Part shown: in pieces, positions 1 through 64,000 of the stretch
How the letters are laid out: each line of letters begins with the position of its first letter
Position numbering within the stretch: position 1 is the stretch's first letter
Assembly (NCBI GenBank): GCA_963812015.1
Contig: CAWETI010000003.1
Location: 864,001 to 928,000, forward strand
Direction: 5' to 3'
Source: an uncultured delta proteobacterium
GTDB taxonomy: Bacteria > Desulfobacterota > Desulfobaccia > Desulfobaccales > 0-14-0-80-60-11
DNA length: 64,000 bases
Program-made: the position numbers and the translations under genes
The notes under the pieces: model-generated
Databases searched by the model: none
What the model was told of the DNA's origin: nothing
Seen by the model: only the letters and a program-made list of their open reading frames with translations

Positions 1-9
1 GAACTGCGA

Positions 10-1785
10 GTGCTGCTTCGCCAGCTATCGCTCCTCTGGAAGTTCGAGCTGAGGGAGCTGGCGCCGGAAGAAAGCACACTGCCAACTGAAGATAGGAGTC
101 TCCTCATAGTCGACCTCGGTTCGGCGCCTGCCTTCTACCAGGAGGAGGTGGCCCGTCACGTGAAGGCCAGCTCGGCGCGGTCGCTGCTGTTTGCCACGCA
201 GGCCGTTACCTTACAGCCGGCCCTGAAGGAGCTGTCCGGGGTGAACGCCGTGGTCTGGCAGGGCTATGATATCGACCTGAACGTGAGTATAGCGAGTAAT
301 GATCCCCTGCTGCACGGCCTCGATGGGTCGTTGCGCCTTCTCAGGTTCAATAACGGTGCCGTTGGCGCCATCGAAACCGACAACGCCGCGATTTTACTAC
401 GCGCCGACAACGGCATGAACCTGTTAACCCGACGGAGCGCCTGCTACACGGTGGCTTTGCCTGTCTGGCAATTTGGCGTGGTTTCCTTCCCCGCCTGGTT
501 CAGGATAATGGAGAACGCTCTGTTTTTCAGCGACGGCGTGCCGCACACAGCCCCGGGACCTTACGTGGCCTTCCGTATCGACGATCTGCCCCTTACTGGA
601 GAATCGTTTTTGAAGCAAGGTTATGCCGAGGCCAGGGCCTGTGGGGAAATCCGGGAAATCCAGGCCGGGCACCGCCTTTATGGGGCCAAAATGGAGTACA
701 TGGTTTCATCTCATGCCATGACGTCCGAGGGGAAGCTCATAAATGCCACGGAACTGGCGCCCAAGGCATTCGGGTTGCTGCGGGAGCTCTATCAGCGGGG
801 GGAGATCAACATCGGGGCGCACGGCCGCGCCCATCTAGATGTTTCAGAGTATCGCCGGACCCGCAAGTTAGTGCCCTACGAATTCGACGCCCTGGATAAG
901 ACAGAGACGCGTGAAACTCTGAAGGGGTTAAAACAATGGCTCTCTGAGATGTTTGCGAAAACAAGGCAGGGTTTTGTGGCCCCGGCGTGGGGGTATAAAG
1001 AGGATGTGACTAAGCCCGAGGCAGCCAGCTTGTTCAGTTACATTGCCGACAGCAACCAGCATTTGCAACAGTCGGATTGCCAGGACCTATTCGGGACAAT
1101 ACGGACCGGCTGCGTGAGCCTGTTTGAAACCTGGCGCTCCGGGATGTCTGGCATCAGGATGACGGATAGTGACCTGTTCCGCGCCTACCTGGGGGCTGGT
1201 CTGCCGATTCATCTGATGCTGCATGGGCCTTTTTCACGAGACCCGCTGACCCGCGGACATAAAATTGTATTTCTGGGGTTTGCCTTCCTCTTTTTTGTGA
1301 CCCTGGATTTCTGGTTAGGATACAATTTTAATAGCAAATTGTTGCTGGTCTCTCTGTTACTACAGGTCGCGGCAATTCTTGTGGCACATGGAAACCGGCG
1401 TAATCTGGGATGGTGGCTGAGGTTAGCAATTTCACGTCTCGGCTTTGGCGAACCCTTGCGGCATCTGGCAAGGGTGGCATCTCAAGCAGGAGCAGAATGG
1501 ATTTTTTTGCAAGAGCTGGCCGACCACATGGCTGAATATGAGGCGCTGTCGGTACAGCCCATCACCGTAAAAGAAAATCACTCGAAGATTCGGCTCGTTT
1601 GTACCAGCCGGATTGCCCGGCCGGTGTCAATTCATTTTCCTGGCGCCGTGGCGCAGATAGCCGTCCAGCCCGAAGTCCCTATCCTGTCGATTACAGATAG
1701 CTTGGTGCGTCTGGGCCCGCTGGCAATTGGGACCTACGAGCTGTCAGCAGCCATGGAGGGAAGACCTCGTGCCGGCATATATTAA
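10..1785 (+). CDS. Polysaccharide deacetylase-like (CE4/NodB-type) protein with internal TM segments; probably 5'-truncated by the window edge
   Basis: Motifs AFRIDD, GAHGRAH and GFVAPAW typical of CE4-like deacetylases; the frame is open from base 1. Confidence 0.6.
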   Translation: MLLRQLSLLWKFELRELAPEESTLPTEDRSLLIVDLGSAPAFYQEEVARHVKASSARSLLFATQAVTLQPALKELSGVNAVVWQGYDIDLNVSIASNDPLLHGLDGSLRLLRFNNGAVGAIETDNAAILLRADNGMNLLTRRSACYTVALPVWQFGVVSFPAWFRIMENALFFSDGVPHTAPGPYVAFRIDDLPLTGESFLKQGYAEARACGEIREIQAGHRLYGAKMEYMVSSHAMTSEGKLINATELAPKAFGLLRELYQRGEINIGAHGRAHLDVSEYRRTRKLVPYEFDALDKTETRETLKGLKQWLSEMFAKTRQGFVAPAWGYKEDVTKPEAASLFSYIADSNQHLQQSDCQDLFGTIRTGCVSLFETWRSGMSGIRMTDSDLFRAYLGAGLPIHLMLHGPFSRDPLTRGHKIVFLGFAFLFFVTLDFWLGYNFNSKLLLVSLLLQVAAILVAHGNRRNLGWWLRLAISRLGFGEPLRHLARVASQAGAEWIFLQELADHMAEYEALSVQPITVKENHSKIRLVCTSRIARPVSIHFPGAVAQIAVQPEVPILSITDSLVRLGPLAIGTYELSAAMEGRPRAGIY

Positions 1786-2992
1786 TAATCCATATTTCAT
1801 CCTATTGTTGGCGGTCCTCGTCGCGGGCCTGAGCTATGTCATCCTGCGGCCCGAAGCCATCCCTGCCTTTCTTTTCCTGCTGCTTTCAGGCCTCGATGTG
1901 TTTTTAATTGAAGCGACCAATATCCAGCAGGTGCCACTCCTCAAGGCTATCATCCTGCCCGGACTGATGGTGGTGTTGCTGCTGCGTAAAATACAGTCCG
2001 GTGAAAAAATGCCCCTGGCTGGCTTTGTCTGGGTGATTAGCTACACTGCTTTTGTAATTTTTTCCTGTCTGATCAACGGGGCAGACATAAACAAGTACCG
2101 GTCTGCGTTCTCCGTCCTACTTCTCCCGCTAGTGGTGGCGCTATGTCCCAATAACGAAAAGACGGTGAAATATCTAACTATCGCCTTTGCAGTTTGGGGA
2201 CTTGCCAACTTTCTTACCATTCTGGCTACCTTGGCGGGACTTGGCTGGGCCAGGGGCCTGGTTACCGATGTTGACCTCGTGACCATCCGGCCGCATGGGT
2301 TGGAGAGACACTCGACAATAATGGGGATGTATTTTGTCATTTGCCTGAACGCAGTACATGTGCTCTTTTACCAAGCCAGAACTAGGTTCAGACACCTATT
2401 GCTGTTCGCCTTGGGAGCCTGTCTGGCCGTGGGACTATTTGCCACTATATCGGTCGCGGCATTGGCCAGCTGGGTGTGTTCATTTCTATTCATCCAGTAC
2501 CGGTTGCGCGGCATCAGATTGAACACTTTGATCGGCGTCGGAGCATGCGCGGTCGTCGTCTTCGGACTGATAGCTTTACCGAACCTGGATGCTTTGCTGG
2601 GGCGTATGACTTCATTGTTAACCGACGGGTCGGCCCGGGCGCGTGTGCCACTGCTGCAAATGGGAATGAGACTTTTCCTCACCAGTCCACTAGTAGGAGT
2701 AAGCCTGGGACAGGGGGGTAGGATGCACCTGGAAGCGCACAATACTTACATGCAGGTGCTGATGGAGGACGGTATCATCGGCTTCCTGCTGTTTGCCGGG
2801 GTGCTTTGGAAAGGGCTGAGCGGGCTGCGCCGGAGGGCCGGCCAGGACGAGCCCGCGGCGGTCTCCCCGGAAGCGGCCTATTATGTCGGCCTCGTCGGCA
2901 CGATGTTAGCGATTATGATAAATGGCCTGGCCCACTGCAATGACTATCTGATGCCGCTCTGGTTGATCCTGGGCATCGGTTTTATGGTATAA
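1769..2992 (+). CDS. O-antigen ligase / Wzy-type polymerase
   Basis: Multi-TM protein with SARAR...GVSLG...AHNTYMQVLMEDGIIG motif; GTG start at 1769 after GGAGG. Confidence 0.85.
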   Translation: MPAYINNPYFILLLAVLVAGLSYVILRPEAIPAFLFLLLSGLDVFLIEATNIQQVPLLKAIILPGLMVVLLLRKIQSGEKMPLAGFVWVISYTAFVIFSCLINGADINKYRSAFSVLLLPLVVALCPNNEKTVKYLTIAFAVWGLANFLTILATLAGLGWARGLVTDVDLVTIRPHGLERHSTIMGMYFVICLNAVHVLFYQARTRFRHLLLFALGACLAVGLFATISVAALASWVCSFLFIQYRLRGIRLNTLIGVGACAVVVFGLIALPNLDALLGRMTSLLTDGSARARVPLLQMGMRLFLTSPLVGVSLGQGGRMHLEAHNTYMQVLMEDGIIGFLLFAGVLWKGLSGLRRRAGQDEPAAVSPEAAYYVGLVGTMLAIMINGLAHCNDYLMPLWLILGIGFMV

Positions 2993-2994
2993 CA

Positions 2995-4113
2995 ATGCCA
3001 CTCAGCGTCTGTTTCCTCTCAATGGGCGCCTACCCCACCTTGGTCGGGACTCTGCAGCCCTACGTGGGCGGCGCCGAGGTGCAGCAGGTCCTGATAGCCT
3101 GGTACCTGGCGCGGCGCGGTTATCAGGTGGCGTTCGTGACCCTGGACTTCGGCCAACCCGAGACGACAAAGGTTGACGGGATAACATGCTACAAGGCCTA
3201 TCGAACCGAGGCAGGTATTCCTTATCTGCGATTTTTCTACCCGCGTTGGACCAGCATCTGGGGCGCCTTACGCCGGGCCGATGCCGACATCTACTACCAG
3301 CGTTGCGCCGGCATGGAAACCGGCCTCCTAGCCGCCTTCTGTCGCCGCCATCACCGGAAGTTCGTGTTTGCTGCCGGTTCAGACACCGATTTCGACCTAA
3401 AGCGGGCCATGATCCCGACCTGGCGCGACCGACTGCTCTATATGTATGGCCTGCACGGCGCCGACGCCATCGTCACCCAAACCGAAAGGCAACGTGCCCT
3501 GTTGCGGCAAAACTTCGGACTCGAAGCGCAGCTGATCCCCAACTGCTGGGCCGAGGAGCTGACAGCCCCCAAAACGCTTGACGAACAGGACTGCGTACTG
3601 TGGGTGAGCACAGTGCGCATCTGGAAACGCCCGGGGCTATTCCTCGATCTGGCGGAGTGCCTGCCGAAGGTCCGATTTGTCATGGTGGGCGGTCCAGCAT
3701 TTGGAGAAGCTGTTCTATACGAACATATTGAGCAACGGGCCCGGAGAATCCCTAACCTGTCCTTTGTGGGGTTCGTGCCGTTCTACGAAGTCAGTCGTTA
3801 TTTTGACCGGGCGGCCCTGGTGGTCAATACTTCGGAACCCAAAGAAGGCTTCCCCAACACCTTTCTGCAGGCGTGGTGCCGCGGACTCCCGGTGGTGAGC
3901 TTCTTCGACCCCGACGGGATTATCCAACGGCAGCAGCTGGGGTTTGCCGTTAACAGCCTGGATACCATGCGTCATGGAGTGCTGAAGCTTTTGAACGACA
4001 CAGACCTATATGGGCAAATACAACGAAACGTCCTAAAGTATTTTCAAGCCAATCATCGCATTGAAAGGCTCGGACCGCGTTATGAAGCATTATTCAACGG
4101 ATTAATGAGATGA
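2995..4113 (+). CDS. Glycosyltransferase family 4
   Basis: GGAE motif and EGFPNTFLQAW signature. Confidence 0.9.
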   Translation: MPLSVCFLSMGAYPTLVGTLQPYVGGAEVQQVLIAWYLARRGYQVAFVTLDFGQPETTKVDGITCYKAYRTEAGIPYLRFFYPRWTSIWGALRRADADIYYQRCAGMETGLLAAFCRRHHRKFVFAAGSDTDFDLKRAMIPTWRDRLLYMYGLHGADAIVTQTERQRALLRQNFGLEAQLIPNCWAEELTAPKTLDEQDCVLWVSTVRIWKRPGLFLDLAECLPKVRFVMVGGPAFGEAVLYEHIEQRARRIPNLSFVGFVPFYEVSRYFDRAALVVNTSEPKEGFPNTFLQAWCRGLPVVSFFDPDGIIQRQQLGFAVNSLDTMRHGVLKLLNDTDLYGQIQRNVLKYFQANHRIERLGPRYEALFNGLMR

Positions 4114-5267
4114 AAAAGTCCCAACGGATCAGGGTGTTGCATCTGGTTCCTTCACTGGCGACGGGTGGAGCGGAAACCAACCTCCTCGCCCTACTGCGCC
4201 ACTTCGACCATGAGCGGTTTGAACACGCCGTGGGGTTCGGTGGTGGCGGGGTGCTGGAAACGGAATTCTCCAGGACCGACGGGCAAATGTTGCGGCTGTG
4301 GCCGCGGCTTATAGATCTGCGTTCGCTGCTGGCGCTACCCCTAATACTCAGGCGGATTGAAGGGTTTGTTCCTGACCTCATCCATTCTCACCTGGATATG
4401 ACCAGCTTACTGGGGTTGGCCGCCAAGTCTAGGCTGAAGTGCGGGCTGGTGCTCCATTTTCATGCATTTGGGATTGTACCTCAAAGAGACATGCCAGGCA
4501 GGAGCCCGAATTATTTGATCTGGAGATTACTAACCCGCACTTTTCGCTTTTGCGACCGGGCCATTGCCATCTGCTCTTATCAATTACCTTACCTTGACAG
4601 GCTGGGGATGCGCGGTGAACAGGTTGCCCTGATTCCCAACGGCATCACCCTGGAAGGCGCGTCAGAGACTGCAGCCAAAAAAATTGATGGTTACCAATTC
4701 GTTCACGTGGCCCGCTTTTCACCGGAAAAAGACCATAACTTGCTGGTAAGGGCATTCCACCGGGTCAGCCGCGAGCTACCCGAGGCCCGCCTGGTGCTGG
4801 TGGGTGACGGGCCGTTACACGTCGCCGTCGAACAGCAGGTGCAGGCGCTGGATTTGGCAGATAAGGTAACGTTCATGGGACTGCGGCGGGACGTACCGGA
4901 AATTCTGGCCGCCAGTCACTGTTTCGTACTGAGCTCCCGCTGGGAGCTGCAGCCGATAACCATACTCGAGGCCATGCGCGCCGGCCTGCCGGTGATCGCC
5001 ACCGCGGTGGGCGGCGTCGCCGATACGGTGGCAGACGGGCTCAGCGGCCTGCTGGTCAAGCCGGGCGACGAGGCCGGCCTGGCCGACGCCATGCTGGCCC
5101 TATGCACTCACCCGGAGCAAGGCATGGCTATGGGCGCCCACGGCCTACGCCTGGCCCGGGAAAAGTTTTCGAACACCCTCGTGGCAAAAAGAATCGAGGC
5201 TGAATATCTGAATATCTTGGGATTAGCCTCCCATGAAGAAACACGTCCTATCATCAAGCTGTCTTAG
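4110..5267 (+). CDS. Glycosyltransferase family 4
   Basis: GGAE motif and ELQPITILEAMRAGLPVIAT signature; ATGA overlap with the upstream gene. Confidence 0.9.
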   Translation: MKKSQRIRVLHLVPSLATGGAETNLLALLRHFDHERFEHAVGFGGGGVLETEFSRTDGQMLRLWPRLIDLRSLLALPLILRRIEGFVPDLIHSHLDMTSLLGLAAKSRLKCGLVLHFHAFGIVPQRDMPGRSPNYLIWRLLTRTFRFCDRAIAICSYQLPYLDRLGMRGEQVALIPNGITLEGASETAAKKIDGYQFVHVARFSPEKDHNLLVRAFHRVSRELPEARLVLVGDGPLHVAVEQQVQALDLADKVTFMGLRRDVPEILAASHCFVLSSRWELQPITILEAMRAGLPVIATAVGGVADTVADGLSGLLVKPGDEAGLADAMLALCTHPEQGMAMGAHGLRLAREKFSNTLVAKRIEAEYLNILGLASHEETRPIIKLS

Positions 5268-5287
5268 TCAGGATAACCGGAGGGGAA

Positions 5288-5523
5288 ATGGCAAGTAGAA
5301 AATTATCAGGACTGCTCGTAGTTTTTTCCGGTGCTTTTGCGGCTAGTCTTCTTTTCAACATCCTTTATGTGTCACCCGAAATAACTGGGGACGCCAAGGA
5401 TTACATCTTAATAGCCAATGGTCTCGCAAAAAATGGTTCCTGGCTCACTTTCGGGAGACCGCCGCTATTCCCCGTTGTATTGGCGATCTTGTCCAAACTC
5501 GGGTTCGGCTTATTTCAAACTAG
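5288..5523 (+). pseudogene. N-terminus of a membrane GT-C/ArnT-like protein truncated by IS5
   Basis: TM segment, GDAKDY and RPPLFP motifs; the frame runs into the IS end at 5524. Confidence 0.6.
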
Positions 5524-6874
5524 CAGGATGTTGAAAAACCAAGGTAATTCAGCGGTGTCTCCTGTTTCGGGGCGGCTTTGGGACCCTTATGACGGGCAAA
5601 TTCGCTAATAAATCTGGGCCGTTTGCTCCTTCGATTGCCGCTTGCCGGGAGAATCGCCGTATTCTCAGTGTCTGTTTTGATTCAGGGAGAAACCGCCGCC
5701 GTCAGGGTGCGTATTCGCACCAGATTGTACGCCGCGGCCGTGAGGGTGAATACCCAGGCCACCCGCTCGGTTCCTCGGTGTGGGGTTTTCCTGAGATTGC
5801 CGACGGTTTTCATCCAGCCGAAGATTTCCTCCACCCGTTTGCGCAGGCGCTGACTGATGGCGTAGCCCGGGTGGCGGGTGGTGCGGCCGTCGATGGCCGA
5901 GTTCCTGCTCTTGCAGTTTTGGGCCACATGCGGCGCGGCATTCAGGACACGCAGCGATTGGACAAACTCCTGAGTATCATAAGCTTTATCACCGCCCACC
6001 GTAATGCGATGCCAGCCGGGAAAGTCGCCAACCATGCCCTCTGCCGCGTCCCGCTCGGCGGTGCCGGTAGCCGCAGTGAGGCGGGGAGTGATGATCAGGC
6101 CGTGACGGTTCTCCATCAGCACATGCCCCATGAAGCAGAGCTTGGCTTCTTTGCCTTTGCCCTTGCGGAAAAGCCGCGCCTCCGGGTCGGTGGTGGAGGC
6201 GTGGGTTTGGTTCAGGCGCCGTTCTCCATGAAAATCCACTTCCGGGTTGCGACCGCCGCCGCCCTCGGGAGGCGGGGCGTCCTTGGGGCGAAAACTCTTC
6301 AGGGAAGCCCAGGCCTCAATGAGGGTGCCGTCCACGGTGAAATGGTCGTCCGACAGCAGTCCGGCTTGGGCGGCTTGCGCTTTGATGCGCCCGAAAAAGG
6401 CCGCTGCCAGGTCCGAACCGAGAAAGCGCTCTTGATTCTTGGAAAAGACGGAATGGTCCCAGACCTTGTCGTCCATGGATAGACCAACAAACCAGCGAAA
6501 CAGGAGATTGTAATCCAACTGCTCCATCAACAGTCGTTCGCTGCGGATGGTGTAAAGGACTTGCAGCAACAAGGCGCGCAGCAGCTTCTCCGGCGGGATG
6601 GAGGGCCGTCCCTCGCTGGAATACATGGCCTGAAAATCACGGGACAAGTCAGCTAAGGCCTGGTTCACCATTTTCCGGATTGGCCGGAGAGGATGATCCT
6701 GAGGCACACGAGCTTCGGGGGAAAGGTAGCTGAACATGGCTTCCTGCTGCACATCGTCACCGCGCATAATCGCTGCCTCCGGATAACATATTGTTATCTT
6801 TAACTAAAACACTTTTTCGGCCTTATCGGCAGCGATTTTTGGGGTTCTCAAGAAAAGGGTTTTTCAACAGCCTG
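5524..6874 (-). mobile_element. IS5-family insertion sequence
   Basis: Terminal IRs CAGGATGTTGAAAAA (5524) and TTTTTCAACAGCCTG (ends 6874); flanks CTAG and TTAA. Confidence 0.9.
5682..6767 (-). CDS. IS5-family DDE transposase
   Basis: GRPSIPPEKLLRALLLQ, LLFRWFVGL, VDGTLIEA, GDKAYD and RKRVEEIFGW motifs. Confidence 0.95.
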   Translation of the reverse strand: MRGDDVQQEAMFSYLSPEARVPQDHPLRPIRKMVNQALADLSRDFQAMYSSEGRPSIPPEKLLRALLLQVLYTIRSERLLMEQLDYNLLFRWFVGLSMDDKVWDHSVFSKNQERFLGSDLAAAFFGRIKAQAAQAGLLSDDHFTVDGTLIEAWASLKSFRPKDAPPPEGGGGRNPEVDFHGERRLNQTHASTTDPEARLFRKGKGKEAKLCFMGHVLMENRHGLIITPRLTAATGTAERDAAEGMVGDFPGWHRITVGGDKAYDTQEFVQSLRVLNAAPHVAQNCKSRNSAIDGRTTRHPGYAISQRLRKRVEEIFGWMKTVGNLRKTPHRGTERVAWVFTLTAAAYNLVRIRTLTAAVSP

Positions 6875-7102
6875 TTAAAGCCGGGAGGAAAAGCTATTTT
6901 TCGAGGTGTAATAAAAATAAATATATTCTTACAATTGTTCCCAAACGTTACCCCAATGTGGCGAACTCCTGATGAGCATCCATTAACTAAGGATGATATA
7001 AAGATATTAGCAAATAATAAACACATTGTACCGCAACGGAAGAATTCACGAAAGAAACAAGTGGGTCTGCTCTTTTTAGGGAAAAGGCAAATATACTCAT
7101 GA
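6875..7102 (+). pseudogene. C-terminal remnant of a class I SAM methyltransferase
   Basis: LKPGGKAIF...TP..RTPDEHPL sequence with no N-terminus; begins at the IS end. Confidence 0.5.
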
Positions 7103-8268
7103 GCGAGTGTCTATTCGTCGAGGCGTGTGATTTCATATCATATCCCCCAGGAGGCCAGCTTTCTTTTGCCCGCCAGATGATGTCTGCCTTCGGCAACAGG
7201 CTGGCTTTAGTCGGTATCAGTATAGATCAAACACCTTGTGGGCAATGGATAAAAAAGAGAATCGATGGAGTTGAATATGATTTCTTCGCGATAGGAAAAA
7301 GAGCGCCAATTACCAGGAGGCCGGTTATTCCACGCAGGCTCAGCGCTTTTCTGCAGCTCAAACTAAATAAGAAAAGTATACTCAGTCGTAGTCACAAAAA
7401 GGTTTTCATCAACTCTCCTGAAGCCGCTTTAGCCATGGTAGAATGGAGTTTTGAACAATCTTGCTACTGCTTTCACGGTGTAGAGAATCCGTTAGTTTTT
7501 TCCAGGTATAAAGTGGGGAGATTATTCGGTTCAGTATTTGAGCGGCTCCTTTTCAAAGCGGTTCTCAAAGCCGGTGTCGTTTTAGCATGCTCAGACGACA
7601 CGGAAGTGGCAACCCTGGTCGAGCGAAGCAAGGGAGTATTTACACAGGGCTCAATTGTTCCGTTCCCCACGAGGGTGGACACCTCGGTTTTTAGGCCTTT
7701 TGATATTAGCGAAGCTAGGGCCCGCCTGGGAATCACCATGCAAGAACCTGTGTTCGTGGTTTCCGGCAGATTGAATACCTACAAAGGGTGGCGTCTGGTA
7801 CTGGATGCTTTTGCTCTGTTTATTAAGCGGAAGAGGCATGGCCGGCTCATATTTGTAGGAGATGGAGAAGATCGTCACCTCTTAGAAGCTCAAATAGCCA
7901 TGATGGAACTCAAAGACCGAGTCAGGATAACAGGATTCGTGCCGCCATCAGAGGTCGTATGGTATCTGAATGCCGCAGATATATATGTGGTTGGCTCATT
8001 GAGGGAGGGCTGGTCTGTCGCCATGCTGGAAGCTTTAGCATGCGGCAAGATTATTGTCTCAACTGATGTGAGTGGAGCCAAAGAGATGGTGAGAGAGGGA
8101 GAGAACGGCCTGGTTATTCGCCAACGGGACCCTCATGCTTTTGCGCTCGGTATGGAGAAAGCGCTCATGCTGCCAGACGCGCAGAAAACCTCATTTTCAA
8201 TCGCTCATAAGTATTCCTTGGATGGTCTGAGGGCAGACATGGTAAAAGTTTGGCCCGCCTTGAGTTAG
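7099..8268 (+). CDS. Glycosyltransferase family 4
   Basis: KGWR and EGWSVAMLEALACG signature. Confidence 0.9.
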   Translation: MSECLFVEACDFISYPPGGQLSFARQMMSAFGNRLALVGISIDQTPCGQWIKKRIDGVEYDFFAIGKRAPITRRPVIPRRLSAFLQLKLNKKSILSRSHKKVFINSPEAALAMVEWSFEQSCYCFHGVENPLVFSRYKVGRLFGSVFERLLFKAVLKAGVVLACSDDTEVATLVERSKGVFTQGSIVPFPTRVDTSVFRPFDISEARARLGITMQEPVFVVSGRLNTYKGWRLVLDAFALFIKRKRHGRLIFVGDGEDRHLLEAQIAMMELKDRVRITGFVPPSEVVWYLNAADIYVVGSLREGWSVAMLEALACGKIIVSTDVSGAKEMVREGENGLVIRQRDPHAFALGMEKALMLPDAQKTSFSIAHKYSLDGLRADMVKVWPALS

Positions 8269-8294
8269 AGGAAAAGTGTTCCTAACAGGGCGCT

Positions 8295-9569
8295 ATGAAG
8301 GTTATCCTGGCTCACAACTACTATGGCTCCTCAGCCCCTAGCGGCGAGAACATGGTCTTCGAAGCAGAAGCTCAATTGCTACGCCAGCGGGGCCATACCG
8401 TGATTGAGTTAATCCGGCACAGCGACGAGATCCGTAGTCAGGGGGCGTGGGGAAGCATTCGAGGAGCCTTCAGCACACCCTGGAACCCCTTTAGTAAGCG
8501 GGAGGCAGAGAGGCTGATCAGGCGGGTGGCGCCGGATATTTTCCATGTGCATAACAGCTTTCCGCTTTTCTCACCCTCGGTGTTCTATGCTGCGAGGACG
8601 TCAGGAACCGCGAAGGTTTTGACCTTACACAACTTCCGGACTTATTGCGCCGCAGGCATACCGATGCGGGGCGAGAAGCCCTGCACGGATTGTATGGACA
8701 ATCGCAGTGTAAGACCAGCTCTCCGCCACCGGTGTTATCGGGGAAGCCTGGCGGCCACTCTCCCGATTGCGGCCATGATATGGCTGCACCGGCGACTGAA
8801 AACCTGGGAGTTGCAGATCGACGCTTTTATTGCGCTGACGGAGTTCCAGAAGAATATCCTTTGTGGCACCGGGCTCCCAAGAGAGCGGGTCTTCGTGAAG
8901 CCCAATTTCTACCCGAATCCTCCCGAACCCCTGCCCTGGAACGAGAGGGAGGCTAAGGTCATATTCATCGGGCGACTCGGTACCGAGAAAGGATGCCATA
9001 TTCTGATAGAGGCTTGGCGCCGCTGGGGGCCGGAGGCACCGCGGCTCGAGGTGATCGGTGATGGACCTGAGCGGCTGAGACTTGAGGAATTTGCAGCTGG
9101 GACCGGCTTATCTGAGAGAGTTGCTTTTCGGGGCCAGTTATCCTTAGAGGAAGTCCAGGAAAGTTTGGGAAGGGCGCGGCTGCTCGTCTTCCCGTCACTC
9201 TGGTTTGAGGGTTTCCCCATGGTTATCCTAGAGGCTTTTGCGCTCGGAGTTCCGGTGGCCGCTTCCAGGCTCGGCTCAATGCCCTGTTTGATTGACGAAG
9301 CAGTCTCAGGAACGCTTTTCGAGGCTGGAAACGCCGACGAACTCTTGCATAAAGTAAAAAAAGCCTGGGAGGTGCCCCAGAGGCTTGGAGCCTGGGGAGC
9401 GGCGGCGCGGAGGGAGTTTGAACGGAAGTTTACCGCCGAGGCCAACTACCAACTCCTCATACAGATCTATGAAGCAGCCATCGAGCACAAGAAGAAAAAG
9501 CTCTCCATGAGGAACTCTAAATATAGAGATAGCTCTTTGGTTGCATTCTATAACGGAAATGATTTATAA
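8295..9569 (+). CDS. Glycosyltransferase family 4
   Basis: EKG and EGFPMVILEAFALG signature; Cys cluster insertion. Confidence 0.9.
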   Translation: MKVILAHNYYGSSAPSGENMVFEAEAQLLRQRGHTVIELIRHSDEIRSQGAWGSIRGAFSTPWNPFSKREAERLIRRVAPDIFHVHNSFPLFSPSVFYAARTSGTAKVLTLHNFRTYCAAGIPMRGEKPCTDCMDNRSVRPALRHRCYRGSLAATLPIAAMIWLHRRLKTWELQIDAFIALTEFQKNILCGTGLPRERVFVKPNFYPNPPEPLPWNEREAKVIFIGRLGTEKGCHILIEAWRRWGPEAPRLEVIGDGPERLRLEEFAAGTGLSERVAFRGQLSLEEVQESLGRARLLVFPSLWFEGFPMVILEAFALGVPVAASRLGSMPCLIDEAVSGTLFEAGNADELLHKVKKAWEVPQRLGAWGAAARREFERKFTAEANYQLLIQIYEAAIEHKKKKLSMRNSKYRDSSLVAFYNGNDL

Positions 9570-9604
9570 AAATATCCACTGGCGAATACGGAGGTAACAG
9601 AAGA

Positions 9605-10363
9605 TTGTCCCAAGGGGAAGCAAATGTTTTTGGGTACCAGATTAGTGGCAGGGGGCTCGATGGCGATGTCGCACTGGCCTGCAATTTAATCACGTCAGGA
9701 CAGCATGGCCGCTATTTGGCGTGCGCCAACCCACATTCTCTGGTGATCGCTTCCCGTGACCTGGCTTTTGCTAAAGCTTTAAAGCAGTCGGATATCCTTC
9801 TCCCTGATGGGAAAGGAATATTGATAGCTGCCCGGGCTTTAGACCTGCCGATCAAACAGCAGGTTACAGGTTCAGATTTTTTCCGCGGTCTAACCACGGC
9901 ACTTTCAAAAGAAGGGGGAGCACGCTACTTTTTTTTAGGGTCTACCAACCGCGTGCTTACGCTTATAACGGAGCGGATGAGAAAGGAATTTCCCAATATC
10001 GAAGTTTGTGGAACGCTGTCGCCACCATTTAAGGTAGAATTCAGCAATGAGAATAATCGCGAAATGGTGGCGGCGGTAAATGCGGCACAGCCAGATGTTC
10101 TGTGGGTGGGCATGACGGCGCCAAAGCAGGAGAAATGGATTTGCGAAAACCGGGATAAGCTGCAGGTGCCTCTAATTGGTGCAATTGGCGCGGTATTCGA
10201 CTTCTATGCTGGAACGAAGAAGAGATCACGGGTATTTTGGCAAAGGTTGGGACTCGAATGGCTACCAAGATTTTTACGCGAACCAAAGAGGCTTTGGGAG
10301 CGGAATCTGAAATCCACTCCGATATTCTTGTATTGGATTGCCAAAAAGATGATAAGAAAATGA
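9605..10363 (+). CDS. WecB/TagA/CpsF family glycosyltransferase
   Basis: ANPH, PDG, GMTAPKQE, GAVFDF and GLEWLPRFLREPKRLW motifs. Confidence 0.93.
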   Translation: MSQGEANVFGYQISGRGLDGDVALACNLITSGQHGRYLACANPHSLVIASRDLAFAKALKQSDILLPDGKGILIAARALDLPIKQQVTGSDFFRGLTTALSKEGGARYFFLGSTNRVLTLITERMRKEFPNIEVCGTLSPPFKVEFSNENNREMVAAVNAAQPDVLWVGMTAPKQEKWICENRDKLQVPLIGAIGAVFDFYAGTKKRSRVFWQRLGLEWLPRFLREPKRLWERNLKSTPIFLYWIAKKMIRK

Positions 10364-10571
10364 ACAAAATAGTTCGGGTAAAAATTTTTTCAATATTTTT
10401 TCGGATAAGCTCTCCCATAGCTCTCCCCCGATTTAGTTGCCAGGCCTTCGACGCCCACGAAATCAGCAACGATTTTCTTGATGGTTATTTGGCCTAAAAA
10501 CTGCTAAAAAATTATAGCATCAACGTTCCTTGCGGCAGATTGGATGGATTGGCTATTTTCAGGGAAGGGCA

Positions 10572-12038
10572 ATGATCAATATTCTCGGCCTACAATTTTC
10601 CAGATGGGCGCTAATCCTGCTTTTGGGGGATATTGTCACTTTTTGTTTAGCTATACTTGTGGGCATAATCGCGATTGCCAGATGGAACCAGGACCTCTGG
10701 TTCCATTGGAATCAATACCGAATCCCGATGGTGCTGGTGGCGCTGACCTACATTCTGATCTTCTATATTGCCAACCTTTATGACCACTACCTTGACTTCC
10801 GCCGCCGGGAAAATATTAGCCGGGTTATTTTGACCAGCCTGATGGGGACGCTGGCGGCGGTGCTCCTGTTTTGTCTGCCCTCATGGCAGATCATCCCTCG
10901 CATCTTTGTCGAGTGGCATGCAGTGGTTTTTGTTTGTCTGGCCATCTTTTGGCGGTATAGCTTTTCGGCTGTAGCGTTACCCGTAAGGCTACAAAAGAGG
11001 GTGTTGGTCCTGGGGGCTGGGAGGGCGGGACGCTGGATTGCCCAAATCATCATGCAACACCCTAATTGTGGCTTGGTGGTAATAGGTTTCATAGATGACA
11101 ACCCCCAAAAAGTGGGGGCTACCATCGACGGGCTAAAAATTCTTGGCCAATCAGGGATGCTGGACGAATTGATTAGGCAGGAAAAGGCTAGCCTAGTGGT
11201 GTTGGCCATCAGCCATGAAAAAGTTGGAGCTTTGTTAGCGAGCTTGAGCCAGGCTATTGTGCATGACTGTCAGTTAATAGATGTTCCAACCCTCAATGAG
11301 TATATAACCGGGAAAATCCCTGTGGATTATATCTCAGATGTTTGGCTTTACTTTAACAATATGGCTTATCCTAAGTTATATCATCATAAGATTAAGCGGA
11401 TGATAGATTTGATATTGTCCAGCTTGGGACTGTCAATAGCTTTGCCAATATCCATTATCATCGCTTTGGCCATCAAACTGGAAACTCCTGGGCCGATACT
11501 ATTTAAACAACGCCGAATGGGTTATAATAATAAACCTTTCCAAATCTTAAAATTCCGGACTATGATTAAGGATAATAATGAAGGAATGCCTAAATGGACA
11601 TTCCACAATGATAGTCGTATAACCAGGGTCGGTTCCTATCTGAGAAAGATCCATTTAGACGAATTACCACAGTTGATCAATATATTAAAAGGGGAGATGA
11701 GCCTGGTGGGGCCCAGAGCCGAATGGGATTTTTTTGCTCAAAAATCCCAAGAGCTGGTGCCGGAGTGGCGGCCAGGTCGCCGGGCTAAGGACCCACCAGG
11801 CTACAAAGTCATTACCCATCATAGGGAGAAAGTACGTTTCTATAGTCATCGTCTGTTAGTAAGGCCTGGCGTTACGGGCTGGGCTCAGGTGATGTTTCCC
11901 CGCGCCGGCTCTTCCATGAAAGATCTAAAAGAGAAATTGGAATATGATTTATATTATATAAAACATATGGGTGTTCTTTTGGACATTGCTATCCTCTTGA
12001 AAACTATTCGGATTGTGCTTTTCGGACACGGGAAATAA
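10572..12038 (+). CDS. Priming polyprenyl glycosylphosphotransferase (sugar transferase)
   Basis: N-terminal TMs, Rossmann-like GAGRAG, KFRTM, DELPQLINILKGEMSLVGPR, PGVTGWAQV and KLEYDLYY. Confidence 0.93.
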   Translation: MINILGLQFSRWALILLLGDIVTFCLAILVGIIAIARWNQDLWFHWNQYRIPMVLVALTYILIFYIANLYDHYLDFRRRENISRVILTSLMGTLAAVLLFCLPSWQIIPRIFVEWHAVVFVCLAIFWRYSFSAVALPVRLQKRVLVLGAGRAGRWIAQIIMQHPNCGLVVIGFIDDNPQKVGATIDGLKILGQSGMLDELIRQEKASLVVLAISHEKVGALLASLSQAIVHDCQLIDVPTLNEYITGKIPVDYISDVWLYFNNMAYPKLYHHKIKRMIDLILSSLGLSIALPISIIIALAIKLETPGPILFKQRRMGYNNKPFQILKFRTMIKDNNEGMPKWTFHNDSRITRVGSYLRKIHLDELPQLINILKGEMSLVGPRAEWDFFAQKSQELVPEWRPGRRAKDPPGYKVITHHREKVRFYSHRLLVRPGVTGWAQVMFPRAGSSMKDLKEKLEYDLYYIKHMGVLLDIAILLKTIRIVLFGHGK

Positions 12039-12083
12039 CCAAGATAATATTAAACATCGTTTAAAGCCGCGGCAAAATAAACT

Positions 12084-13883
12084 ATGATCGAGGATTTTTC
12101 TATAATGTACAACGCATATTTTGGCTTTTTTGACTCTCCCTTCGAGAATAATCTTGACCAGAGATTTTTGTTCCTGAGCGAAGACCACCGAGAGATATTG
12201 GCAGCCCTCCTTTATTTTGCGGAAACCAAAAAGGGGTTTGCCATCGTTTGCGGCGATGTGGGTACCGGCAAGAGCATGCTGATTAATGCCTTTTTGGACA
12301 GGTTGCCGGAATCGGCCCACCCCATTATCATACTGAACCCGTTCGTTAGCTCTCTGGACATCTTAATCCATATAGCTAAAGCCTTAAAAATCAGAACCAC
12401 TGGCAATGAAAGTGTGCTGGATCTCACCGAAAAGGTAAAAAAAGCCTTAACCTCGGCGAAGCTCCAGGAGAAAAGCTTCGTCTTGATCGTCGATGAGGCC
12501 CATCTACTCTCCGATCAGGCCCTGGAAGAAATCCGGCTGCTTTTCAACATTGAAACCCCTGCCCAGAAGCTCCTGCAAATTTTGCTGGTGGGGCAGTACG
12601 AGCTCAGTCATAAACTGGATCGCCCGGAGATGCGTCATCTGCGCCAGCGTATCAATGTCAACCGCTTCTTATCCCCCTTGAATCCTGAGGAAAGCATCCA
12701 ATATGTTGACCACCGTTTAAGACAGGTGGGTTCGAGTTTTGCGGCGGTTTTCGAGGACCAATGCCGCCGCTGGATTTTTAGGCTGACCGAGGGTTGTCCC
12801 CGCCTGATTAACCAGCTGTGCGATAATGCCCTGCTCATTTGTATGACCGAGGGTCGGCGTAAGGTCAACCGCAAGGTCTTGGAAAAAGCGCATGAGGCTT
12901 GGCAAACTGACCTGGTTTTTACCCCCGAATCTTCCCGGGCCCGAACCTACCGTGGTAGGGCAGCCATCAAGCCCCTCGTGGTCGTGGCGGGCAGTGTGGT
13001 GATGGTATTGCTGGGTATTATGGCCATTAGGGGTGGGTGGGGGGTGGTTAACATTCAGAGTGTGTTCCAGAAAATCCGTGCCGCCATCCCAACCGCCTCC
13101 GAGCCCCAAGCAACCTCGGTGACGAAAAGTAAAGACCAGGGCAAACCCGAGAAGGAATCTCCTCCATTGAAGAAGCCCAGGGAACCCGAGGGAGCACCTG
13201 CAGCATCCCTTAAGCCTTCCGGGTCCGCGCCTAAAGCCGCGCCCCTGCCGGAAGGTTTTGGGCGTATGGAAATAAAAGAGCCAAGCTCCCCGGTCGAGCC
13301 GCCAGCCTTGTCCCCCCCTGGGCCAAGCGAAATGCAACCCGGAACCCCCGGGGAGCTGGAACAAGCAGTCGAGACAGCCCCTAAAAAAGCAGACCCGGCA
13401 GAGCCCCAAGGGGCCCCATCTGAGCTGGGAGGAACACCCCAACCTTCATCCGAACCCGGTCCCGCCCCTCCTGTCTTCGAACAATTAGTGGCCCGGGGAG
13501 GGGAGTCTCTTACCAGGATTGCCTCCCAGCACTACCCAAATGACCCCGGATTGGGCATCGCCGCCCTTATTCTCCAAAATCCTGGTGTTACTAAAGTAGA
13601 TGTCATAAAATCAGGAGAGGTATTGTACCTCCCCAAGATCAATTTTGAAAATCGCACGATTCAATTGAAAGATAATCTCTGGTATGCCTTTTATGGCCGT
13701 TACCCTTCGCCAGAAAGAGCCAACAAAATCGCATTTTGGTTTAACACCATGAAAATTAAATTTTTGGAAAGGGATATCAAAAGTGGAGATGGTACCACAA
13801 TCAAGCGGATTTTTATTGGTGGCTATGCCGCTGAAGAAGAACTAACCCAGGCCCTGAAAAGCTTAAGCACCAGAAAGCAATGA
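12084..13883 (+). CDS. ExeA/GspA-like AAA ATPase with TM, Pro-rich linker and LysM/SPOR-like C-terminus
   Basis: Walker A GDVGTGKS, IVDEAHLL, LRQRI and G.PRLIN.LCDNAL motifs. Confidence 0.85.
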   Translation: MIEDFSIMYNAYFGFFDSPFENNLDQRFLFLSEDHREILAALLYFAETKKGFAIVCGDVGTGKSMLINAFLDRLPESAHPIIILNPFVSSLDILIHIAKALKIRTTGNESVLDLTEKVKKALTSAKLQEKSFVLIVDEAHLLSDQALEEIRLLFNIETPAQKLLQILLVGQYELSHKLDRPEMRHLRQRINVNRFLSPLNPEESIQYVDHRLRQVGSSFAAVFEDQCRRWIFRLTEGCPRLINQLCDNALLICMTEGRRKVNRKVLEKAHEAWQTDLVFTPESSRARTYRGRAAIKPLVVVAGSVVMVLLGIMAIRGGWGVVNIQSVFQKIRAAIPTASEPQATSVTKSKDQGKPEKESPPLKKPREPEGAPAASLKPSGSAPKAAPLPEGFGRMEIKEPSSPVEPPALSPPGPSEMQPGTPGELEQAVETAPKKADPAEPQGAPSELGGTPQPSSEPGPAPPVFEQLVARGGESLTRIASQHYPNDPGLGIAALILQNPGVTKVDVIKSGEVLYLPKINFENRTIQLKDNLWYAFYGRYPSPERANKIAFWFNTMKIKFLERDIKSGDGTTIKRIFIGGYAAEEELTQALKSLSTRKQ

Positions 13884-14506
13884 AGATTCAATTTTATTTC
13901 CCAGACAAACTGAAACGCCGGCAAAGACTCGTTTACTCTTTATTGGAGGAGCTCAAGATCGGACTAGCGGAGGAAATGACCCCTCCGGATCCCCCTGCGC
14001 CTGCTCGGATAAAGGCGGAACTTGACCCGGAAGGCACCGTGGCAGCGGCGGCCCCGGCCCCAGGCTGGGGCAATGCGACGGAGGCTTCCTTTCCTCCCCC
14101 GAGAGGCGTCGAGAAGGATTTTATAGCGGCTGCCCTTGCCAAAAAAGAGATTTCGCTCTCCCCTCCCGAGATCGTCAGGTTATCCGCTGAATCCCACGAT
14201 TATGGCCCCATTTTACTGGGTAACTCCCAAGATTGGGTCTTGGTCATCCATAACGATGGGGGGCGGGAGGGCACTATTTTAACCCTGGAGGGATTACCGG
14301 CCCAGGGCTTTAGCTTGCCCGATCCCCCCGTGCTGCTCCAGATGATTCCTCCCCAGGGGTCCCAGGCCCTGGCCATCCGTTTTGCCCCGGTTTCCGTTGG
14401 GGAAAAGGCCGCCACTTTGACCATGACGGTCTTGGTCCAGGATGAGCAGATCCTGGAAGTGCCTCTACGCGGCATGGGTATTACAACTATCCAGACGTCG
14501 GCATGA
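13880..14506 (+). CDS. Ig-like (choice-of-anchor D / ASH-type) domain protein
   Basis: DYG.I..G...IHNDG...IRFAP...GEK.ATL...VPLRGMG pattern. Confidence 0.6.
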   Translation: MKIQFYFPDKLKRRQRLVYSLLEELKIGLAEEMTPPDPPAPARIKAELDPEGTVAAAAPAPGWGNATEASFPPPRGVEKDFIAAALAKKEISLSPPEIVRLSAESHDYGPILLGNSQDWVLVIHNDGGREGTILTLEGLPAQGFSLPDPPVLLQMIPPQGSQALAIRFAPVSVGEKAATLTMTVLVQDEQILEVPLRGMGITTIQTSA

Positions 14507-14836
14507 GTCTACCGCTCCCACGTTGCCAACTCTTTGGGCATGGCTTTGGTCTATATTGCTCCCGGCACTTTCAGTATGGGCAGTCCAAAAAATGAGTCAC
14601 CCCTCTAACTTAACATGTGGATCAGTTTTTGGGGGGCAGGTCACAACTCTTTGAGATTTTTCAGAGGTTTCGTTGGTTTCAGGATATATGCCAACTGGCA
14701 AGGTCCTTAGGTTTTTCAAAAGGGCTGTTGAGAAGGGAGGCTCATGTCCGCTATCCTCACTTAACTGGAAAAAGAATCTGCGGCGGTGGATGGGCCGCAG
14801 CCAGACTACCCCAATGCCGGGCACGCTGCCAAAGGA

Positions 14837-15697
14837 TTAGAAAGGGCGCAGGGTTACTTTCCAGAGAGGGGGGGTAAGCTTGGCGCGCGGTTGTGCAATT
14901 CTCCATTGGGGCAGGGGTATCTTCCATGCTAATCCCCTGGCCCCGGGGGTGTCGGGAACCTCTTCGTCCACCCCCGGACTTGAGCTGATCAGCCCAAAGT
15001 CTTTTCGAATCGTCTGCCCCGCATAGGCCTGGAGGATGGTCGCAACATAATGCCGCGTCTCTGGAAACGGGGGGCATCCCTGGTATTTAACCACATTCTC
15101 AGACCCGGCATTATATGCGGCCAGGGCCAGGCAAACATCCTGGTTAAATTGGCTAAGGCACCGTTCAAGATATTTAATCCCGCCGGCAATATTCTGCTCC
15201 ACGTCAAAGGCGTCGGATACCCCCATCAGGGCCGCGGTCCCCGGCATCAGCTGCATGAGTCCCATGGCGCCCTTAGGGGATACGGCATCGGGATTAAACC
15301 CGGACTCCTGGCGAATGACGGCCCACACCAGGTCTTCATCCACGCCATACCGCCGGGCGTATTTCTCAATCACCCTTGCCAGGTTTTGGCGTTTGACCAG
15401 GTTGACAATCTGGGCCGGCAACCGGGCAGAACGACCGGATGGCCCCCTGACCGTTGCAGACCAGGTCTCGCCGGGGTGGTTGGGCTGACTCCCCGGCTGA
15501 GGCAACTCGGCCAGGGGCGATGGACCCGCATCATCCTCTGACGCTGTTTTGGGAGCCACGGCCGCGGGATTTGCCACCCTGGCGCTCTCCCCCCCCTCTC
15601 CCGGAGGGTGCTCTCCCAGAGGGCCAGAGAAAAGACCCAGCATAAATCCGGTTAATCCAACCACCAGGGCGACCTGTAGGCCACGCATCATCACCAA
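14837..15697 (-). CDS. Lytic transglycosylase (SLT domain)
   Basis: QESGF, SPKGAMGLMQLMP, ALAAYNAG and PPFPETRHYV motifs. Confidence 0.92.
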   Translation of the reverse strand: MVMMRGLQVALVVGLTGFMLGLFSGPLGEHPPGEGGESARVANPAAVAPKTASEDDAGPSPLAELPQPGSQPNHPGETWSATVRGPSGRSARLPAQIVNLVKRQNLARVIEKYARRYGVDEDLVWAVIRQESGFNPDAVSPKGAMGLMQLMPGTAALMGVSDAFDVEQNIAGGIKYLERCLSQFNQDVCLALAAYNAGSENVVKYQGCPPFPETRHYVATILQAYAGQTIRKDFGLISSSPGVDEEVPDTPGARGLAWKIPLPQWRIAQPRAKLTPPLWKVTLRPF

Positions 15698-15764
15698 CCC
15701 AAGCCCAACTTTTGAATAATACTATAATCCGAGATTATGCCGCATCCATAGCTATTTCTGATCC

Positions 15765-16025
15765 TCACAATATCATTGCCAGGTCGCCTATCTCCGTTAA
15801 GGGTCTGCCAATATGCTGGCTAATGGTGCGATATAGGGATTTAAGGTGCCGGGAGTTTCCAAGCGTTGTTATGCCGCGCAGTTTATGACCTGCGTCGTCG
15901 GCTTCGATATAAATGTATTCCAGGAGCCCGTCCTTGTGAAGCTTGACCGTCATCAAGACCCCTGCTTCACCGGCTCCCTCGTCTGTCACGGCCGATTGAG
16001 TGGCCAGACGGGAAGTTGCATCCAT
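15765..16025 (-). CDS. Hypothetical protein
   Basis: 86-aa ORF with plausible composition; no recognised motif. Confidence 0.4.
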   Translation of the reverse strand: MDATSRLATQSAVTDEGAGEAGVLMTVKLHKDGLLEYIYIEADDAGHKLRGITTLGNSRHLKSLYRTISQHIGRPLTEIGDLAMIL

Positions 16026-16111
16026 GTCAATTCTCGTAGGGGCTTTATAATACTCCCTTAATGCGGTGGGTTAATTGAGTTGAGGCAAAATAAGACCCTT
16101 ATACAAGCAAC

Positions 16112-16420
16112 TCACTCTCCATTGTCAGAATCACCTGACTGACCTCGCGCTTCAAGCCTCAGCTTCAGCTCTGCCATGTTTTCCGGCCCGGGATTTGCAA
16201 CTGGGCAGATGGGATAGAATGTGCACCAATGCCCCTCACAGTAACCAAAGCACCTCAAGGAGCAGTCAGGGTTCCCCTCCCTGATTTGCTGTTTACGAAA
16301 AGCAGACGCAAAGGCCAACCTTGCGTGAGCAGAACGTAACCCATGACTGTAACCGCTAATCCCAGGCTCTGGCTCACCCTAGACTTTATCGCACCCATGG
16401 CAAATGCATTTGTATATCAT
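16112..16420 (-). pseudogene. Small Cys-rich (Zn-binding-like) protein with an in-frame TAG at codon 14
   Basis: RBS GAGGGAG, ATG at 16420, MIYKCICHGCDKV*GEPEP...SHGL...QIREGNPDC...C...C...C in one frame; TAG at 16379-16381. Confidence 0.6.
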
Positions 16421-16474
16421 GGCCGTCTCCCTCAGCCCGGATCCAGAACTAATTCGTCAACGGATTTGACCTTC

Positions 16475-16590
16475 ATACCAAGTTGCCGTCATAAAGGTAA
16501 TTCTGGTTTTATGATAGCAACCCCTGTAGGGGCGGTTCGCGAAACACCTCTACAATTCAGATTATTACACGTTTGACGGCAACTTGGTAT
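16475..16590. mobile_element. 116-bp MITE-like element with perfect 17-bp IRs and an internal GTAG-type REP
   Basis: ATACCAAGTTGCCGTCA (16475) and TGACGGCAACTTGGTAT (ends 16590); GTAGGGGCGGTTCGCGAAACACCTCTAC at 16526-16553. Confidence 0.7.
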
Positions 16591-16646
16591 CAGAGAAACT
16601 CTCGGACCCCACCGCTTTTTTGAGATTCCCCCCTCAGCCATTATTG

Positions 16647-16690
16647 AAAAAAAAAGCCGCATTGCCTGTCCTCATCAAGGCAACCCGGCT
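16647..16690 (-). terminator. Intrinsic terminator serving as the riboswitch expression platform
   Basis: AGCCGGGTTGCCT...AGGCAATGCGGCT followed by a long U run; the 5' arm overlaps the aptamer 3' strand. Confidence 0.85.
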
Positions 16691-16757
16691 ATCTCTTCAA
16701 TGAGACCCGCGGCTTTCCGTCCCCGCCTCGCGACGGGTTTGGCTTTGTCTGCTACCG
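16676..16757 (-). ncRNA. c-di-GMP-I (GEMM-I) riboswitch
   Basis: Minus strand reads AGCCAAACCCGTC-GCGA-GGCGGGGACGGAAAGCCGCGGGTCTC...AGATAGCCGGGTTGCC, matching the GEMM consensus. Confidence 0.92.
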
Positions 16758-16870
16758 ACAATTAATGCAAAAATTATGCTACCGGCTTACCCTAAAATAT
16801 CAATAAATGATTTTGTTAATTAAGTTACGCCGTTTATTTATTTATCAATCTGAATATACCATTTAATTTA

Positions 16871-17852
16871 TATGCTTATTGCTTTTGCTCCGGTCCATAT
16901 GCTATAATTAACTAGAATAAATAGCAAATTTGAGCAAAATCATGCAACAGAAAACTCTCAGTCTGCTGCAATTTCAGAAAAAGTTTGGTACTGGGAAAGC
17001 CTGTCAGAAACAATTGTTTCGGTTGCGTTGGCCCGAAGGCTTCAAGTGCCCTCGCTGTGGTCAAGCGGAAGCTTATTTTCACAGTAAGCGCCACTTATAT
17101 CAGTGCAAATCCTGCGGTTACCAAGCTTCATTGACCGCAGGCACAGTGTTTCACAAGACCAGAACCCCCTTAACCAAATGGTTTTGGCTGATCTGGCTGA
17201 TGGGACGCCAGAAAAGCGGCATCTCCATGCTGTCGATGCAACGGATGTTGGAGATCAAGACCTACAAAACCGTGTGGACCATGGGCCACAAGATTCGCAA
17301 AGCCCTGGCCGACCGGGATGCTAATTATAAACTCGCCGGCTTAATTGAGATGGACGACACTTACTTCGGGGCTCCCAAGACCGGGAAGCGCGGCCGCGGC
17401 GCCGCCGGCAAGGCCAAAGTGGTAGTGGCGGTGGAAACCCCGAAAAATAAGCCCAGATTTGCCGTTATGCACATCGTCCCGAGAGTCAGCGCCCAGGAGA
17501 TTCAGGCCCTGGTAAGGGAGCGTCTGGTGGAAGAAGTGGTGGTCAAAACCGACGGTTGGCAAGGATATAGCTTTCTGGATGCTTTGCCCTACCGCCATGA
17601 GTGGCTCGTTCCCGGTTCGGGGAAAGAAGCGCCGAAGGTCCTGCCCTGGGTCCACACCTTGATCGCCAATATCAAAGGCAATATCCGCGGGGTCCATCAC
17701 GGCGTCAGCCAAAAGCATCTGCCCCGTTACCTGGCGGAATTCTGTTACCGCTTCAACCGGCGCTTCTGGGAACCGCAAATGTTTAACCGCATGCTTCATG
17801 CTTGCGTGAATACCTCGGGCATTACATTCTCGGAGCTAAGGCAATAAGCGTA
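16871..17852 (+). mobile_element. IS1595-family insertion sequence
   Basis: 22-bp imperfect IRs (TATGCTTATTGCTTTTGCTCCG / CGGAGCTAAGGCAATAAGCGTA) and 8-bp target duplication TTAATTTA (16863-16870, 17853-17860). Confidence 0.95.
16930..17847 (+). CDS. IS1595-family transposase
   Basis: N-terminal Zn ribbon (CPRC, CKSC), IEMDDTYFG, TDG and YLAEFCYRFNRR motifs. Confidence 0.95.
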   Translation: MSKIMQQKTLSLLQFQKKFGTGKACQKQLFRLRWPEGFKCPRCGQAEAYFHSKRHLYQCKSCGYQASLTAGTVFHKTRTPLTKWFWLIWLMGRQKSGISMLSMQRMLEIKTYKTVWTMGHKIRKALADRDANYKLAGLIEMDDTYFGAPKTGKRGRGAAGKAKVVVAVETPKNKPRFAVMHIVPRVSAQEIQALVRERLVEEVVVKTDGWQGYSFLDALPYRHEWLVPGSGKEAPKVLPWVHTLIANIKGNIRGVHHGVSQKHLPRYLAEFCYRFNRRFWEPQMFNRMLHACVNTSGITFSELRQ

Positions 17853-17941
17853 TTAATTTATTAAAGATAAACCCTGATCAACAAAATTTCCCCCACCAAG
17901 CCAAAAAAGATAAATAGGGTGCCTGGCCCTGATTGTTTGCT

Positions 17942-18006
17942 AATCTGAACATACAGTTTATTTTATTAAACATAAATCCTGATCAACAAAATGTCCCCTC
18001 CTAGCC
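17942..18006. repeat. Second copy of a ~65-bp direct repeat; the first copy (16847-17902) is split by IS1595
   Basis: AATCTGAAYATAC...TTATTAAASATAAAYCCTGATCAACAAAATKTCCCC shared between the two copies. Confidence 0.7.
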
Positions 18007-18281
18007 ACTTGACCAGGGAGATCAAGGAGTTCTTGGTCCCTCGAAGATTGATATATGTCAGAGAGGAGAAAGTGTGTCTCGGTTTGAACAACCAGAGATA
18101 GGAAAAGAACAGGCCAGTGTGGTAGATTTTATTCCCGTAAGATTGTTAGGTACTGCTTCTATAATCAGAACATTTATCACAGAGCCAAAAACCTTCCATA
18201 TCCAGTTAATATCAATCATTTTTCCCACCCAAGCGATAATTAACGATCCTGGCAAGTAATTAATTACTTTCAATCGGCCAC

Positions 18282-18311
18282 AAAAAAGGCAGGGCCATGG
18301 CTGACCCTGCC
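18282..18311 (-). terminator. Intrinsic terminator after tRNA-Cys
   Basis: GGCAGGGTCA-GCCA-TGGCCCTGCC followed by TTTTTT on the minus strand. Confidence 0.85.
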
Positions 18312-18329
18312 AGTTTTATACTTCTTAAA

Positions 18330-18404
18330 TGGAGGCGGCATCCGGAGTCGAACCGGATAAATACGGCCTTGCAAACCGTCGCCTTGCCTCTTGGCTATGC
18401 CGCC
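18330..18404 (-). tRNA. tRNA-Cys (GCA), slightly atypical
   Basis: GGCGGCA/TGCCGCC acceptor stem, U73 discriminator, encoded CCA, TTCGACT T-loop, anticodon loop TTGCAAG. Confidence 0.88.
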
Positions 18405-18407
18405 CCA

Positions 18408-18472
18408 TAAAGCGGAAAATCTAAAGACCCGTGGCTTTTCGTCCCCGCCTCACAGCGCGTTTGGCTTTTTCT
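18408..18472 (-). ncRNA. Degenerate GEMM-I-like motif in the tRNA-Cys leader
   Basis: AAAGCCAAACGCGCT-GTGA-GGCGGGGACGAAAAGCCACGGGTCT closely parallels the riboswitch at 16676-16757; the 3' strand has diverged. Confidence 0.65.
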
Positions 18473-18481
18473 GTAGGATGC

Positions 18482-18510
18482 ATTATAGCATGATGGCAGT
18501 TTCCCGTCAA
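18482..18510 (-). promoter_or_regulatory. Near-consensus sigma70 promoter
   Basis: TTGACG-17 bp-TATAAT with an extended TG motif. Confidence 0.85.
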
Positions 18511-18667
18511 GTTCTTTTGGTGAGAACGTAAATTTTTCCCAAGAGATTGTGAGCGGCACATGACGACTCCACCTTGAACAGGGAGGAGCTCCCTTAAGCT
18601 GATCGGTGTCCCCCCATAACTTTCAGATGAAAGTTAATGGGGAAAAATCTCCTGGGCCTGGGGACCG

Positions 18668-19267
18668 TCACCCGGGGAAATCGGTGTTGGAGATGGTAGC
18701 CGCCAAGTGGGCTGGCAGGTCTTGCACATAGAGTTTCAGGCATGTTTCCACGACGGCCGCATCGTAGAGAATCCCTCTGTTCCTGGTGAGTTCATCCAGG
18801 GTTTCTGCCAGGCCCAGGGAGGCGCGGTAAGGACGATGGGAGCACATGGACTCCATCACATCGGCCACGCCCAGGATTCTGGCTTCCAGAAGGATTTCCT
18901 CCCCTCTCAGGCCCTGGGGATAGCCGGAGCCATTCACCCGTTCGTGATGTTGCAGAATAATCATGGCAGTGTGGCCCGGCAGGGTGATAGGTTCCAGAAT
19001 GTTGAAGGCTACCTCAGGATGGGTTTTAAGCAGGGCGAACTCCAGGGGAGTGAGTTTCCCTGACTTGGAAAGCAGTTCAGTAGGGATGGCGATCTTGCCC
19101 AGGTCGTGAAGCATGCCGGCCATCCGCAGATCACGGAGGCGGTCCTCGGACAGTCTCATCTTCCTGCCGATGTTACAGGCTATCTGGCTTACCCGCCGTT
19201 GATGCCCAACCGTATATGGGTCCCGGGCCGCCATCGTGGACTCCAGCACCTGAATGAGCGCCTCCAT
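18668..19267 (-). CDS. HD-GYP cyclic-dinucleotide phosphodiesterase (stand-alone, possibly N-truncated)
   Basis: D.YT.GH..RV, HDLGK, HHERVNGSGYPQGL and RPYR motifs. Confidence 0.92.
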   Translation of the reverse strand: MEALIQVLESTMAARDPYTVGHQRRVSQIACNIGRKMRLSEDRLRDLRMAGMLHDLGKIAIPTELLSKSGKLTPLEFALLKTHPEVAFNILEPITLPGHTAMIILQHHERVNGSGYPQGLRGEEILLEARILGVADVMESMCSHRPYRASLGLAETLDELTRNRGILYDAAVVETCLKLYVQDLPAHLAATISNTDFPG

Positions 19268-19684
19268 GCCATCTCCTTTTCCACCAGCGTTTCGCCCCTC
19301 CAGCCTTTAGGTCGTCAACCGCATTAACCTCGTGCCGGTGAGGTTACCGATAAGCTGCAGGCGATCCATGCCCCGGCATTTAGGGTTTTCCTAATTTATT
19401 GATTCCAAAGTTGCCAATTTTTGTTTCCTAATGTGGTCAGCACTCTTTCCACATACCGCATTTTGCTGGGGAACATGAATGGTACATATGGTATTTTAAT
19501 TGCGGAAAGGTTAGGAAGCGATAAACGGGATGACTATTTCTATATGACCATTTTGACCATTTTCGTATGATCATTTTAACCACTTAACAAAAAAATTTGG
19601 GTATTGAATGGAAAAGCAATATGATACCAGTAATGGCCATTCAAAATGGACCCACCCGGTTTATTGCAACACCGAGAGGACAGG

Positions 19685-19900
19685 CTTGACTTTGCACAAA
19701 GGAGATAGTGCGCATGGACCTCCCTCCTAAACCCCCGATTACTCACTCACGTTCCCACCCGAACTGGAAACTACGAATAGGAAACGGACTAGAATTATAG
19801 CCAAATACCGATACACCTGAACAATCTTGACTTTGCACATAAAAGATCGACTGACCTCTTGCAGCCAAAACCGAATAGTTGAGCTTGGCAAGACTATGAT
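19685..19900 (+). mobile_element. Transposase-less remnants of the IS110 family found at 23026-24173
   Basis: Right-end motif CTTGACTTTGCACAWARRAG at 19685 and 19826; donor-loop homologue at 19735-19787; TTGGCAAG-ACTATGAT at 19885. Confidence 0.7.
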
Positions 19901-20327
19901 CCAGACAGCCTCGGCTGGCCTTGCCATGGCTGGTGTTACCCGCCGACCTCCTTACAAATACAGACATCCCCCCATTAAAAACCCGGTAATCCCCAGACCA
20001 AAATCCGGTTAATTACTTATTTTCAGATTGGCACTGGTCAGACATAGTGCAATCAACCTAAGAATTATTATGGCCAAGACTAAACGAGCCTCTTAGGCTA
20101 GGTCAAGCCAAATAATTTCATGATCGAAGAGGGCGCATGGTCATAATCCTTTCCATTCGTTTTTAAGACATGGTGCAAATCATTCAGTCGGTAGGCGAGG
20201 ATTTTTTAGTGTCTAACCGTTCCCGACCTCGGGTTCCTTACAGGCGGCGCGCAAGGATTACGCATCAGATGATGCCACTGCTTAATGTCGCACCATACTT
20301 ATACAAGGATCAAGGGTTCAACCTATC

Positions 20328-21122
20328 ATGAATCAGCACGTTGCCCGCTCCAGAGAGGTCTCCCGCCTCAATTACTATGCCTGGGCGCTCCTGGCCTTGT
20401 GGACCGTAGTGGTGGCGATATCCTTTTGGTGGAACCTGGCCCAGCAGCGGCCGGAGACTATCGTGGACCTCTGGTTGGTGCATGGTCTCTTGTGGCTTCT
20501 GGGCTCTGGGGGGATCATTTTTTGTTTCAACCGCCTGCGGATATCTCATGAGCGCATCATTACTTTGATGTATACCGACTCGTTGACTGGCGTCGCCAAC
20601 CGACGCATCTTCCTGGAGAGCCTGGGCGGCGCCATCTCCTTTGCTCAGAGGCACCAGACTCCCCTGTCCATCATCATGGCCGACCTGGACGACTTCAAGT
20701 CCATCAACGATACTTTTGGTCATAACGAGGGGGACCAGGTGCTCCAGGCTTTTGCCATACTCTTGATGGAAGATAGCCGGCAGGAGGACTTGATCGCGCG
20801 CTGGGGCGGAGAAGAATTTATTATGATGCTCCCAGGCATCAGCGCCAAGGAAGCAGCCATTTTTGCTGAGCGTCTCCGGCATCGTTTGGAGGAGATAACC
20901 TTCCCTGACCCCGACACCAGGTTGACCGCCAGTTTCGGCGTGTCCGAATTTCAGCCAGGAGATACCAGCACCAGTTTTATCGAAAGGGCAGATCAGGCGT
21001 TATACGAGGCCAAGAGGTTGGGAAAGAATCAGGTCACTTTCCTGGAAAACGAGGCAAAGCAGGTTGCGGAGGAAAAGCAAAGGTTACTCGATTTTGTGAG
21101 TCACTTGGCCCGTGACGTTTAG
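20328..21122 (+). CDS. Membrane-anchored diguanylate cyclase (GGDEF)
   Basis: Two TMs, DSLTG..NRR, DLDDFKSINDTFGHNEGD, I-site RQED, active site GGEEF. Confidence 0.95.
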   Translation: MNQHVARSREVSRLNYYAWALLALWTVVVAISFWWNLAQQRPETIVDLWLVHGLLWLLGSGGIIFCFNRLRISHERIITLMYTDSLTGVANRRIFLESLGGAISFAQRHQTPLSIIMADLDDFKSINDTFGHNEGDQVLQAFAILLMEDSRQEDLIARWGGEEFIMMLPGISAKEAAIFAERLRHRLEEITFPDPDTRLTASFGVSEFQPGDTSTSFIERADQALYEAKRLGKNQVTFLENEAKQVAEEKQRLLDFVSHLARDV

Positions 21123-21258
21123 GAAAAATGGCTAACGGTTACGAGGGGGCAAAGAGCCCCAAATGAAGAAGTCCAGTTTAAGGATGGCCTTATCAAGGTG
21201 GATGGACTCCTGCCCCGGGGCCTCTTTTTCATTTTATGACTAAATTGTAACTATCTGC

Positions 21259-21480
21259 TTCTACGTGAATTCCTTTTGTCAAGCCTTTTTGTCCTCCAAG
21301 TAGTTAAACCTCCCATCCCTGAGCCTGAGGTTAACAGGCCATCCCTTTGCCGTCGGCCTGCTTCCCAACCAGCATGACCCCGGAAGAGGTGTCAAGGTCG
21401 CGCAGCGCCATAGGGAAACCTTGACACCACGACGGGGCATGCTATTAACTCCTGGCCGAGGCGGATCGCCCAGTACTCAC
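21259..21480 (-). mobile_element. Right-end remnant of the IS110 family found at 26474-28182, interrupted by IS3
   Basis: ~200 bp homologous to 26474-26690, including the GGTGTCAAGGT...ACCTTGACACC hairpin; weak homology resumes after 22863. Confidence 0.8.
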
Positions 21481-21547
21481 TGGTTTGGTCTACAATTCCC
21501 TTGGACACCGATTTGGGTAAAATAAGCTCATCCCAGGAGGTGTCGCA

Positions 21548-21931
21548 ATGGATCAGAATAATGGTTCGCAGCCAGGACCATCGGCCGGAGCCCGTAGGGC
21601 GACCGGAGATGGCCCTGGCCAGAGGGAACAAAAACGTTTTTCCACCCGGCGTAAAGTTGAAATCGTCTTGCGGTTGCTGCGAGGTGAAGATCTGGAACTA
21701 CTTTCCCGGGAACTGGGCGTGACCGCGGCCAGACTCTCCCTTTGGCGAGAGCAATTCCTGACCGCCGGACGGACAGTGCTGAAGAAACCTCCCCAGGACG
21801 CCCGAGACCCGGAGATCGCCCGGCTGCAACAAAAGCTGGGCGAAGTCACCATGGATAACGAGTTCCTCCAGAAGAAGATTGAGCACCTGGAGGACGGCCG
21901 CCCTTTACCGCGGCGGAGGTTGAGGAGATGA
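21548..21931 (+). CDS. IS3-family OrfA (HTH + leucine zipper)
   Basis: RFSTRRKVEIVLRLLRGE...SRELGV...W; EIARLQQKLGEVTMDNEFL. Confidence 0.88.
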   Translation: MDQNNGSQPGPSAGARRATGDGPGQREQKRFSTRRKVEIVLRLLRGEDLELLSRELGVTAARLSLWREQFLTAGRTVLKKPPQDARDPEIARLQQKLGEVTMDNEFLQKKIEHLEDGRPLPRRRLRR

Positions 21932-22818
21932 GCCGGACCACCTCGCCCTCCACGCAGAAACCTTATTCCCTGGTCCGGGTTTGTCGGGTCTGGCGCCTGG
22001 GACGCTCCACCGTGTACTGGCAGCGCCTCCCAAAGACGCAGGCCGCCACCCGCCCAGGACCGCGGGGACCCTGTGCCGATGATGACTTGGCGCAGCATAT
22101 CAGAACCATCCTGGCCGGCTCCCCCTTCCATGGCGAAGGATACCGCAAGGTATGGGCCAGACAGCGCTATGCCGGCCTCAGGACCTCGAAAAGACGGGTT
22201 TTGCGTCTGATGCGAGAGTGCCAGCTCCTGGCTCCCCACCGTCGGGGATGCTCCCCCGGACCCCGGGTCCATGACGGCACCATCACCACCACCCGGGTCA
22301 ATGACATGTGGGGCACCGATATGACCTCTACCTTTACTGCTGAAGAAGGCCAGGCGGCAATCTTCTTCGCAGTAGATCATTGCTCCATGGAATGCACCGG
22401 CATCCACGCGGCCAAGCGCGGGACCCGCTTCGAGGCCCTGGAACCCCTCAGGCAAGGGGTCAAAGAATACTTCGGCCACTTCGCACCCAACGCCGCCCAG
22501 GGCCTGACCCTGCGGCATGACCACGGCAGCCAGTATCTATCCCATGACTTTCAGACGGAAATCGCTTTCCTGGGCATCGAAAGCTCACCGGCATTTGTCA
22601 GGGCTCCCGAAGGCAACGGTTGCGCCGAACGCTTTGTCCGCCTCCCCAAGGAAAACCTGCTCTGGGTGAGGACTTTCGCCACCGTGGAGGAACTGCGCCT
22701 GGCCCTCCTGGACTTTAAGCGGACCTACAACGAAAACTGGATCATCCAGCGCCATGGCTACAAAACCCCGGCCCAGGTGCGCCGGGGACAATCTCAGGTG
22801 TTGCCCCTGGCCGCCTGA
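21928..22818 (+). CDS. IS3-family OrfB DDE transposase (rve)
   Basis: GYRKVW, WGTDMT, HDHGSQY and NGCAERF motifs; ATGA overlap with OrfA. Confidence 0.92.
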   Translation: MSRTTSPSTQKPYSLVRVCRVWRLGRSTVYWQRLPKTQAATRPGPRGPCADDDLAQHIRTILAGSPFHGEGYRKVWARQRYAGLRTSKRRVLRLMRECQLLAPHRRGCSPGPRVHDGTITTTRVNDMWGTDMTSTFTAEEGQAAIFFAVDHCSMECTGIHAAKRGTRFEALEPLRQGVKEYFGHFAPNAAQGLTLRHDHGSQYLSHDFQTEIAFLGIESSPAFVRAPEGNGCAERFVRLPKENLLWVRTFATVEELRLALLDFKRTYNENWIIQRHGYKTPAQVRRGQSQVLPLAA

Positions 22819-23120
22819 TTTAACCCTTTACTGTGTCCAATAAATTGTGGACCGTTACATCACAAGCAATTTTTTTCAACCTGATGGCCCCTGCCTTTCC
22901 CGCCAGTATCCCGATCTTCTTCTATCTTCGCTGCCTAAAATCATCCTCCCCACAAGGGCCACTGTAGGATATGGAGGTCATATCCGCAGCTTTTGCTTAT
23001 TTTTTGATAAGTGAAGGGTTTGGCAAGTAACTATGATGCAAAGGAAGGCCCTGTCTGCCCTATCGCTTGGTGGCATGCTGGGATCCAGGCCGGTCTAACC
23101 AATCAAGGAGGAGACTGAGA

Positions 23121-23825
23121 ATGAGACGCCCCAAGCATCAGGTTACAAGCGAAGCGGATTTATTTGTCGGAATCGACCTGCATAAAAACAGGTGGCACGT
23201 AACCATTCGGACGGTGGACCTGGAGTTGTTCAGCGCCACCATTCCAGGGACCTGGGAATCTTTGCACCGAGTTTTAGCTCGCCCGGCCATTCCCACCAAG
23301 CGGTCTATGAAGCCGGATAGTTTGGATTCCGGCTTCATGACCGGCTGGTGGATCATTGCATCCCCTGCCTGGTTACTCCTACGAGTCTGGTTCCCAAGGA
23401 GTACGGCAACCGGGTCAAGACCGATCGGCGGGACAGCAGTAAACTGGCGCATCTTTTGGCCAAAGGGATGCTGAAGCGGGTGTGGGGGCCCAGTGAAGGG
23501 GAACGTTATCACCGCCAGGTCATCCGCGCCGCCGGCAGTTAGTCAGGGATCTTACGTGGGCATAACCCCATCCCAATACTCCAGTGCGGATAAGGGGCGC
23601 ATGGGCCGCATCACCGGCATCGGCAAGAATACCCTGAGGGCCATCGTGGTAGAAGCCTCATGGAAACTGATCACCAAGGATCAGGTGATGCGCGAGAAAT
23701 ACGACAGGATCAAAATCCGTTCAGGAGGAAAGCGCGCCATTGTGGCCATTGCCCGCACCCTACTACTACGCATGATAAGAATGTTACTGGATAAACAGGC
23801 ATATGCGCTACAGCTGGCACCTTAG
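23121..23825 (+). pseudogene. IS110-family recombinase pseudogene
   Basis: FVGIDLHK, KTDRRDS and GITP...SS...GRIT...KRAIVAIAR spread over several frames, with an internal deletion. Confidence 0.9.
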
Positions 23826-23863
23826 AAAACATGAGAATCTAAAACCGGTTTAGGGTATGGCGA

Positions 23864-23985
23864 GCTGATTGCTGTGTGTGCTTATAGCCTGCAACCACGT
23901 TGGCAAGTTTGTCAGCCCTATTTGAATACCCCGGATTACTTACTTGCGGTCCCACCTGAAGGGGAACCACGAATAAGAGACTGGC
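23864..23985 (+). ncRNA. Predicted IS110 bridge RNA (target loop 23864-23916, donor loop 23931-23984)
   Basis: GCTGA/TCAGC-closed loop containing TTGGCAAG, identical to the left flank at 23020-23027; CCGG/CTGG-closed loop containing TTACT and ATAAGAG, matching the element ends. Confidence 0.7.
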
Positions 23986-24173
23986 TTGGATTCTAACCGG
24001 ATACCGCAACACCTTTGGAACTTGACTTTGCACATAGGAGTATGTCAGCCTTGTTGAATACCCCGGATTACTTACTTGGGGTCCCACCTAAGCGGGGAAC
24101 CACGAATAGGAGACTGGTTTGGATTCTAAAAGAACACCGGGGCACCTTGCCTGCTTGACTTTGCACATAGGAG
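23908..24173 (+). repeat. Two tandem 133-bp units (23908-24040, 24041-24173)
   Basis: Both start TWTGTCAGCC, share the donor loop and end CTTGACTTTGCACATAGGAG. Confidence 0.9.
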
Positions 24174-24323
24174 TTATCCGCTATTCTTACTTCTCCTCTC
24201 CTTCTGCCCTGACCAGTCCTAATTAATTGGCGACCCCGCTCTATCAAAGTGGGACTTCCGAAATCTTAACTAAACGAATATTAGGGATTCCGAAGGTCAA
24301 ATATAGGGAATTAACCAAATGTT

Positions 24324-24340
24324 ATTAGGGAAACCCTAAT
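24324..24340. promoter_or_regulatory. Palindromic operator, LuxR/NarL-RcsB-box-like
   Basis: ATTAGGG-AAA-CCCTAAT upstream of the acyltransferase; related sites at 24281, 24304 and 19380. Confidence 0.45.
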
Positions 24341-24403
24341 TATCCTGAATTATGGAGGTTAATATAATAAAAAATTTGCCTCATTTCGGATAGGAGTGGA
24401 ATA

Positions 24404-25399
24404 ATGTTATCCCATAGTTATCAAATGGTTAAGTTCTCCCTGAGCCTAAGCAAATTTATGCAAATGAGATTGAACAGCTTTCTGTTCCGTTTCCTCCCCT
24501 TCTCCGTCTCCCGATGGTACCTTATGGTCATGGGAAGGCTTTACTATCTTCTGAACTGTACGGAGAAAACCCTGATCCGGAAAACCATTCACCATGTTTT
24601 TCAAAGAAAATTTCCCGCTCCATTCTTGAATCGGAAGATCAAAGCGGTTTTCACTGGAATCTTCAACCATTACCATGAGAAGCTGTTCGTTGCTTATTCT
24701 AATTTTCCCAGGCTGGTGAAATTCTTGAAATCCCGGGTCAGGTTTACCGGGGAGGAGGGTCTTCAGGCGGCGTTGCAGGCTGGCAAGGGGGTTATCCTGG
24801 TCACCGGTCACTTCGGTGCGGTGGAGTTCCTGCCTGGCGCCCTGGCGTTGAATGGCTACCCCACTTCCATGATCTGTCGTTTCCAAACCAACCGCCTACG
24901 GGAATCCATGGGGGAACGGGCGGAAGCGGTCGGCCTGCACCTTATTGATGCGGACGAGGGCAACATCATTCTGTCAGCAATGCAGGCTCTGAAGAAAGGC
25001 GGCATCCTCATCACCGAATGTGACGAGTTTGATGAGTGGCGGCCTGATCCGAAGCGGGATGGTTCCTTTCTCAAATGCAAGCTGCCTTCAGACCGAACTT
25101 TGGAGCTTTTACAGAAACGCTCGGGTGCCCAGGTCATCACGGCCCTGGTACAAAGGCAAGGGAAGAAACACTATGCCTGCAACTTGACGGCCGTCGGCAA
25201 CGAGGCCTTCCCAGCGAACCCACCCATAAGCGAGCAGTGCTTATTGGTGTTGGAAAAGGCAGTTGAAAATTGCCCAGAGCAGTGGTACCAATGGAAGAAG
25301 TTTGGTGCTATGATCAAACCGCAATTGGAGATCGAGCCTGATCGGTATGCAGCTGGATATCTGCCTGATATTGGGTTTCCAATCCCCGATCAAGTATAA
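24404..25399 (+). CDS. Lysophospholipid/lipid A acyltransferase family protein (LpxL-like)
   Basis: GKGVILVTGHFGAVE and PEQWYQW motifs. Confidence 0.85.
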   Translation: MLSHSYQMVKFSLSLSKFMQMRLNSFLFRFLPFSVSRWYLMVMGRLYYLLNCTEKTLIRKTIHHVFQRKFPAPFLNRKIKAVFTGIFNHYHEKLFVAYSNFPRLVKFLKSRVRFTGEEGLQAALQAGKGVILVTGHFGAVEFLPGALALNGYPTSMICRFQTNRLRESMGERAEAVGLHLIDADEGNIILSAMQALKKGGILITECDEFDEWRPDPKRDGSFLKCKLPSDRTLELLQKRSGAQVITALVQRQGKKHYACNLTAVGNEAFPANPPISEQCLLVLEKAVENCPEQWYQWKKFGAMIKPQLEIEPDRYAAGYLPDIGFPIPDQV

Positions 25400-25586
25400 T
25401 CTGGCTGCTAATGAAGGCATCAGATGGGAGCTGGGCTGCCCCGCCTTCCCTGGTTGTCCCTCTACGTCACTTAAAAGGCCCGTGTCAGTCTGATATATTA
25501 GTTGCATATTGGGGAGTCATTTTGTTGCTTACCAAAGGAACTCGAGCAATATAATCATTTATTTCCATTTATAATAGAAGTAACCT

Positions 25587-26282
25587 ATGAGTAACAAAGT
25601 GTTCTTGGTTAAATATTTTCTGACCTATGATGTTATCAATGAAGCAATTCCCTATCAAAAATTTATGGAAGGTCTCATTAGAGCATGTGAGGCAAAAAAG
25701 GGAGATTTCATCATTGACGCCGGTTTGTGAACTGGTAATGTATGTATAAGATTAAAAGAGTCTGGATCAAAGCCAGTCAGATTCGATTTTTCTGAGAAGG
25801 CTATAAAGATTCATATGGTTAAAGACCAAGATGCAGAAGCAAATATTGGTTACCTTACGAATACGTTATCTTTTCAAAATAATTCTTTTGATAAAGTGGT
25901 TTCATAAAAATTTTATATACTATTAAAAAGAGTATCATGGTAGATGTTAGGAAATAAGGATATTAAAATATAATAGCAAATGCATTGTTGCTAATGTTTA
26001 TAACGGTTTTAATCCTCTATTGATTCTTTACGACCATTTAAACAGTAAATAAAAGCAAAAATGGTATTTAGAACAGCAAGAGAATTGCCACGAAATGTTT
26101 GCGCTATTGGCAAAATGTTTTATTATAGCTATTGTTTAATTAGGAAAGAAAGAAATGGCAAATATGCATGTATGCAAGAAGGCGATCAGAGAAACTTATT
26201 ATTGCAGAATTATTTTAGAAATATCACAAGTGCAATAAAAATCTATTCGAATCAAAGTTATTTTGATATAGGAATTAAATAA
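25587..26282 (+). pseudogene. Decayed class I SAM methyltransferase, AT-rich
   Basis: IIDAGL*TGN (motif I with TGA) and FQNNSFDKVVS* followed by further stops. Confidence 0.65.
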
Positions 26283-26764
26283 TCATTAGCCATTCTTAAT
26301 GCATAACCCCACCTGAACGCATGCATTTCCACTGTTGCGGAAGGAAATCATAAAAATGGGGGCTAAAGCACAGGCTCTACAGGCTGCTTGTCCGGCGGTT
26401 CGGGCCACAGAAACCCACCCTTGATTTTGGTCCGGGCTCATTTTTCACGGAGAGGGATAATTCAAGGTTACTGCTTCTATGTGGGTTCCTCTTGTCAAGC
26501 CTTTTTTGTCTTCCGGGCAGTTAAACCTCCATCCCTGAGCCCGAGGTCAAAAGGCCATCCCTTCGCCGTCGGCCTGCTTCCCCAGCCGCATGCCCAGGAA
26601 GAGGTGTCAAGGTCGCAGGGCGCCGCAGGGAAACCTTGACACCTCGACGGGGCATGCTAAAAACCTCAGACCGAGGCGAAGAGAGCTATCCTCCTAGGCA
26701 ATTTTTGTTAGAGACCTGTGAGCCGTTTTGGTTGGTTGGTTCCGGTAAATCGATGGGGCCAAAG

Positions 26765-26912
26765 CCCCCATCAAGCTTCTATCCGTGCTGACTCTTAGTC
26801 AGGCACCGCATGCTGCATGCGCGGGGTTGCGCTGCGGGGAACCGATTGCTGAAGCGCCCACTCTATGAAAACGGTGACTCAAGAGCACCCAGCAGTTACA
26901 CGGGCGACTTCA
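26765..26912 (-). ncRNA. Predicted IS110 bridge RNA
   Basis: Target loop guides at 26891-26899 and 26861-26866 match the two flanks; donor loop guides at 26810-26814 and 26776-26782 match the two element ends. Confidence 0.75.
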
Positions 26913-26948
26913 CCAACCAAAACTTCTACATCAACTCCGTATTCTGGG

Positions 26949-28100
26949 TTAAATTGCCAGTGGCCTTACCTGGGCTCCTTCCGGGACCACCCCGTACTCC
27001 AGAAAACGCCACAGATCGATGAGCAGCCGCCGGGCCAGGGCCACGATGCCGATGCGTCGCATGCGGCTCCCGCCAGCGGCAAACCTTTCCAGGAACCACC
27101 GGCTTAACTTGCTTCGGGGTTGAAACCGCAGCCAGGCCCAGGCGATCTCAATGGCCAGGGTGCGCACCCTCCGGTTACCCGCTTTACTGATCCCTTGTTC
27201 TCGCAACCTCTTGCCGCTGTCGTAAGGGGTAGAGGTCAGGCCCGCCAGGGCGGCCACTTCCCGGCGGTTCCGAAAACGGCGCCAGCCGAAAAACTCCATG
27301 ACGAAGGTCCAGGAACTTACCGGGCCGATCCCGGGCAGCCTCAGGAGCTGGGCCACTTGCGCCATCCTGGCGTTCTCTACTTTAAGAAGCTGCGTTTTCT
27401 CTTTTGCCAGGCCGCTGATCTGCTCCTCCACCATGCGTAGCCGTTCATGCACCCGTACCAGCCGCACCTTCATCTCGGCTGGCAATTCCCGGCCTTCCCA
27501 GGTGCGCATGAGTTCCAACTCCTTGACAAACTTTTTCGTGCTCGGGTTGCTGACACGCAGCCCTTGTTGAATCAAAATCCCATGGATCCGGTTGCGGTGC
27601 CGGGTCCGCTCGCTCTTCAAGGCCTCCAATTCCCGGTGTAAATGCCTGGCGTCCTCATCCTCCCGGCTCGGCACCCGCACCACCCGCCACAGGTGCTTCT
27701 CCCCGCCGTGATAGCGGAGCAGCATGCTCAATAGTTTCCCCGCATCGACCCGGTCGGTTTTCGCCCTCCGCAACCGCCGGTTCACTTCCAGGCTGGCAGA
27801 GTCCACCACCACATTGTCTATCCCGCAGCTGTGCAAATACCGGTGCAGCCAAAAACCGTCACGTCCGGCCTCATAACAGCTCACCGTGTGCACCTTGTCC
27901 CCCATACCGAAATGCCGCTTGGCTCCGATAATCGCTCTTTGGACTTGGGCCAGGTCCCCAGCAGTCACGGTGAGATGCCGCAACTTGCTGCCATCGGTGC
28001 ACGCCATCTTCCAGGTGCTGTTAGCCAGTTCGAAGGCGACGTACAAAACCGGCACCTGGGCGCTCTGTTCTCGACCCTGGTTTCCCTGCTTGTGGTCCAT
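26949..28100 (-). CDS. IS110-family recombinase (RuvC-like DEDD + Tnp20)
   Basis: VAFEL, YEAGRDGFWL, KTDRVDA, LPGIGP, DSG...EQGISKAGN and IVALARRL motifs. Confidence 0.95.
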   Translation of the reverse strand: MDHKQGNQGREQSAQVPVLYVAFELANSTWKMACTDGSKLRHLTVTAGDLAQVQRAIIGAKRHFGMGDKVHTVSCYEAGRDGFWLHRYLHSCGIDNVVVDSASLEVNRRLRRAKTDRVDAGKLLSMLLRYHGGEKHLWRVVRVPSREDEDARHLHRELEALKSERTRHRNRIHGILIQQGLRVSNPSTKKFVKELELMRTWEGRELPAEMKVRLVRVHERLRMVEEQISGLAKEKTQLLKVENARMAQVAQLLRLPGIGPVSSWTFVMEFFGWRRFRNRREVAALAGLTSTPYDSGKRLREQGISKAGNRRVRTLAIEIAWAWLRFQPRSKLSRWFLERFAAGGSRMRRIGIVALARRLLIDLWRFLEYGVVPEGAQVRPLAI

Positions 28101-29122
28101 GGTAAGCCTCCTTTTCCTGTTTTTTTCTTGAGGAACTCCACTTTTATACCAAGAGGCTTACTTAAGGAACCTTTCATAGCATCTATATCTCCGCTCCTTT
28201 GGGTCCTGCCAAAATGCTACGATAGTCTATCCATATATGCTCTTTTTTGGCTGGCCCAGCCGCTTTCTCTGTCGCTTATCGACTTCCGTTGTCCCACGCC
28301 TATGGGGAGTAAAGTAAAGGAGTCAGAGGTTACCCCTGAGCGTTCACCTATGGCCATCTCAGGCGCTTTCCAGGGCGGCTGTGGGGTGTTCTGGGCCTGC
28401 ACCTAGTGAGGGTCTCCGCCGTTTGGCATCTATGATCCGGGCCACGGTCGGGCATGGGGGGGCAACAGGATATGGCGCTAAAGGAGTGGATAGTGGGGCT
28501 GATGCCGGGGGTCTGCAAAAAGCCGGTATCACGTCTCAAAAGGGAGATGGGTGGCCGGGTCAAATGCCCAGCCTCTTTACAAGGATAGGCGCCACCTCAG
28601 GCGCCACTTTTCGGTAAGGGGATTTGAATAACTCTTTTTGGGGGGTGTGGGCCGGCTAATTTCACTGTCGGCGATGGCTATAGGGACACCGGAGACAGGA
28701 GACGGTGTCTGGGTATGGCCGGGAGTCGATAAACTTCGAAAAGATATTGGACAAATGAGGGGGAGGATTCTATAAAAAATATGACTTATATGCAGAAAAT
28801 AGATAGAAAATCTTGCAAATCTGGATATTAAACCAATTTATTCAATAAATCACTGTCTGATTTTCTAATAAAATCAATTAGTTATTATATATTATTTTTG
28901 AGGTAATTAATTAATAAAATAATTTTAATAATTCAATAAAAAAGTTGGCCATAATCATAATAACGTATTGTATTAATTTGTAAATAATGGCTCTCCTGAT
29001 AGATATACGGGATGTGCAAAAAATATTCAAAAACCATAAATTAATCATAAAATTCTTATTCGCTCATGACGGCCCTGGCTCTGGCCAGGAGACGCCCAAC
29101 CGCTTCAAGATTTTTCCTCTTC

Positions 29123-29455
29123 CTACAAAATTTCCCGGGCCACCTCTGCTCCGCCGCTTGTTAGGGCTACCACCGTCGTGGCGCGCCCGGCCACGCTCAC
29201 GCCCTTGTACGTCTGCACCAGGTGCCGACGCCGCAGCCCCCTTAGGCTCCTGGAGAGGCCGGCGTAGGCCTTGTTATATCCTGCCTCTGCGAATAATCTT
29301 TCTAAGATACCCTTAATTCTCAACATCCCCCCGCCATCCATGAGCGCCTGCAAAATACGCATTTGCGATCGTCCAATCCCTCTACTCACGCCAGCCCCCC
29401 CGTTACCCTTTATGTTAATACCACCAGGACGAAACCAATTGCGCTTCATTAACAC
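29123..29455 (-). CDS. Small basic winged-helix-like protein
   Basis: QMRILQAL...LSRSLRGLRRRHLV...VALT..G pattern. Confidence 0.5.
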   Translation of the reverse strand: MLMKRNWFRPGGINIKGNGGAGVSRGIGRSQMRILQALMDGGGMLRIKGILERLFAEAGYNKAYAGLSRSLRGLRRRHLVQTYKGVSVAGRATTVVALTSGGAEVAREIL

Positions 29456-29682
29456 TTATTCTAAGCGACCACTTTGTTACCACAAACATTATCCGAAGCG
29501 GAGAGAGAAAAACTTTGAGCCCCTATGAAGGGGAAGTTGCGAAGCCTTTAAAAAACGCTTTCCACGGTGAAGAAAGTTTGTGCTTAATTAACCTTTAAAA
29601 AGGTATGGTCTATCCCTGGGGATCGAGGTCCCCCCCGGCCCTTGCAAAGTCAGGGGGGACGACCTATTGCCGACTACAGGGA

Positions 29683-30051
29683 TTAAGTGTTTTTAGCTTT
29701 TCTCATCTCGAAATAGGCCTTTTCATCGAGGTTGACGCATTCAAAGCATTCCATACTTCCATGCATATTGGGTGAAGTGTAGTTACGACTAATCATTTCG
29801 GAAGCCTTGTCTTCCCCATACTTCTGGGTAAGCCGCTCCCTAACTTTTTTAAACCGCTTCTCAGCTTTTTGGTAAGCACCCCTGCATTCCTCGATAAGCC
29901 TGATGTCTTCCTCATCGGAAGGAGTATCAGGTCTCCAAAAGCCAAACAAACGAGCTTCATAGGTTCGGTCTTCATCGGTGAAGATTCGGAGCTCCTCCCA
30001 AGCTTTGCCGCAACAATCGCATCCCCAATACTTTTTTTCCTGTATTTCCAT
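29683..30051 (-). CDS. Hypothetical protein with two CxxC-type motifs
   Basis: AAGGAG RBS; CDCC and CFEC motifs. Confidence 0.55.
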   Translation of the reverse strand: MEIQEKKYWGCDCCGKAWEELRIFTDEDRTYEARLFGFWRPDTPSDEEDIRLIEECRGAYQKAEKRFKKVRERLTQKYGEDKASEMISRNYTSPNMHGSMECFECVNLDEKAYFEMRKAKNT

Positions 30052-30156
30052 GATATTACTCCTTTTAAAGTGGTTTGAAAGCCTGAACTCCTAAATGGCG
30101 GGCCATTGAGAAAAGCCAGCCACATCCAACCCAGCATCTTTTCCCTCTAAGCTCCA

Positions 30157-30411
30157 TTACCCATCCCCGCGGCGAAATTCTTCGCAGGTCGGACTACCCA
30201 CCACCAAGTGCTCCATCTGGCGATGGCACCATGCGCCAAAGTCGGGGTCATGGTTACATGGATTCGATGCATACCAATGGCACGCCGCCGCACAGCTCAC
30301 CGGGCGCGACGGAGGGCTGGCCTGGGGCCCCCTGGAATAATGTTTAGCGACTTTAGCGGGTTTAGCAGGGGGTGGGTCCTCAAAATCAAATTTCGGCACC
30401 CTGGAAGACAT
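30157..30411 (-). CDS. Small Cys-rich hypothetical protein overlapping the primase 3' end
   Basis: CAAACHW...C...C...C pattern. Confidence 0.4.
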   Translation of the reverse strand: MSSRVPKFDFEDPPPAKPAKVAKHYSRGPQASPPSRPVSCAAACHWYASNPCNHDPDFGAWCHRQMEHLVVGSPTCEEFRRGDG

Positions 30412-32950
30412 AGGGGCTCACCTCCCAGACTTGGCGGCGCTTTTTGCCGCCGACTTCCGCGCCACCCTCTACCGGCTTAACCCATAGGTGGTCGCTGAGA
30501 ATTTGCATAACCTTAATGGCGGTGGCCTTATCCCGCACAGCATTCGGCCCCATCTGGTAAATGTCCGGCAGAGAAATCAAGCTCTTTTCAGATCCTTCAC
30601 GGGTCCGAAGCCATGCTAATGCCTTCTCGGCAACCAATAAATCAGGGTTGGTCTTAGCAGTATGGAATATTCGCAGGGCTTCGGTGAGATAGAACTGGGC
30701 CAGGATAATGCCATTCTTCAGGTGTTGGAGGGTAATAGCTGGGCCATTCAGGTCATCCACCAAGGCCAGCGTACCGGCTAATCTCAATGCGTGTTCTGCG
30801 GCTTTGGCGGCGATACTGGATATGGGCCGGAACATGCCATCGGGGCGCAGGTGCTCTTGAATCCAATCATGGAAACGAACCCATACAGCTTTTGCTTCCG
30901 GGGCCACCGGAAGGTGCCGAGGCGTCAGCTCGTTAGTCGGCTGCCCGGTAACCGGATCGGTCTTGCGGGGAAGCGAAGTTTGGATGATGGTGGTGATTTG
31001 GGTACAATACCGCCCGTAGGCCGGTTCCCGAGTCAGGTCTTGGGAAGAGTATGTCTGCTCTCCAAGCATACTCTCTGGGATGACAATGTGGCACCGTGAC
31101 AAAAAGCCTTGCTCATGTGCCAAAGGGTCCGCCAGAATGGTCTCCGCCACCACGGGTTGCATGAGCAGGTGGGCGCTCAGCCGGCGGCTATAGAGGGTGA
31201 AGGATTTATCCCCGGAGCGGGTCCGGATTATAGGGCAGCCATCCCAAATTTCGGAGAGTCCAGCCAGAGTCTTAAGGCGGTGGTCCTGTGACATGGCGAA
31301 CCCGCCGAAAAATCGACCGCCCTCTGAAGAGAACAGCCCCACTGAGGGCCAGCCAATATCAAACAATTTGGCCAGCCCCTCGTAGGTGGGTTCTTGGGTT
31401 GTAAGTTGTGGGATGAGTGGCACCGTGGGGGGGGATGGCAATGCCTCCACCGCTTCCCTGCGGGCCTCCGTCCCTTTGGTCCTCAAAGCCGTGGAGCGAA
31501 AGCTCTCCCAGAGCCCAGCCTCTGACTCGTATTTGGCCAGCTCGATTTTATATGACTCGTTCAGCTCCCGTTGGTGCGCGTCCACCGGCACCAGGGCCGC
31601 CCGGTCTGCGGCGGTCTTGCGATCGCCGGAGAGTGCGATGGACAGAAAATATTCAGCGACAGGGAAGGTCCGGCCGTCAATCGTCACATCGGCGAATCCC
31701 TGGACTGCCAGGTTGGCAGTGGCTAAAACCGATTGTCCGCATACCGCCAGGGGGGCTTTGATGTTCAGGTGCATAGCCTTGGCAGCTTCTCCCAGGATCA
31801 TCCCCAAGGCCTCCACCGGGAAGGGTTCCCCGGGTTCCTGTTTGCGACGCAGTGGTTCGGGTTCAGGCCAATCCCCACCGGACGCCCCAGGTTCTCCGTA
31901 ACCCTCCTTCCACAGTTCCCGGGCGGCGGCTGAGTAATCTCCGGCGTGCTCCAATAGCCCATAGACACTAAAGGGTGAGTAGGCTTTGCCGGCCTCAAAC
32001 GGTGGGGCATTCTGTGTGAACACATAGAAAATTTTGCCATCAATCAAACTGGCGGATTGCCCCCGAGTCTTACCGGGCCGCCGCCAGTGCTGATAATCGC
32101 CGGCTTCTCGGGCTCTTGTCCACCGGTGTTTCTCGAGAAGCGCAACCACATCCCCTCTTTCATTGAAGGCATCGCCTGGCCGTTCCGTCCCTTTGGGCCG
32201 CCTGTGCCCTGTGCCCTCGATTTTGGCCGAGTCAACATACTCGTTGAGCGCCAAGGCTGCATTAATCAATATTTGGCGCTCTTCGGCGGTGATAATGGGG
32301 ACAGCGGTGAAATCACCTTGCAGCAGCTCGTAACCTGGAGAGGGAGCCGACAGGAACTGTCCCCCTTCACCCCTGGTTTCAATCATCGTCATTATGACCA
32401 CGAAGTTACCGTCAACCAGTCTTGGCACATGATGTTTACCTGCTATCTTAATGCTCATAGACGGGAGCACCTTCCTGACTGCCCCCTGGTCGGCAAGGTC
32501 AATTTTAGAATCCCGCAAGCACACCAGGACTTGGTCAGTAACATCCTTGGCCCGCATCGCCAGCTTCAGGTTGCCGGGAATCGTGACCTCTGTACACCGG
32601 TAGACCACATGGAGGCCGGAGTTTTGGGTCCTCTCCCGAATCAATCGTTTGGGTAAATCAAGCGAATCCTGGTTCACCAAGGCAGCCCAGGCGTCATAGA
32701 GCTCAGCGAGGTGATCGAAATCCAGCATTTCCAGGTGGCCGGAAACCTTGCCGGTGACAATGCCGATGCTCTTATCGGGCTTCTGGAACCATCGCCGGAT
32801 TTCCGAGATGGTTGGTAGCCGTCGTTGAAAAATCTTCCATTCCTGAAGGGCCGGTGCCTTGGTCTCCTTCACCGTCGGGATTACCGATAGACCGGCAGCG
32901 ACATACTCCAGGGCCTTCTGGAATACGAGGTTATCTTGGGGTCTGGTCAT
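30386..32950 (-). CDS. Bifunctional primase-polymerase fused to a DUF3987/YfjI-type helicase
   Basis: GLSVIP, IGIVTG...LDFD, T..GLH, ETRGEGG; C-terminal SGDRKT, PTYEGL, SSEGG, GFLSR motifs. Confidence 0.88.
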   Translation of the reverse strand: MTRPQDNLVFQKALEYVAAGLSVIPTVKETKAPALQEWKIFQRRLPTISEIRRWFQKPDKSIGIVTGKVSGHLEMLDFDHLAELYDAWAALVNQDSLDLPKRLIRERTQNSGLHVVYRCTEVTIPGNLKLAMRAKDVTDQVLVCLRDSKIDLADQGAVRKVLPSMSIKIAGKHHVPRLVDGNFVVIMTMIETRGEGGQFLSAPSPGYELLQGDFTAVPIITAEERQILINAALALNEYVDSAKIEGTGHRRPKGTERPGDAFNERGDVVALLEKHRWTRAREAGDYQHWRRPGKTRGQSASLIDGKIFYVFTQNAPPFEAGKAYSPFSVYGLLEHAGDYSAAARELWKEGYGEPGASGGDWPEPEPLRRKQEPGEPFPVEALGMILGEAAKAMHLNIKAPLAVCGQSVLATANLAVQGFADVTIDGRTFPVAEYFLSIALSGDRKTAADRAALVPVDAHQRELNESYKIELAKYESEAGLWESFRSTALRTKGTEARREAVEALPSPPTVPLIPQLTTQEPTYEGLAKLFDIGWPSVGLFSSEGGRFFGGFAMSQDHRLKTLAGLSEIWDGCPIIRTRSGDKSFTLYSRRLSAHLLMQPVVAETILADPLAHEQGFLSRCHIVIPESMLGEQTYSSQDLTREPAYGRYCTQITTIIQTSLPRKTDPVTGQPTNELTPRHLPVAPEAKAVWVRFHDWIQEHLRPDGMFRPISSIAAKAAEHALRLAGTLALVDDLNGPAITLQHLKNGIILAQFYLTEALRIFHTAKTNPDLLVAEKALAWLRTREGSEKSLISLPDIYQMGPNAVRDKATAIKVMQILSDHLWVKPVEGGAEVGGKKRRQVWEVSPYVFQGAEI

Positions 32951-33068
32951 GGTGCTCCCCTTGGAATAGGGGGATTGTTGGTCTGATCGAAATTATGACC
33001 TTGGAGTGACTGTTCGGCATCGTTGGCCTCTTGTCGAAAGGAACATCTATCCCCACAAACCAGAGGCG

Positions 33069-33254
33069 TTAGTTCTCATCCTGTTGCCTCTCCAACCAGT
33101 CGAGCACCGCTGCCAGGCGAAAGCGAAGATACTTTCCCACCCTCAAGCGGGGCAAGGCTCCTGGCCCCACCAGCCTAGTGCGGGAATAAATCCATGACTT
33201 GGGGACCTTCAGTCGTTCCGCCAGTTCGTCGATGTTCAGAAGATCATTATCCAT
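33069..33254 (-). CDS. Excisionase-like HTH_17 protein
   Basis: LLNIDELAERLKVPKSWIY...LP..RVGKYLRF. Confidence 0.85.
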   Translation of the reverse strand: MDNDLLNIDELAERLKVPKSWIYSRTRLVGPGALPRLRVGKYLRFRLAAVLDWLERQQDEN

Positions 33255-33284
33255 CTGAAAATTCCTTTCTTATTGGCAGGATTA

Positions 33285-33467
33285 TTAAAGCGCCTGTTGC
33301 AGGTCCTCAATAGATAGGCCCAAAACCTTTGCCAATGCCTCAATGTCTTTTTGTGAAGGAGTACGCCTCCCGGTAACAAACCGAGATAATTTCGCTTCCG
33401 GCCAGTTCAATTCCCGGCAAATTTCCCACTGAGATTTGCCATTTTTATAGATAAGGGTCTTTAGCAT
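33285..33467 (-). CDS. XRE/Cro-like HTH regulator
   Basis: SQ.EI...L.....LSR...GRRTPS.....LAKVLG pattern. Confidence 0.8.
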   Translation of the reverse strand: MLKTLIYKNGKSQWEICRELNWPEAKLSRFVTGRRTPSQKDIEALAKVLGLSIEDLQQAL

Positions 33468-33528
33468 AGGTTTTATAGACCTCCATTAGTAATTAGATAA
33501 TCTATTATCTAATTAATATTAAAAAAAA

Positions 33529-34074
33529 TTATACTTGCATTATTAAGGAATCCACAAATTCTTTGATAGTTGCCAGCTTAATAACAATTGTAATACCAGC
33601 ATGTTCTCGTAATGTGACCTCGCCTTTCTCGACCAAAAACGGGTGCCAATTAATAGTCTTGAATCCCATCGATTCATCATCCATCCATGATGTATCTATC
33701 CATGTAAATATTTTCTCTATGACAAGCAACTTGTCCATCTGCGCAGAAACATTGGCTAATGGCCGTTTGTCCAGTTCGCTCATCCTTATACCGAAACAGA
33801 AATTCTGAGCCATCGTCTCCCTGATTACTGGAATTGAGATATTAAGGTCCGATAGTTGCTCTACCAGACCAATCTGATAGAGATTGGCCAGTTCATATTG
33901 CCGGTGAATCCCTCTTCCATCGGTAAATTCGTAAATCCAGCCATAAAGCTGCATTATTCCCCACCACCTTAGGGTCTTAGCTGGGATATGACCAAAAAGT
34001 TTGTTAACTTCCTTTTGTGTAAAGATCTTCTTTGGTTCGTCCATATGCGTCATCCCTGATAATAGATAATCCAT
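33529..34074 (-). CDS. MerR-like HTH protein
   Basis: FTQKEV...IPAKTLRWW...GRG.HRQY...L...L.I pattern. Confidence 0.6.
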   Translation of the reverse strand: MDYLLSGMTHMDEPKKIFTQKEVNKLFGHIPAKTLRWWGIMQLYGWIYEFTDGRGIHRQYELANLYQIGLVEQLSDLNISIPVIRETMAQNFCFGIRMSELDKRPLANVSAQMDKLLVIEKIFTWIDTSWMDDESMGFKTINWHPFLVEKGEVTLREHAGITIVIKLATIKEFVDSLIMQV

Positions 34075-34381
34075 TAACCATTATATTTTGTCAAGAAAAA
34101 TATTTTGCCAAATTCTGATCTATCGGAAATTAATCCGATGTCATGGTGGCTGGTCCGGACGAAGCGTCCAGGGAAATCCCTTCGTCTAGAGGCTTCCCCT
34201 ATCCCCTGAAACTCTCAATTCATGTGGTTTTCCATGTCATTTTTTAGTGCCCAAATGGTGCCCACAACACCCAAAACCAGGAGAAAAAGCCAAGGACCAT
34301 GCAAAAATATATCAGTATATTCGTCTTATATTTTTGCATGTTAGTGGCTAATAGTTGATTTCGATAGAAGTTCCCTTCACA

Positions 34382-34426
34382 CTCACACGGTGGAAGTCAC
34401 TGGTTCAAATCCAGTACCGCCTACCA
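34382..34426 (+). other. 3' half of tRNA-Val(CAC), probable attR of an integrated island
   Basis: CTCACAC-GGTGG-AAGTC-ACTGGTTCAAATCCAGT-ACCGCCT-ACCA; no D-arm or 5' acceptor strand upstream. Confidence 0.8.
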
Positions 34427-34436
34427 TGAAAATTCA

Positions 34437-34470
34437 AGGGGTTACGGTTCAGGCCGGAACCCCTTTTTCT
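34437..34470 (+). terminator. Intrinsic terminator of the original tRNA-Val gene
   Basis: AAGGGGTTACGG...CCGGAACCCCTT followed by a T run. Confidence 0.7.
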
Positions 34471-34640
34471 TTCCTGCCGTCAAGTTACCACCATTTTCCC
34501 TCACATGTCAGGCGCCAACCGGCCGCCGGCCTCTGGATTGGTGAGCTGCATCCGGCGGAACCCCAGGGTAGCCTGGGCGGCTAAGTCAAAATTCAAGTCT
34601 TATCACCTCTATGCCGAAAACACCGGTATGGAGGCTGTCC

Positions 34641-34928
34641 ATGAAAACCGGGTATGGATTTATCCAGCGGATGCAGAAAGATGAGCTGTTCCGCCGGCGG
34701 GTGAAAGGCTACCCGAGCGGCGAGGAACGCCTGGCGTTTTTACAACGCGAAGGATATGATTTTAGCCCGTTCATTCAAATTATCAATAACTTATCCTCAG
34801 GGCAATGGCCCACGGGCGGGGCAGGGCAGGCCGGCGGGAGTGCCACCCCCGTCAAGAGCCGCTCAGGTTTCTTGGGCCGTATCAGTCAAATATTTCGCCC
34901 CTCCAAATCATTCCATCCAGAACGGTAG
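34641..34928 (+). CDS. Nif11-like leader peptide family protein
   Basis: FIQRMQKDELFRRRV...EERLAFLQREGYDFS; GGAGG RBS. Confidence 0.6.
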   Translation: MKTGYGFIQRMQKDELFRRRVKGYPSGEERLAFLQREGYDFSPFIQIINNLSSGQWPTGGAGQAGGSATPVKSRSGFLGRISQIFRPSKSFHPER

Positions 34929-35026
34929 CCTTTCTTTCGGAGTCGGGGCAAGCAGGCGGTGGGCAGGCGCCGGTTTGGTTGCGGCTTGAAGGCGGGGACA
35001 AGGCGCGGGGCCGGATGGCAGGGGGG

Positions 35027-36148
35027 TCAGGCCATGGCGGCCCGGGTCTTCATGGCGTCGGCTTCGCGGCGGCGGCCGGTCTCCTGTAAGAATATGGCAT
35101 AATTTTGCCACAGGTTGATCACCTCAGGGGCCCGGGAGTTCCGATGGCCGTCACAAATCTCCAGGGCCCACAGATAAAAGGCTTCGGCCTCAGCATACCG
35201 ACCCTGGGTATGGCGCAGGACGCCAAGATTATTGAGAGTTTGAGCCAGGTCTAGGTGTTCCGGCCCCAGTAATTTTTGCTGGATTCTTAATACTTGCTCG
35301 AGCATATATTCGGTTTCGTGGAATTCTCCGAAGACGTAAGAGAGTTCGGCGGCGGCTTTCAAATAAGTGAGATTAGACGGCCATAAGTCGGCGGCTTGCT
35401 GGTAATATTGCGCCGCGGTGAAATAATTGAAGTTGGTTTCCTCCAACTGGCCGAGGAGAAACGCGGCCCGGGCGGCCAGCTTCTTATCCCGGGCCGCAGT
35501 CAGCTGGGAACCAGCGGTCTCGGCCAGGCGCTGATTGATCAAGAAGCGGGCGCGGTGCAACAGGGCCGTGGCCTTGCCGGTTTCGCCGAACTTTAAGGCC
35601 ATCCGGGCCAGAGAGAGCTGGTCCGGGGCCACCAGGTCTTTAAAGTCATTCAGCAGCCGGTAAATGTTCTGGTGGCAGTCCAGGATTTCATGGTGCGTGG
35701 CCGAAAGATTCGCCAGCTTGGTGGCAATTCTTCCCCGGAAATTCTCCAGCACCGCCTGCAGGTCAAAGTCCAGCCGCATTCTCTCGCAATCCTCGCGCAG
35801 TGCTGCTTGCCGGCGGATGAGGGTGTCTTTAAGGTGATCCAGGTCAAGTTCAAAATCATCGGCTCCTTCCTCCCGGGGTGCACCGGGGGGCGCATATTTC
35901 TGCCGGGTGAGCCGGGATATCGTCCGCCGGTTGAGATAGGCGGATACGGTGCAAGTGATGACCCCCACCATCACCCCGCCGACCCAGATGATCCAAAGGC
36001 AGGTGAGGATGTCCGTGAGGTTCTTGTGGGCCAGATCGATTATGGCATAGAGGATATCCATAAGTGCCCCCATCCTCTCTGGTTTGACTGAACGAGTTGC
36101 TCGGCGATAGGGCCGACTGGCCAGTATGGCAATGAGAGAGGTTGCCAT
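35027..36148 (-). CDS. Membrane-anchored tetratricopeptide repeat protein
   Basis: TM segment, coiled coil, kinesin-light-chain-type TPRs (LGPEHLDLAQTLNNLG). Confidence 0.8.
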   Translation of the reverse strand: MATSLIAILASRPYRRATRSVKPERMGALMDILYAIIDLAHKNLTDILTCLWIIWVGGVMVGVITCTVSAYLNRRTISRLTRQKYAPPGAPREEGADDFELDLDHLKDTLIRRQAALREDCERMRLDFDLQAVLENFRGRIATKLANLSATHHEILDCHQNIYRLLNDFKDLVAPDQLSLARMALKFGETGKATALLHRARFLINQRLAETAGSQLTAARDKKLAARAAFLLGQLEETNFNYFTAAQYYQQAADLWPSNLTYLKAAAELSYVFGEFHETEYMLEQVLRIQQKLLGPEHLDLAQTLNNLGVLRHTQGRYAEAEAFYLWALEICDGHRNSRAPEVINLWQNYAIFLQETGRRREADAMKTRAAMA

Positions 36149-36626
36149 ACGACACTGGACTGATGCAATAAATAGTTTAAAAAAAAGTTAAATACAATTA
36201 GGGAAAAGCTAATTCTGAGGTTCCAAATCCATAAATTACGCCTGGGAATTGGCTTCCCGGCAAGGGAGCCGGGGAAGATGGCCAGCAGGCCCGTGCGACG
36301 GGATAAAATTTCGTATCCGAGCCGCCGTTCTTGTTTGCCTAAAATTCATAAGCTTGTGCTAAAATACGACTTGACCGATCCTGGCGCACTCAGGGCGGCG
36401 AACCATGGGTTTCTCTGACCGCTAACTTCGGCGGCCGGTGGATCAGGAACGCCCAGGTGGGGATGCCCCGGGGTTTTGCTCTTTACCGCAGCCGCCCGCC
36501 TGGCCCGGGTCACGCAAGTTTTCGTTATATCGCCCAAGGTTCCGTTAGGAGGTTGTTGGCGCTGAAATCTTGGCCGAGTGAAGACAGAAGGGCAGGGGGG
36601 CCCACCCCGCCCGCAAGGAGGATATC

Positions 36627-37418
36627 ATGATCAGCCACCTGCTCATCCTGGTAATCATGGCGCTGAGCCTGGGGGCGAGTCCGGCTACAGCCGGACAGAA
36701 CCCCCCAACGTTAATGAGATTAAAGCAAGCGGTGGCTGCCAATCCGCAAGACCCTCAGGCCCACTACTCCTTGGGGTTGAAATACGAGAGCCTGGGGAAA
36801 ACGAAGCAAGCCATCGGGGAGTACCAGAAGGTCCTCAGCCTTAAACCGGATGATGCAAAGGCCCTCTATAGCCTGGGGCGTTTAATGGGTGAGCTCGGTG
36901 ATTTTGGCGAGTCTATCGAGATCCTCAAAAAGGCGGTGAAACTCAATCCGGATTTTGCGGCAGCCCGGAGCCTGATGGCGGCGGAATACAATCGGCAGGC
37001 GGTGGCGTTCATGGCCCAGGGCAACCTGGACGCGGCCAAGGAGGCCTTAACGGCCGGCATCGGGGCTAAAGGGGGGGCCGCCGAGACCGAGGCCCTGCGC
37101 AATAATTTGGGGGCCCTTTATGTCCGGGAGAACCGGTTGGACCAGGCGATTAAAACCTTCCAGGAAGTGCTCAGCCAAAACCCCAACGTTCCCCAGGCGC
37201 ACTACAATCTGGCTCTCATTTACTATAGCCAGGGGGACTACCAGTCGGCCTCGCAGCAATTTTTTGCTTTGAAGGGCATCGACCGCGCTATGGCCGGGGA
37301 GCTCTCGGATTATCGCTTCAGGATTGAAAAATCCCCTGATTATCCGGTCAAAACCATGCTCACGTTTCCGGGCAGTCCTCTGTTAACCGAGGGAAGCATA
37401 CCGCCGGGATTCAAGTAG
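36627..37418 (+). CDS. Exported TPR protein
   Basis: Signal peptide and repeated A.Y.LG / NNLG TPR motifs. Confidence 0.85.
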   Translation: MISHLLILVIMALSLGASPATAGQNPPTLMRLKQAVAANPQDPQAHYSLGLKYESLGKTKQAIGEYQKVLSLKPDDAKALYSLGRLMGELGDFGESIEILKKAVKLNPDFAAARSLMAAEYNRQAVAFMAQGNLDAAKEALTAGIGAKGGAAETEALRNNLGALYVRENRLDQAIKTFQEVLSQNPNVPQAHYNLALIYYSQGDYQSASQQFFALKGIDRAMAGELSDYRFRIEKSPDYPVKTMLTFPGSPLLTEGSIPPGFK

Positions 37419-37687
37419 CAAGCAGATTTGACCAAATCCCTTGGGGCTCCGGCGCCGACGGCCCGGGACCTTTGGGGTGCGCAGCCGTAAGGCCCACTCA
37501 GCGCGGCATGGGTTCACGGGATTAATGCCGCCGGCGGCCCTTTGATCAACTGCCTCACCGGGCGCCGTCAACCCGCCTCCCCCGTCCAATCTTTCCCGTC
37601 AACCAGCCAAATCCCCATTTGACAAGTTAGGGGCTTTGGGATAAAAATTATAGGATATATCGCCCTGTTAGCCCTAAGGAGATCAGT

Positions 37688-38905
37688 ATGGCCATTGAAG
37701 AATTCCCCCGGATGAAACGTCTGCCTCCCTATGTCTTTGCCACGGTCAATGCCCTGAAGATGATGGCCCGACGCCGGGGGGAGGATATTATCGATTTGGG
37801 GATGGGCAACCCCGACCTGCCCACCCCGCAGCACATCGTCGACAAGCTCATCGAAGCCGCGGGCAAGGCCGCCAACCATCGCTACTCGGCCTCCAAAGGC
37901 ATTACCAGGCTGCGGGTGGCCATTTCCGACTGGTACAAGCGCCGGTTCGACGTGGATATCGATCCGGAGACCGAAGCCATCGCCACCATCGGCGCCAAGG
38001 AGGGCCTGTCCCACTTGGTGTTGGCCACGGTGGAGCCCGGGGACGTGGTGCTGGTGCCCAACCCCACCTATCCCATTCATTCCGCCTCCGTGGTCATCTC
38101 CGGCGGGCAGTTGGTGAGCATCCCCCTGGCCCATGACCGGGACTTTTTTGCCGATCTGGCCAACATTACCGAACTCATCCGGCCCCGGCCCACGATGCTC
38201 ATCATTTCGTTCCCTCACAACCCCACCACCCGGTGCGTGGATCTGGAGTTCTTTAAGCGCATCGTGGAGTATGCCCACAAGTACAACGTGTACATCATCC
38301 ACGACTTCGCCTACGCCGACCTGGTGTTCGATGACTATAAGGCCCCCAGTTTCCTCCAGGTGCCCGGGGCCAAAGAGGTGGGGGTGGAACTGTTCTCCCT
38401 GAGCAAGAGCTATAACATGCCCGGCTGGCGCATGGGGTTCGTGGTGGGCAACCAGCGCCTGGTCCACGCCCTGACCCGGATCAAGAGCTACCTGGATTAC
38501 GGGGTGTTCCAGCCCATTCAGATCGCCTCCATCATCGCCTTGAACGGCCCCTACGATTGTGTGGAAAAGACCGTGGCCGTCTATAAGGAGCGGCGGGACG
38601 CCCTGTGCCGGGGGCTCCACAACCTGGGCTGGCGGGTGGACCCGCCCAAGGGGACCATGTTCGTCTGGGCCCGCATCCCCCGGAAATTCCGGCACCTGGG
38701 CTCAGTGGAATTTGCCATGATGCTCATCCGGGAGGCCAAGGTGGCGGTGGCTCCGGGCCTGGGCTTCGGCGAGTTCGGCGATGAATACGTGCGCTTCGCC
38801 CTGGTGGAAAACGTCCACCGCACCAACCAGGCCGTCCGGGGCTTGAGAAAAGTACTGCGCATGAGCCTGGAAGAACTGGGCCTGCCGGCAGCGCCGGAGA
38901 AGTGA
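37688..38905 (+). CDS. alaC: Class I/II PLP aminotransferase (AlaC-like)
   Basis: [39 protein letters not shown] and IKSYLDYG motifs. Confidence 0.85.
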
Positions 38906-38913
38906 GATTAACT

Positions 38914-38985
38914 TGAGGGGAGGACCGGGGGAAGGCAATTCCCCCGCCCTCCCCTTAAACTCCCCTCCCAGCCCCCTGTAAGGGG
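38914..38985. repeat. GC-rich palindromic intergenic repeat family (other copies ~45585-45641, 46690-46745, 51379-51430, 53477-53555, 55150-55221)
   Basis: TGAGGGGAGGACCGGGGGAAG..AATTCCCC(C)GCCCTCCCCTYAAACTCCCCTCCCA.CCCCCTG.AAGGGG is near-identical at 38914 and 55150 and inverted at 53477. Confidence 0.85.
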
Positions 38986-39104
38986 TTGGGGAGCAGTAGA
39001 GCTTTGCTTCCGGTTCCCAAACTGCAGTTTAAAATTATTTTGTCTAATGTGTTGGGTTTGGGGAGTGTAGAAAACCGCGTCCTGTCTGAGATCTGTTTAT
39101 TGAC

Positions 39105-39133
39105 ATTGGACAAATAGATATATTTTGTCTAAT
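39105..39133. other. 29-bp palindromic site at the left boundary of an AT-rich cassette
   Basis: ATTGGACAAA-N9-TTTGTCTAAT; an extra half-site lies at 39039-39048. Confidence 0.7.
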
Positions 39134-39977
39134 GTGTGTTTCTTTTTTTAGAAAAATTCAGCGACTCCCAAAGCTGGGTATTTAATCGGCCATTTGGCTG
39201 AATAAAATACGCTCTTCGCGCCTTAATTATCTCCAAGCCCGCAATTGCCTCAGAGGGTTCCTCGGACGTATTTGGCCCTTTGTAGATGACTCCTGCCAGA
39301 CTCCAAGAGCGGAGGCCGCTTGAAGATTCAATCACAGTGAGCATAGGGGCACCACTTATGCCGCTAAAATCAAAGTTCTCTGGCAGCAAACCTTTCCCCA
39401 TGACATTAATCAAGTGCTCGCGCTCAATACGGCTTGATACGTCAAGGTCACTGATACTACTAGCAATCCCCGATAAAGGTGCGGCTCCAAAGTCAATTAG
39501 ATTGTTTAGTGAAGGCCCAATCCTTTCAGTTTCTGGAAATCCAGAAAAGTATATTCCTCTGTTTTCCATTGGTGGCTTTGGTGGCCATGTTTTTTGATAA
39601 CCAGTCAAGATGGTTTTGTTGATTGATTTAATTTCATCAATAGTTATTTTAAATGTCGCAATGTCGATATCATCATGAGCATCAATGATGCTATTCTTAC
39701 CATCTATGTCAAACACCAAGTCGTGCCCAATTTGACAGGCAATAACTTTGCTCATTGAACGACCTTCGTTTAGCTTCTTTAGAACATGATAAGCCGTTAC
39801 ACCAAACGGCCCTTCACCTGCATCAAGGAAAAATGCAGAACCATTTCTAACTTTGAGGCCTGAATCACCTTCTTTGATAATCCAGTATAGCTGTGCAGTA
39901 AGAGACGTGACGAACTCCAACTCAGCCTTACCAAGCCCACCCTTCATAATTTCTTTTGCCTCTGCTTCTGAGAGCAT
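39129..39977 (-). CDS. Trypsin-like serine protease (cytoplasmic)
   Basis: GSAFF...VTAYHV (His), DIATF (Asp), GISGAP (Ser); GGAGG RBS before the ATG at 39977. Confidence 0.7.
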   Translation of the reverse strand: MLSEAEAKEIMKGGLGKAELEFVTSLTAQLYWIIKEGDSGLKVRNGSAFFLDAGEGPFGVTAYHVLKKLNEGRSMSKVIACQIGHDLVFDIDGKNSIIDAHDDIDIATFKITIDEIKSINKTILTGYQKTWPPKPPMENRGIYFSGFPETERIGPSLNNLIDFGAAPLSGIASSISDLDVSSRIEREHLINVMGKGLLPENFDFSGISGAPMLTVIESSSGLRSWSLAGVIYKGPNTSEEPSEAIAGLEIIKARRAYFIQPNGRLNTQLWESLNFSKKRNTH

Positions 39978-39981
39978 AAAC

Positions 39982-40374
39982 TCACCTCCCCCGTAGAGCA
40001 TTTATGCTCTGCCAACTCTGCTTTCCCGGTAATTTGCACTCCCAAAAAATCCATCCATTTACTGAATTTCCAGTCACTTGAATGGCCGCCGCGGACGGAG
40101 AAAAAAACTTTTTGTCATTAAGAACCAAAGAGCCATCATCAACTTTCGCGCAATACATCTGACCTTTATGAGAGCCCCTAAATTCCGTCCCGTGAGGAAA
40201 TGCTACACCCTTCACAACCCAAGGTTTTCCAAATTGAGCTTTTGGCGTCATGGGGCCTTGCCTTGGCTCCAAGCCAAAAAGTTCACGGAGAACGTCGTTC
40301 GGGGTAATGTCTTCGTTTTTGCGGCGACCAGTAATTTCCTTGAAAACTTCAAAATCAATCTCAATGGTTTGCAT
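39982..40374 (-). CDS. SeqA-N/RHH-like + RAMA (DUF4357-like) domain protein
   Basis: MQTIEIDFEVFKEI...TPNDVLRELFGL; F.SPSAAA..VTG.SVNGW.FW. Confidence 0.7.
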   Translation of the reverse strand: MQTIEIDFEVFKEITGRRKNEDITPNDVLRELFGLEPRQGPMTPKAQFGKPWVVKGVAFPHGTEFRGSHKGQMYCAKVDDGSLVLNDKKFFSPSAAAIQVTGNSVNGWIFWECKLPGKQSWQSINALRGR

Positions 40375-40520
40375 ATACTATTCTCCTTTCTAATAGGTTA
40401 TATAGTGCTTATAGGAATATAAATAGTTTTTCATTTTGCAATTGTCAAGAAATAATTTCTAAAAATTTATCTGTGTCGTCCAATTTTAGATAGGCAAATA
40501 CGCCGCCCACTTCCTGCGCC

Positions 40521-40549
40521 ATTAGACAAAATGCTTCAATTTGTCTAAT
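40521..40549. other. 29-bp palindromic site at the right boundary of the AT-rich cassette
   Basis: ATTAGACAAA-N9-TTTGTCTAAT. Confidence 0.7.
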
Positions 40550-40559
40550 CAACAAGAGC

Positions 40560-41680
40560 CCGTGGGGCGGGAAAGCGAAGCGCATCCCGCCTAACCTGCC
40601 TCAGATGAAAATTGTCATGCTGAACGCCGTGCAGCATCTCGCTTTTTCGGCAAGTTGAAACCCTGCCCTGCCTTCAGGATGACCCCAAAAACCGGTTTTG
40701 CCATGGCTTGTAGGCTCACGGAGCATCTTCTTTGTCGAAATCGGGGCAGAGATACTGCCTGTTCTGGCAATTCCCCGACCTCACCCTATAGTGAGCCAAA
40801 ACTCTCGTCTCCACTGCCAGGGCTTTGGACCCAGGCCGGTAGCACAGGCTTTCCAGCCTGTGCAGACCGTAATTTGGGCCTATATGTTTGGAGAGGCTGC
40901 ATTTTTTCAAGAGGCTCAAACGTTCCTTCCTTTTATCCCCTCTCCACCCAGCGGGGGGAGAGAGGCAGGGTGAGGGGGGGCAATTGTGCTCCCATATCTA
41001 CTGTGCGGTGGAAAGATTTTCCTATGAGCCCTTTAGCCAAATTCATAACCCAAAATACTCACTCCTTTGTTCCGGCTTGGCCTCTTGCCTGCGAGACGGC
41101 CTGTAACTCTGCGGCCCGGCGCCGGCGCCCGGCGGTATCCTGCGGTACTGCAGCCGGTCCGCTGCGGCATGTAAAGCGGTACCAAGCGGCACAATTGCGG
41201 CTGCAAAGGGGAAAGAACAAGACACAAAGCGCAATATTATAGGTATGTTATGGCTCAGCACCGAGACGTTAACCGTACCATTCTCCGCAACCGGCACATT
41301 ACAAGGGTGCAAGTTGCCCTAAAAAGACGTGAAGTTATGGCACCTGATCTAAAACCCATTGAAAATACAAGATTATTCGCTACGCTCTCATGTTTCTTCG
41401 AGTCCCCCTTTGAAAAAGGAGGATTGAGGAGGATTTATAAAGACTTACAAAATCTCCCCCCAGCAACCTTTCCCAAAGGGGGGAGTTTTGAGGAGTTTCT
41501 GGATGAAAACTATCTATCCCTAGTTTGCGTAAGGGCGCACCCGGGTGCGAGCTCACAAACCGGGCGGACACTTAAGCCGCACCTACCAAAAATGCCAAAT
41601 AATTTTGACCGAAAAATCCGGGACATGACCCCAGGCATTTGTTAGAATGAAACTTTTCGCGGCGCTCAGATTGACAACCG
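40560..41680. repeat. Cluster of several different REP-like palindromes
   Basis: Examples: GGCGGGA..TCCCGCC at 40566, GTAGCACAGGCTTTCCAGCCTGTGC at 40839, CCCTCTCC..GGAGAGAGG at 40938, TCCCCCTTTG..CAAAGGGGGGA at 41403-41483. Confidence 0.65.
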
Positions 41681-41725
41681 GTAGAAATGAGGTTTTGAAA
41701 TGGCCTGTAGAAAAGATTCAATGGG

Positions 41726-43057
41726 ATGCAGATGAAAGCAATTAAAGTAGGCCTGATCGGTTTTGGCACGGTGGGGACCGGGGTGGTGCGCCTGCTTACC
41801 GAAGAGCGCACGTTACTGGCCCGGCGCTTGGGCGCCGACCTGGTCTTGAAGAAGGTGGCGGACCTGGACCTGGCGCGGCCGCGGTCCGTGGCTCTGCCGG
41901 CCGACTGCCTCACCTCCCGGGTGGAAGACATCCTGGACGACCCGGAAATCGATATTGTGGTGGAACTCATCGGCGGGACCACTGCGGCCCGGGACTATGT
42001 CTTGCGCGCCATCGGCCGGGGCAAGCACGTGGTCACCGCCAACAAGGCCCTCCTGGCCCACCACGGCAACGACTTGCTGGCCGCGGCGGCGGAACGGGGG
42101 GTGGAGATTGCCTTTGAGGCCTCGGTGTGCGGCGGCATCCCCATCATCCTGACCCTGCGGCAGGGGCTGGCGGCCAACCGGGTCCGGGAGCTGTTCGGCA
42201 TCCTCAACGGCACCGCCAACTACATCCTTACCCAGATGACCCAGAGCGGCGCGTCTTATGCCCAGGCCCTGGCTGAGGCTCAGGCCCACGGCTACGCCGA
42301 AGCGGATCCCACCCTGGACGTGGAAGGCATCGACACCGCCCACAAGCTGGCCATTCTCATGAGCCTGGCGTATGGGGCCCAACTGGACCTGGAGTCCATC
42401 GCGGTGCAAGGGATCAGCCGGCTTGACCCCCTGGACCTGCAATTCGCCGGAGAATTCGGCTACAGCCTGAAACTGCTGGCCATTACCCGGGATGACGGGC
42501 ACCGGGTGGAGGCCCGGGTCCACCCCACCCTGGTCCCCCGGGACCACATGCTGGCCAACGTCAACGGCGCCATGAACGCCGTCTACCTCACCGGAGATGC
42601 GGTGGGCCCCATTCTGCTGTATGGCCAGGGGGCCGGGATGATGCCCACGGCCAGCGCCGTGGTGAGCGACTTGATCGACCTGGCCCGCAATCTCCTCCAT
42701 GGGGCTCCCGGCCGGGTGCCGGCCCTGGGGTGGGAATCGGCCCTGACCACCCGGCGGCTCATCAAACCCATCAACGATCTGATGACCAACTACTACCTGA
42801 GGGTTTCGGCCCTGGACCGGCCCGGCGTCCTGTCCGAGGTGTCGGGCATCCTGGGAAAACACAACATCAGCATCGGCGCGGTGATCCAGAAAGGCCGGGA
42901 AGTGGAAGGCACGGTGCCCATCGTCATGATCACGCATGAGGCCCGGGAGGCCGACGCCCGCCAGGCCATCACCGAGATCGACCAACTGTCCATCGTGTCC
43001 CCGCCCACCGTTTTTTACCGCATCGAGGATCCCCACCTCCACGCCGCCCAGATTTAG
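41726..43057 (+). CDS. hom: Homoserine dehydrogenase with C-terminal ACT domain
   Basis: GFGTVG, VVTANK, EASVCGGIPII, GILNGTANYIL, GYAEADP and DRPGVL motifs. Confidence 0.96.
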   Translation: MQMKAIKVGLIGFGTVGTGVVRLLTEERTLLARRLGADLVLKKVADLDLARPRSVALPADCLTSRVEDILDDPEIDIVVELIGGTTAARDYVLRAIGRGKHVVTANKALLAHHGNDLLAAAAERGVEIAFEASVCGGIPIILTLRQGLAANRVRELFGILNGTANYILTQMTQSGASYAQALAEAQAHGYAEADPTLDVEGIDTAHKLAILMSLAYGAQLDLESIAVQGISRLDPLDLQFAGEFGYSLKLLAITRDDGHRVEARVHPTLVPRDHMLANVNGAMNAVYLTGDAVGPILLYGQGAGMMPTASAVVSDLIDLARNLLHGAPGRVPALGWESALTTRRLIKPINDLMTNYYLRVSALDRPGVLSEVSGILGKHNISIGAVIQKGREVEGTVPIVMITHEAREADARQAITEIDQLSIVSPPTVFYRIEDPHLHAAQI

Positions 43058-43263
43058 CGGAGCAGGAGGGCGGCAAGATTTTTTATAAGGGTCGCCCTCA
43101 CCCTCCCTCCATTCCTCCCAGCCCCCTGAAACAGGTCTATCGTCTCGCCGCTATCTTCCCTGGGGCCTCCAAGATTAAAGAAAATGGCGTTAACGGTCGA
43201 CAGGGTGAGAAAGCATAACTATTATAAAAATAATCATACATTACTGCGTGGAAGGAGGTCCTC

Positions 43264-43548
43264 ATGAACGACTTTTGGGCGTTCCGGACCATGGTCACCC
43301 CGGTCATCATCCAGATCCTGTTCTGGGTCGGCTCTCTCCTCTGTCTCATCATCGGCGCTATTATGGTAATCTATGGCGCCAGCCATTATCAGGGGGGCCA
43401 GGGCCACAACCTGTGGAAGGGGGTGCTTCTCTTCGTGCTGGGGCCTCTGGGGGTCCGGGTCTATTGTGAGATCTTGATCGTCTTGTTCCGGATCAACGAG
43501 ACCCTGACGGAAATTAAACACGCCGTGGGACGGCAGCCCGAGGCGTAA
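43264..43548 (+). CDS. DUF4282-like small membrane protein
   Basis: F..MVTP.IIQILFW...RVYCEILIVLFRINE; AAGGAGG RBS. Confidence 0.75.
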   Translation: MNDFWAFRTMVTPVIIQILFWVGSLLCLIIGAIMVIYGASHYQGGQGHNLWKGVLLFVLGPLGVRVYCEILIVLFRINETLTEIKHAVGRQPEA

Positions 43549-43658
43549 AGACCGGCCGGTGGCCGGGGGAATCGCCCCAGGGCCGCCGGAGGATCGTCCG
43601 GGGGAGACGGAAGCGAGGGGGAAAGCACCATGAATTCAGTCTATCGGCAAGGAGGCAT

Positions 43659-44075
43659 GTGGCTATGAGAGGCAGAGCAGCTTGGTTAGGTGTGGCGGTA
43701 ATGATGGCGGTGCTGGGCATCGCCTTGGTGGGTTGCGCCACGGGGCCGACCAGCAGCCCGGTTTCATCCCAGGCGGACCTGCTCACGCAGGCTGGGTTTA
43801 GAATACATTCGGCGAACACCCCCCAAAAGCTGGCCTACGTGAAAACCCTGCCGGCCAAGAAGGTGGTGTTGAATCAGTATCAGGACAAACCCCTGTATTT
43901 AGTATGCACCGACCCCGATGCCAAGCAGTGCTTTTTGGGGGACGAGGCGGCCTATCAGCGGTATGAGCAATTAGCCATCCAGCAAAGCATTTCCGAAGAC
44001 CAGCATAAGGTCGAGGAGCATCGCTGGGACCCCGAGGCCCTGCAGATGTGGGTGGATTCCCAGGGCGGGGGCTGA
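43659..44075 (+). CDS. Lipoprotein
   Basis: Lipobox LVGC; L.QAGF...Y.G.EAAYQRY pattern. Confidence 0.7.
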   Translation: MAMRGRAAWLGVAVMMAVLGIALVGCATGPTSSPVSSQADLLTQAGFRIHSANTPQKLAYVKTLPAKKVVLNQYQDKPLYLVCTDPDAKQCFLGDEAAYQRYEQLAIQQSISEDQHKVEEHRWDPEALQMWVDSQGGG

Positions 44076-44376
44076 TGGGCTTATCGTGAGTCTGGACGGA
44101 TAGGGGGGATGGCTGACGTCCCCCACGTCCCACCCGAGTTGGCAGGATGTCCTGCTCGGATACGCGGTGACGCTCTTTAAGGGAAGGGCTTGCCCGCCTG
44201 CGGCTAAACCTGGCGAGCGGTGTTCCCGGTCGGCGCGTCACAAATTACCCCTGCTTTTCTCCTCCCACCTTGCCTCACCTGCATCCCAGCAGTTATGATT
44301 AAGCAGGCGGGCTCATTCCGGGTTTCCCCGGAGAAGGGCCGGCATTCACTCTGTCGTGTAAAGGTCAGGTTTAGAT

Positions 44377-45573
44377 ATGAAATACGTCATTCTGGTAGGC
44401 GACGGCATGGGGGACTACCCCATGGCCGAGTTAGGTGGCAAAACCCCGCTTCAGGCCGCAGCCACCCCGCATCTGGACGAACTGGCCCGACGGGGCGAGC
44501 TGGGGTGCGCCCGCACCATCCCCCCGGGTAAGGAACCGGGCAGCGACATCGCCAATCTGGCCATCATGGGATACGATCCGGTACGCTACCACACCGGGCG
44601 GGCGCCGCTGGAGGCCGCGGCCCTGGGGGTGAAATTGGGTCCGGCGGAAGTGGCCTTTCGCTGCAACCTGGTGACCCTGCGCCAGGAGGCCTCGGGGATT
44701 ATCATGGAGGACTACGCCGCCGGGCACATCACCAGCGAGGAGGCCAAAGAGCTCATCGCGGCATTAGAAGCCGCCCTGGGCCGGGACGGGCGCCGCTTTT
44801 TCCCGGGGGTGAGCTACCGGCACCTGCTGGTGTGGGCCCAGGGGGACGCGGCTTGGCGCACCTACCCGCCCCATGACTGGACCGGCAAGGAAGTGGGCCA
44901 CCTCATGGGGGGAGACGCCCAGCCCCTGTGGGACCTGATCCGCGCCTCCTGGCCGGTGCTCAAGGACCTGGAGGTCAACCGCCGCCGGGTGGCGGCCGGG
45001 AAAAGACCGGCCACCTCCATCTGGCTCTGGGGCCAGGGCCGGCCTCCCCGGATGCCTACCCTCAAGGAACGCTTCGGCCTCACCGGCGCGGTGATTTCGG
45101 CAGTGGACCTGATCCGGGGCATCGGCAAATATGCCGGACTTAAGGCCATCCTGGTCCCCGGGGCCACGGGTTTTCTGGACACCAATTACGCCGGCAAGGT
45201 GGCTGCGGCCTTAGAGGCCCTGAAGGAGATGGACCTGGTCTTCGTCCACGTGGAGGCGCCGGATGAAGCGGGCCACAGCGGCGAACTGAAACTCAAACTC
45301 CAGGCCATCGAAGACTTTGACGCCAAGGTGGTGGGGCCGATGCGAGCGGGGCTGGATAAGCTGGGGGATTACCGCCTTTTGGTGCTCTGCGATCACCTGA
45401 CGCCTTTGGTGCTGCGCACCCATACCGATGAGCCGGTGCCGTTCATCCTCTACGACTCCCGGACCCCGGGAGACCATCCTCGGCCCTATACCGAGATTGC
45501 GGCCAAGGAAACCGGCCTGCTCCTGGACCAGGGCGCCGACCTGCTGCCCCGGCTGCTGGAGAAGGAAAAATAA
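44377..45573 (+). CDS. apgM: Cofactor-independent phosphoglycerate mutase (ApgM-type)
   Basis: GDGMGD, GKTPLQ, PGSDIAN, HVEAPDEAGH, DH.TP and H..EPVP motifs. Confidence 0.9.
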   Translation: MKYVILVGDGMGDYPMAELGGKTPLQAAATPHLDELARRGELGCARTIPPGKEPGSDIANLAIMGYDPVRYHTGRAPLEAAALGVKLGPAEVAFRCNLVTLRQEASGIIMEDYAAGHITSEEAKELIAALEAALGRDGRRFFPGVSYRHLLVWAQGDAAWRTYPPHDWTGKEVGHLMGGDAQPLWDLIRASWPVLKDLEVNRRRVAAGKRPATSIWLWGQGRPPRMPTLKERFGLTGAVISAVDLIRGIGKYAGLKAILVPGATGFLDTNYAGKVAAALEALKEMDLVFVHVEAPDEAGHSGELKLKLQAIEDFDAKVVGPMRAGLDKLGDYRLLVLCDHLTPLVLRTHTDEPVPFILYDSRTPGDHPRPYTEIAAKETGLLLDQGADLLPRLLEKEK

Positions 45574-45747
45574 GCAAAGATAATTGGGGGGAGGGCCAGG
45601 GACTTCGCCCCTGCCCTCCCCCCAAACCCCCCTCCCAACCCGTATAAACAAGTAGGGGCGACCCGTTGGGTCGCCCCTGTTCGTCGGCAAACATTTAGCT
45701 TTCAAGAAAAGGCTAGGCGCTTGGTCCTTTCCCTCCTTCAAAAATCC

Positions 45748-46608
45748 CTACAATCTCTCCTCCAAATACCGCACCGCGTTTTTGAAGATGGCTAGGCCGG
45801 CGCCGACCTGTTCGGGGTAGGGTTCGCCCCGGCGGCGCCAGGCTTCTTTTTCCCGGGTCCAGGTGGGGTGCTGGAAGGAGGAGATGTGGGCTTCAGGGTG
45901 GGGCATGAGGCCCAGGACCCGGCCGGTGGCGTCCGTGACGCCGGCGATGTCCAGAAGTGAGCCGTTGGGGTTATGGGGAAACCGGCCCAGGGCCGCGTCA
46001 CCCGAGGGGGTGGCGTATTTCAGGGCGATCTGGCCCCGGTCGGCCAGTTCCGCCAGGACGGGGCCATCGGCGTAAAATTTCCCCTCCCCATGGCGGATGG
46101 GCAACTCCAGATGGTCCAGCCCCTGGGTAAAGACGCACTGGGAGGCCATGACCTTGAGGTGGACCCAGGCGTCCCTAAAGTTCCCGCAGTCGTTGGGGAT
46201 GAGGGCCGCCAGGCGGGCGTCGGACCGGCCCGGCAAGCCGGGCAGCAGCCCCAGGTTGACCAGGACCTGAAAGCCGTTGCAGATGCCGATGACCAGACGG
46301 CCGGCGGCGATGAATTCGGCCAGGGCCGAGCCCAGGGCCAGCTTCAGCCTCAAGGCCAGGATGACCCCGGCGCCGTGGTCGTCACCCCAGGAAAACCCCC
46401 CGGGCACGGCCAGGAGGTGGTAGTCCCAGAGGATGGCCGGGTTCTCCAACAGATCGGTGGTGTGGACCCGCACCGCCTCGGCCCCGGCCTGGGCCAGGGC
46501 GAATTGGGTTTCGTAGTCGCAGTTGAGGCCGTAGCCGTAGAGCACCAAAGCCTTCGGCTTTGGTGCTGGGTTTTCGGTTTTCGGTTTTCGGTTATTGGTG
46601 GGGCCCAT
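45748..46608 (-). CDS. purQ: Phosphoribosylformylglycinamidine synthase glutaminase subunit
   Basis: PGGFSWGDD, GICNGFQ, HGEG, NPNGS and MPHPE motifs. Confidence 0.95.
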   Translation of the reverse strand: MGPTNNRKPKTENPAPKPKALVLYGYGLNCDYETQFALAQAGAEAVRVHTTDLLENPAILWDYHLLAVPGGFSWGDDHGAGVILALRLKLALGSALAEFIAAGRLVIGICNGFQVLVNLGLLPGLPGRSDARLAALIPNDCGNFRDAWVHLKVMASQCVFTQGLDHLELPIRHGEGKFYADGPVLAELADRGQIALKYATPSGDAALGRFPHNPNGSLLDIAGVTDATGRVLGLMPHPEAHISSFQHPTWTREKEAWRRRGEPYPEQVGAGLAIFKNAVRYLEERL

Positions 46609-46764
46609 GTCGTTGCACCCGGATTTTGCTATGTGGAGTGATTTATGAAAATTGTTTAGGCAAGACGCCTGGGCTATCAAATCTTATACGGGTTGGGAGG
46701 GGGGTGTGGGGGGAGGGCAGGGCCGTTGGCCCTGGCCCTCCCCCCACATATCCTTTTCTTCCCC

Positions 46765-49434
46765 CTATTTCTTCCCGCTCTTCTTCTTTTTGGGTTTAGA
46801 GGCCGCCTTCTTTTCTTCCTGCCTCTGTTTCTGGGCTGCCAGTTCCACGACTTTTTCCCGCTTCACCGTCACCCGCTTGGCCTCTTTCCGCCAGGCGAAG
46901 ACGACGGGGCTGGCCACAAACACGGAGGAGTAGGTGCCCACCAGGACCCCTAAGATCATGGCCAGGGCGAAATCCCTGAGGACCACGCCGCCGAAGAAGA
47001 ACAGCGCCACCACCACCAGGAACACGGTGGTGCTGGTGATGATGGTACGGGAGAGCACCTCATTGACGCTGAGGTTGATGATCTCCGCCAGTTTACCCCG
47101 GCGCCGGGCCAGATTTTCCCGGATGCGGTCGAAGACCACCACGGTGTCGGTGAGGGAGTAGCCCGCCAGGGTAAGGAGGGCGGTGACCACCAGCAGGGTG
47201 ATTTCGATGTTGAATAGATAGAAGATGCCCAGGACGGCCAGGACGTCGTGGAAGGTGGCTATGGTGGCGCCGATGCCGAAGATGAATTCGAAGCGCCAGG
47301 CGATGTAGACAATAATGCCGAGCATGGAGATGATGATGGCCACGATGGCCTTATTGCGCAGGTCATTGCTGATGGAAGCGCCGATCTCGGATTTGCCGAT
47401 GACCTTGAACTGATTGTCCGGCATGGCTTTATTGAGCAGGTCGGCCAGGTGTTCGGACATCTGGCCCACGGAGGTCTCGGACTTCTTGAGCTTGACCATC
47501 AGCTCCTTGCCGCCTTCAATCTGCTGGATCTCGGCGTGGCCCCAGCCTTCCTTATCAAGGGCCTCCCGCACCTGGTTGACGGTGAAGGGTTTGGCTGCGG
47601 TCATATCCACCAGGGCGCCGCCGCTGAACTCCACGCCCAGGTTGCCGTGGCCCAGGGAGAGCTGCACGAAGGCCACGATACCCAGGAGGCACAAGGCCCC
47701 GGAGATGACAAAGGCGTAATGACGCCAGCCGATGAAGTCGATGTTGGGCTGCTTGAAGACTTCGAAGAAACTGAGCTTTTTCAGCCAGCGCTTGATCAGC
47801 AGCCAGTCGTACACCACCCGGGTGCCGAATAGGGCGGTAAAGAGATTGAGGATCACGCCCAGGCTCAGGGTGACCGCAAAGCCCTTGATGGGCCCGGTGC
47901 CGAAGAGGAAGAGGGCGCAGGCGGTGATCAGGGTGGTGACGTGGGCGTCGATGATCGTCCAGAAGGCCTTATCATAGCCCCCATCGATACTGGCCTTCAG
48001 GGGCTTGCCGGCATGCAGTTCTTCCCGCATGCGCTCATAGATGAGGACGTTGGAGTCCACCGCCATCCCCACGGACAGGATGATACCGGCGATGCCCGGC
48101 AGGGTGAGGGTGGCGCCCAGGAGCGACAGGGCCCCCAGGAGCAGGATGACGTTGAGGACCATGGCGTAGTCGGCCACCAGTCCGGAGAAACGGTAGTAGA
48201 AGATCATGAAACCGATGACCAGGAGGGTAGCCAGCAGGCCCGCGGTGAGCCCTTTCTTGATGGAATCGGCCCCCAGGGTGGGACCCACGGTGATATTTTG
48301 GACGATCTTGACAGTGGCGGGGAGGGCCCCGGCCCGGAGCACGATGGCCAGGTCATGGGCCTCGGCCGGGGTATAGGAGCCGGTGATCTGGGCCTTGCCG
48401 CCGCCGATGCGCTCCTGGATGACCGGGGCCGAGCGCACCACCCCGTCCAGGATGATGGCCAGGCGGCGCTTGACGTTGTCGCCGGTGATCTTGCCGAACT
48501 CCGCAGCCCCCCGGCGGTTGAAGTCCACGGACACGTAGGGTTCATTGTAGTCGCCGATGCGCACCGTGGCGTTTTTCACCCCGGCGCCGGTCATCAAGAC
48601 CTTCTTTTTCAGGAGCAGGGGCTTGCTTTCGAGGCGGCCGGTGTCCTTGTTGATGCTCTTTTCGATATAAACTTCGTCATCGGCGGGAATCTTATCCGCC
48701 AAGGCCTGGTTGAGCTGTTCCCGGGCATAGCCGGGCTTCAGGCGGCCACTCTTGAGGGCGGTGTCGATCAATTCCGGCAGACTGACCTGGGCCTGGTCAT
48801 CCACCAGCTTGAATTCCAGTTGGGCCGTCTGGCCGATGAGGTCCAGGGCCCGCTGGGGGTCCTGGACGCCGGGGAGCTGGACCACGATCTGGTCGGCGCC
48901 CTGGCGCACCAGGACCGGCTCGGTCACGCCGAACTGGTCGATGCGGTTGCGGAGGACCTCGAGGCTCTGGGACAGGGTGCGTTCCTGGAGTTGCTTGATT
49001 TCCTCCGGGGTGAGGCTGAGGTCATAGACCGAGCCGCCGTCCCGGCGTTGGGGTTCCCCGGCCTTCAGATGGGGAAACTCCTCTTTCAAGAGTTTCAGAA
49101 AAGCAGCCTGTTCATCTTTATTGAGCACGGTGACGGGCAGCGCCTCTTTGGCCACATCCCCTATTTTGAGGGAATCTTTAAGGCCCCGCTTTTCCGCCAT
49201 TTCCAGCATGTCGGTGGCATCGCGGTGCAAGGCATTATTGATGGCGCTCTCCATATCCACCTGGAGGATCAGGTGCATACCCCCTTTCAGGTCCAACCCC
49301 AACTTCAAGCCGCGACTGACATGCTTTTCCCACCAGCCGGGAAGTCCCCCGGTGAGGGAGGGAAGCACGAACATGATGGCGATGACGGTGAGGATAAATA
49401 AGAAGAGGAACTTCAGGCGAACTGCTCTCAACAT
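46765..49434 (-). CDS. secDF: Fused protein translocase SecD/SecF
   Basis: LGLDLKGG, RIDQFGVTEP, GMAVDSNVLIYER, G.EFSGG and GYSLTDTVVVFDRIRE motifs. Confidence 0.96.
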   Translation of the reverse strand: MLRAVRLKFLFLFILTVIAIMFVLPSLTGGLPGWWEKHVSRGLKLGLDLKGGMHLILQVDMESAINNALHRDATDMLEMAEKRGLKDSLKIGDVAKEALPVTVLNKDEQAAFLKLLKEEFPHLKAGEPQRRDGGSVYDLSLTPEEIKQLQERTLSQSLEVLRNRIDQFGVTEPVLVRQGADQIVVQLPGVQDPQRALDLIGQTAQLEFKLVDDQAQVSLPELIDTALKSGRLKPGYAREQLNQALADKIPADDEVYIEKSINKDTGRLESKPLLLKKKVLMTGAGVKNATVRIGDYNEPYVSVDFNRRGAAEFGKITGDNVKRRLAIILDGVVRSAPVIQERIGGGKAQITGSYTPAEAHDLAIVLRAGALPATVKIVQNITVGPTLGADSIKKGLTAGLLATLLVIGFMIFYYRFSGLVADYAMVLNVILLLGALSLLGATLTLPGIAGIILSVGMAVDSNVLIYERMREELHAGKPLKASIDGGYDKAFWTIIDAHVTTLITACALFLFGTGPIKGFAVTLSLGVILNLFTALFGTRVVYDWLLIKRWLKKLSFFEVFKQPNIDFIGWRHYAFVISGALCLLGIVAFVQLSLGHGNLGVEFSGGALVDMTAAKPFTVNQVREALDKEGWGHAEIQQIEGGKELMVKLKKSETSVGQMSEHLADLLNKAMPDNQFKVIGKSEIGASISNDLRNKAIVAIIISMLGIIVYIAWRFEFIFGIGATIATFHDVLAVLGIFYLFNIEITLLVVTALLTLAGYSLTDTVVVFDRIRENLARRRGKLAEIINLSVNEVLSRTIITSTTVFLVVVALFFFGGVVLRDFALAMILGVLVGTYSSVFVASPVVFAWRKEAKRVTVKREKVVELAAQKQRQEEKKAASKPKKKKSGKK

Positions 49435-49667
49435 GCACCTATCTCCTTAGCGCCGGAGGCGAGACCGGCGTGGATTAAACTATTTTTCTCAGAATCTGTA
49501 ATCTTGTGATTCGGAGGAGCGCCAGAAAAAGGCCCTTTCCCCGGCGCGGCCTAATCTGACATAATTATCTCAGACTTGCCGGGCTGTCAAGGTTAATGGG
49601 CCGCGACCCGGCCCGGGCGGCCCTGGCCGGAAACCGCGCCCACGGTGAGGCTCAATGCCACATGGCG

Positions 49668-50330
49668 CTAAGGCCGGCGGTCAAAAAAGAATTCTTCTTC
49701 GGGCAGCTTCAAGGCGGTGAGAAAATTCCCATACACCGCGCCGGTGTCGATGCCGATCTTATTGGGCATGAGCAGGGGCTGTTTGAAGGGGGTATGCCCA
49801 AAAATGACCCGGCGGCCAAAATCTTCCTGGGAAGTGATAAATTCACCCCGGATCCACAACAGGTCGTCTTCCACCTGGTCGGCAAGGGGCACGCCGGGCT
49901 TGAGGCCGCCGTGGACGAAGATATAATCCGGGATTTCATAGTAAAGCTGCAAGTCCTGGTAAAACCGGGCGTGGTCCAGCGGCAAGGCCAGGCTGGCCCG
50001 GTCCTGGTCCACCCAGTCATCCCCCCAGTAGTCTTCCAGGGTCGCCATACCGCCGTTAAAGAGAAACATTTCGGCCGGGCTGCCCGCCAGGAAGTCCAGG
50101 AACATGGCCTCGTGGTTGCCTTTGAGGCAGATGATTTGCCCCGGGGGCGCCAGATTTTGCAGGCGGATGATATAATCCACCACCCCCTTGGACTGGGGGC
50201 CCCGATCGATATAGTCCCCCACGAACAACAGCCGGTCTTGGGTAAGATCCGGGTTGATCTTGTCCAGGAGGCGTTCCAGGGATTCCAGACTCCCGTGGAT
50301 GTCGCCGATGGCGTAGAGAGCAGCGTCCAT
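49668..50330 (-). CDS. Metallophosphoesterase (PPP-family Ser/Thr phosphatase)
   Basis: GDIHG, GDYIDRG, GNHE, GHTP and IDTG motifs. Confidence 0.92.
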   Translation of the reverse strand: MDAALYAIGDIHGSLESLERLLDKINPDLTQDRLLFVGDYIDRGPQSKGVVDYIIRLQNLAPPGQIICLKGNHEAMFLDFLAGSPAEMFLFNGGMATLEDYWGDDWVDQDRASLALPLDHARFYQDLQLYYEIPDYIFVHGGLKPGVPLADQVEDDLLWIRGEFITSQEDFGRRVIFGHTPFKQPLLMPNKIGIDTGAVYGNFLTALKLPEEEFFFDRRP

Positions 50331-50418
50331 CTGAGTCCTTAAGGGGTTCGTAGGGGCGGACCCGCGTGTCCGGCCCCTTGGGCGCACACATGGGTGCGCC
50401 CCTACAATGCCGTTTCTC

Positions 50419-51354
50419 TTACAGCCAGCGGAACAGCTTCTCCCGCCGGTCCAAGCGGGTCAGCCCCGCCTCCCGGGCCAGGCGTTGGGCCTCGACGTGC
50501 TCTTCCCCGGTGAGGAATTTTCGTAAGGCCGGATGCTCCCCGGCCCGGCCGCAGGGCCGGTACTGTCCCATGACATTGACGTAGGTGTTGGGGGAAATCT
50601 CCCGGGCCAAAAATTCCATGACCTCTTTGGTGCCGGCCAGGGCGTCGGGGAGCACCAGGTGGCGCACCAACAGGCCCCGCCGGGCCACGCCGGCCTCGTC
50701 CATCGTAAGGTCCCCCACCTGGCGGTGCATCTCTTTGAGGGCCAGGCGGGCCACCTCGGGGTAGTCCTCCGCCTGGGTTAAATCTTTGGCCACCTGGGGG
50801 TCCCAAAACTTGAAATCGGGCATGTATATATCCACCACCCCATCCAGGAGGCGCAGGGTCTCCAAGGCGTCGTAGCCGCCGGTGTTGTAGACCAAGGGGA
50901 CATGGAGCTCGCCCTGAATGGCCAGGGGCAGGGCAGTAAGAATCTGGTAGACCTGGTGGCTGGGGGTGACGAAATTAATGTTGTGGCAGCCCCGCTTCTG
51001 GAGAATGAGCATCATGGCGGCTAAATCTGCGACGCTGATCTCCTCCCCCTCCCCCCCGTGGCTGATCTCATAGTTCTGACAGAAGATGCAGTAGAGGTTG
51101 CAGTGGGTAAAGAAGATGGTGCCGGAGCCGTGGCTTCCCACCAGGGGGTCTTCTTCGCCGAAATGGGCGGAGTAGGATGACACCACGGGCAGATCGCCGG
51201 TGCGGCAGAGCCCCAATTCCCCGTGATGCCGGTCCACCAGACAGTTCCGGGGACAGAGATTACACTGGCTCAGAATGTCATAAGCCGTGGCAATCTTCGC
51301 CTTGAGCAACCCCCGGTGATGCGTCTCTAAATAGACCGGCTCCCATGCCTTCAT
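50419..51354 (-). CDS. pflX: Radical SAM protein, PflX-like
   Basis: CNLCPRNC, HFGEE, CNLYCIFCQN, NINFVTP and DIYMPDFK motifs. Confidence 0.88.
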   Translation of the reverse strand: MKAWEPVYLETHHRGLLKAKIATAYDILSQCNLCPRNCLVDRHHGELGLCRTGDLPVVSSYSAHFGEEDPLVGSHGSGTIFFTHCNLYCIFCQNYEISHGGEGEEISVADLAAMMLILQKRGCHNINFVTPSHQVYQILTALPLAIQGELHVPLVYNTGGYDALETLRLLDGVVDIYMPDFKFWDPQVAKDLTQAEDYPEVARLALKEMHRQVGDLTMDEAGVARRGLLVRHLVLPDALAGTKEVMEFLAREISPNTYVNVMGQYRPCGRAGEHPALRKFLTGEEHVEAQRLAREAGLTRLDRREKLFRWL

Positions 51355-51436
51355 GGCGGCTATCCTCGTTGGTATTTTGGGGGAGGGCGGGGGATTTTTC
51401 GTAAGGGCATCCCCCGGCCCTCCCCTCAAAACAATC

Positions 51437-53398
51437 TCACCACTCCTCCACCTCGGCCCGCCAGGGTTCCAGGAGGGTCCGGGGGAGGTCGGCGATGAAC
51501 CGGGAGGGCGAATTGACGGTCATGCCGAATTGTCTACTATAGCCGATACTGGGGAAAATAACCGCCAGATAGTTCCGGGCCCGCGTTGCGGCCACGTACA
51601 TGAGGCGGCGCTCCTCCTCCATTTCCTCGTCCCCTTCCTGGGAGTAAAAGCCCGGGAAGCGGCCTTCCGCGGCCCAAATGATAAACACAGCGTCCCATTC
51701 GAGGCCCTTGGCGGAGTGCACCGTGGACAGGGTCAGGTATGCATCGGTGGGCGTGACCACATCCGCCAGGCTGCTGGGGGGCTCCAGGGTCAGGTCATTC
51801 AGGAAAGTCTGAAGCTCCTTATAACGGGCGGTGATGGTCAGGAGGTGTTCCAGGTCCTTCATGCGTTTAGGGTAGTCATCATAGCGGGCCTTGGCCAGGG
51901 GTTCGTAATAGGCCAGGGTATGGTTCATGCGGGTCATCAGGGTCTGGCCGGAAGCGTTGAGGGCTTCCAGTAGGTCGGCCAGGTCCTTTAACTCTGTGGA
52001 ACGGCGTTGATGCCGCAGCCATTTCACCCCGGCCGTGAGATCAAAGCCGCCCTGGACCTGGGCGTTGAACTTGTTGCAGGTTTGCCGTCCCACCCCCGGG
52101 AGCAGGAGGAGCAGCCGGGTCCAGCTCATGGTATCTTTGGGGTTGGCCACCACCTTCAGGTGGGCCAGGAGATCCTTGATGTGGGCGCTTTCCATGAATT
52201 TAAAGCCCCCGAACTTCATGAAGGGGAGGCCGGCGCGCACCAGTTCGATTTCCAGGTCGAAGGAATGGTAGCCGGCCCGGATGAGGACCGCGATCTGGTT
52301 TAAGGGCGTGCCCTGCTCCAGCAGGTCCTGCACCTGGGCCACCACCAGCCTGGACTGCTCGTTTTCCGTGGCGGCCCGGAAGAGGCGGGGGCGCGTGCCG
52401 TCGGCCCGGCGGGTGAACAGACATTTGGTGTATTTGTCCCGGGCCCCGGCGATGATGGCGTTGGCCAGGTCCAGGATGGGCTGGGTGCTGCGGTAATTCT
52501 CTTCCAGTTTGATGATCCGGGTGCCGGGGAACAGGTTGGGGAAATCCATGATGTTCCGGAAGTTGGCCCCCCGAAAGGAATAAATGGACTGGGAGTCGTC
52601 GCCCACGGCCATGACGTTCTTATGGGAGTAGGCCAGGAGCTGCACCAGTTCGGCCTGGAGGCGGTTGGTGTCCTGGTATTCGTCCACCATCAGGTAGCGG
52701 AAGCGTTGGGACAGGTGGCGGCGCACGTCTTCGTGCTCGGTCAGGAGGCGCCGGCCCTCCAGGAGCAGGTCGTCATAGTCCAGCAAGGCGTGGCGGCGCT
52801 TTTCGTCCTGGTAGGCCGCGGCCATTTTGGCCAGGTGGTCCCGCTGCTCCAGGAACTGGGAGTAGTCCCGGGAGAGCAGAAAATCCAGGGACAAGTCCTT
52901 ATTGACCACCGCGCCCAGGATCTCGGCTATGGTCTCTTTCCGGGGAAACGGCCCGGAGAGCTTTTTAAAGCCCAGGCGCTCCTTGAGCAGGTTAAGGAGA
53001 TCGCCCTGGTCGGCGCGGTCCATGACCGTAAAGCCTTTGGGATAACCCAGGCGCTCGCCGTACTGGCGGAGCCAGAGGTAACAGATGCCGTGAAAGGTGC
53101 CCCCCACCACCTGGCCCAGGGCCTGGTTCAACAGATGCACCGCCCGGGTCAGCATTTCCCGGGAGGCCTTGCGGGTAAAGGTGAGGAGCAGGATGGCCCC
53201 GGGGTCCACCCCGTGCTCCACCAGATAGGCCAGGCGGTAGACCAGGGTGCGGGTCTTGCCGCTGCCGGCCCCGGCGATGACCAGGATGGGCCCCTCCAGG
53301 GTGGTCACCGCCTCATACTGGGCCGGATTGAGCTCTTTTTGGTAATCAATCCGGGGCGCCGGGGGATCGTGAGGTTCTGGTTTGAATATGTAGGGCAT
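51437..53398 (-). CDS. UvrD/Rep-family ATP-dependent DNA helicase
   Basis: AGAGSGKT, VDEYQDTN, GDDSQSIYSFRGA, ENYRST, HSAKGLEW and EERRLMYVA.TRA motifs. Confidence 0.95.
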   Translation of the reverse strand: MPYIFKPEPHDPPAPRIDYQKELNPAQYEAVTTLEGPILVIAGAGSGKTRTLVYRLAYLVEHGVDPGAILLLTFTRKASREMLTRAVHLLNQALGQVVGGTFHGICYLWLRQYGERLGYPKGFTVMDRADQGDLLNLLKERLGFKKLSGPFPRKETIAEILGAVVNKDLSLDFLLSRDYSQFLEQRDHLAKMAAAYQDEKRRHALLDYDDLLLEGRRLLTEHEDVRRHLSQRFRYLMVDEYQDTNRLQAELVQLLAYSHKNVMAVGDDSQSIYSFRGANFRNIMDFPNLFPGTRIIKLEENYRSTQPILDLANAIIAGARDKYTKCLFTRRADGTRPRLFRAATENEQSRLVVAQVQDLLEQGTPLNQIAVLIRAGYHSFDLEIELVRAGLPFMKFGGFKFMESAHIKDLLAHLKVVANPKDTMSWTRLLLLLPGVGRQTCNKFNAQVQGGFDLTAGVKWLRHQRRSTELKDLADLLEALNASGQTLMTRMNHTLAYYEPLAKARYDDYPKRMKDLEHLLTITARYKELQTFLNDLTLEPPSSLADVVTPTDAYLTLSTVHSAKGLEWDAVFIIWAAEGRFPGFYSQEGDEEMEEERRLMYVAATRARNYLAVIFPSIGYSRQFGMTVNSPSRFIADLPRTLLEPWRAEVEEW

Positions 53399-53557
53399 AT
53401 TTTTGATTTGGGGGAGGGAGCTATGGGCTTTTTCGCAAGTGGCCCCTACCCCTTCCCCCAAAACCCCATCCCCAACCCCTTACAGGGGGCTGGGAGGGGA
53501 GCTTGAGGGGAGGGCGGGGGATTCTTCGTAAGGGCGTCCCCCGGTCCTCCCCTCATC

Positions 53558-55069
53558 TCATCCTTTCTTAAAATAATCAACAATCGCCGCGGCCAGGGCC
53601 GCGATGGTGAACGAGTCCGGCTCGATCTGGGGCGTGAGGCCGTATTCGTTCAGGGTGGCCGTGGTGATGGGGCCGATGGAGGCCACGGTGGCCCCGGTGG
53701 CCAGTTTCTGAAAGGCATTTTTGCCCAGCAGCCCGGCGAAGTTGTGGACCGTGCTCGAGCTGGTGAAGGTGAGGATATCCACCCGGCCCGCCGCAAGCAA
53801 CTCGGCGGCCTCCGGCGGAACGGTCCGGGGCGGCAGGGCCCGATACACCGGCACCACCTCGACCTCGGCCCCAAGTCGGGTCAGGCCCTGGGGCAGGACG
53901 TCCCGGGCCTGCTCGGCCCGGGCCAGGAGGATTTTGGCCCCAGGAGTGATCTGCGGCGTTAAAACCTCCAGCAACCCCTCCGCCTGGAAGGTGTTGGGCA
54001 CCACATCCGCCACCAGGCCGTAGTCTTTCAAAGCCTGGGCCGTGGCCGGGCCGATGGCCGCGAGCTGAGCGCCTCCCAGCGTCCGGACATCCCGGCCTTG
54101 ATGGAAGAGCCGGTCCATAAAGGCGCGCACTCCGTTGGCGCTGGTGAAGATGACCCAGGCAAACCGGGGGAGATTTTGCAAGGCCGCGTCCAGGGGGGCG
54201 AAATCGGCGGGGGGCGCGATCTCGATGGTGGGAACTTCCAGGCACTGGGCCCCGGCGGCGCTGAGCCTGGCCACCAGGTGGCTGGCCTGGTCCCGGGACC
54301 GGGTCACCACCACGGTTTTGCCCCACAGGGGCCGGTTTTCCCACCAAGTGAGGGGACCGGCCAATTCCACCACGCCGCCCACCACCAGCACCGCCGGGGG
54401 CTTGATGTCGGCCTCGCGAGCCCGGGCCGCGACGGTGGCCAGGGTCCCCACCACGGTGCGCTGAGCCAGGGTGGTGCCCGATTGAATCACCGCCGCCGGG
54501 GTTTCCGCAGCCCGGCCCGCGTCGATGAGGCGGAGGCAGTTTTCCGCCAGATTTTTCACCCCCATGAGGAAGACCAGGGTGCCGGGGTTTTGCCCCAGGG
54601 CGGCCCAGGGAATGGTGCTGGCTTCCTTGGTGGGGTCTTCGTGGCCGGTGATGAAGGTCACCAGGGTGGTGTAGCGCCGGTGGGTCACCGGGATGCCGGC
54701 GTAGGCCGGCACCGCCACCGCCGAGGTCACCCCGGGCACCACTTCAAAGGGGATACCGGCCGCGGCCAGCTCTTCGGCTTCCTCGCCGCCCCGGCCGAAG
54801 ACAAAGGGGTCGCCCCCCTTGAGGCGCACCACCGTGAGGCCGGCCCGGGCCTTGGCCACCAACAGTTCGTTGATGCCCCCCTGGGGCACCGCGTGGGCTC
54901 CGGCCTTCTTGCCCACATAGAGGATTTCGGCCCCCGGGGGGGCTTCCTGGAGGAGCGCCGGGCTGGCCAACTGATCATAGACCACGACGTCGGCCCGGCG
55001 TAACAATTCCAGGCCCTTCACCGTGATCAATCCCGGGTCTCCGGGCCCGGCGCCAACCAAGTAAACCAT
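53558..55069 (-). CDS. cobA/hemD: Fused uroporphyrinogen-III C-methyltransferase / uroporphyrinogen-III synthase
   Basis: VYLVGAGPGDPGL, RLKGGDPFVFGRGGEE; HemD FTSANGV and FTSSSTV motifs. Confidence 0.95.
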   Translation of the reverse strand: MVYLVGAGPGDPGLITVKGLELLRRADVVVYDQLASPALLQEAPPGAEILYVGKKAGAHAVPQGGINELLVAKARAGLTVVRLKGGDPFVFGRGGEEAEELAAAGIPFEVVPGVTSAVAVPAYAGIPVTHRRYTTLVTFITGHEDPTKEASTIPWAALGQNPGTLVFLMGVKNLAENCLRLIDAGRAAETPAAVIQSGTTLAQRTVVGTLATVAARAREADIKPPAVLVVGGVVELAGPLTWWENRPLWGKTVVVTRSRDQASHLVARLSAAGAQCLEVPTIEIAPPADFAPLDAALQNLPRFAWVIFTSANGVRAFMDRLFHQGRDVRTLGGAQLAAIGPATAQALKDYGLVADVVPNTFQAEGLLEVLTPQITPGAKILLARAEQARDVLPQGLTRLGAEVEVVPVYRALPPRTVPPEAAELLAAGRVDILTFTSSSTVHNFAGLLGKNAFQKLATGATVASIGPITTATLNEYGLTPQIEPDSFTIAALAAAIVDYFKKG

Positions 55070-55247
55070 AAATTTATCTTAACATAATTTTTGCGGGGCT
55101 GGGACTTCGTCCCGCCCCGCAAGATACAAGATAAAAGAAAAAGGTAAATTGAGGGGAGGACCGGGGGAAGTCAATTCCCCCGCCCTCCCCTCAAACTCCC
55201 CTCCCAACCCCCTGCAAGGGGGAAACCGGGACCTATAGCCTCGCTTC

Positions 55248-55826
55248 TTAATGACAGCTCTGGCAGCCCCGGCGCGTTTCGATGCCGTCCACCACGCCGC
55301 GGTATTTTTCGTGGATCAGCAAACGGTCGAACTCCTGCATCCGGGCCAGCAAATCGGCCTGCTCGGCCTCGCTGAAATAGGCCATGCAGGGGATAAAGAA
55401 GTGTTTGTCTTCTTTGTCGATGTGCCGGGGATAGAACTCCACCAGCTTTCCCATGTGCTTCATGAGGTCGTTAAGCGCCCCGGGCTGTTCCAGGAGATAC
55501 CCTGCTTTGGCTTTGACCAGGCCGGCAGTGGTTTCCCGGGCCCAGGCATGTTCTTTAATCAAGTCAGCCATGGTCTGCCGGTGTTCCGGGGACAGGTCTT
55601 TAGCCGCCAGGGCCTTGAACAGGAGGTCTTCCTCCTTGCCGTGGTGGCAGCGGTCGGCATAGGTATGGATGAAATCCACCGCGGTGTCGATGAACACCGG
55701 GTCCACAAAGGCGAAGGCCGCGTCCACGGCGATGTTATCCTTGATCCGCTGGAATTCCCGCTGCATCTGGTTGAGCATGCGCTCGATCAGACGGTGTTCG
55801 ATCATCAAAGGGCCGATGGGTTGCAT
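55248..55826 (-). CDS. Hemerythrin/HHE domain protein
   Basis: EHRLI, HHGKEE, EH and HIDKED motifs. Confidence 0.88.
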   Translation of the reverse strand: MQPIGPLMIEHRLIERMLNQMQREFQRIKDNIAVDAAFAFVDPVFIDTAVDFIHTYADRCHHGKEEDLLFKALAAKDLSPEHRQTMADLIKEHAWARETTAGLVKAKAGYLLEQPGALNDLMKHMGKLVEFYPRHIDKEDKHFFIPCMAYFSEAEQADLLARMQEFDRLLIHEKYRGVVDGIETRRGCQSCH

Positions 55827-55925
55827 TATCTGAATTCCTCTTTTTCTGGTGGGCAGTGCCCACCCTACATTTAGCCGCCGATGAACGCCGATCCACGCGG
55901 ATAAAAATCTGCGTTTATCGGCGGT

Positions 55926-57044
55926 TTAGACTTTCACCAGCTCGTAGGCCCGGGTCCCCAGGCCCAGGGATTCGGCGTATGCCAACTGGATGGGCCAGTC
56001 AACCTGGGGGTAGATCTCCTTGAACTTGTCGGCCCCGGGGCTCAGGTCCTGGAGGCAGGAGCCGGCCAGCCCCGGGCTGGCCAGCACCAGGTCGGCGCTG
56101 GCCTGGTCGATGGCCACCGGGTCCCGGGAGGCCAGGATGCCGATGTCCCCCACGATGGGCAGGTCGTTGTGGCCGTAGCAGTCGCAGGCGGGGGAGACCT
56201 GGGTGATGAAGTTGACGAACACGCTCCGGTCGCGCTTGGTGGTCATGACACCGTAAGCGTATTCCATCATCTTCTGCAAAAAGACCGGGATGGATTCGTT
56301 CCACTGAATCTGGATGTTGCCGTAGGGGCAGACCAGGATGCATTCGGCGCAGCCCACGCATTCGGAGGGGTCAATGACCGCCTTTTCCGTCTCGGGGTTG
56401 ATGCCGATGGCCTCCTGGGCGCAATGGGCGATGCACTCGCCGCAGCCGGTACATTTTTTGGCGTTCACCGCCGGGGCGATGTTGGAGTGCTGGGAGAGCT
56501 TGCCTTTCCGGGAGGCGCAGCCCATGCCCAGGTTCTTCAGGGCGCCGCCGAAGCCCGAGAGTTCGTGCAGCTTGAAGTGGCTCAAGGTCACCAGGGCTTC
56601 GGCTTCAACGATGGCCTCGGCCAAATAGACGGACTTGAACTGCTCTTTATTGATCTTCACCTCCACTTCCGCCTTGCCGGTGAGGCCGTCGGCAATAACC
56701 AGGGGCGCCCGCACCACCGCGTAGGCAAAGCCGTTTTCGATGGCGGTGGTGAGATGGCTGACGGACTCGCTCCGGGTGCCCACGTACACGGTGTTGGCGT
56801 CGGTGAGGAAGGGGCGGCCCCCCAGGTCCCAGAGCTTGTCCACCACCTGGCGCACATAGAGGGGCCGGATGAAGGCGGCGTTGCCCTTCTCGCCGAAATG
56901 GAGCTTCACCGCCACCAGGGGGCGCTTTTTGCGGCGGTGGATGATGGTCTTGATGTCCAGGGCGTCCAGGAGCCGCTGGAACTTCTTAAAATTGGGCTCC
57001 TTGGCGGAGGCCCGGAGATCCATCATAAAAACCTGACTGGGCAT
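55926..57044 (-). CDS. DUF362 protein with 2[4Fe-4S] ferredoxin domain
   Basis: K.HFGE.GN, GGALKNLGMGC, two CxxCxxCxxxC motifs, DPVAIDQAS. Confidence 0.9.
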   Translation of the reverse strand: MPSQVFMMDLRASAKEPNFKKFQRLLDALDIKTIIHRRKKRPLVAVKLHFGEKGNAAFIRPLYVRQVVDKLWDLGGRPFLTDANTVYVGTRSESVSHLTTAIENGFAYAVVRAPLVIADGLTGKAEVEVKINKEQFKSVYLAEAIVEAEALVTLSHFKLHELSGFGGALKNLGMGCASRKGKLSQHSNIAPAVNAKKCTGCGECIAHCAQEAIGINPETEKAVIDPSECVGCAECILVCPYGNIQIQWNESIPVFLQKMMEYAYGVMTTKRDRSVFVNFITQVSPACDCYGHNDLPIVGDIGILASRDPVAIDQASADLVLASPGLAGSCLQDLSPGADKFKEIYPQVDWPIQLAYAESLGLGTRAYELVKV

Positions 57045-57218
57045 GGCGTCCTCAAGTTCATTGGTTAGTTAGTTGTATTGACATCATTGTCCAACGAGTT
57101 TATTGCCAACCAAGGTATAGGTGACAATCTTTTTTACCGTAGGGCAGCAGGCCGGATCGTTGGGGCCATGGGTCACCATGTCAATGATAATCTTCCCTGA
57201 TCTCTATAAGGGAATTTT

Positions 57219-59489
57219 TTAATTAATGTCATTGAGTTTCCTAATAATGGGGTCTTGTGAACTAATAGGCGCTGAAATAATTTGGCGAACTCTTGAATAA
57301 TTTCTTCTAACTGGCAACCATATTGGCTCAGTTGATGATTCACTCTGAATTGCAAGTTCATCTTGCCTAAGAATATTTAAAACATTTTCCACATATCTCT
57401 TTTCTCTATGGTCAAGGCCTCTAAAAAGAGCTGATTGCCTTCGTCCGGAACCCGCTTGAAGATATAATTTTCTTAGGATAGATAACGCAACTTTTAATGG
57501 ATTAGGAAGAGAAGAATCAAGTATTTCTTTGGTAGTGGCCATTTCTTCGCTAAATTCTTCAAATTCGCATTGATCATCAAATATTTCTTTGGGCAAGTCA
57601 CTTTTTGATACTCTCCCAATAATTGTACCTATTAAGCAAGATTGGAAATTAGGACAATATTGTGGCTTAATTTCTGAATCAATTTCTATTTGTTGAAATA
57701 CACATTCCCTAAATGTTATTCCTGAAAAATTTCCAATATTTCTATCTAAGAAAATATTCTCAATCAATATATCATCTAAAATTAAATTATGACCCCAATA
57801 AGTCTCTCCCATCTCTAAGAGAATTTGAACTAAATCTGAAGCTAAATAAGTAGCTTGCAATTTTTCGTCCGCATGCCAAGCAGCGTTAGAAATTTGCTTT
57901 GATGTATAAGCAACTTGTCGACATTTTCTTGCTGCCAAGTCTCTACCTAATTGACCAATAGCGCATTGCCATTTATTAAAGGGCAAATATATTTCTTCAT
58001 AGGGAGCCCTGATATAATTAATCAAATCACCAACTCTTGCGATATCAACCATATCACGATCGATAAAATACCGTGAACCATCCTCGGGGTCAGAAACAGC
58101 AAGCCCTGGCAACCGTTGAAGCAGTATAAGAGCTTGCTCATCAGGTTCATAACCAGAAACTTCACGAAAGGTTTCAGCAATCTCTCCAGGACTAAGTGGC
58201 CCTATTCCTTGAAAATAATTCCGAGCCCTTGATGCTAGCCTTTCGATGACTTTTCTTACGCTATCTCCGCTTATCCCAACGTCAATGGCAGCTTCTCGTT
58301 CGCAAACCCTCTCTAATATAATGTCCCATCCCTCGGCAGGGGTCAATTTGGGATCATCACCAATTGTCTGCTGCAAAACGCCTTTTGCAGCAAGGTAACC
58401 TATTAAAAGAGGCCTGCATGGTAACCACAAGGGTATTTCTCCCTTCCATCCCCTTTTCTCAAGATATGCTGCAACTTGATCTTCTGTAAAATCACTCAAA
58501 CTTAAGCAATTAACTTCTCCTTGAAATCCTATTGACCGCCTTAATTCTTTTTCATGATCAAAGTAATGAGCTCGTCCAGCTATAATTAAACCCACATAAG
58601 CTGGTGTATCAGCCACAAATTCTCGAATTAATCCCATTGATTGATAACGCAAATCCTTAAGCCTTTTAGGGATGCCTGTCCATCCAGGAGACCCAAGTTC
58701 ATCAAAACCATCTAATAATAATATCGCATATCCTGCGCGCCAAGCCCTCACCAAATGATGAGGCTGGGGGTAGCCTATGTTCCTGGCATGTCTCTCCAAA
58801 GCTTCTGCAGCATTCCTTTGACCATGGTGATCACGCAAGTTAAGCAATATGGGGAAGATATATGTTCTATTGTTTAAATAATCCGACCTGAGGGCAAAAA
58901 ATATCTCACGTAATGTTGTGCTTTTCCCTGCCCCATAATCACCTATAAGAATTAATCTTCTACCATTTTGAAGTTGGCTAGAAATATTGTCCAAAGACCA
59001 TAAATTACCTGATTCATCACAAAGATCCATAGAAACATAATTAGTTCTTTTGTCAGCATTTCCTGTTTCCGGATCTCTGGCGCTGCCGAAGGGATAATCC
59101 TTTCTAGACATCAAATAATGTTTAGCATCTATAAGTTTAGAACGAAAAACATCATATGAAACTGCCGCAATATCATGACCATAAGACCTAATAGTAGATC
59201 GCTGGTCCGCAGTTGGTTCATGCTTTGTTACAAACCATCCTTTCGCTGCTTTATCTGGAAATATTCTTCGAATTTTTGGTAAAACTTTTGAGAGTTTTTT
59301 CCCATCATCAGTTGCTTTTTGTTGACTTCTTGATATGGTACATTCTATAGCATGAACACATTCTTCCGAAATAAATATCCCATCACGTTCTTGACCATCG
59401 ATTTTAACTGCTCCAGCTCCTATGTCTTTTGGCCATAGCAGACGAGCTACTTTGCGAACTTCTTCTTCGAATTCTCTGCCTTCATCCAT
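57219..59489 (-). CDS. NACHT-type STAND NTPase with an N-terminal restriction-endonuclease-like domain (candidate anti-phage)
   Basis: GREFEEEV...ERDG...IECT N-terminus; Walker A GDYGAGKST; Walker B LLLDGFDE; AT-rich compared with its neighbours. Confidence 0.8.
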   Translation of the reverse strand: MDEGREFEEEVRKVARLLWPKDIGAGAVKIDGQERDGIFISEECVHAIECTISRSQQKATDDGKKLSKVLPKIRRIFPDKAAKGWFVTKHEPTADQRSTIRSYGHDIAAVSYDVFRSKLIDAKHYLMSRKDYPFGSARDPETGNADKRTNYVSMDLCDESGNLWSLDNISSQLQNGRRLILIGDYGAGKSTTLREIFFALRSDYLNNRTYIFPILLNLRDHHGQRNAAEALERHARNIGYPQPHHLVRAWRAGYAILLLDGFDELGSPGWTGIPKRLKDLRYQSMGLIREFVADTPAYVGLIIAGRAHYFDHEKELRRSIGFQGEVNCLSLSDFTEDQVAAYLEKRGWKGEIPLWLPCRPLLIGYLAAKGVLQQTIGDDPKLTPAEGWDIILERVCEREAAIDVGISGDSVRKVIERLASRARNYFQGIGPLSPGEIAETFREVSGYEPDEQALILLQRLPGLAVSDPEDGSRYFIDRDMVDIARVGDLINYIRAPYEEIYLPFNKWQCAIGQLGRDLAARKCRQVAYTSKQISNAAWHADEKLQATYLASDLVQILLEMGETYWGHNLILDDILIENIFLDRNIGNFSGITFRECVFQQIEIDSEIKPQYCPNFQSCLIGTIIGRVSKSDLPKEIFDDQCEFEEFSEEMATTKEILDSSLPNPLKVALSILRKLYLQAGSGRRQSALFRGLDHREKRYVENVLNILRQDELAIQSESSTEPIWLPVRRNYSRVRQIISAPISSQDPIIRKLNDIN

Positions 59490-59524
59490 ATACTGACTCC
59501 CCTATTGAAAACATTAACCCTTAA

Positions 59525-60820
59525 TTAAATATTTGAAGGGAAGTTCTCCTCCCAGACCACCTTTCCTCCCACAATAGTCATCACGGCCTTGCCCTGCAAG
59601 GTCCAGCCGTGGAAAGGGCAGTTGCGGCTTTTGCTGGCGAAGGTGTTGGCGTCCACGGTCCATTCCCGGTTGAGGTCCATGAGGGTGACATCCGCCGGGG
59701 AGCCGATGGTGAGGGAGCCACCCGGGATATTCAGGATGCGGGCCGGGTTGAGGCTCATTTTGGCCACCAGTTGGCTGAGGCTGAGGACCCCGTCGTGCAC
59801 CAGTTTGAGGCTGAGGCCCAGGGAGGTTTCCAGGCCGATGAGGCCGAAGGCCGCGGCCTGGAACTCCAGGTCTTTTTCCAGGGAGGTGTGGGGGGCATGG
59901 TCGCAGGCGATGGCGTCCAGGGCGCCGTCGGCCAGGGCTTCTTTGATGGCGGCGACGTCGGCGGCGGTGCGCAGCGGCGGGTTGACCTTGGCGTTGGTGT
60001 CGTAGCCCATAACCGCCTCATCAGTCAGGGAAAAATAGTGGGGGGCGGTCTCGGCGGTGACGGTGAGGCCCGCGGCCTTGGCGGTGCGGATTAGGGCCAG
60101 GCTGCCCAAGGTGCTGACGTGGGCGATGTGGAGGCGGCCGCCGGTGAGTTGGAGCAGGGCCAGGTCCCGGAAGATCATGGACTCTTCGGCCGCGGCCGGG
60201 ATGCCCCGGAGGCCCAGTTCCAGGGAGACCCGGCCTTCGTGCATCACCCCGTCGGCCCTGAGGTCCAGGTCTTCTTCGTGGACGATGAGGGGGACATTGA
60301 AGGTCCGGGCGTACTCCAGGGCCCGGCGCATGAGCATGGGGTGCATCACCGGATGGCCGTCGTCGGAGAAGGCCACCGCCCCGGCCGCCTTCTGGTCGCC
60401 GTATTCACTCAGGGTCTGGCCCAGGGAGCCCTTGGAGATGGCCCCCACCGGGTAGACCCGGGCGAGCCCCGCGGCCCCGGCGGCCTCGAGAATGAAGCGG
60501 GTGATGGTGGTGTTGTCGTTCACCGGGCGGGTGTTGGGCATGGCGGCCACCGCGGTGAAGCCGCCGGCCACCGCGGCCCGGGTCCCCGTCAGGATGGTCT
60601 CCTTGTACTCTTCCCCCGGCTCCCGCAGATGGACGTGCATGTCGATGAGACCCGGGGTCACCACCAGGTTGTGGGCGGCGATCACCCGGCGGCCGTCGCC
60701 GGAGATGGTTCCGGGGGGTTCCAGGGCGGCGATCCTGCCGTTTTCGATCAACAGGTCCCGGGGGGCCGCAAGATCCTGGGCGGGGTCTACCACCAGGCCG
60801 CCGGCAATCAGTAAACTCAT
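59525..60820 (-). CDS. pyrC: Dihydroorotase
   Basis: [26 protein letters not shown] and SKSRN.PF motifs. Confidence 0.96.
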
Positions 60821-61743
60821 GCCTTTTCTCCTCCAATCAAGAGGTAGAGCATGGCCATGCGCACCGCCACGCCGTTGGTCACCTGTTCCAGGATGACGGA
60901 ATGGGGGCCGTCGGCCACCTCGGGAGAGATCTCCACCCCCCGGTTGAGGGGGCCGGGATGCATGATGATCACGTCGGGTTGGGCCAGCTCCAGGTGCCGG
61001 GGGGCCAGGCCGAAGTAGCGGCTGTATTCCCTCAAGGTGGAGAGAAACATCTGGCCCATGCGTTCCAGTTGCAGTCGAAGCATCATGATGACGTCGGCGC
61101 CGGCCACCGCCTCCTCCAGGGAGCAGGTGACTTTGGCGCCCAGAGATTCAAGCTGGGGCGGCAGCATGGTGGCCGGGCCCGCCACGGTGACCTGGGAACC
61201 CATCTTGGTAAAGGCCTGGATGTCGGAGCGGGCCACCCGGGAGTGGGCGATATCGCCGATGATGGCTATCTTTAAGCCGGAGAGTTTGCCTTTGGCTTCT
61301 TCAACGGTGAGGAGGTCCAGGAGGGCCTGGGTGGGGTGCTCATGGAGGCCGTCGCCGGCATTGATGACGCCGCATTTAAGACGCCGGGCCAGGAAATGGG
61401 GGGCGCCGCTGGCGGGATGGCGAATCACCAGGAGGTCCGGCTGCATGGCCTCGAGATTGTGGGCGGTGTCCATCAGGGTTTCGCCCTTGACGGCGCTGGA
61501 AGCCGCCACCGTCAGGTTGAGGGTGTCGGCGCTGAGGCGCTTGGCCGCGATCTCGAAGGACATCCGGGTCCGGGTGCTGGGCTCGTAGAAGACCGTCACC
61601 ACGGTCTTGCCCCTGAGGGTGGGGACCTTTTTGATGGGGCGGACCGAAATCTCTTTTAAGGACGAAGCGGTATCCAGGATGTGGCGAATCTCTTCGGGGG
61701 CCAGATCCGCGATACCCAACAGGTCCTTCCGGCGGAATTCCAT
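60817..61743 (-). CDS. pyrB: Aspartate carbamoyltransferase catalytic subunit
   Basis: [26 protein letters not shown] and HPGP.NRGVEI motifs. Confidence 0.97.
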
Positions 61744-61969
61744 AGTGGGACCTTCCTCACGTCAGGGGGGAGGGTAGGGGAGTCCCCGGCCTCGCCCATC
61801 CAGGTTGAGTGTTCACGCTGCCCGACTGTCAACCCGTGCCGCCGCCACCGGGGCCTGAGGCTGAGGTTGCCGCCCCGGAATGATCCGGCCAGGGGGCAGA
61901 TTCCTGGGGGCACTGATTGAGGCTCGCCGGGAACCTGCAGGGGCGCGGTCAGGCCCTCCAGGCCGTGGC

Positions 61970-62002
61970 AAAAAAAAACCTCCTTGGTCTGAAAGGAGGT
62001 TT
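61970..62002 (-). terminator. Terminator/attenuator in the pyrB leader
   Basis: AAACCTCCTT-TCAGACC-AAGGAGGTTT followed by a U run. Confidence 0.75.
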
Positions 62003-62120
62003 GGGGTGGATTTTCTTGAAATTCGATTCATAGGGACAGCCTTTCTGGCATCGTTATTTTAGTACCATTACCCACGGCTAAATTCAAGGATATTTTCCAC
62101 CCCCTTCCCCGGGGGGAGAG

Positions 62121-62149
62121 TTGACAGGGGGCCAACCAGGACTTATATG
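62121..62149 (+). promoter_or_regulatory. sigma70-like promoter for hsp20
   Basis: TTGACA-17-TATATG. Confidence 0.5.
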
Positions 62150-62287
62150 TGAAATAAAGAATTAGCAACGGCCAAGCAGATTTATGTCGTATTAACGGCA
62201 GGTTGTCATTAGAGTGCCGACCGGTTGATTGGTCGGGCCAATTAATCATAAGCCCATAATTTCACCTGAGTGAGGAGGAAGCGTTAG

Positions 62288-62740
62288 ATGGCTAATGAAC
62301 TCATGGAATGGCGGCCGTTTCGGGAAGTCTCCCGCCTCCGGCGGGAAATGGATCGTCTCTGGGAGGATTACTTCGGATCCGGCAGGCGGGGTTTTCAGCC
62401 GCTGCAAGGGGAATTCGCCCCCGCGGTGGACGTCAAGGAAACGGCTGACCAGATCGTGGTGAAGGCCGAGGTTCCCGGGATTGATGCCAAGGACATCAAT
62501 ATCTCGGTTACGGGTGACGTGCTCACCATCAAGGGCGAAAAAAAGTCGGAACGGGAAGAAAAAGAGGAGAACTATCACGTGGTGGAGCGCAGCTACGGCT
62601 CCTTCTCCCGTTCCCTGACCCTGCCGGCCGCGGCGGACCTGGATAAAATCGAGGCCAAGTACGATAAAGGGGTGTTGACCGTCACCTGTCCCAAGAAAGA
62701 AGAGGTCAAACCCAGGTCCATCGAAATCAAGACGGCCTAG
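62288..62740 (+). CDS. Hsp20/alpha-crystallin small heat-shock protein
   Basis: PAVDVKET, AEVPG, ERSYGSFSRS and A.Y..GVL motifs. Confidence 0.95.
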   Translation: MANELMEWRPFREVSRLRREMDRLWEDYFGSGRRGFQPLQGEFAPAVDVKETADQIVVKAEVPGIDAKDINISVTGDVLTIKGEKKSEREEKEENYHVVERSYGSFSRSLTLPAAADLDKIEAKYDKGVLTVTCPKKEEVKPRSIEIKTA

Positions 62741-62905
62741 CCGTTCTGAGGCCCCAGGCCTCACCGGTTCCCCCATCCTGGCCGCGCCAGCCTCACGGGG
62801 CGGAAGGGGTGGGGGACTTGTGTTTCTGAGGTTTTGCGTTTAAGATGCCTCTTTACTGAGGGAGAGCCTAAGCCTCAACCATCTTCGCAGGCAAAGGAAG
62901 CCGTT

Positions 62906-63355
62906 ATGAGCACCGAACTGGAATCCGTCATCAAAAGCGCCATCGCCCAGGAAGAATTGTCCCATGATTTCTATAAACGCCTGGCCGGCCTGGTGAGCCA
63001 TCCGGAAACGAAAAACACCTTGGAATATCTGGCCAAGGAAGAATTGGAGCATAAGGCCTTTCTCCAGAGCTGCTTTAGCGCCCAAGGGTGCACCCTGATG
63101 GGGGAAGCCCAGAACGTTCACCTGGCGGAAATGCTGCAAGCCCCGGCCATCAGCGCCGAGATGTCCCCCAAGGAAGCCCTGGCCATCGCGGCGAAGCGGG
63201 AGGAGGGGTCATACCACTTCTATCAGGCCCTGGCCGCACTCCAACCGCCGGGGGATATCCAGGCTTTTTTGGAAAAGATGGCCAAGGTGGAACTGGCCCA
63301 CAAGGAAAAGGTGGAATACCTCTACGATAACGCCGCCTTTCCCGAAGTGTGGTAG
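62906..63355 (+). CDS. Ferritin-like (rubrerythrin-type) protein
   Basis: Two copies of E..S..FY...EE..H / E..H diiron motifs. Confidence 0.85.
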   Translation: MSTELESVIKSAIAQEELSHDFYKRLAGLVSHPETKNTLEYLAKEELEHKAFLQSCFSAQGCTLMGEAQNVHLAEMLQAPAISAEMSPKEALAIAAKREEGSYHFYQALAALQPPGDIQAFLEKMAKVELAHKEKVEYLYDNAAFPEVW

Positions 63356-63975
63356 CGGCTCCCGTGAGGGCGACGGGCGTGCTCCTGGCCCTGGAAGGCA
63401 TTGACGGCTCCGGGAAGAGCACCCAGGCGGACCTTCTGGCCGGGGCCGTGAAGCGTTTGGGGGCGGAAGTGGTGCTGACCCGGGAGCCCACTTCAGGCCC
63501 CGCCGGGCAAAGGTTGCGCCGTTACCTGTCGGGACTCGCCCGGCACCTGAGCCCCGCGCTGGAGCTGGCGCAGTTCGTCGCCGACCGCCGGGAGCACGTG
63601 GCGAAGGTCATCGGCCCCGCCCTGGCGGCGGGTCGGGTGGTAATCACCGACCGCTACTATTATTCCTCGGTGGCTTATCAGGGGGCCCTGGGGCTGGATG
63701 CGGCCCGCATCCTGGCATTGAATGAATCCTTCGCCCCCCGACCCCGCCTGGTGTTCATCCTCACCCTGCCGCCGGAGGCGGCCGTGGCCCGCCTGTTGCG
63801 AAGCCCCGGGCGGCGCCGCCAGGTGAGCGAAGGGCGGGACTACCTGGAGCAGGTTGCGGCCATCTACGCCTCCCTGACCGGTCCCCATATCCACCGGGTG
63901 GACGCCGGGGCGGCCCCCGAGGCCATCCACGCCACCCTCCTGGCCATCACCCTAAAAGCCCTGGAATCCCAGTGA
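63349..63975 (+). CDS. tmk: Thymidylate kinase
   Basis: EGIDGSGKSTQ, TREP, ADRREH and DRYYYSSVAYQG motifs. Confidence 0.95.
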   Translation: MVAAPVRATGVLLALEGIDGSGKSTQADLLAGAVKRLGAEVVLTREPTSGPAGQRLRRYLSGLARHLSPALELAQFVADRREHVAKVIGPALAAGRVVITDRYYYSSVAYQGALGLDAARILALNESFAPRPRLVFILTLPPEAAVARLLRSPGRRRQVSEGRDYLEQVAAIYASLTGPHIHRVDAGAAPEAIHATLLAITLKALESQ

Positions 63976-64000
63976 GCGGCGGGGAAATATCCCCGGGGAC

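What the first reader, a model, noticed from the sequence alone, without database searches (positions are those of the whole stretch)
18282..18510. Promoter - GEMM-like RNA - tRNA-Cys - terminator transcription unit
Seen: a near-perfect sigma70 promoter (TTGACG-17-TATAAT) is followed within ~10 nt by a GEMM-I-like motif. The motif has a P2 with GTGA tetraloop and GACGAAAAGCCACGGGTCT. A complete tRNA-Cys(GCA) with CCA follows, then a terminator. The aptamer's usual 3' strand (AGATAGCCGGGTTGCC in the copy at 16.7 kb) is degenerate, while the tRNA 5' part contains ATAGCC..GGC, which could substitute for it. Known: c-di-GMP-I riboswitches normally precede protein genes. Inference: either cyclic-dinucleotide control of tRNA folding or processing, or a tRNA that captured a decaying riboswitch leader. 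The tRNA is atypical (U31-G39 pair, G38) and lies in an accessory island.
Basis: partly seen in the sequence, partly recalled or inferred. Interest (0 to 1): 0.78.

Follow-up and report, generated by a model that had tools for sequence, protein, structure and literature searches.

The report
Spare cysteine tRNA behind broken riboswitch
A second, apparently working cysteine tRNA gene has taken over the promoter and terminator of a cassette normally run by a c-di-GMP sensor RNA; here the sensor is cut in half and probably dead, but a related genome still has an almost intact sensor in front of the same kind of tRNA, which could be a natural case of a signalling molecule switching a tRNA gene on.

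Summary
The unit is real (minus strand): extended sigma-70 promoter, 5' half of a c-di-GMP-I (GEMM) aptamer, a 15-nt spacer, a second tRNA-Cys(GCA), a terminator. It is no assembly artefact: contigs from two other studies span it without gaps at about 95% identity. Promoter, aptamer half and terminator come from a genus-wide GEMM-to-PEP-CTERM cassette; the tRNA sits where the surface-protein gene was, and the spacer resembles the 3' end of the tRNA-Gly that precedes tRNA-Cys in the housekeeping operon. The aptamer's own 3' strand and attenuator are missing, and it has two changes seen in 0 of 61 other GEMMs of the genus. The tRNA looks selected (10 changes, no broken pair). Best reading: a constitutive spare tRNA-Cys behind a dead riboswitch (0.65). 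The more interesting lead is genome G022 (another genus): a complete GEMM (67.6 bits) with attenuator, a tRNA-Gly fragment, then tRNA-Cys. No RNA data; the scan had not noted this before.

The parts
18505..18510 (-). -35 hexamer TTGACG
   Evidence: homologous promoter in GEMM/PEP-CTERM cassettes of G008, G005, G014
18482..18490 (-). extended -10 element (TG-C-TATAAT); closer to consensus than in the three homologous cassettes aligned
   Evidence: start of transcription inferred near 18475
18420..18474 (-). 5' half of a c-di-GMP-I (GEMM) aptamer: P1 5' strand, G20 equivalent (18465), P2 with GUGA tetraloop, C44 (18441), A47 (18438), P3 5' strand; lesions at 18458 (G.G in P2) and 18439 (C.A next to the pocket)
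   Evidence: numbering by my alignment to the Vc2 numbering
18405..18419 (-). 15-nt spacer, probably the eroded 3' end of tRNA-Gly(GCC); can pair with the P2 3' strand (14 bp), not beyond chance
   Evidence: 41 of 5000 shuffles match tRNA-Gly as well; 277 of 2000 shuffles fold as well
18330..18404 (-). second tRNA-Cys(GCA), CCA encoded; 10 changes from the housekeeping copy (C20, G26, A27, U32, G38, G39, A44, U45, A48, C59)
18312..18329 (-). 18-nt 3' trailer
18282..18311 (-). intrinsic terminator of a family that ends PEP-CTERM genes in this genus
16675..16752 (-). complete paralogous GEMM aptamer with attenuator, separated from the unit by IS1595 (16930-17847); comparison standard
18668..19267 (-). 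HD-GYP-type phosphodiesterase gene upstream, same strand (context)

Best explanation
An accessory, functional tRNA-Cys gene expressed without ligand control from the promoter of a former GEMM/PEP-CTERM cassette. Shown: the promoter, aptamer 5' half and terminator are homologous to cassettes that carry a full GEMM, an attenuator and a PEP-CTERM gene in relatives; the tRNA occupies the place of the attenuator and gene; the aptamer lacks its 3' strand and has two lesions. Inferred: a 'tRNA-Gly 3' end + tRNA-Cys' fragment, duplicated from the Gly-Cys operon (an integrase target), was joined into the P3 loop; loss of the attenuator makes the roughly 190-nt transcript constitutive; RNase P and 3' trimming release a chargeable tRNA that adds Cys decoding capacity (the island uses UGU more often) or an anticodon-loop variant. 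The aptamer half persists as the transcription start region. A G022-like unit (full ON-switch, Gly fragment, tRNA-Cys) is a plausible model of the precursor.
For: Cassette homology: L014 (G008) matches 126 nt of promoter+aptamer at 83% and the terminator and flank, with a PF07589 gene between; 17 of 38 GEMM rows examined had a PEP-CTERM-like tail in the first ORF, judged by eye; 5 of 11 copies of this terminator follow such a tail or a frameshifted one, by eye. Aptamer decay: among 62 pattern matches in 18 genomes of the genus, the other 61 all have G where this has A (18439) and C/T where this has G (18458) (counted by eye); 12 of 21 pairs. tRNA selection: 10 changes, 0 of 20 pairs broken, 0 of 16 invariant bases hit; random placement gives no broken pair in 0.3-1.2% of runs. 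Gly origin: 41 of 5000 shuffles; the X2 variant is closer to the Gly end; integrase genes adjoin Gly-Cys in 4 of 28 loci. Conservation: X2 record 12 (18250-18467) and X7 record 24 (18250-18464), 10 differences and no gap each, two studies; X6 record 16 covers 18252-18387 with 4; depths imply they keep U32, G38, G39, A44 (my inference from table 3). UGU is 56 of 121 Cys codons in long island ORFs against 492 of 1931 in 800 kb of C2 (crude ORFs).
Against: No expression or charging data. The predicted leader helix reaches position -1 and in the unconstrained fold invades the acceptor stem (acceptor pairs about 0.33 probable; cloverleaf 3 kcal/mol above the ensemble), and paired leaders hinder RNase P (PMC7897497), so processing may be poor. 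All three ligand-contact bases and the C44-G83 equivalents survive in the chimera. I could not read the aptamer letters of the X2 and X7 contigs, so decay is shown for this genome only. Promoter similarity points to the genus-g1 cassettes, not G022, so the G022-like precursor is a model, not a demonstrated ancestor. The UGU bias follows from lower GC and does not show need.
Confidence: 0.65

Rival explanations
1. Chimeric riboswitch: the tRNA's 5' arm completes P3 and the pocket, so c-di-GMP traps a misfolded precursor and lowers mature tRNA.
For: cmscan aligns the chimera end to end with G20, A47, C92 and C44/G83 equivalents present and a GNRA loop. The C92 equivalent is tRNA C20, a change from housekeeping U20. 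The spacer length is kept in two other studies.
Against: 12 of 21 pairs, P1 absent; 14.6 kcal/mol above the ensemble for the full transcript. C20 also occurs in the G018 and G020 copies that have no GEMM, in G022 whose aptamer is complete, and in 1 of 72 other tRNA-Cys rows.
Confidence: 0.07
2. Leader-helix control: P2 and a 14-bp helix with the spacer are alternative folds that hide or expose the RNase P site, tuning maturation (ligand, protein or temperature).
For: The helix ends at -1 with pair probabilities 0.67-1.0; X2 changes at -3 and -5 turn G.U into G-C; such masking works in synthetic switches (PMC7897497).
Against: 277 of 2000 spacer shuffles and 869 of 2000 genomic 20-mers fold as well; the unaltered tRNA-Gly end folds better (-22.4 against -18.3). 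X7 changes -9 in the helix centre and both change -1; a compensating change cannot be excluded. No intact pocket to drive it.
Confidence: 0.08
3. Non-functional relic: an att-type duplicate that landed in a decaying cassette and yields little mature tRNA.
For: Mobile, IS-rich setting; leader may block processing; rare G15.A48, U32.G38, U31.G39; present in 1 of 18 genomes of the genus.
Against: No broken pair or invariant base in 10 changes; consensus promoter better than its homologues; G39, A48, C59 shared with the G018 copy; persistence in other studies.
Confidence: 0.12
4. Specialised donor tRNA: the variant supplies Cys-tRNA to a FemAB-like GNAT enzyme of the polysaccharide locus rather than to ribosomes.
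For: A PF13480/PF04339 gene lies 18 kb away in the same island; 3 of 4 variant copies lie by sugar-nucleotide or polysaccharide genes; PF13480 hits in 4 of 4 genomes with a variant copy against 8 of the other 37.
Against: Post hoc; the G020 hit is below cut-off; the GNATs are not orthologues (no significant match of the G000 protein to those of G022, G018 and five other regions); T-stem and acceptor stem are unchanged, unlike what I recall for non-ribosomal tRNAs.
Confidence: 0.06

Closest known systems
c-di-GMP-I (GEMM-I) riboswitch, Rfam clan CL00126 (best model RF03167; prototype Vibrio cholerae Vc2)
   Same: P2 with GNRA loop, P3 5' strand, G20/A47 equivalents; sits at the start of a transcript.
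   Different: No own P3 3' strand, C92, P1 or attenuator; two lesions; followed by a tRNA, not an mRNA. Although RF03167 scores best, this family has A, not the model's G, at the 47 equivalent.
c-di-GMP riboswitches upstream of PEP-CTERM genes (Methylophaga nitratireducenticrescens GP59, PMC12530212, passages read)
   Same: Same riboswitch-to-PEP-CTERM pairing near polysaccharide genes; the parent cassette of this unit.
   Different: Here the protein gene is replaced by tRNA-Cys.
Synthetic RNase P riboswitch (Ender et al. 2021, PMC7897497; abstract, introduction and passages read)
   Same: Aptamer in a pre-tRNA leader, possible masking of the cleavage site.
   Different: Engineered, with an intact aptamer and designed sequester helix; here the helix is not above chance and the aptamer is incomplete.
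tRNA fragments and extra tRNA genes displaced by tyrosine integrases at tRNA att sites (own knowledge, no paper read)
   Same: Gly 3' fragment plus downstream tRNA-Cys; G022 fragment begins at the anticodon loop; integrases adjoin Gly-Cys operons.
   Different: The displaced tRNA has gained a promoter and terminator and diverged under apparent selection.

Membership tests
c-di-GMP-I riboswitch | Rfam gathering score | tested here: not met
   26.7 bits against 59 for RF03167; lower clan hits were suppressed
c-di-GMP-I riboswitch | P2 hairpin with GNRA tetraloop | tested here: met
   GUGA loop, 5 of 6 upper-stem pairs, one G.G
c-di-GMP-I riboswitch | P3 helix | tested here: not met
   own 3' strand absent; 6 of 10 pairs if the tRNA is used
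c-di-GMP-I riboswitch | P1 helix closing the three-way junction | tested here: not met
   0 of 3 model pairs; canonical copy 2 of 3
c-di-GMP-I riboswitch | Contact bases G20, A47, C92 (PMC4744006) and C44-G83 pair (PMC11705072) | tested here: inconclusive
   G20, A47, C44 in the aptamer half; C92 and G83 only from tRNA C20 and G10
c-di-GMP-I riboswitch | Expression platform (attenuator overlapping the 3' strand in this family) | tested here: not met
   absent here; present in the homologous cassettes and G022
c-di-GMP-I riboswitch | Ligand binding and regulation | not testable with these tools
   needs probing or ITC
c-di-GMP-I riboswitch (G022 unit, L072:16793-16895) | Score, contact bases, attenuator | tested here: met
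   67.6 bits; terminator fold -45.6 against aptamer-forced -34.5 kcal/mol; but the tetraloop is GGCA, not GNRA, whereas 60 of 61 genus-g1 copies are GNRA (by eye)
bacterial tRNA-Cys | Cloverleaf, GCA anticodon, U73, CCA, invariant bases | tested here: met
   (55.6 bits)
bacterial tRNA-Cys | Canonical G15-C48 pair and anticodon stem as in the housekeeping copy | tested here: not met
   G15.A48, U31.G39, U32.G38
bacterial tRNA-Cys | Processing, charging, use in translation | not testable with these tools
   no RNA holder listed

The most novel reading that the evidence does not exclude
This bacterial family has natural c-di-GMP-riboswitch-led tRNA genes: in G022 an intact ON-switch attenuator gates transcription of a tRNA-Cys, so the second messenger sets tRNA supply, and the window unit is a derived form of the same kind of fusion, possibly with residual control at the processing step.
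Probability: 0.25. Interest if true: 0.75.

Novelty: new variant of a known kind. Interest (0 to 1): 0.45.

Why it matters
If the best reading holds, it is a clear case of a tRNA duplicate being domesticated by a riboswitch cassette, with a near-intact (G022) and a pruned (this window) stage visible, plus a small unexplained lineage of variant tRNA-Cys genes. If the G022 switch works, it would be a natural small-molecule riboswitch whose first product is a tRNA, linking biofilm signalling to translation capacity; my searches found only synthetic examples, but the library lacks most subscription papers and I read no supplements, where riboswitch gene-context tables could list such cases.

Tried and rejected
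No RNA holder listed for the stretch; X1 is identical and may be the source sample, so it is not counted. Wider search for GEMM before any tRNA: 3 of 83 class genomes (third has no tRNA); 12 of 401 phylum genomes, the 11 others judged chance or tRNA-free from the printed 80 nt and ARAGORN, not scanned with Rfam; 0 of 13 in another class; metagenome scan 2 hits, both GEMMs without tRNA, and genome-collection scan 16 hits, none with a GEMM P2 by eye. Those two scans covered only 60-90 nt between core and T-loop, would miss a full switch plus whole tRNA, and may omit close relatives. Viral contigs 0 and 0; phages one plain tRNA hit. Split-aptamer idea (tRNA 3' arm or terminator completes P3): best duplex -10.1, matched by 126 of 150 shuffles, 20 kcal/mol above the ensemble. 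Microhomology deletion between the GEMM core and the Gly T-arm: dropped, because the GEMM sequence continues 7 nt further. Link to the second CysRS (CysM-CysRS fusion): it is in 74 of 83 genomes, so it does not track the extra tRNA. Cys demand of PEP-CTERM cargo: those ORFs have 0-4 Cys. C20 pattern in the phylum: 2 of 251, the other a housekeeping copy. The invariant-position list was off by one for the T-loop and was redone. Papers with nothing usable: PMC11124144, PMC12452182, PMC8762117, PMC10043782 (passages), PMC8835794 (no term found).

Full report
Observation. On the minus strand the window holds an extended sigma-70-type promoter (18510-18482), a GEMM-like motif starting about 8 nt later, a tRNA-Cys(GCA) at 18404-18330 and a terminator at 18311-18282. 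The promoter and the GEMM core are far beyond chance (0 of 100 shuffles each). The motif scores 26.7 bits on RF03167 (gathering 59), the weakest of 7 matches in the genome; the neighbour at 16752-16675 scores 73.8. The genome has a housekeeping tRNA-Cys in a Gly-Cys operon on another contig, so this is an extra copy. The lineage is unnamed in my calls; from recall it looks like a Desulfobacterota (deltaproteobacterial) group.

Where the pieces come from. Relatives in the same genus carry the same promoter followed by a complete aptamer, an overlapping attenuator and a secreted protein gene. In G008 the same terminator and downstream flank follow that gene, which ends in a PEP-CTERM motif. PEP-CTERM-like tails end the first ORF behind 17 of 38 GEMM rows examined (by eye), a pairing also reported in Methylophaga (PMC12530212, passages). 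In the window the GEMM sequence stops in the P3 loop, and 15 nt follow that resemble the 3' end of tRNA-Gly(GCC), which lies 2 nt before tRNA-Cys in the housekeeping operon (41 of 5000 shuffles as similar). Integrase genes adjoin Gly-Cys operons in 4 of 28 loci, including a remnant in this genome. I infer that a duplicated Gly-end/Cys fragment replaced the 3' half of the aptamer, the attenuator and the cargo gene.

State of the aptamer. GEMM-I needs P1, P2, P3, contacts G20, A47, C92 and a C44-G83 pair (PMC4744006, PMC11705072; passages). Of 62 pattern matches in 18 genomes of the genus, this is the only one with A at the base paired to C21 and with G at the second P2 position (counted by eye). 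Using the tRNA's 5' arm as 3' strand keeps 12 of 21 model pairs (canonical copy 20 of 21), none of P1, and is about 31 kcal/mol above the nascent ensemble or 14.6 above the full-length ensemble with lighter constraints. Against my reading: that alignment does place G20, A47, C44, G83 and C92 correctly, and the C92 equivalent is the tRNA's derived C20. But C20 is also found in extra copies with no GEMM (G018, G020) and in 1 of 72 other tRNA-Cys rows. A 14-bp helix between spacer and P2 dominates the predicted fold and reaches position -1; it is not better than shuffled spacers (277 of 2000) and the plain Gly end does better, because the Gly acceptor strand happens to complement P2. It could still slow RNase P (PMC7897497, abstract and introduction).

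State of the tRNA. Ten changes from the housekeeping copy break none of 20 pairs and no invariant base; random placement does this in 0.3-1.2% (pairs only) of simulations. Among 83 class genomes, 69 matched the tRNA-Cys pattern and 6 had two matches; G049 (whole-operon duplicate), G070 (identical copy at a contig edge) and G078 (unrelated cluster) were set aside, and a G020 copy missed by the pattern was added. The four solo copies all have C20; three have G39; this one and G018 share A48 and C59. Three lie beside polysaccharide genes. Whether this is common descent or convergence is unexplained.

Conservation. The GEMM-core-to-tRNA-Cys pattern is in 2 of 83 class genomes. Four of 21 listed runs were laid: X1 is identical and may be the source; X2 (study P2) and X7 (study P4) each have one contig spanning terminator, tRNA, spacer and aptamer half with 10 differences and no gap; X6 (P3) covers terminator and most of the tRNA with 4. 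Depth arithmetic implies they keep U32, G38, G39 and A44. Their spacers differ at -1 and -3 (both), -5 (X2) and -9 (X7); their aptamer letters were hidden by other GEMM contigs. So the truncated layout is a stable trait of a small clade.

The sister case. G022 (other genus, 27 GEMM matches) has promoter, complete aptamer (67.6 bits), attenuator, the 3' half of tRNA-Gly from the anticodon loop on, and tRNA-Cys, then a frameshifted epimerase gene. The terminator fold (-45.6) excludes the aptamer fold (-34.5 kcal/mol), the ON-switch logic of the family. The tRNA differs from G022's own housekeeping copy at 3 positions, so it is not a repeat misassembly. Caveats: its tetraloop is not GNRA, the tRNA may be a passenger in an epimerase leader (GEMM precedes an epimerase in L123 too), and it is one genome. 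Wider searches found no further case, within narrow limits (see Tried and rejected).

Mechanism. Most likely (0.65): constitutive transcription of a roughly 190-nt precursor, processed to a working spare tRNA-Cys; the aptamer half is a vestige. Shown: anatomy, homology, lesions, selection signature, recurrence. Inferred: origin by att-type duplication, expression, processing, purpose. Rivals: relic (0.12), leader-helix control (0.08), chimeric riboswitch (0.07), non-ribosomal donor for a FemAB-like enzyme (0.06).

Novelty. Not a member of the c-di-GMP-I family (score, P1, P3 and platform fail); a tRNA-Cys by structure. Searches found no natural riboswitch leading a tRNA gene, only synthetic devices; supplements and most subscription papers were not seen. 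Earlier scan notes hold no look-alike of this unit. Verdict: new variant of a known kind; interest 0.45, carried mainly by the G022 lead and the variant tRNA lineage.

Noticed in passing
L072:16755-17014 (G022:C3:181754-182013): Complete c-di-GMP-I aptamer with attenuator directly followed by a tRNA-Gly 3' half and a tRNA-Cys; candidate riboswitch-gated tRNA gene.
   Followed up: partly
L074:6987-7061 (G018) and L079:5129-5200 (G020): Solo variant tRNA-Cys copies without GEMM that share C20 and G39 (G018 also A48, C59) with the window copy; the G018 copy lies directly before a GDP-mannose dehydratase gene.
   Followed up: partly
window 16475-16590: 27-nt inverted repeat with 62-nt spacer in the long leader downstream of the canonical GEMM; no credible Rfam match.
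   Followed up: partly
window 15765-16025: 86-aa ORF without Pfam match, first gene behind the canonical GEMM, ahead of a lytic transglycosylase gene.
   Followed up: no
L146:2199-4520 (G000:C2): Cysteine synthase (CysM-like) fused to a second, divergent CysRS; homologues in 74 of 83 class genomes besides the ordinary CysRS; not mentioned in the passages of PMC8762117 that I saw.
   Followed up: partly
L147:17872-18957 (just before the window start): FemAB-like GNAT gene in a PEP-CTERM/XrtA-type polysaccharide locus.
   Followed up: partly
G000:C3:1137589-1137662: Second 'tRNA-His' is an att-type 3' fragment next to an integrase, 11 kb from the intact gene.
   Followed up: no
G022 whole genome: 27 GEMM matches in 3.2 Mb, several in tandem.
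   Followed up: no
window 16865-17858: IS1595 with 28-nt terminal inverted repeats between the two GEMM units; an IS1595 also lies upstream of the G022 unit.
   Followed up: no
L005 (G000:C3:429543-429621): A GEMM directly ahead of an ORF that resembles the window's HD-GYP gene, a possible feedback loop.
   Followed up: no

What the first reader, a model, noticed from the sequence alone, without database searches (positions are those of the whole stretch)
23020..24173. IS110 bridge RNA duplicated exactly at its own target guide (self-targeting or nested insertion)
Seen: after the broken recombinase, a GCTGA/TCAGC-closed loop contains TTGGCAAG (23900-23907), identical to the element's left flank (23020-23027). 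Two 133-bp units follow, each with a loop carrying TTACT and ATARGAG (matching the predicted circle junction CATAGG-AG-TAAC) and each ending in a full right end. The duplication breakpoint falls right after the AG core of the target guide (AG|TTTGTCAGCC vs AG|TATGTCAGCC). Known: IS110 bridge RNAs carry target- and donor-binding loops around a 2-nt core; AG is the reverse complement of the IS621 CT core. Inference: the DNA encoding the guide is itself a target half-site, so the element recombined into a bridge-RNA gene. This would build tandem donor loops and offer a route to guide shuffling and array formation.
Basis: partly seen in the sequence, partly recalled or inferred. Interest (0 to 1): 0.85.

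Follow-up and report, generated by a model that had tools for sequence, protein, structure and literature searches.

The report
Two jumping-gene tails joined at guide DNA
A dead RNA-guided insertion sequence carries a second, foreign copy of its non-coding tail joined exactly where its own guide RNA gene spells out the target, which suggests that such guide genes can themselves be hit by the recombinase, a variant of behaviour recently described for this family.

Summary
The coordinates and junctions are right. 23028-24173 is an IS1111-type IS110-family element with a broken recombinase gene and a 3' bridge/seek RNA gene. A paralogous empty site (C3:1008037|8) shows that all 1146 bp are insert.

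Relatives confirm the guide logic. TTGGCAAG (23900-23907) is the left-target guide, and guides covary with flanks. Of the relatives fetched, 22 showed the tail and each has one copy, so the second 133-bp unit is extra. It starts exactly after the AG core of that guide.

It is not a duplication:
- Unit 1 is 95.5% identical to the tail of a relative in another genome, and unit 2 is 96.2% identical to another relative. The two units are only 84.8% alike.
- The element is a mosaic. Body and unit 2 belong to one sublineage, unit 1 to another.

Best reading (about 0.55): a resident element was hit at the TTGGCA-AG encoded by its own guide gene, a "half-match" site, by a related element or its tail module. 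Homologous recombination then trimmed the product. The main rival is sequential insertion at the neighbouring repeat's own TTGGCA-AG.

I found no second case of this junction in 82 other genomes or in metagenome contigs. ORF-less tail modules starting at the homologous boundary are common in the order. Modular and tandem IS110 tails and half-match recombination are already in print.

The parts
22873..23027 (+). 3' part of a dispersed repeat ('T', about 222 bp when whole) that ends ..gataagtgaagggTTTGGCAAG. It supplies the left target (LT) and the AG core at 23026-27.
   Evidence: BLAST of 21301-23027 finds about 12 other copies of the last 90-155 bp in G000. 14 GGTTTGGCAAG sites have a conserved left side and a variable right side. 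Copies are aligned. The empty paralog is T|flank at C3:1008037|8.
23028..23120 (+). Left end and 5' leader of the IS (TAACTATGATGCAAAGG..). Subterminal inverted repeat: CTATGATGCAAAG against the reverse complement of the right end, CTATGTGCAAAG.
   Evidence: Read from the sequence. Aligned with C2:800056 onward. Nearest relative L016, 87%. 13 L016-like against 2 L021-like informative sites.
23121..23825 (+). Broken DEDD recombinase gene: frame breaks and a deletion of about 349 bp at 23550/23551.
   Evidence: Pfam Transposase_20 on 23493-23825, E 9.5e-10; the N-terminal pieces give no hit. Three tblastn pieces against P0001. Alignment with the intact 352-aa gene. 23121-23700 is L016-like at 57 of 62 informative sites that match either relative.
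23850..23920 (+). Target-binding loop of the bridge/seek RNA gene:
- outer stem 23850-62 with 23908-20
- right-target guide, about 23864-73 (GCTGATTGCT)
- inner hairpin 23874-99
- left-target guide TTGGCAAG 23900-07
   Evidence: RNAalifold on 20 relatives: 29 pairs, 17 with compensatory changes. Guide/flank covariation. Nearest relatives of 23826-23907 are L169 and L048, not L016.
23908..24040 (+). Unit 1: 3' strand of the target-loop stem, donor-binding loop (5' strand 23935-45, hairpin 23946-71, 3' strand AATAAGAGA 23972-80), right end cttgactttgcacatagg+AG (24021-40). Of the L021-like sublineage.
   Evidence: 95.5% identical to the L021 unit and 84.8% to unit 2. 13 L021-like and 0 L016-like informative sites.
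24041..24173 (+). Unit 2: a second stem-strand + donor loop + right end, starting TATGTCAGCC right after unit 1's AG and ending cataggAG|TTATCCGC at the natural right flank. Of the L016-like sublineage, the same as the element's body.
   Evidence: 96.2% identical to the L016 unit. 12 L016-like and 1 L021-like informative sites. The right flank continues the empty paralog. A Logan contig of run X1 covers 24012-24120 with 0 differences.
19651..19902 (+). A second pile-up of remnants of the same family: a right-end fragment ending ..gcacaaaggAG (to 19704), directly followed by a 141-bp ORF-less 'Form A' unit (19705-19845), then TTGGCAAG|ACTATGATCC (19885-19902), a left-end stump.
   Evidence: Sequence. 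nhmmer hits at C3:883730-883841 and 883682-883704. Form A context list.

Best explanation
The locus holds a dead IS1111-type (IS110-family) insertion sequence that landed in the end of a dispersed repeat at TTGGCA-AG|TTATC.

Layout (shown). Its non-coding 3' end encodes a bridge/seek RNA with two loops. The target loop holds a 5' guide complementary to AG plus the right flank, and a 3' guide, TTGGCAAG, identical to the left flank plus AG. The donor loop matches the element's own ends.

The half-site (follows from the layout). Because the left-target guide is a DNA copy of the left target plus core, every inserted element carries a second 'left half-site' about 0.9-1.2 kb inside itself.

The event (inferred). 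In this copy, a resident element of one sublineage (L016-like) was recombined at that internal TTGGCA-AG with a related element of another sublineage (L021-like). The incoming DNA was either a whole circle, later trimmed by homologous recombination between the two bodies, or a tail-only partial circle. This placed a foreign RNA gene/tail (unit 1, ending in a right end) in front of the resident's own tail (unit 2).

The result is a mosaic element with two donor loops and two right ends. It is now inert in cis, because the recombinase gene is broken. An intact relative sits on contig C2.

Shown: the anatomy, the guide logic, the two lineages, the exact junctions and the empty site. Inferred: that the recombinase made the joint, and that the half-site used was the guide gene's rather than the repeat's.
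For: Family and layout:
- The intact relative encodes a 352-aa protein with DEDD_Tnp_IS110 and Transposase_20. The non-coding region lies 3' of the gene.

Guides:
- The best match of the own right flank to the target-loop region is at least 8 of 9 in 14 of 20 elements, against 11 of 380 swapped pairings.
- The own left flank matches at least 7 of 9 in 17 of 20, against 111 of 380.
- The variable base of the right end (ataGgag / ataCag / ataTag) agrees with the donor-loop 3' strand in 26 of 26 elements where both motifs were found, out of 36 examined.
- Consensus fold: 17 of 29 pairs have compensatory changes.

Single unit is the norm:
- One unit per locus in the 22 related loci that have a hit, of 70 searched.
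- C2 ends after one unit.

Two lineages:
- u1-L021 95.5%, u2-L016 96.2%, u1-u2 84.8%.
- Informative sites, L016-like/L021-like: 23028-23700, 70/7; 23701-23907, 8/10 with 9 neither; u1, 0/13; u2, 12/1.
- The target-loop segment groups with L169/L048/L021-type copies, not with L016. This fits a crossover near the gene's 3' end.

Boundaries:
- The empty paralog shows that the insert is exactly 23028-24173.

The rival's precursor was not found:
- 0 of 83 genomes hold a solo unit starting TNTGTCAGCC beside a non-IS GGCAAG. The 2 pattern hits lie in coding sequence with no unit.

Recurrence of the boundary:
- ORF-less 'Form A' units begin at the position homologous to the first base after the guide's AG.
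- They follow ..GCAAG in 17 contexts and a right end's AG in 3.

Precedent:
- One flanking arm plus the core suffices for IS621 recombination in vitro and explains off-target insertions (10.64898/2026.08.31.748434, abstract and section 8 read).
- ISPpu9 makes circles of its tail module alone at AG dinucleotides (PMC12288879, sections 15 and 18 part 1 read).
Against: - It is a single case. The RE-AG|TNTGTCAGCC junction is in 1 of 83 genomes of the order, G000 only, and in 0 metagenome contigs.
- The unresolved nested junction (guide-AG|left end) is in 0 of 83 genomes and in 0 of the 8 true elements among 114 metagenome rows.
- The right half of the site (TATGTCAG) does not match any lineage's right-target guide, so the event needs half-site tolerance. 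That has been shown for IS621, not for this family.
- The three other tandem cases (window 19705, L112, L195) fit re-use of an external ..GGCA-AG next to an existing unit equally well.
- The 23701-23907 stretch is too mixed to place the crossover, so whole-element plus trimming cannot be told from tail-only insertion.
- MAGs break or collapse repeats, so absence elsewhere is weak evidence.
- The read support comes from one run that may be the assembly's own source. Its contig has only 29 letters left of the joint.
Confidence: 0.55

Rival explanations
1. Sequential insertions at the repeat's own site. First a tail-only unit (unit 2) sat alone next to the repeat's TTGGCA-AG. It came either from a partial circle or from deletion of the rest of a resident element between the two TTGGCAAG copies. 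Later an already chimeric full element inserted at the same external TTGGCA-AG, upstream of it.
For: - The left junction of any insert keeps the left target plus AG, so it can be hit again.
- Three independent arrangements show a right end's AG followed directly by a solo-type unit: window 19704|19705, L112 and L195.
- Solo units next to ..GGCAAG are the commonest state in the order: 38 of 69 by regex, against 12 of 69 with a full RNA gene.
- Re-insertion into occupied IS110 loci is reported (10.64898/2026.08.14.744561, passages read).
Against: - No solo unit with the TNTGTCAGCC start exists in 83 genomes.
- The match of lineage between body and unit 2, and the foreign unit 1, would have to be coincidence plus an earlier chimera.
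- This route still needs the guide's AG as the left boundary of the solo unit.
Confidence: 0.22
2. The joints were made without the recombinase, by slippage or illegitimate recombination. The short repeats would be the 8-9 bp TTGGCAAG copies, or AGT microhomology at the right end. Any later insertion or conversion is incidental.
For: - T's TTGGCAAG and the guide's TTGGCAAG are direct repeats. Any crossover inside them gives the same product, so 'exactly after AG' is not by itself proof of site-specific cleavage.
- The element is old and decayed.
Against: - The unit 1|unit 2 joint links cataggAG to TATGTC with only 2-3 shared bases, yet falls on the AG core used at every canonical junction.
- Both units are lineage-pure up to the joint: 0/13 and 12/1. 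That argues against homologous exchange inside the unit.
- The same boundary recurs in the Form A family.
Confidence: 0.12
3. In-place tandem duplication of the element's own tail, by replication slippage or unequal sister exchange, followed by divergence.
For: Two adjacent units of equal length, period 133, 2.0 copies.
Against: - Each unit is about 96% identical to a different relative in another genome, but only 84.8% to its neighbour.
- Lineage-informative sites split 0/13 against 12/1.
Confidence: 0.03
4. Assembly artefact: a chimera of strains that carry different element variants at one site.
For: The genome is a metagenome-type assembly with 5.72% contamination. Contigs laid from run X1 leave 23716-23919 uncovered.
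Against: - An independently built Logan contig of run X1 reads 24012-24120 with 0 differences across the joint.
- Single-unit elements contain no cataggag+tatgtcagcc word from which a graph could build the joint.
- The run may be the assembly's own source, so this is not independent support.
Confidence: 0.05

Closest known systems
IS1111-group insertion sequences with a 3' seekRNA (ISEc11, ISKpn4, ISPst6, ISPa11; Siddiquee et al. 2024, PMC11187229; abstract and passages read)
   Same: - DEDD recombinase.
- Long non-coding region downstream of the gene.
- Subterminal inverted repeats.
- Short RNA segments that match both strands of the target.
- Insertion into ends or sites of other repeats and mobile elements, without added bases.
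   Different: This lineage is from uncultured Syntrophobacterales-type bacteria. Its target is the end of a roughly 222-bp dispersed repeat. This copy carries two tails from two sublineages.
ISPpu9 with MITEPpu9 (ssr9) of Pseudomonas putida (PMC12288879; abstract, sections 15 and 18 part 1 read)
   Same: - An IS110-family element followed directly by a small ORF-less module that shares an AG at the joint.
- Solo copies elsewhere in the genome.
- Tandem copies in some strains.
- Circles of the module alone.
- Crossovers at AG.
   Different: - In ISPpu9 the module has its own copies of both end boxes (A'/B'), the sRNA is dispensable, and the bridge RNA lies upstream of the gene.
- Here the module is the donor-loop half of the bridge RNA gene itself. 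Only its right end resembles the element's end, and its left boundary is the core of the left-target guide.
Half-match recombination and partial circles / tandem non-coding units of IS110 elements (bioRxiv 10.64898/2026.08.31.748434 and 10.64898/2026.08.14.744561; abstracts, section 8 and section 9 and passages read)
   Same: - Recombination needs only the core plus one matching arm.
- Partial modules re-use the right (RD) terminus with a recurrent internal endpoint.
- Non-coding units accumulate in tandem next to the recombinase gene.
- Occupied loci are hit again.
   Different: - In the text I read, those studies do not tie the internal endpoint to the DNA that encodes the left-target guide ('guide-encoding', 'bRNA gene' and 'self-target': 0 occurrences).
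- Their figures and supplements were not visible to me.
- Their tandem calls required at least 95% identity between units, which this 84% pair would fail.
IS621 bridge RNA (Durrant et al. 2024; Hiraizumi et al. 2024; recalled, not read here)
   Same: Two internal-loop hairpins, each with a 5' and a 3' guide around a 2-nt core. One loop is for the target and one for the donor.
   Different: In IS621 the RNA gene lies upstream of the recombinase gene and the core is CT. Here it lies downstream and the core is AG.

Membership tests
IS110 family, IS1111 group | DEDD (RuvC-like) N-terminal domain plus IS116/IS110/IS902 C-terminal domain in the recombinase | tested here: met
   The intact relative P0001 has PF01548 (E 8.9e-13) and PF02371 (E 5.8e-26). 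The window copy keeps only PF02371 (E 9.5e-10) and is broken.
IS110 family, IS1111 group | Long non-coding region downstream of the recombinase gene | tested here: met
   About 220 bp lie between the stop codon and the right end in C2 and in the relatives.
IS110 family, IS1111 group | Subterminal inverted repeats | tested here: met
   CTATGATGCAAAG sits 3 nt inside the left end. CTATGTGCAAAG is the reverse complement of ctttgcacatag, 3 nt inside the right end. 12 of 13 positions agree, with one indel; read. The family criterion comes from PMC11187229.
Bridge/seek RNA-guided recombination | RNA segments matching the target flanks on both strands, changing with the target | tested here: met
   Own against swapped flanks: 14/20 against 11/380 for the right guide, 17/20 against 111/380 for the left guide.
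Bridge/seek RNA-guided recombination | RNA segments matching the element's own ends (donor loop) | tested here: met
   The right-end variant base agrees with the donor-loop 3' strand in 26 of 26. The 5' strand carries TTACT, complementary to AG+TAA.
Bridge/seek RNA-guided recombination | Conserved two-hairpin internal-loop structure | tested here: met
   RNAalifold gives 29 pairs, 17 with compensatory changes. No Rfam family matches.
Bridge/seek RNA-guided recombination | The RNA is made and binds the recombinase; a circle junction forms a promoter | not testable with these tools
   Joining the ends would give TTGACT-17 nt-TATGAT, read. RNA-library contigs of relatives cover the region, but that does not show transcription.
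MITE-like tail module (as MITEPpu9) | Solo and tandem ORF-less copies at the same kind of target | tested here: met
   G000 has 5 solo units. In the order, 38 of 69 are solo forms by regex. Tandems occur at window 19705, L112 and L195.
MITE-like tail module (as MITEPpu9) | Both module ends resemble the parent element's ends (A'/B' boxes) | tested here: not met
   The right end is the same. The left ends (TATGTCAGCC.., nTAGTGCGCATCGACC.., nTATGCGGCGG..) do not resemble TAACTATGATGC.

The most novel reading that the evidence does not exclude
In IS1111-type elements, the DNA that encodes the left-target guide may be a built-in recombination site. That would split the element into two exchangeable modules: left end + recombinase gene + target loop, and donor loop + right end.

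The modules would separate and rejoin at the AG core. This would swap RNA halves between sublineages (natural re-pairing of targeting and donor recognition) and seed the abundant ORF-less 'Form A' tail units of this bacterial order.

Going further, the host repeat's end (GGCGATAACTG..TGGCAAG) may itself be a decayed target loop. The family's usual landing site would then be guide DNA.
Probability: 0.25. Interest if true: 0.7.

Novelty: new variant of a known kind. Interest (0 to 1): 0.5.

Why it matters
Bridge/seek RNA recombinases are being developed as programmable genome-insertion tools. Their off-target and self-directed reactions are only now being mapped.

If the gene for the guide is itself a half-site, two things follow:
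- Every construct or natural element carries an internal weak spot next to its own RNA gene.
- Nature has a simple route to mix targeting and donor-recognition halves between elements, and to shed small parasitic tail modules.

Here the evidence is one well-defined mosaic locus, plus a family of tail-only units that start at the homologous boundary. It is a concrete, testable example rather than a demonstration.

Tried and rejected
- Rfam: no family fits the region or the T repeat. There was one chance hit, HLE, at E 0.93.
- Single-sequence fold of 23826-24045: z-score -1.0, not informative. It was replaced by the comparative fold.
- Searches for a second case:
  - RE-AG|TNTGTCAGCC: 0 of 82 other genomes and 0 metagenome contigs.
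  - Guide-AG|left end: 0 of 83 genomes.
Only 8 were real elements, all with the normal arrangement.
- Solo unit of the window's own type: 2 pattern hits, both inside coding sequence with no unit.
- Idea that T plus a Form A unit is one composite mini-element: rejected as a general rule. Form A units also follow non-T flanks that end GTGGCAAG (L122, L123, L126, L131, L140). T's left flanks also show no ..GGCA-AG.
- The pair L138/L140 shares 450 bp starting at the unit's first base, but it ends at no recognisable IS end. Left unexplained.
- Orthologous loci in 15 genomes of the genus carry the flanking gene but no T, IS or unit upstream, so they give no intermediate state.
- Reads: contigs laid from run X1 leave 23716-23919 uncovered. 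The other runs hold only relatives' pieces. RNA-library contigs do not show transcription.
- T as mini copies of a Xer-like recombinase element (earlier notes): PF00589 hits lie beside 3 T pieces, but in inconsistent orientation. Not settled.
- Not used: structure prediction, complex prediction and protein database searches. The question was about DNA and RNA.
Full report
**What is there.** The window lies at G000:C3:864001-928000.

- Positions 23028-24173 are an IS110-family element. Three ORF fragments match an intact 352-aa relative at aa 4-54, 56-132 and 261-351. Only the C-terminal piece still scores as Transposase_20.
- Alignment with the one intact copy in the genome (C2:800056-801427, 86-87% identical) shows small frame-breaking gaps and a deletion of about 349 bp at 23550/51.
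- The intact protein has DEDD_Tnp_IS110 and Transposase_20.
- The long non-coding region lies 3' of the gene, and the ends carry subterminal inverted repeats (CTATGATGCAAAG / CTATGTGCAAAG). These are the marks of the IS1111 group as described in PMC11187229 (abstract and passages read).
- Joining the ends would give TTGACT-17 nt-TATGAT. This is a promoter-like junction read from the sequence, not tested.

**The tandem.** TRF reports period 133, 2.0 copies, 83% matches at 23906-24174.

- The intact C2 copy ends after one unit.
- Of the 70 related loci fetched from other genomes, 22 gave a hit to the unit, and each has one unit after the gene within 1.5 kb.
- The junctions are:
  - ..tttggcaAG|TAACTATG.. 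(23027/28)
  - ..ccacgttggcaAG|TTTGTCAGCC (23907/08)
  - ..cataggAG|TATGTCAGCC (24040/41)
  - ..cataggAG|TTATCCGC (24173/74)
- A paralogous block in the same genome carries the same repeat and the same flank with nothing between them..ggttttggcaag|gtatcagccattctc.., 91% identical to the window's flank from 24175 on. So the whole 1146 bp is insert and unit 2's right junction is the canonical one.

**The RNA gene.** Twenty relatives fold into two internal-loop hairpins; 17 of 29 pairs have compensatory changes.

- In the first hairpin, the 5' strand of the loop is the reverse complement of AG plus the right flank. The 3' strand equals the left flank plus AG.
- With each element's own flanks, the right guide matches at least 8 of 9 in 14 of 20 elements, against 11 of 380 swapped pairings. 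The left guide matches at least 7 of 9 in 17 of 20, against 111 of 380. The left control is inflated because many elements share the GGCAAG target.
- In the second hairpin, the 3' strand copies the right end. Its one variable base agrees with the right end in 26 of 26 elements where both motifs were found, out of 36 examined. The 5' strand holds TTACT, complementary to AG+TAA of the left end.
- The helix that closes that loop is TTAGGGyATGGCG with TGTCAGCCCTG. It is not GCTGA/TCAGC; GCTGA lies in the variable right-target guide.
- The 133-bp unit is therefore: 3' strand of the target-loop stem + donor loop + right end.

**Not a duplication.**

- Unit 1 is 95.5% identical to the unit of L021 and unit 2 is 96.2% identical to that of L016; both relatives come from other genomes. 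The two units are 84.8% alike.
- At sites where L016 and L021 differ, the window follows them as below.

| Segment | L016-like | L021-like | Neither |
|---|---|---|---|
| 23028-23700 | 70 | 7 | 3 |
| 23701-23907 | 8 | 10 | 9 |
| Unit 1 | 0 | 13 | 1 |
| Unit 2 | 12 | 1 | 1 |

- By segment, the nearest relatives are L016 for the left end and most of the gene, L012/L013-type copies for 23701-23825, L169/L048 for the target loop, L021 for unit 1 and L016 for unit 2.
- The element is a mosaic: resident-type body, foreign RNA gene and tail, then the resident-type tail again.

**How it most likely arose.** The left-target guide is by construction a DNA copy of the left target plus core. An inserted element therefore carries TTGGCA-AG twice in direct order.

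- A related element, or a tail-only circle, recombining at the internal copy would give exactly the observed right-hand joints.
- If a whole element came in, homologous recombination between the two 86-94% identical bodies would remove one body's worth. That leaves the resident 5' part, the incoming RNA gene and unit 1, then the resident's unit 2. This is the observed order, with the switch near the 3' end of the gene.
- The right half of the site (TATGTCAG) matches no lineage's right guide, so the reaction would be a half-site event.
- Such events are reported for IS621. The core plus one arm suffices in vitro and accounts for 47% of non-target insertion reads (10.64898/2026.08.31.748434, abstract and section 8 read).
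- Both units are lineage-pure up to the joint. This argues for exchange at the AG rather than homologous crossover inside the unit.

**The main rival.** The AG next to the host repeat's own TTGGCA could have been used twice: first by a tail-only unit, then by a chimeric full element.

- In favour:
  - Window 19704|19705, L112 and L195 show a right end's AG followed at once by a solo-type unit.
  - Solo units beside ..GGCAAG are the commonest state in the order.
  - Of the 71 donor-loop motif hits outside G000, I fetched 69. A regex sorts them into 12 with a full RNA gene, 19 'Form A', 19 'Form B' and 19 others. By eye, about 8 of the others are Form A variants.
- Against:
  - No solo unit with the window's TNTGTCAGCC start exists in 83 genomes; the 2 pattern hits are chance hits in genes.
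  - The shared lineage of body and unit 2 would be a coincidence.
- Even this route needs the guide's AG as the left boundary of the solo unit.
- A non-enzymatic origin cannot be excluded for joints between the two TTGGCAAG copies, because any crossover inside the 8-bp repeat gives the same product.

**Generality.**

- The specific junction was found nowhere else: 1 of 83 genomes, 0 metagenome contigs, and no unresolved nested junction. MAGs handle repeats poorly, so this is weak negative evidence.
- On the other side, Form A units (about 140-150 bp; nTAGTGCGCATCGACCTCC..donor loop..right end) align colinearly with the post-guide part of the family's RNA gene. They begin at the position homologous to the first base after the guide's AG.
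- They follow ..GCAAG in 17 contexts, both T-type and other flanks, and a right end in 3. No full-length parent with that stem strand was seen.
- This looks like a tail-module family with the same left boundary. It resembles MITEPpu9 of ISPpu9, where circles of the tail alone, solo copies and tandem copies are documented, with crossovers at AG (PMC12288879).

**Reality of the assembly.** A Logan contig of run X1 reads 24012-24120 without a difference across the unit 1|unit 2 joint. It has only 29 letters on the left, and the run may be the assembly's own source. Long reads are still needed.

**What is known already.**

- Tandem accumulation of non-coding units beside IS110 recombinase genes (n = 468), partial circles that re-use the right terminus with recurrent internal endpoints, multiple donor loops in one locus, and re-insertion into occupied loci are described in a 2026 preprint (10.64898/2026.08.14.744561; abstract, passages and section 9 read).
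- In the text I could read, the internal endpoint is not linked to guide-encoding DNA. The terms 'guide-encoding', 'bRNA gene' and 'self-target' do not occur.
- A library search for 'bridge RNA' + 'self-targeting' + 'recombinase' gave two reviews.
- I could not see that preprint's figures and supplements, and they may bear on this point.
- I therefore file the locus as a new variant of a known kind, not a new kind.

**Verdict.** 'Duplication' is wrong. 'Recombination at the guide-encoding half-site' is the best but unproven reading, at about 0.55, with 0.22 for sequential use of the repeat's own site. Interest is moderate.

Noticed in passing
window 22873-23027; G000 C2:783-812 kb, C3:1004-1010 kb, C3:1660-1679 kb and elsewhere: The IS sits in the end of a dispersed repeat, 'T'. 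T is about 222 bp when whole, runs from TAACTGCTATGA.. to ..GATAAGTGAAGGGTTTGGCAAG, and also has a short form of about 100 bp. There are 16 or more whole or partial copies, clustered. Earlier notes of this scan read them as gene-less mini copies of an element with a Xer-like recombinase. I found tyrosine-recombinase hits beside only 3 T pieces, in inconsistent orientation.
   Followed up: partly
T ends, e.g. L128, L093, L143 and window 23005-23027: The last 25 nt or so of T (GGCGATAACTG..N8-10..TGGCAAG) resemble the IS target loop without its inner hairpin (GGCGA..GATAACTG..TTGGCAAG). T's left end, TAAC(TGC)TATGA, resembles the IS left end, TAACTATGA. This may be chance, target mimicry or common descent.
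   Followed up: partly
L149 (G059:C668) and L103 (G041:C11): ORF-less derivatives. L149 joins the first 55 nt or so of T directly to a complete bridge RNA gene and right end. L103 joins about 60 nt of the IS left end to the donor loop.
   Followed up: no
loci L086-L142 ('Form B'); G000 C3:448511-448613(-), 839840-839946, 837924-838016: A second solo form of about 100 bp: ..GGCAAG|nTATGCGGCGGTCCC..donor-loop 3' half..right end. The intact target word GGCAAGnTAT stands where the donor loop's 5' guide should be. The same nTATGCGG word matches the right-target guides of some lineages (L195, L241). Its origin is unexplained.
   Followed up: partly
L018 about 2700 onward; L241: In two relatives the donor loop is cut at CACGAATAG|ACATAATGG.. 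by another element whose gene starts ..LYVGLDVHK.., which is IS110-like. A different IS110-family element may therefore target the donor-guide DNA of this one.
   Followed up: no
window 27033-28046 (-); also C3:449973-450986 and eight further loci: There are two more IS110-family lineages in the genome, 28% and 23% identical to P0001, with 2 and 8 copies. One copy lies 3 kb downstream of the finding. A repeat of about 160 bp (window 21302-21463 and 26519-26678) accompanies one of them.
   Followed up: no
window 21548-22818: An IS3-family element (orfA with HTH_Tnp_1, orfB with rve) abuts the truncated 5' side of this T copy. It has one other partial copy, at C2:725616-725958.
   Followed up: no
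window 24174-25400 and G000 C3:1008039-1009257: T plus the downstream lipid-A-acyltransferase-like gene is a duplicated block within the genome, at 91% identity. Orthologues of the gene in 15 genomes of the genus lack T.
   Followed up: partly
L138 / L140 (G044): Two loci share 450 bp at 96% identity. The shared stretch starts at the first base of a Form A unit and runs 300 bp beyond its right end, past a second ..TTTGGCAAG. The left flanks differ.
   Followed up: partly
run X15 on window 23657-23951 and 24115-24173: Contigs from a wetland RNA library carry relatives' gene 3' end, target loop and donor loop in one piece, and a right end running into another flank. This does not show transcription.
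   Followed up: no
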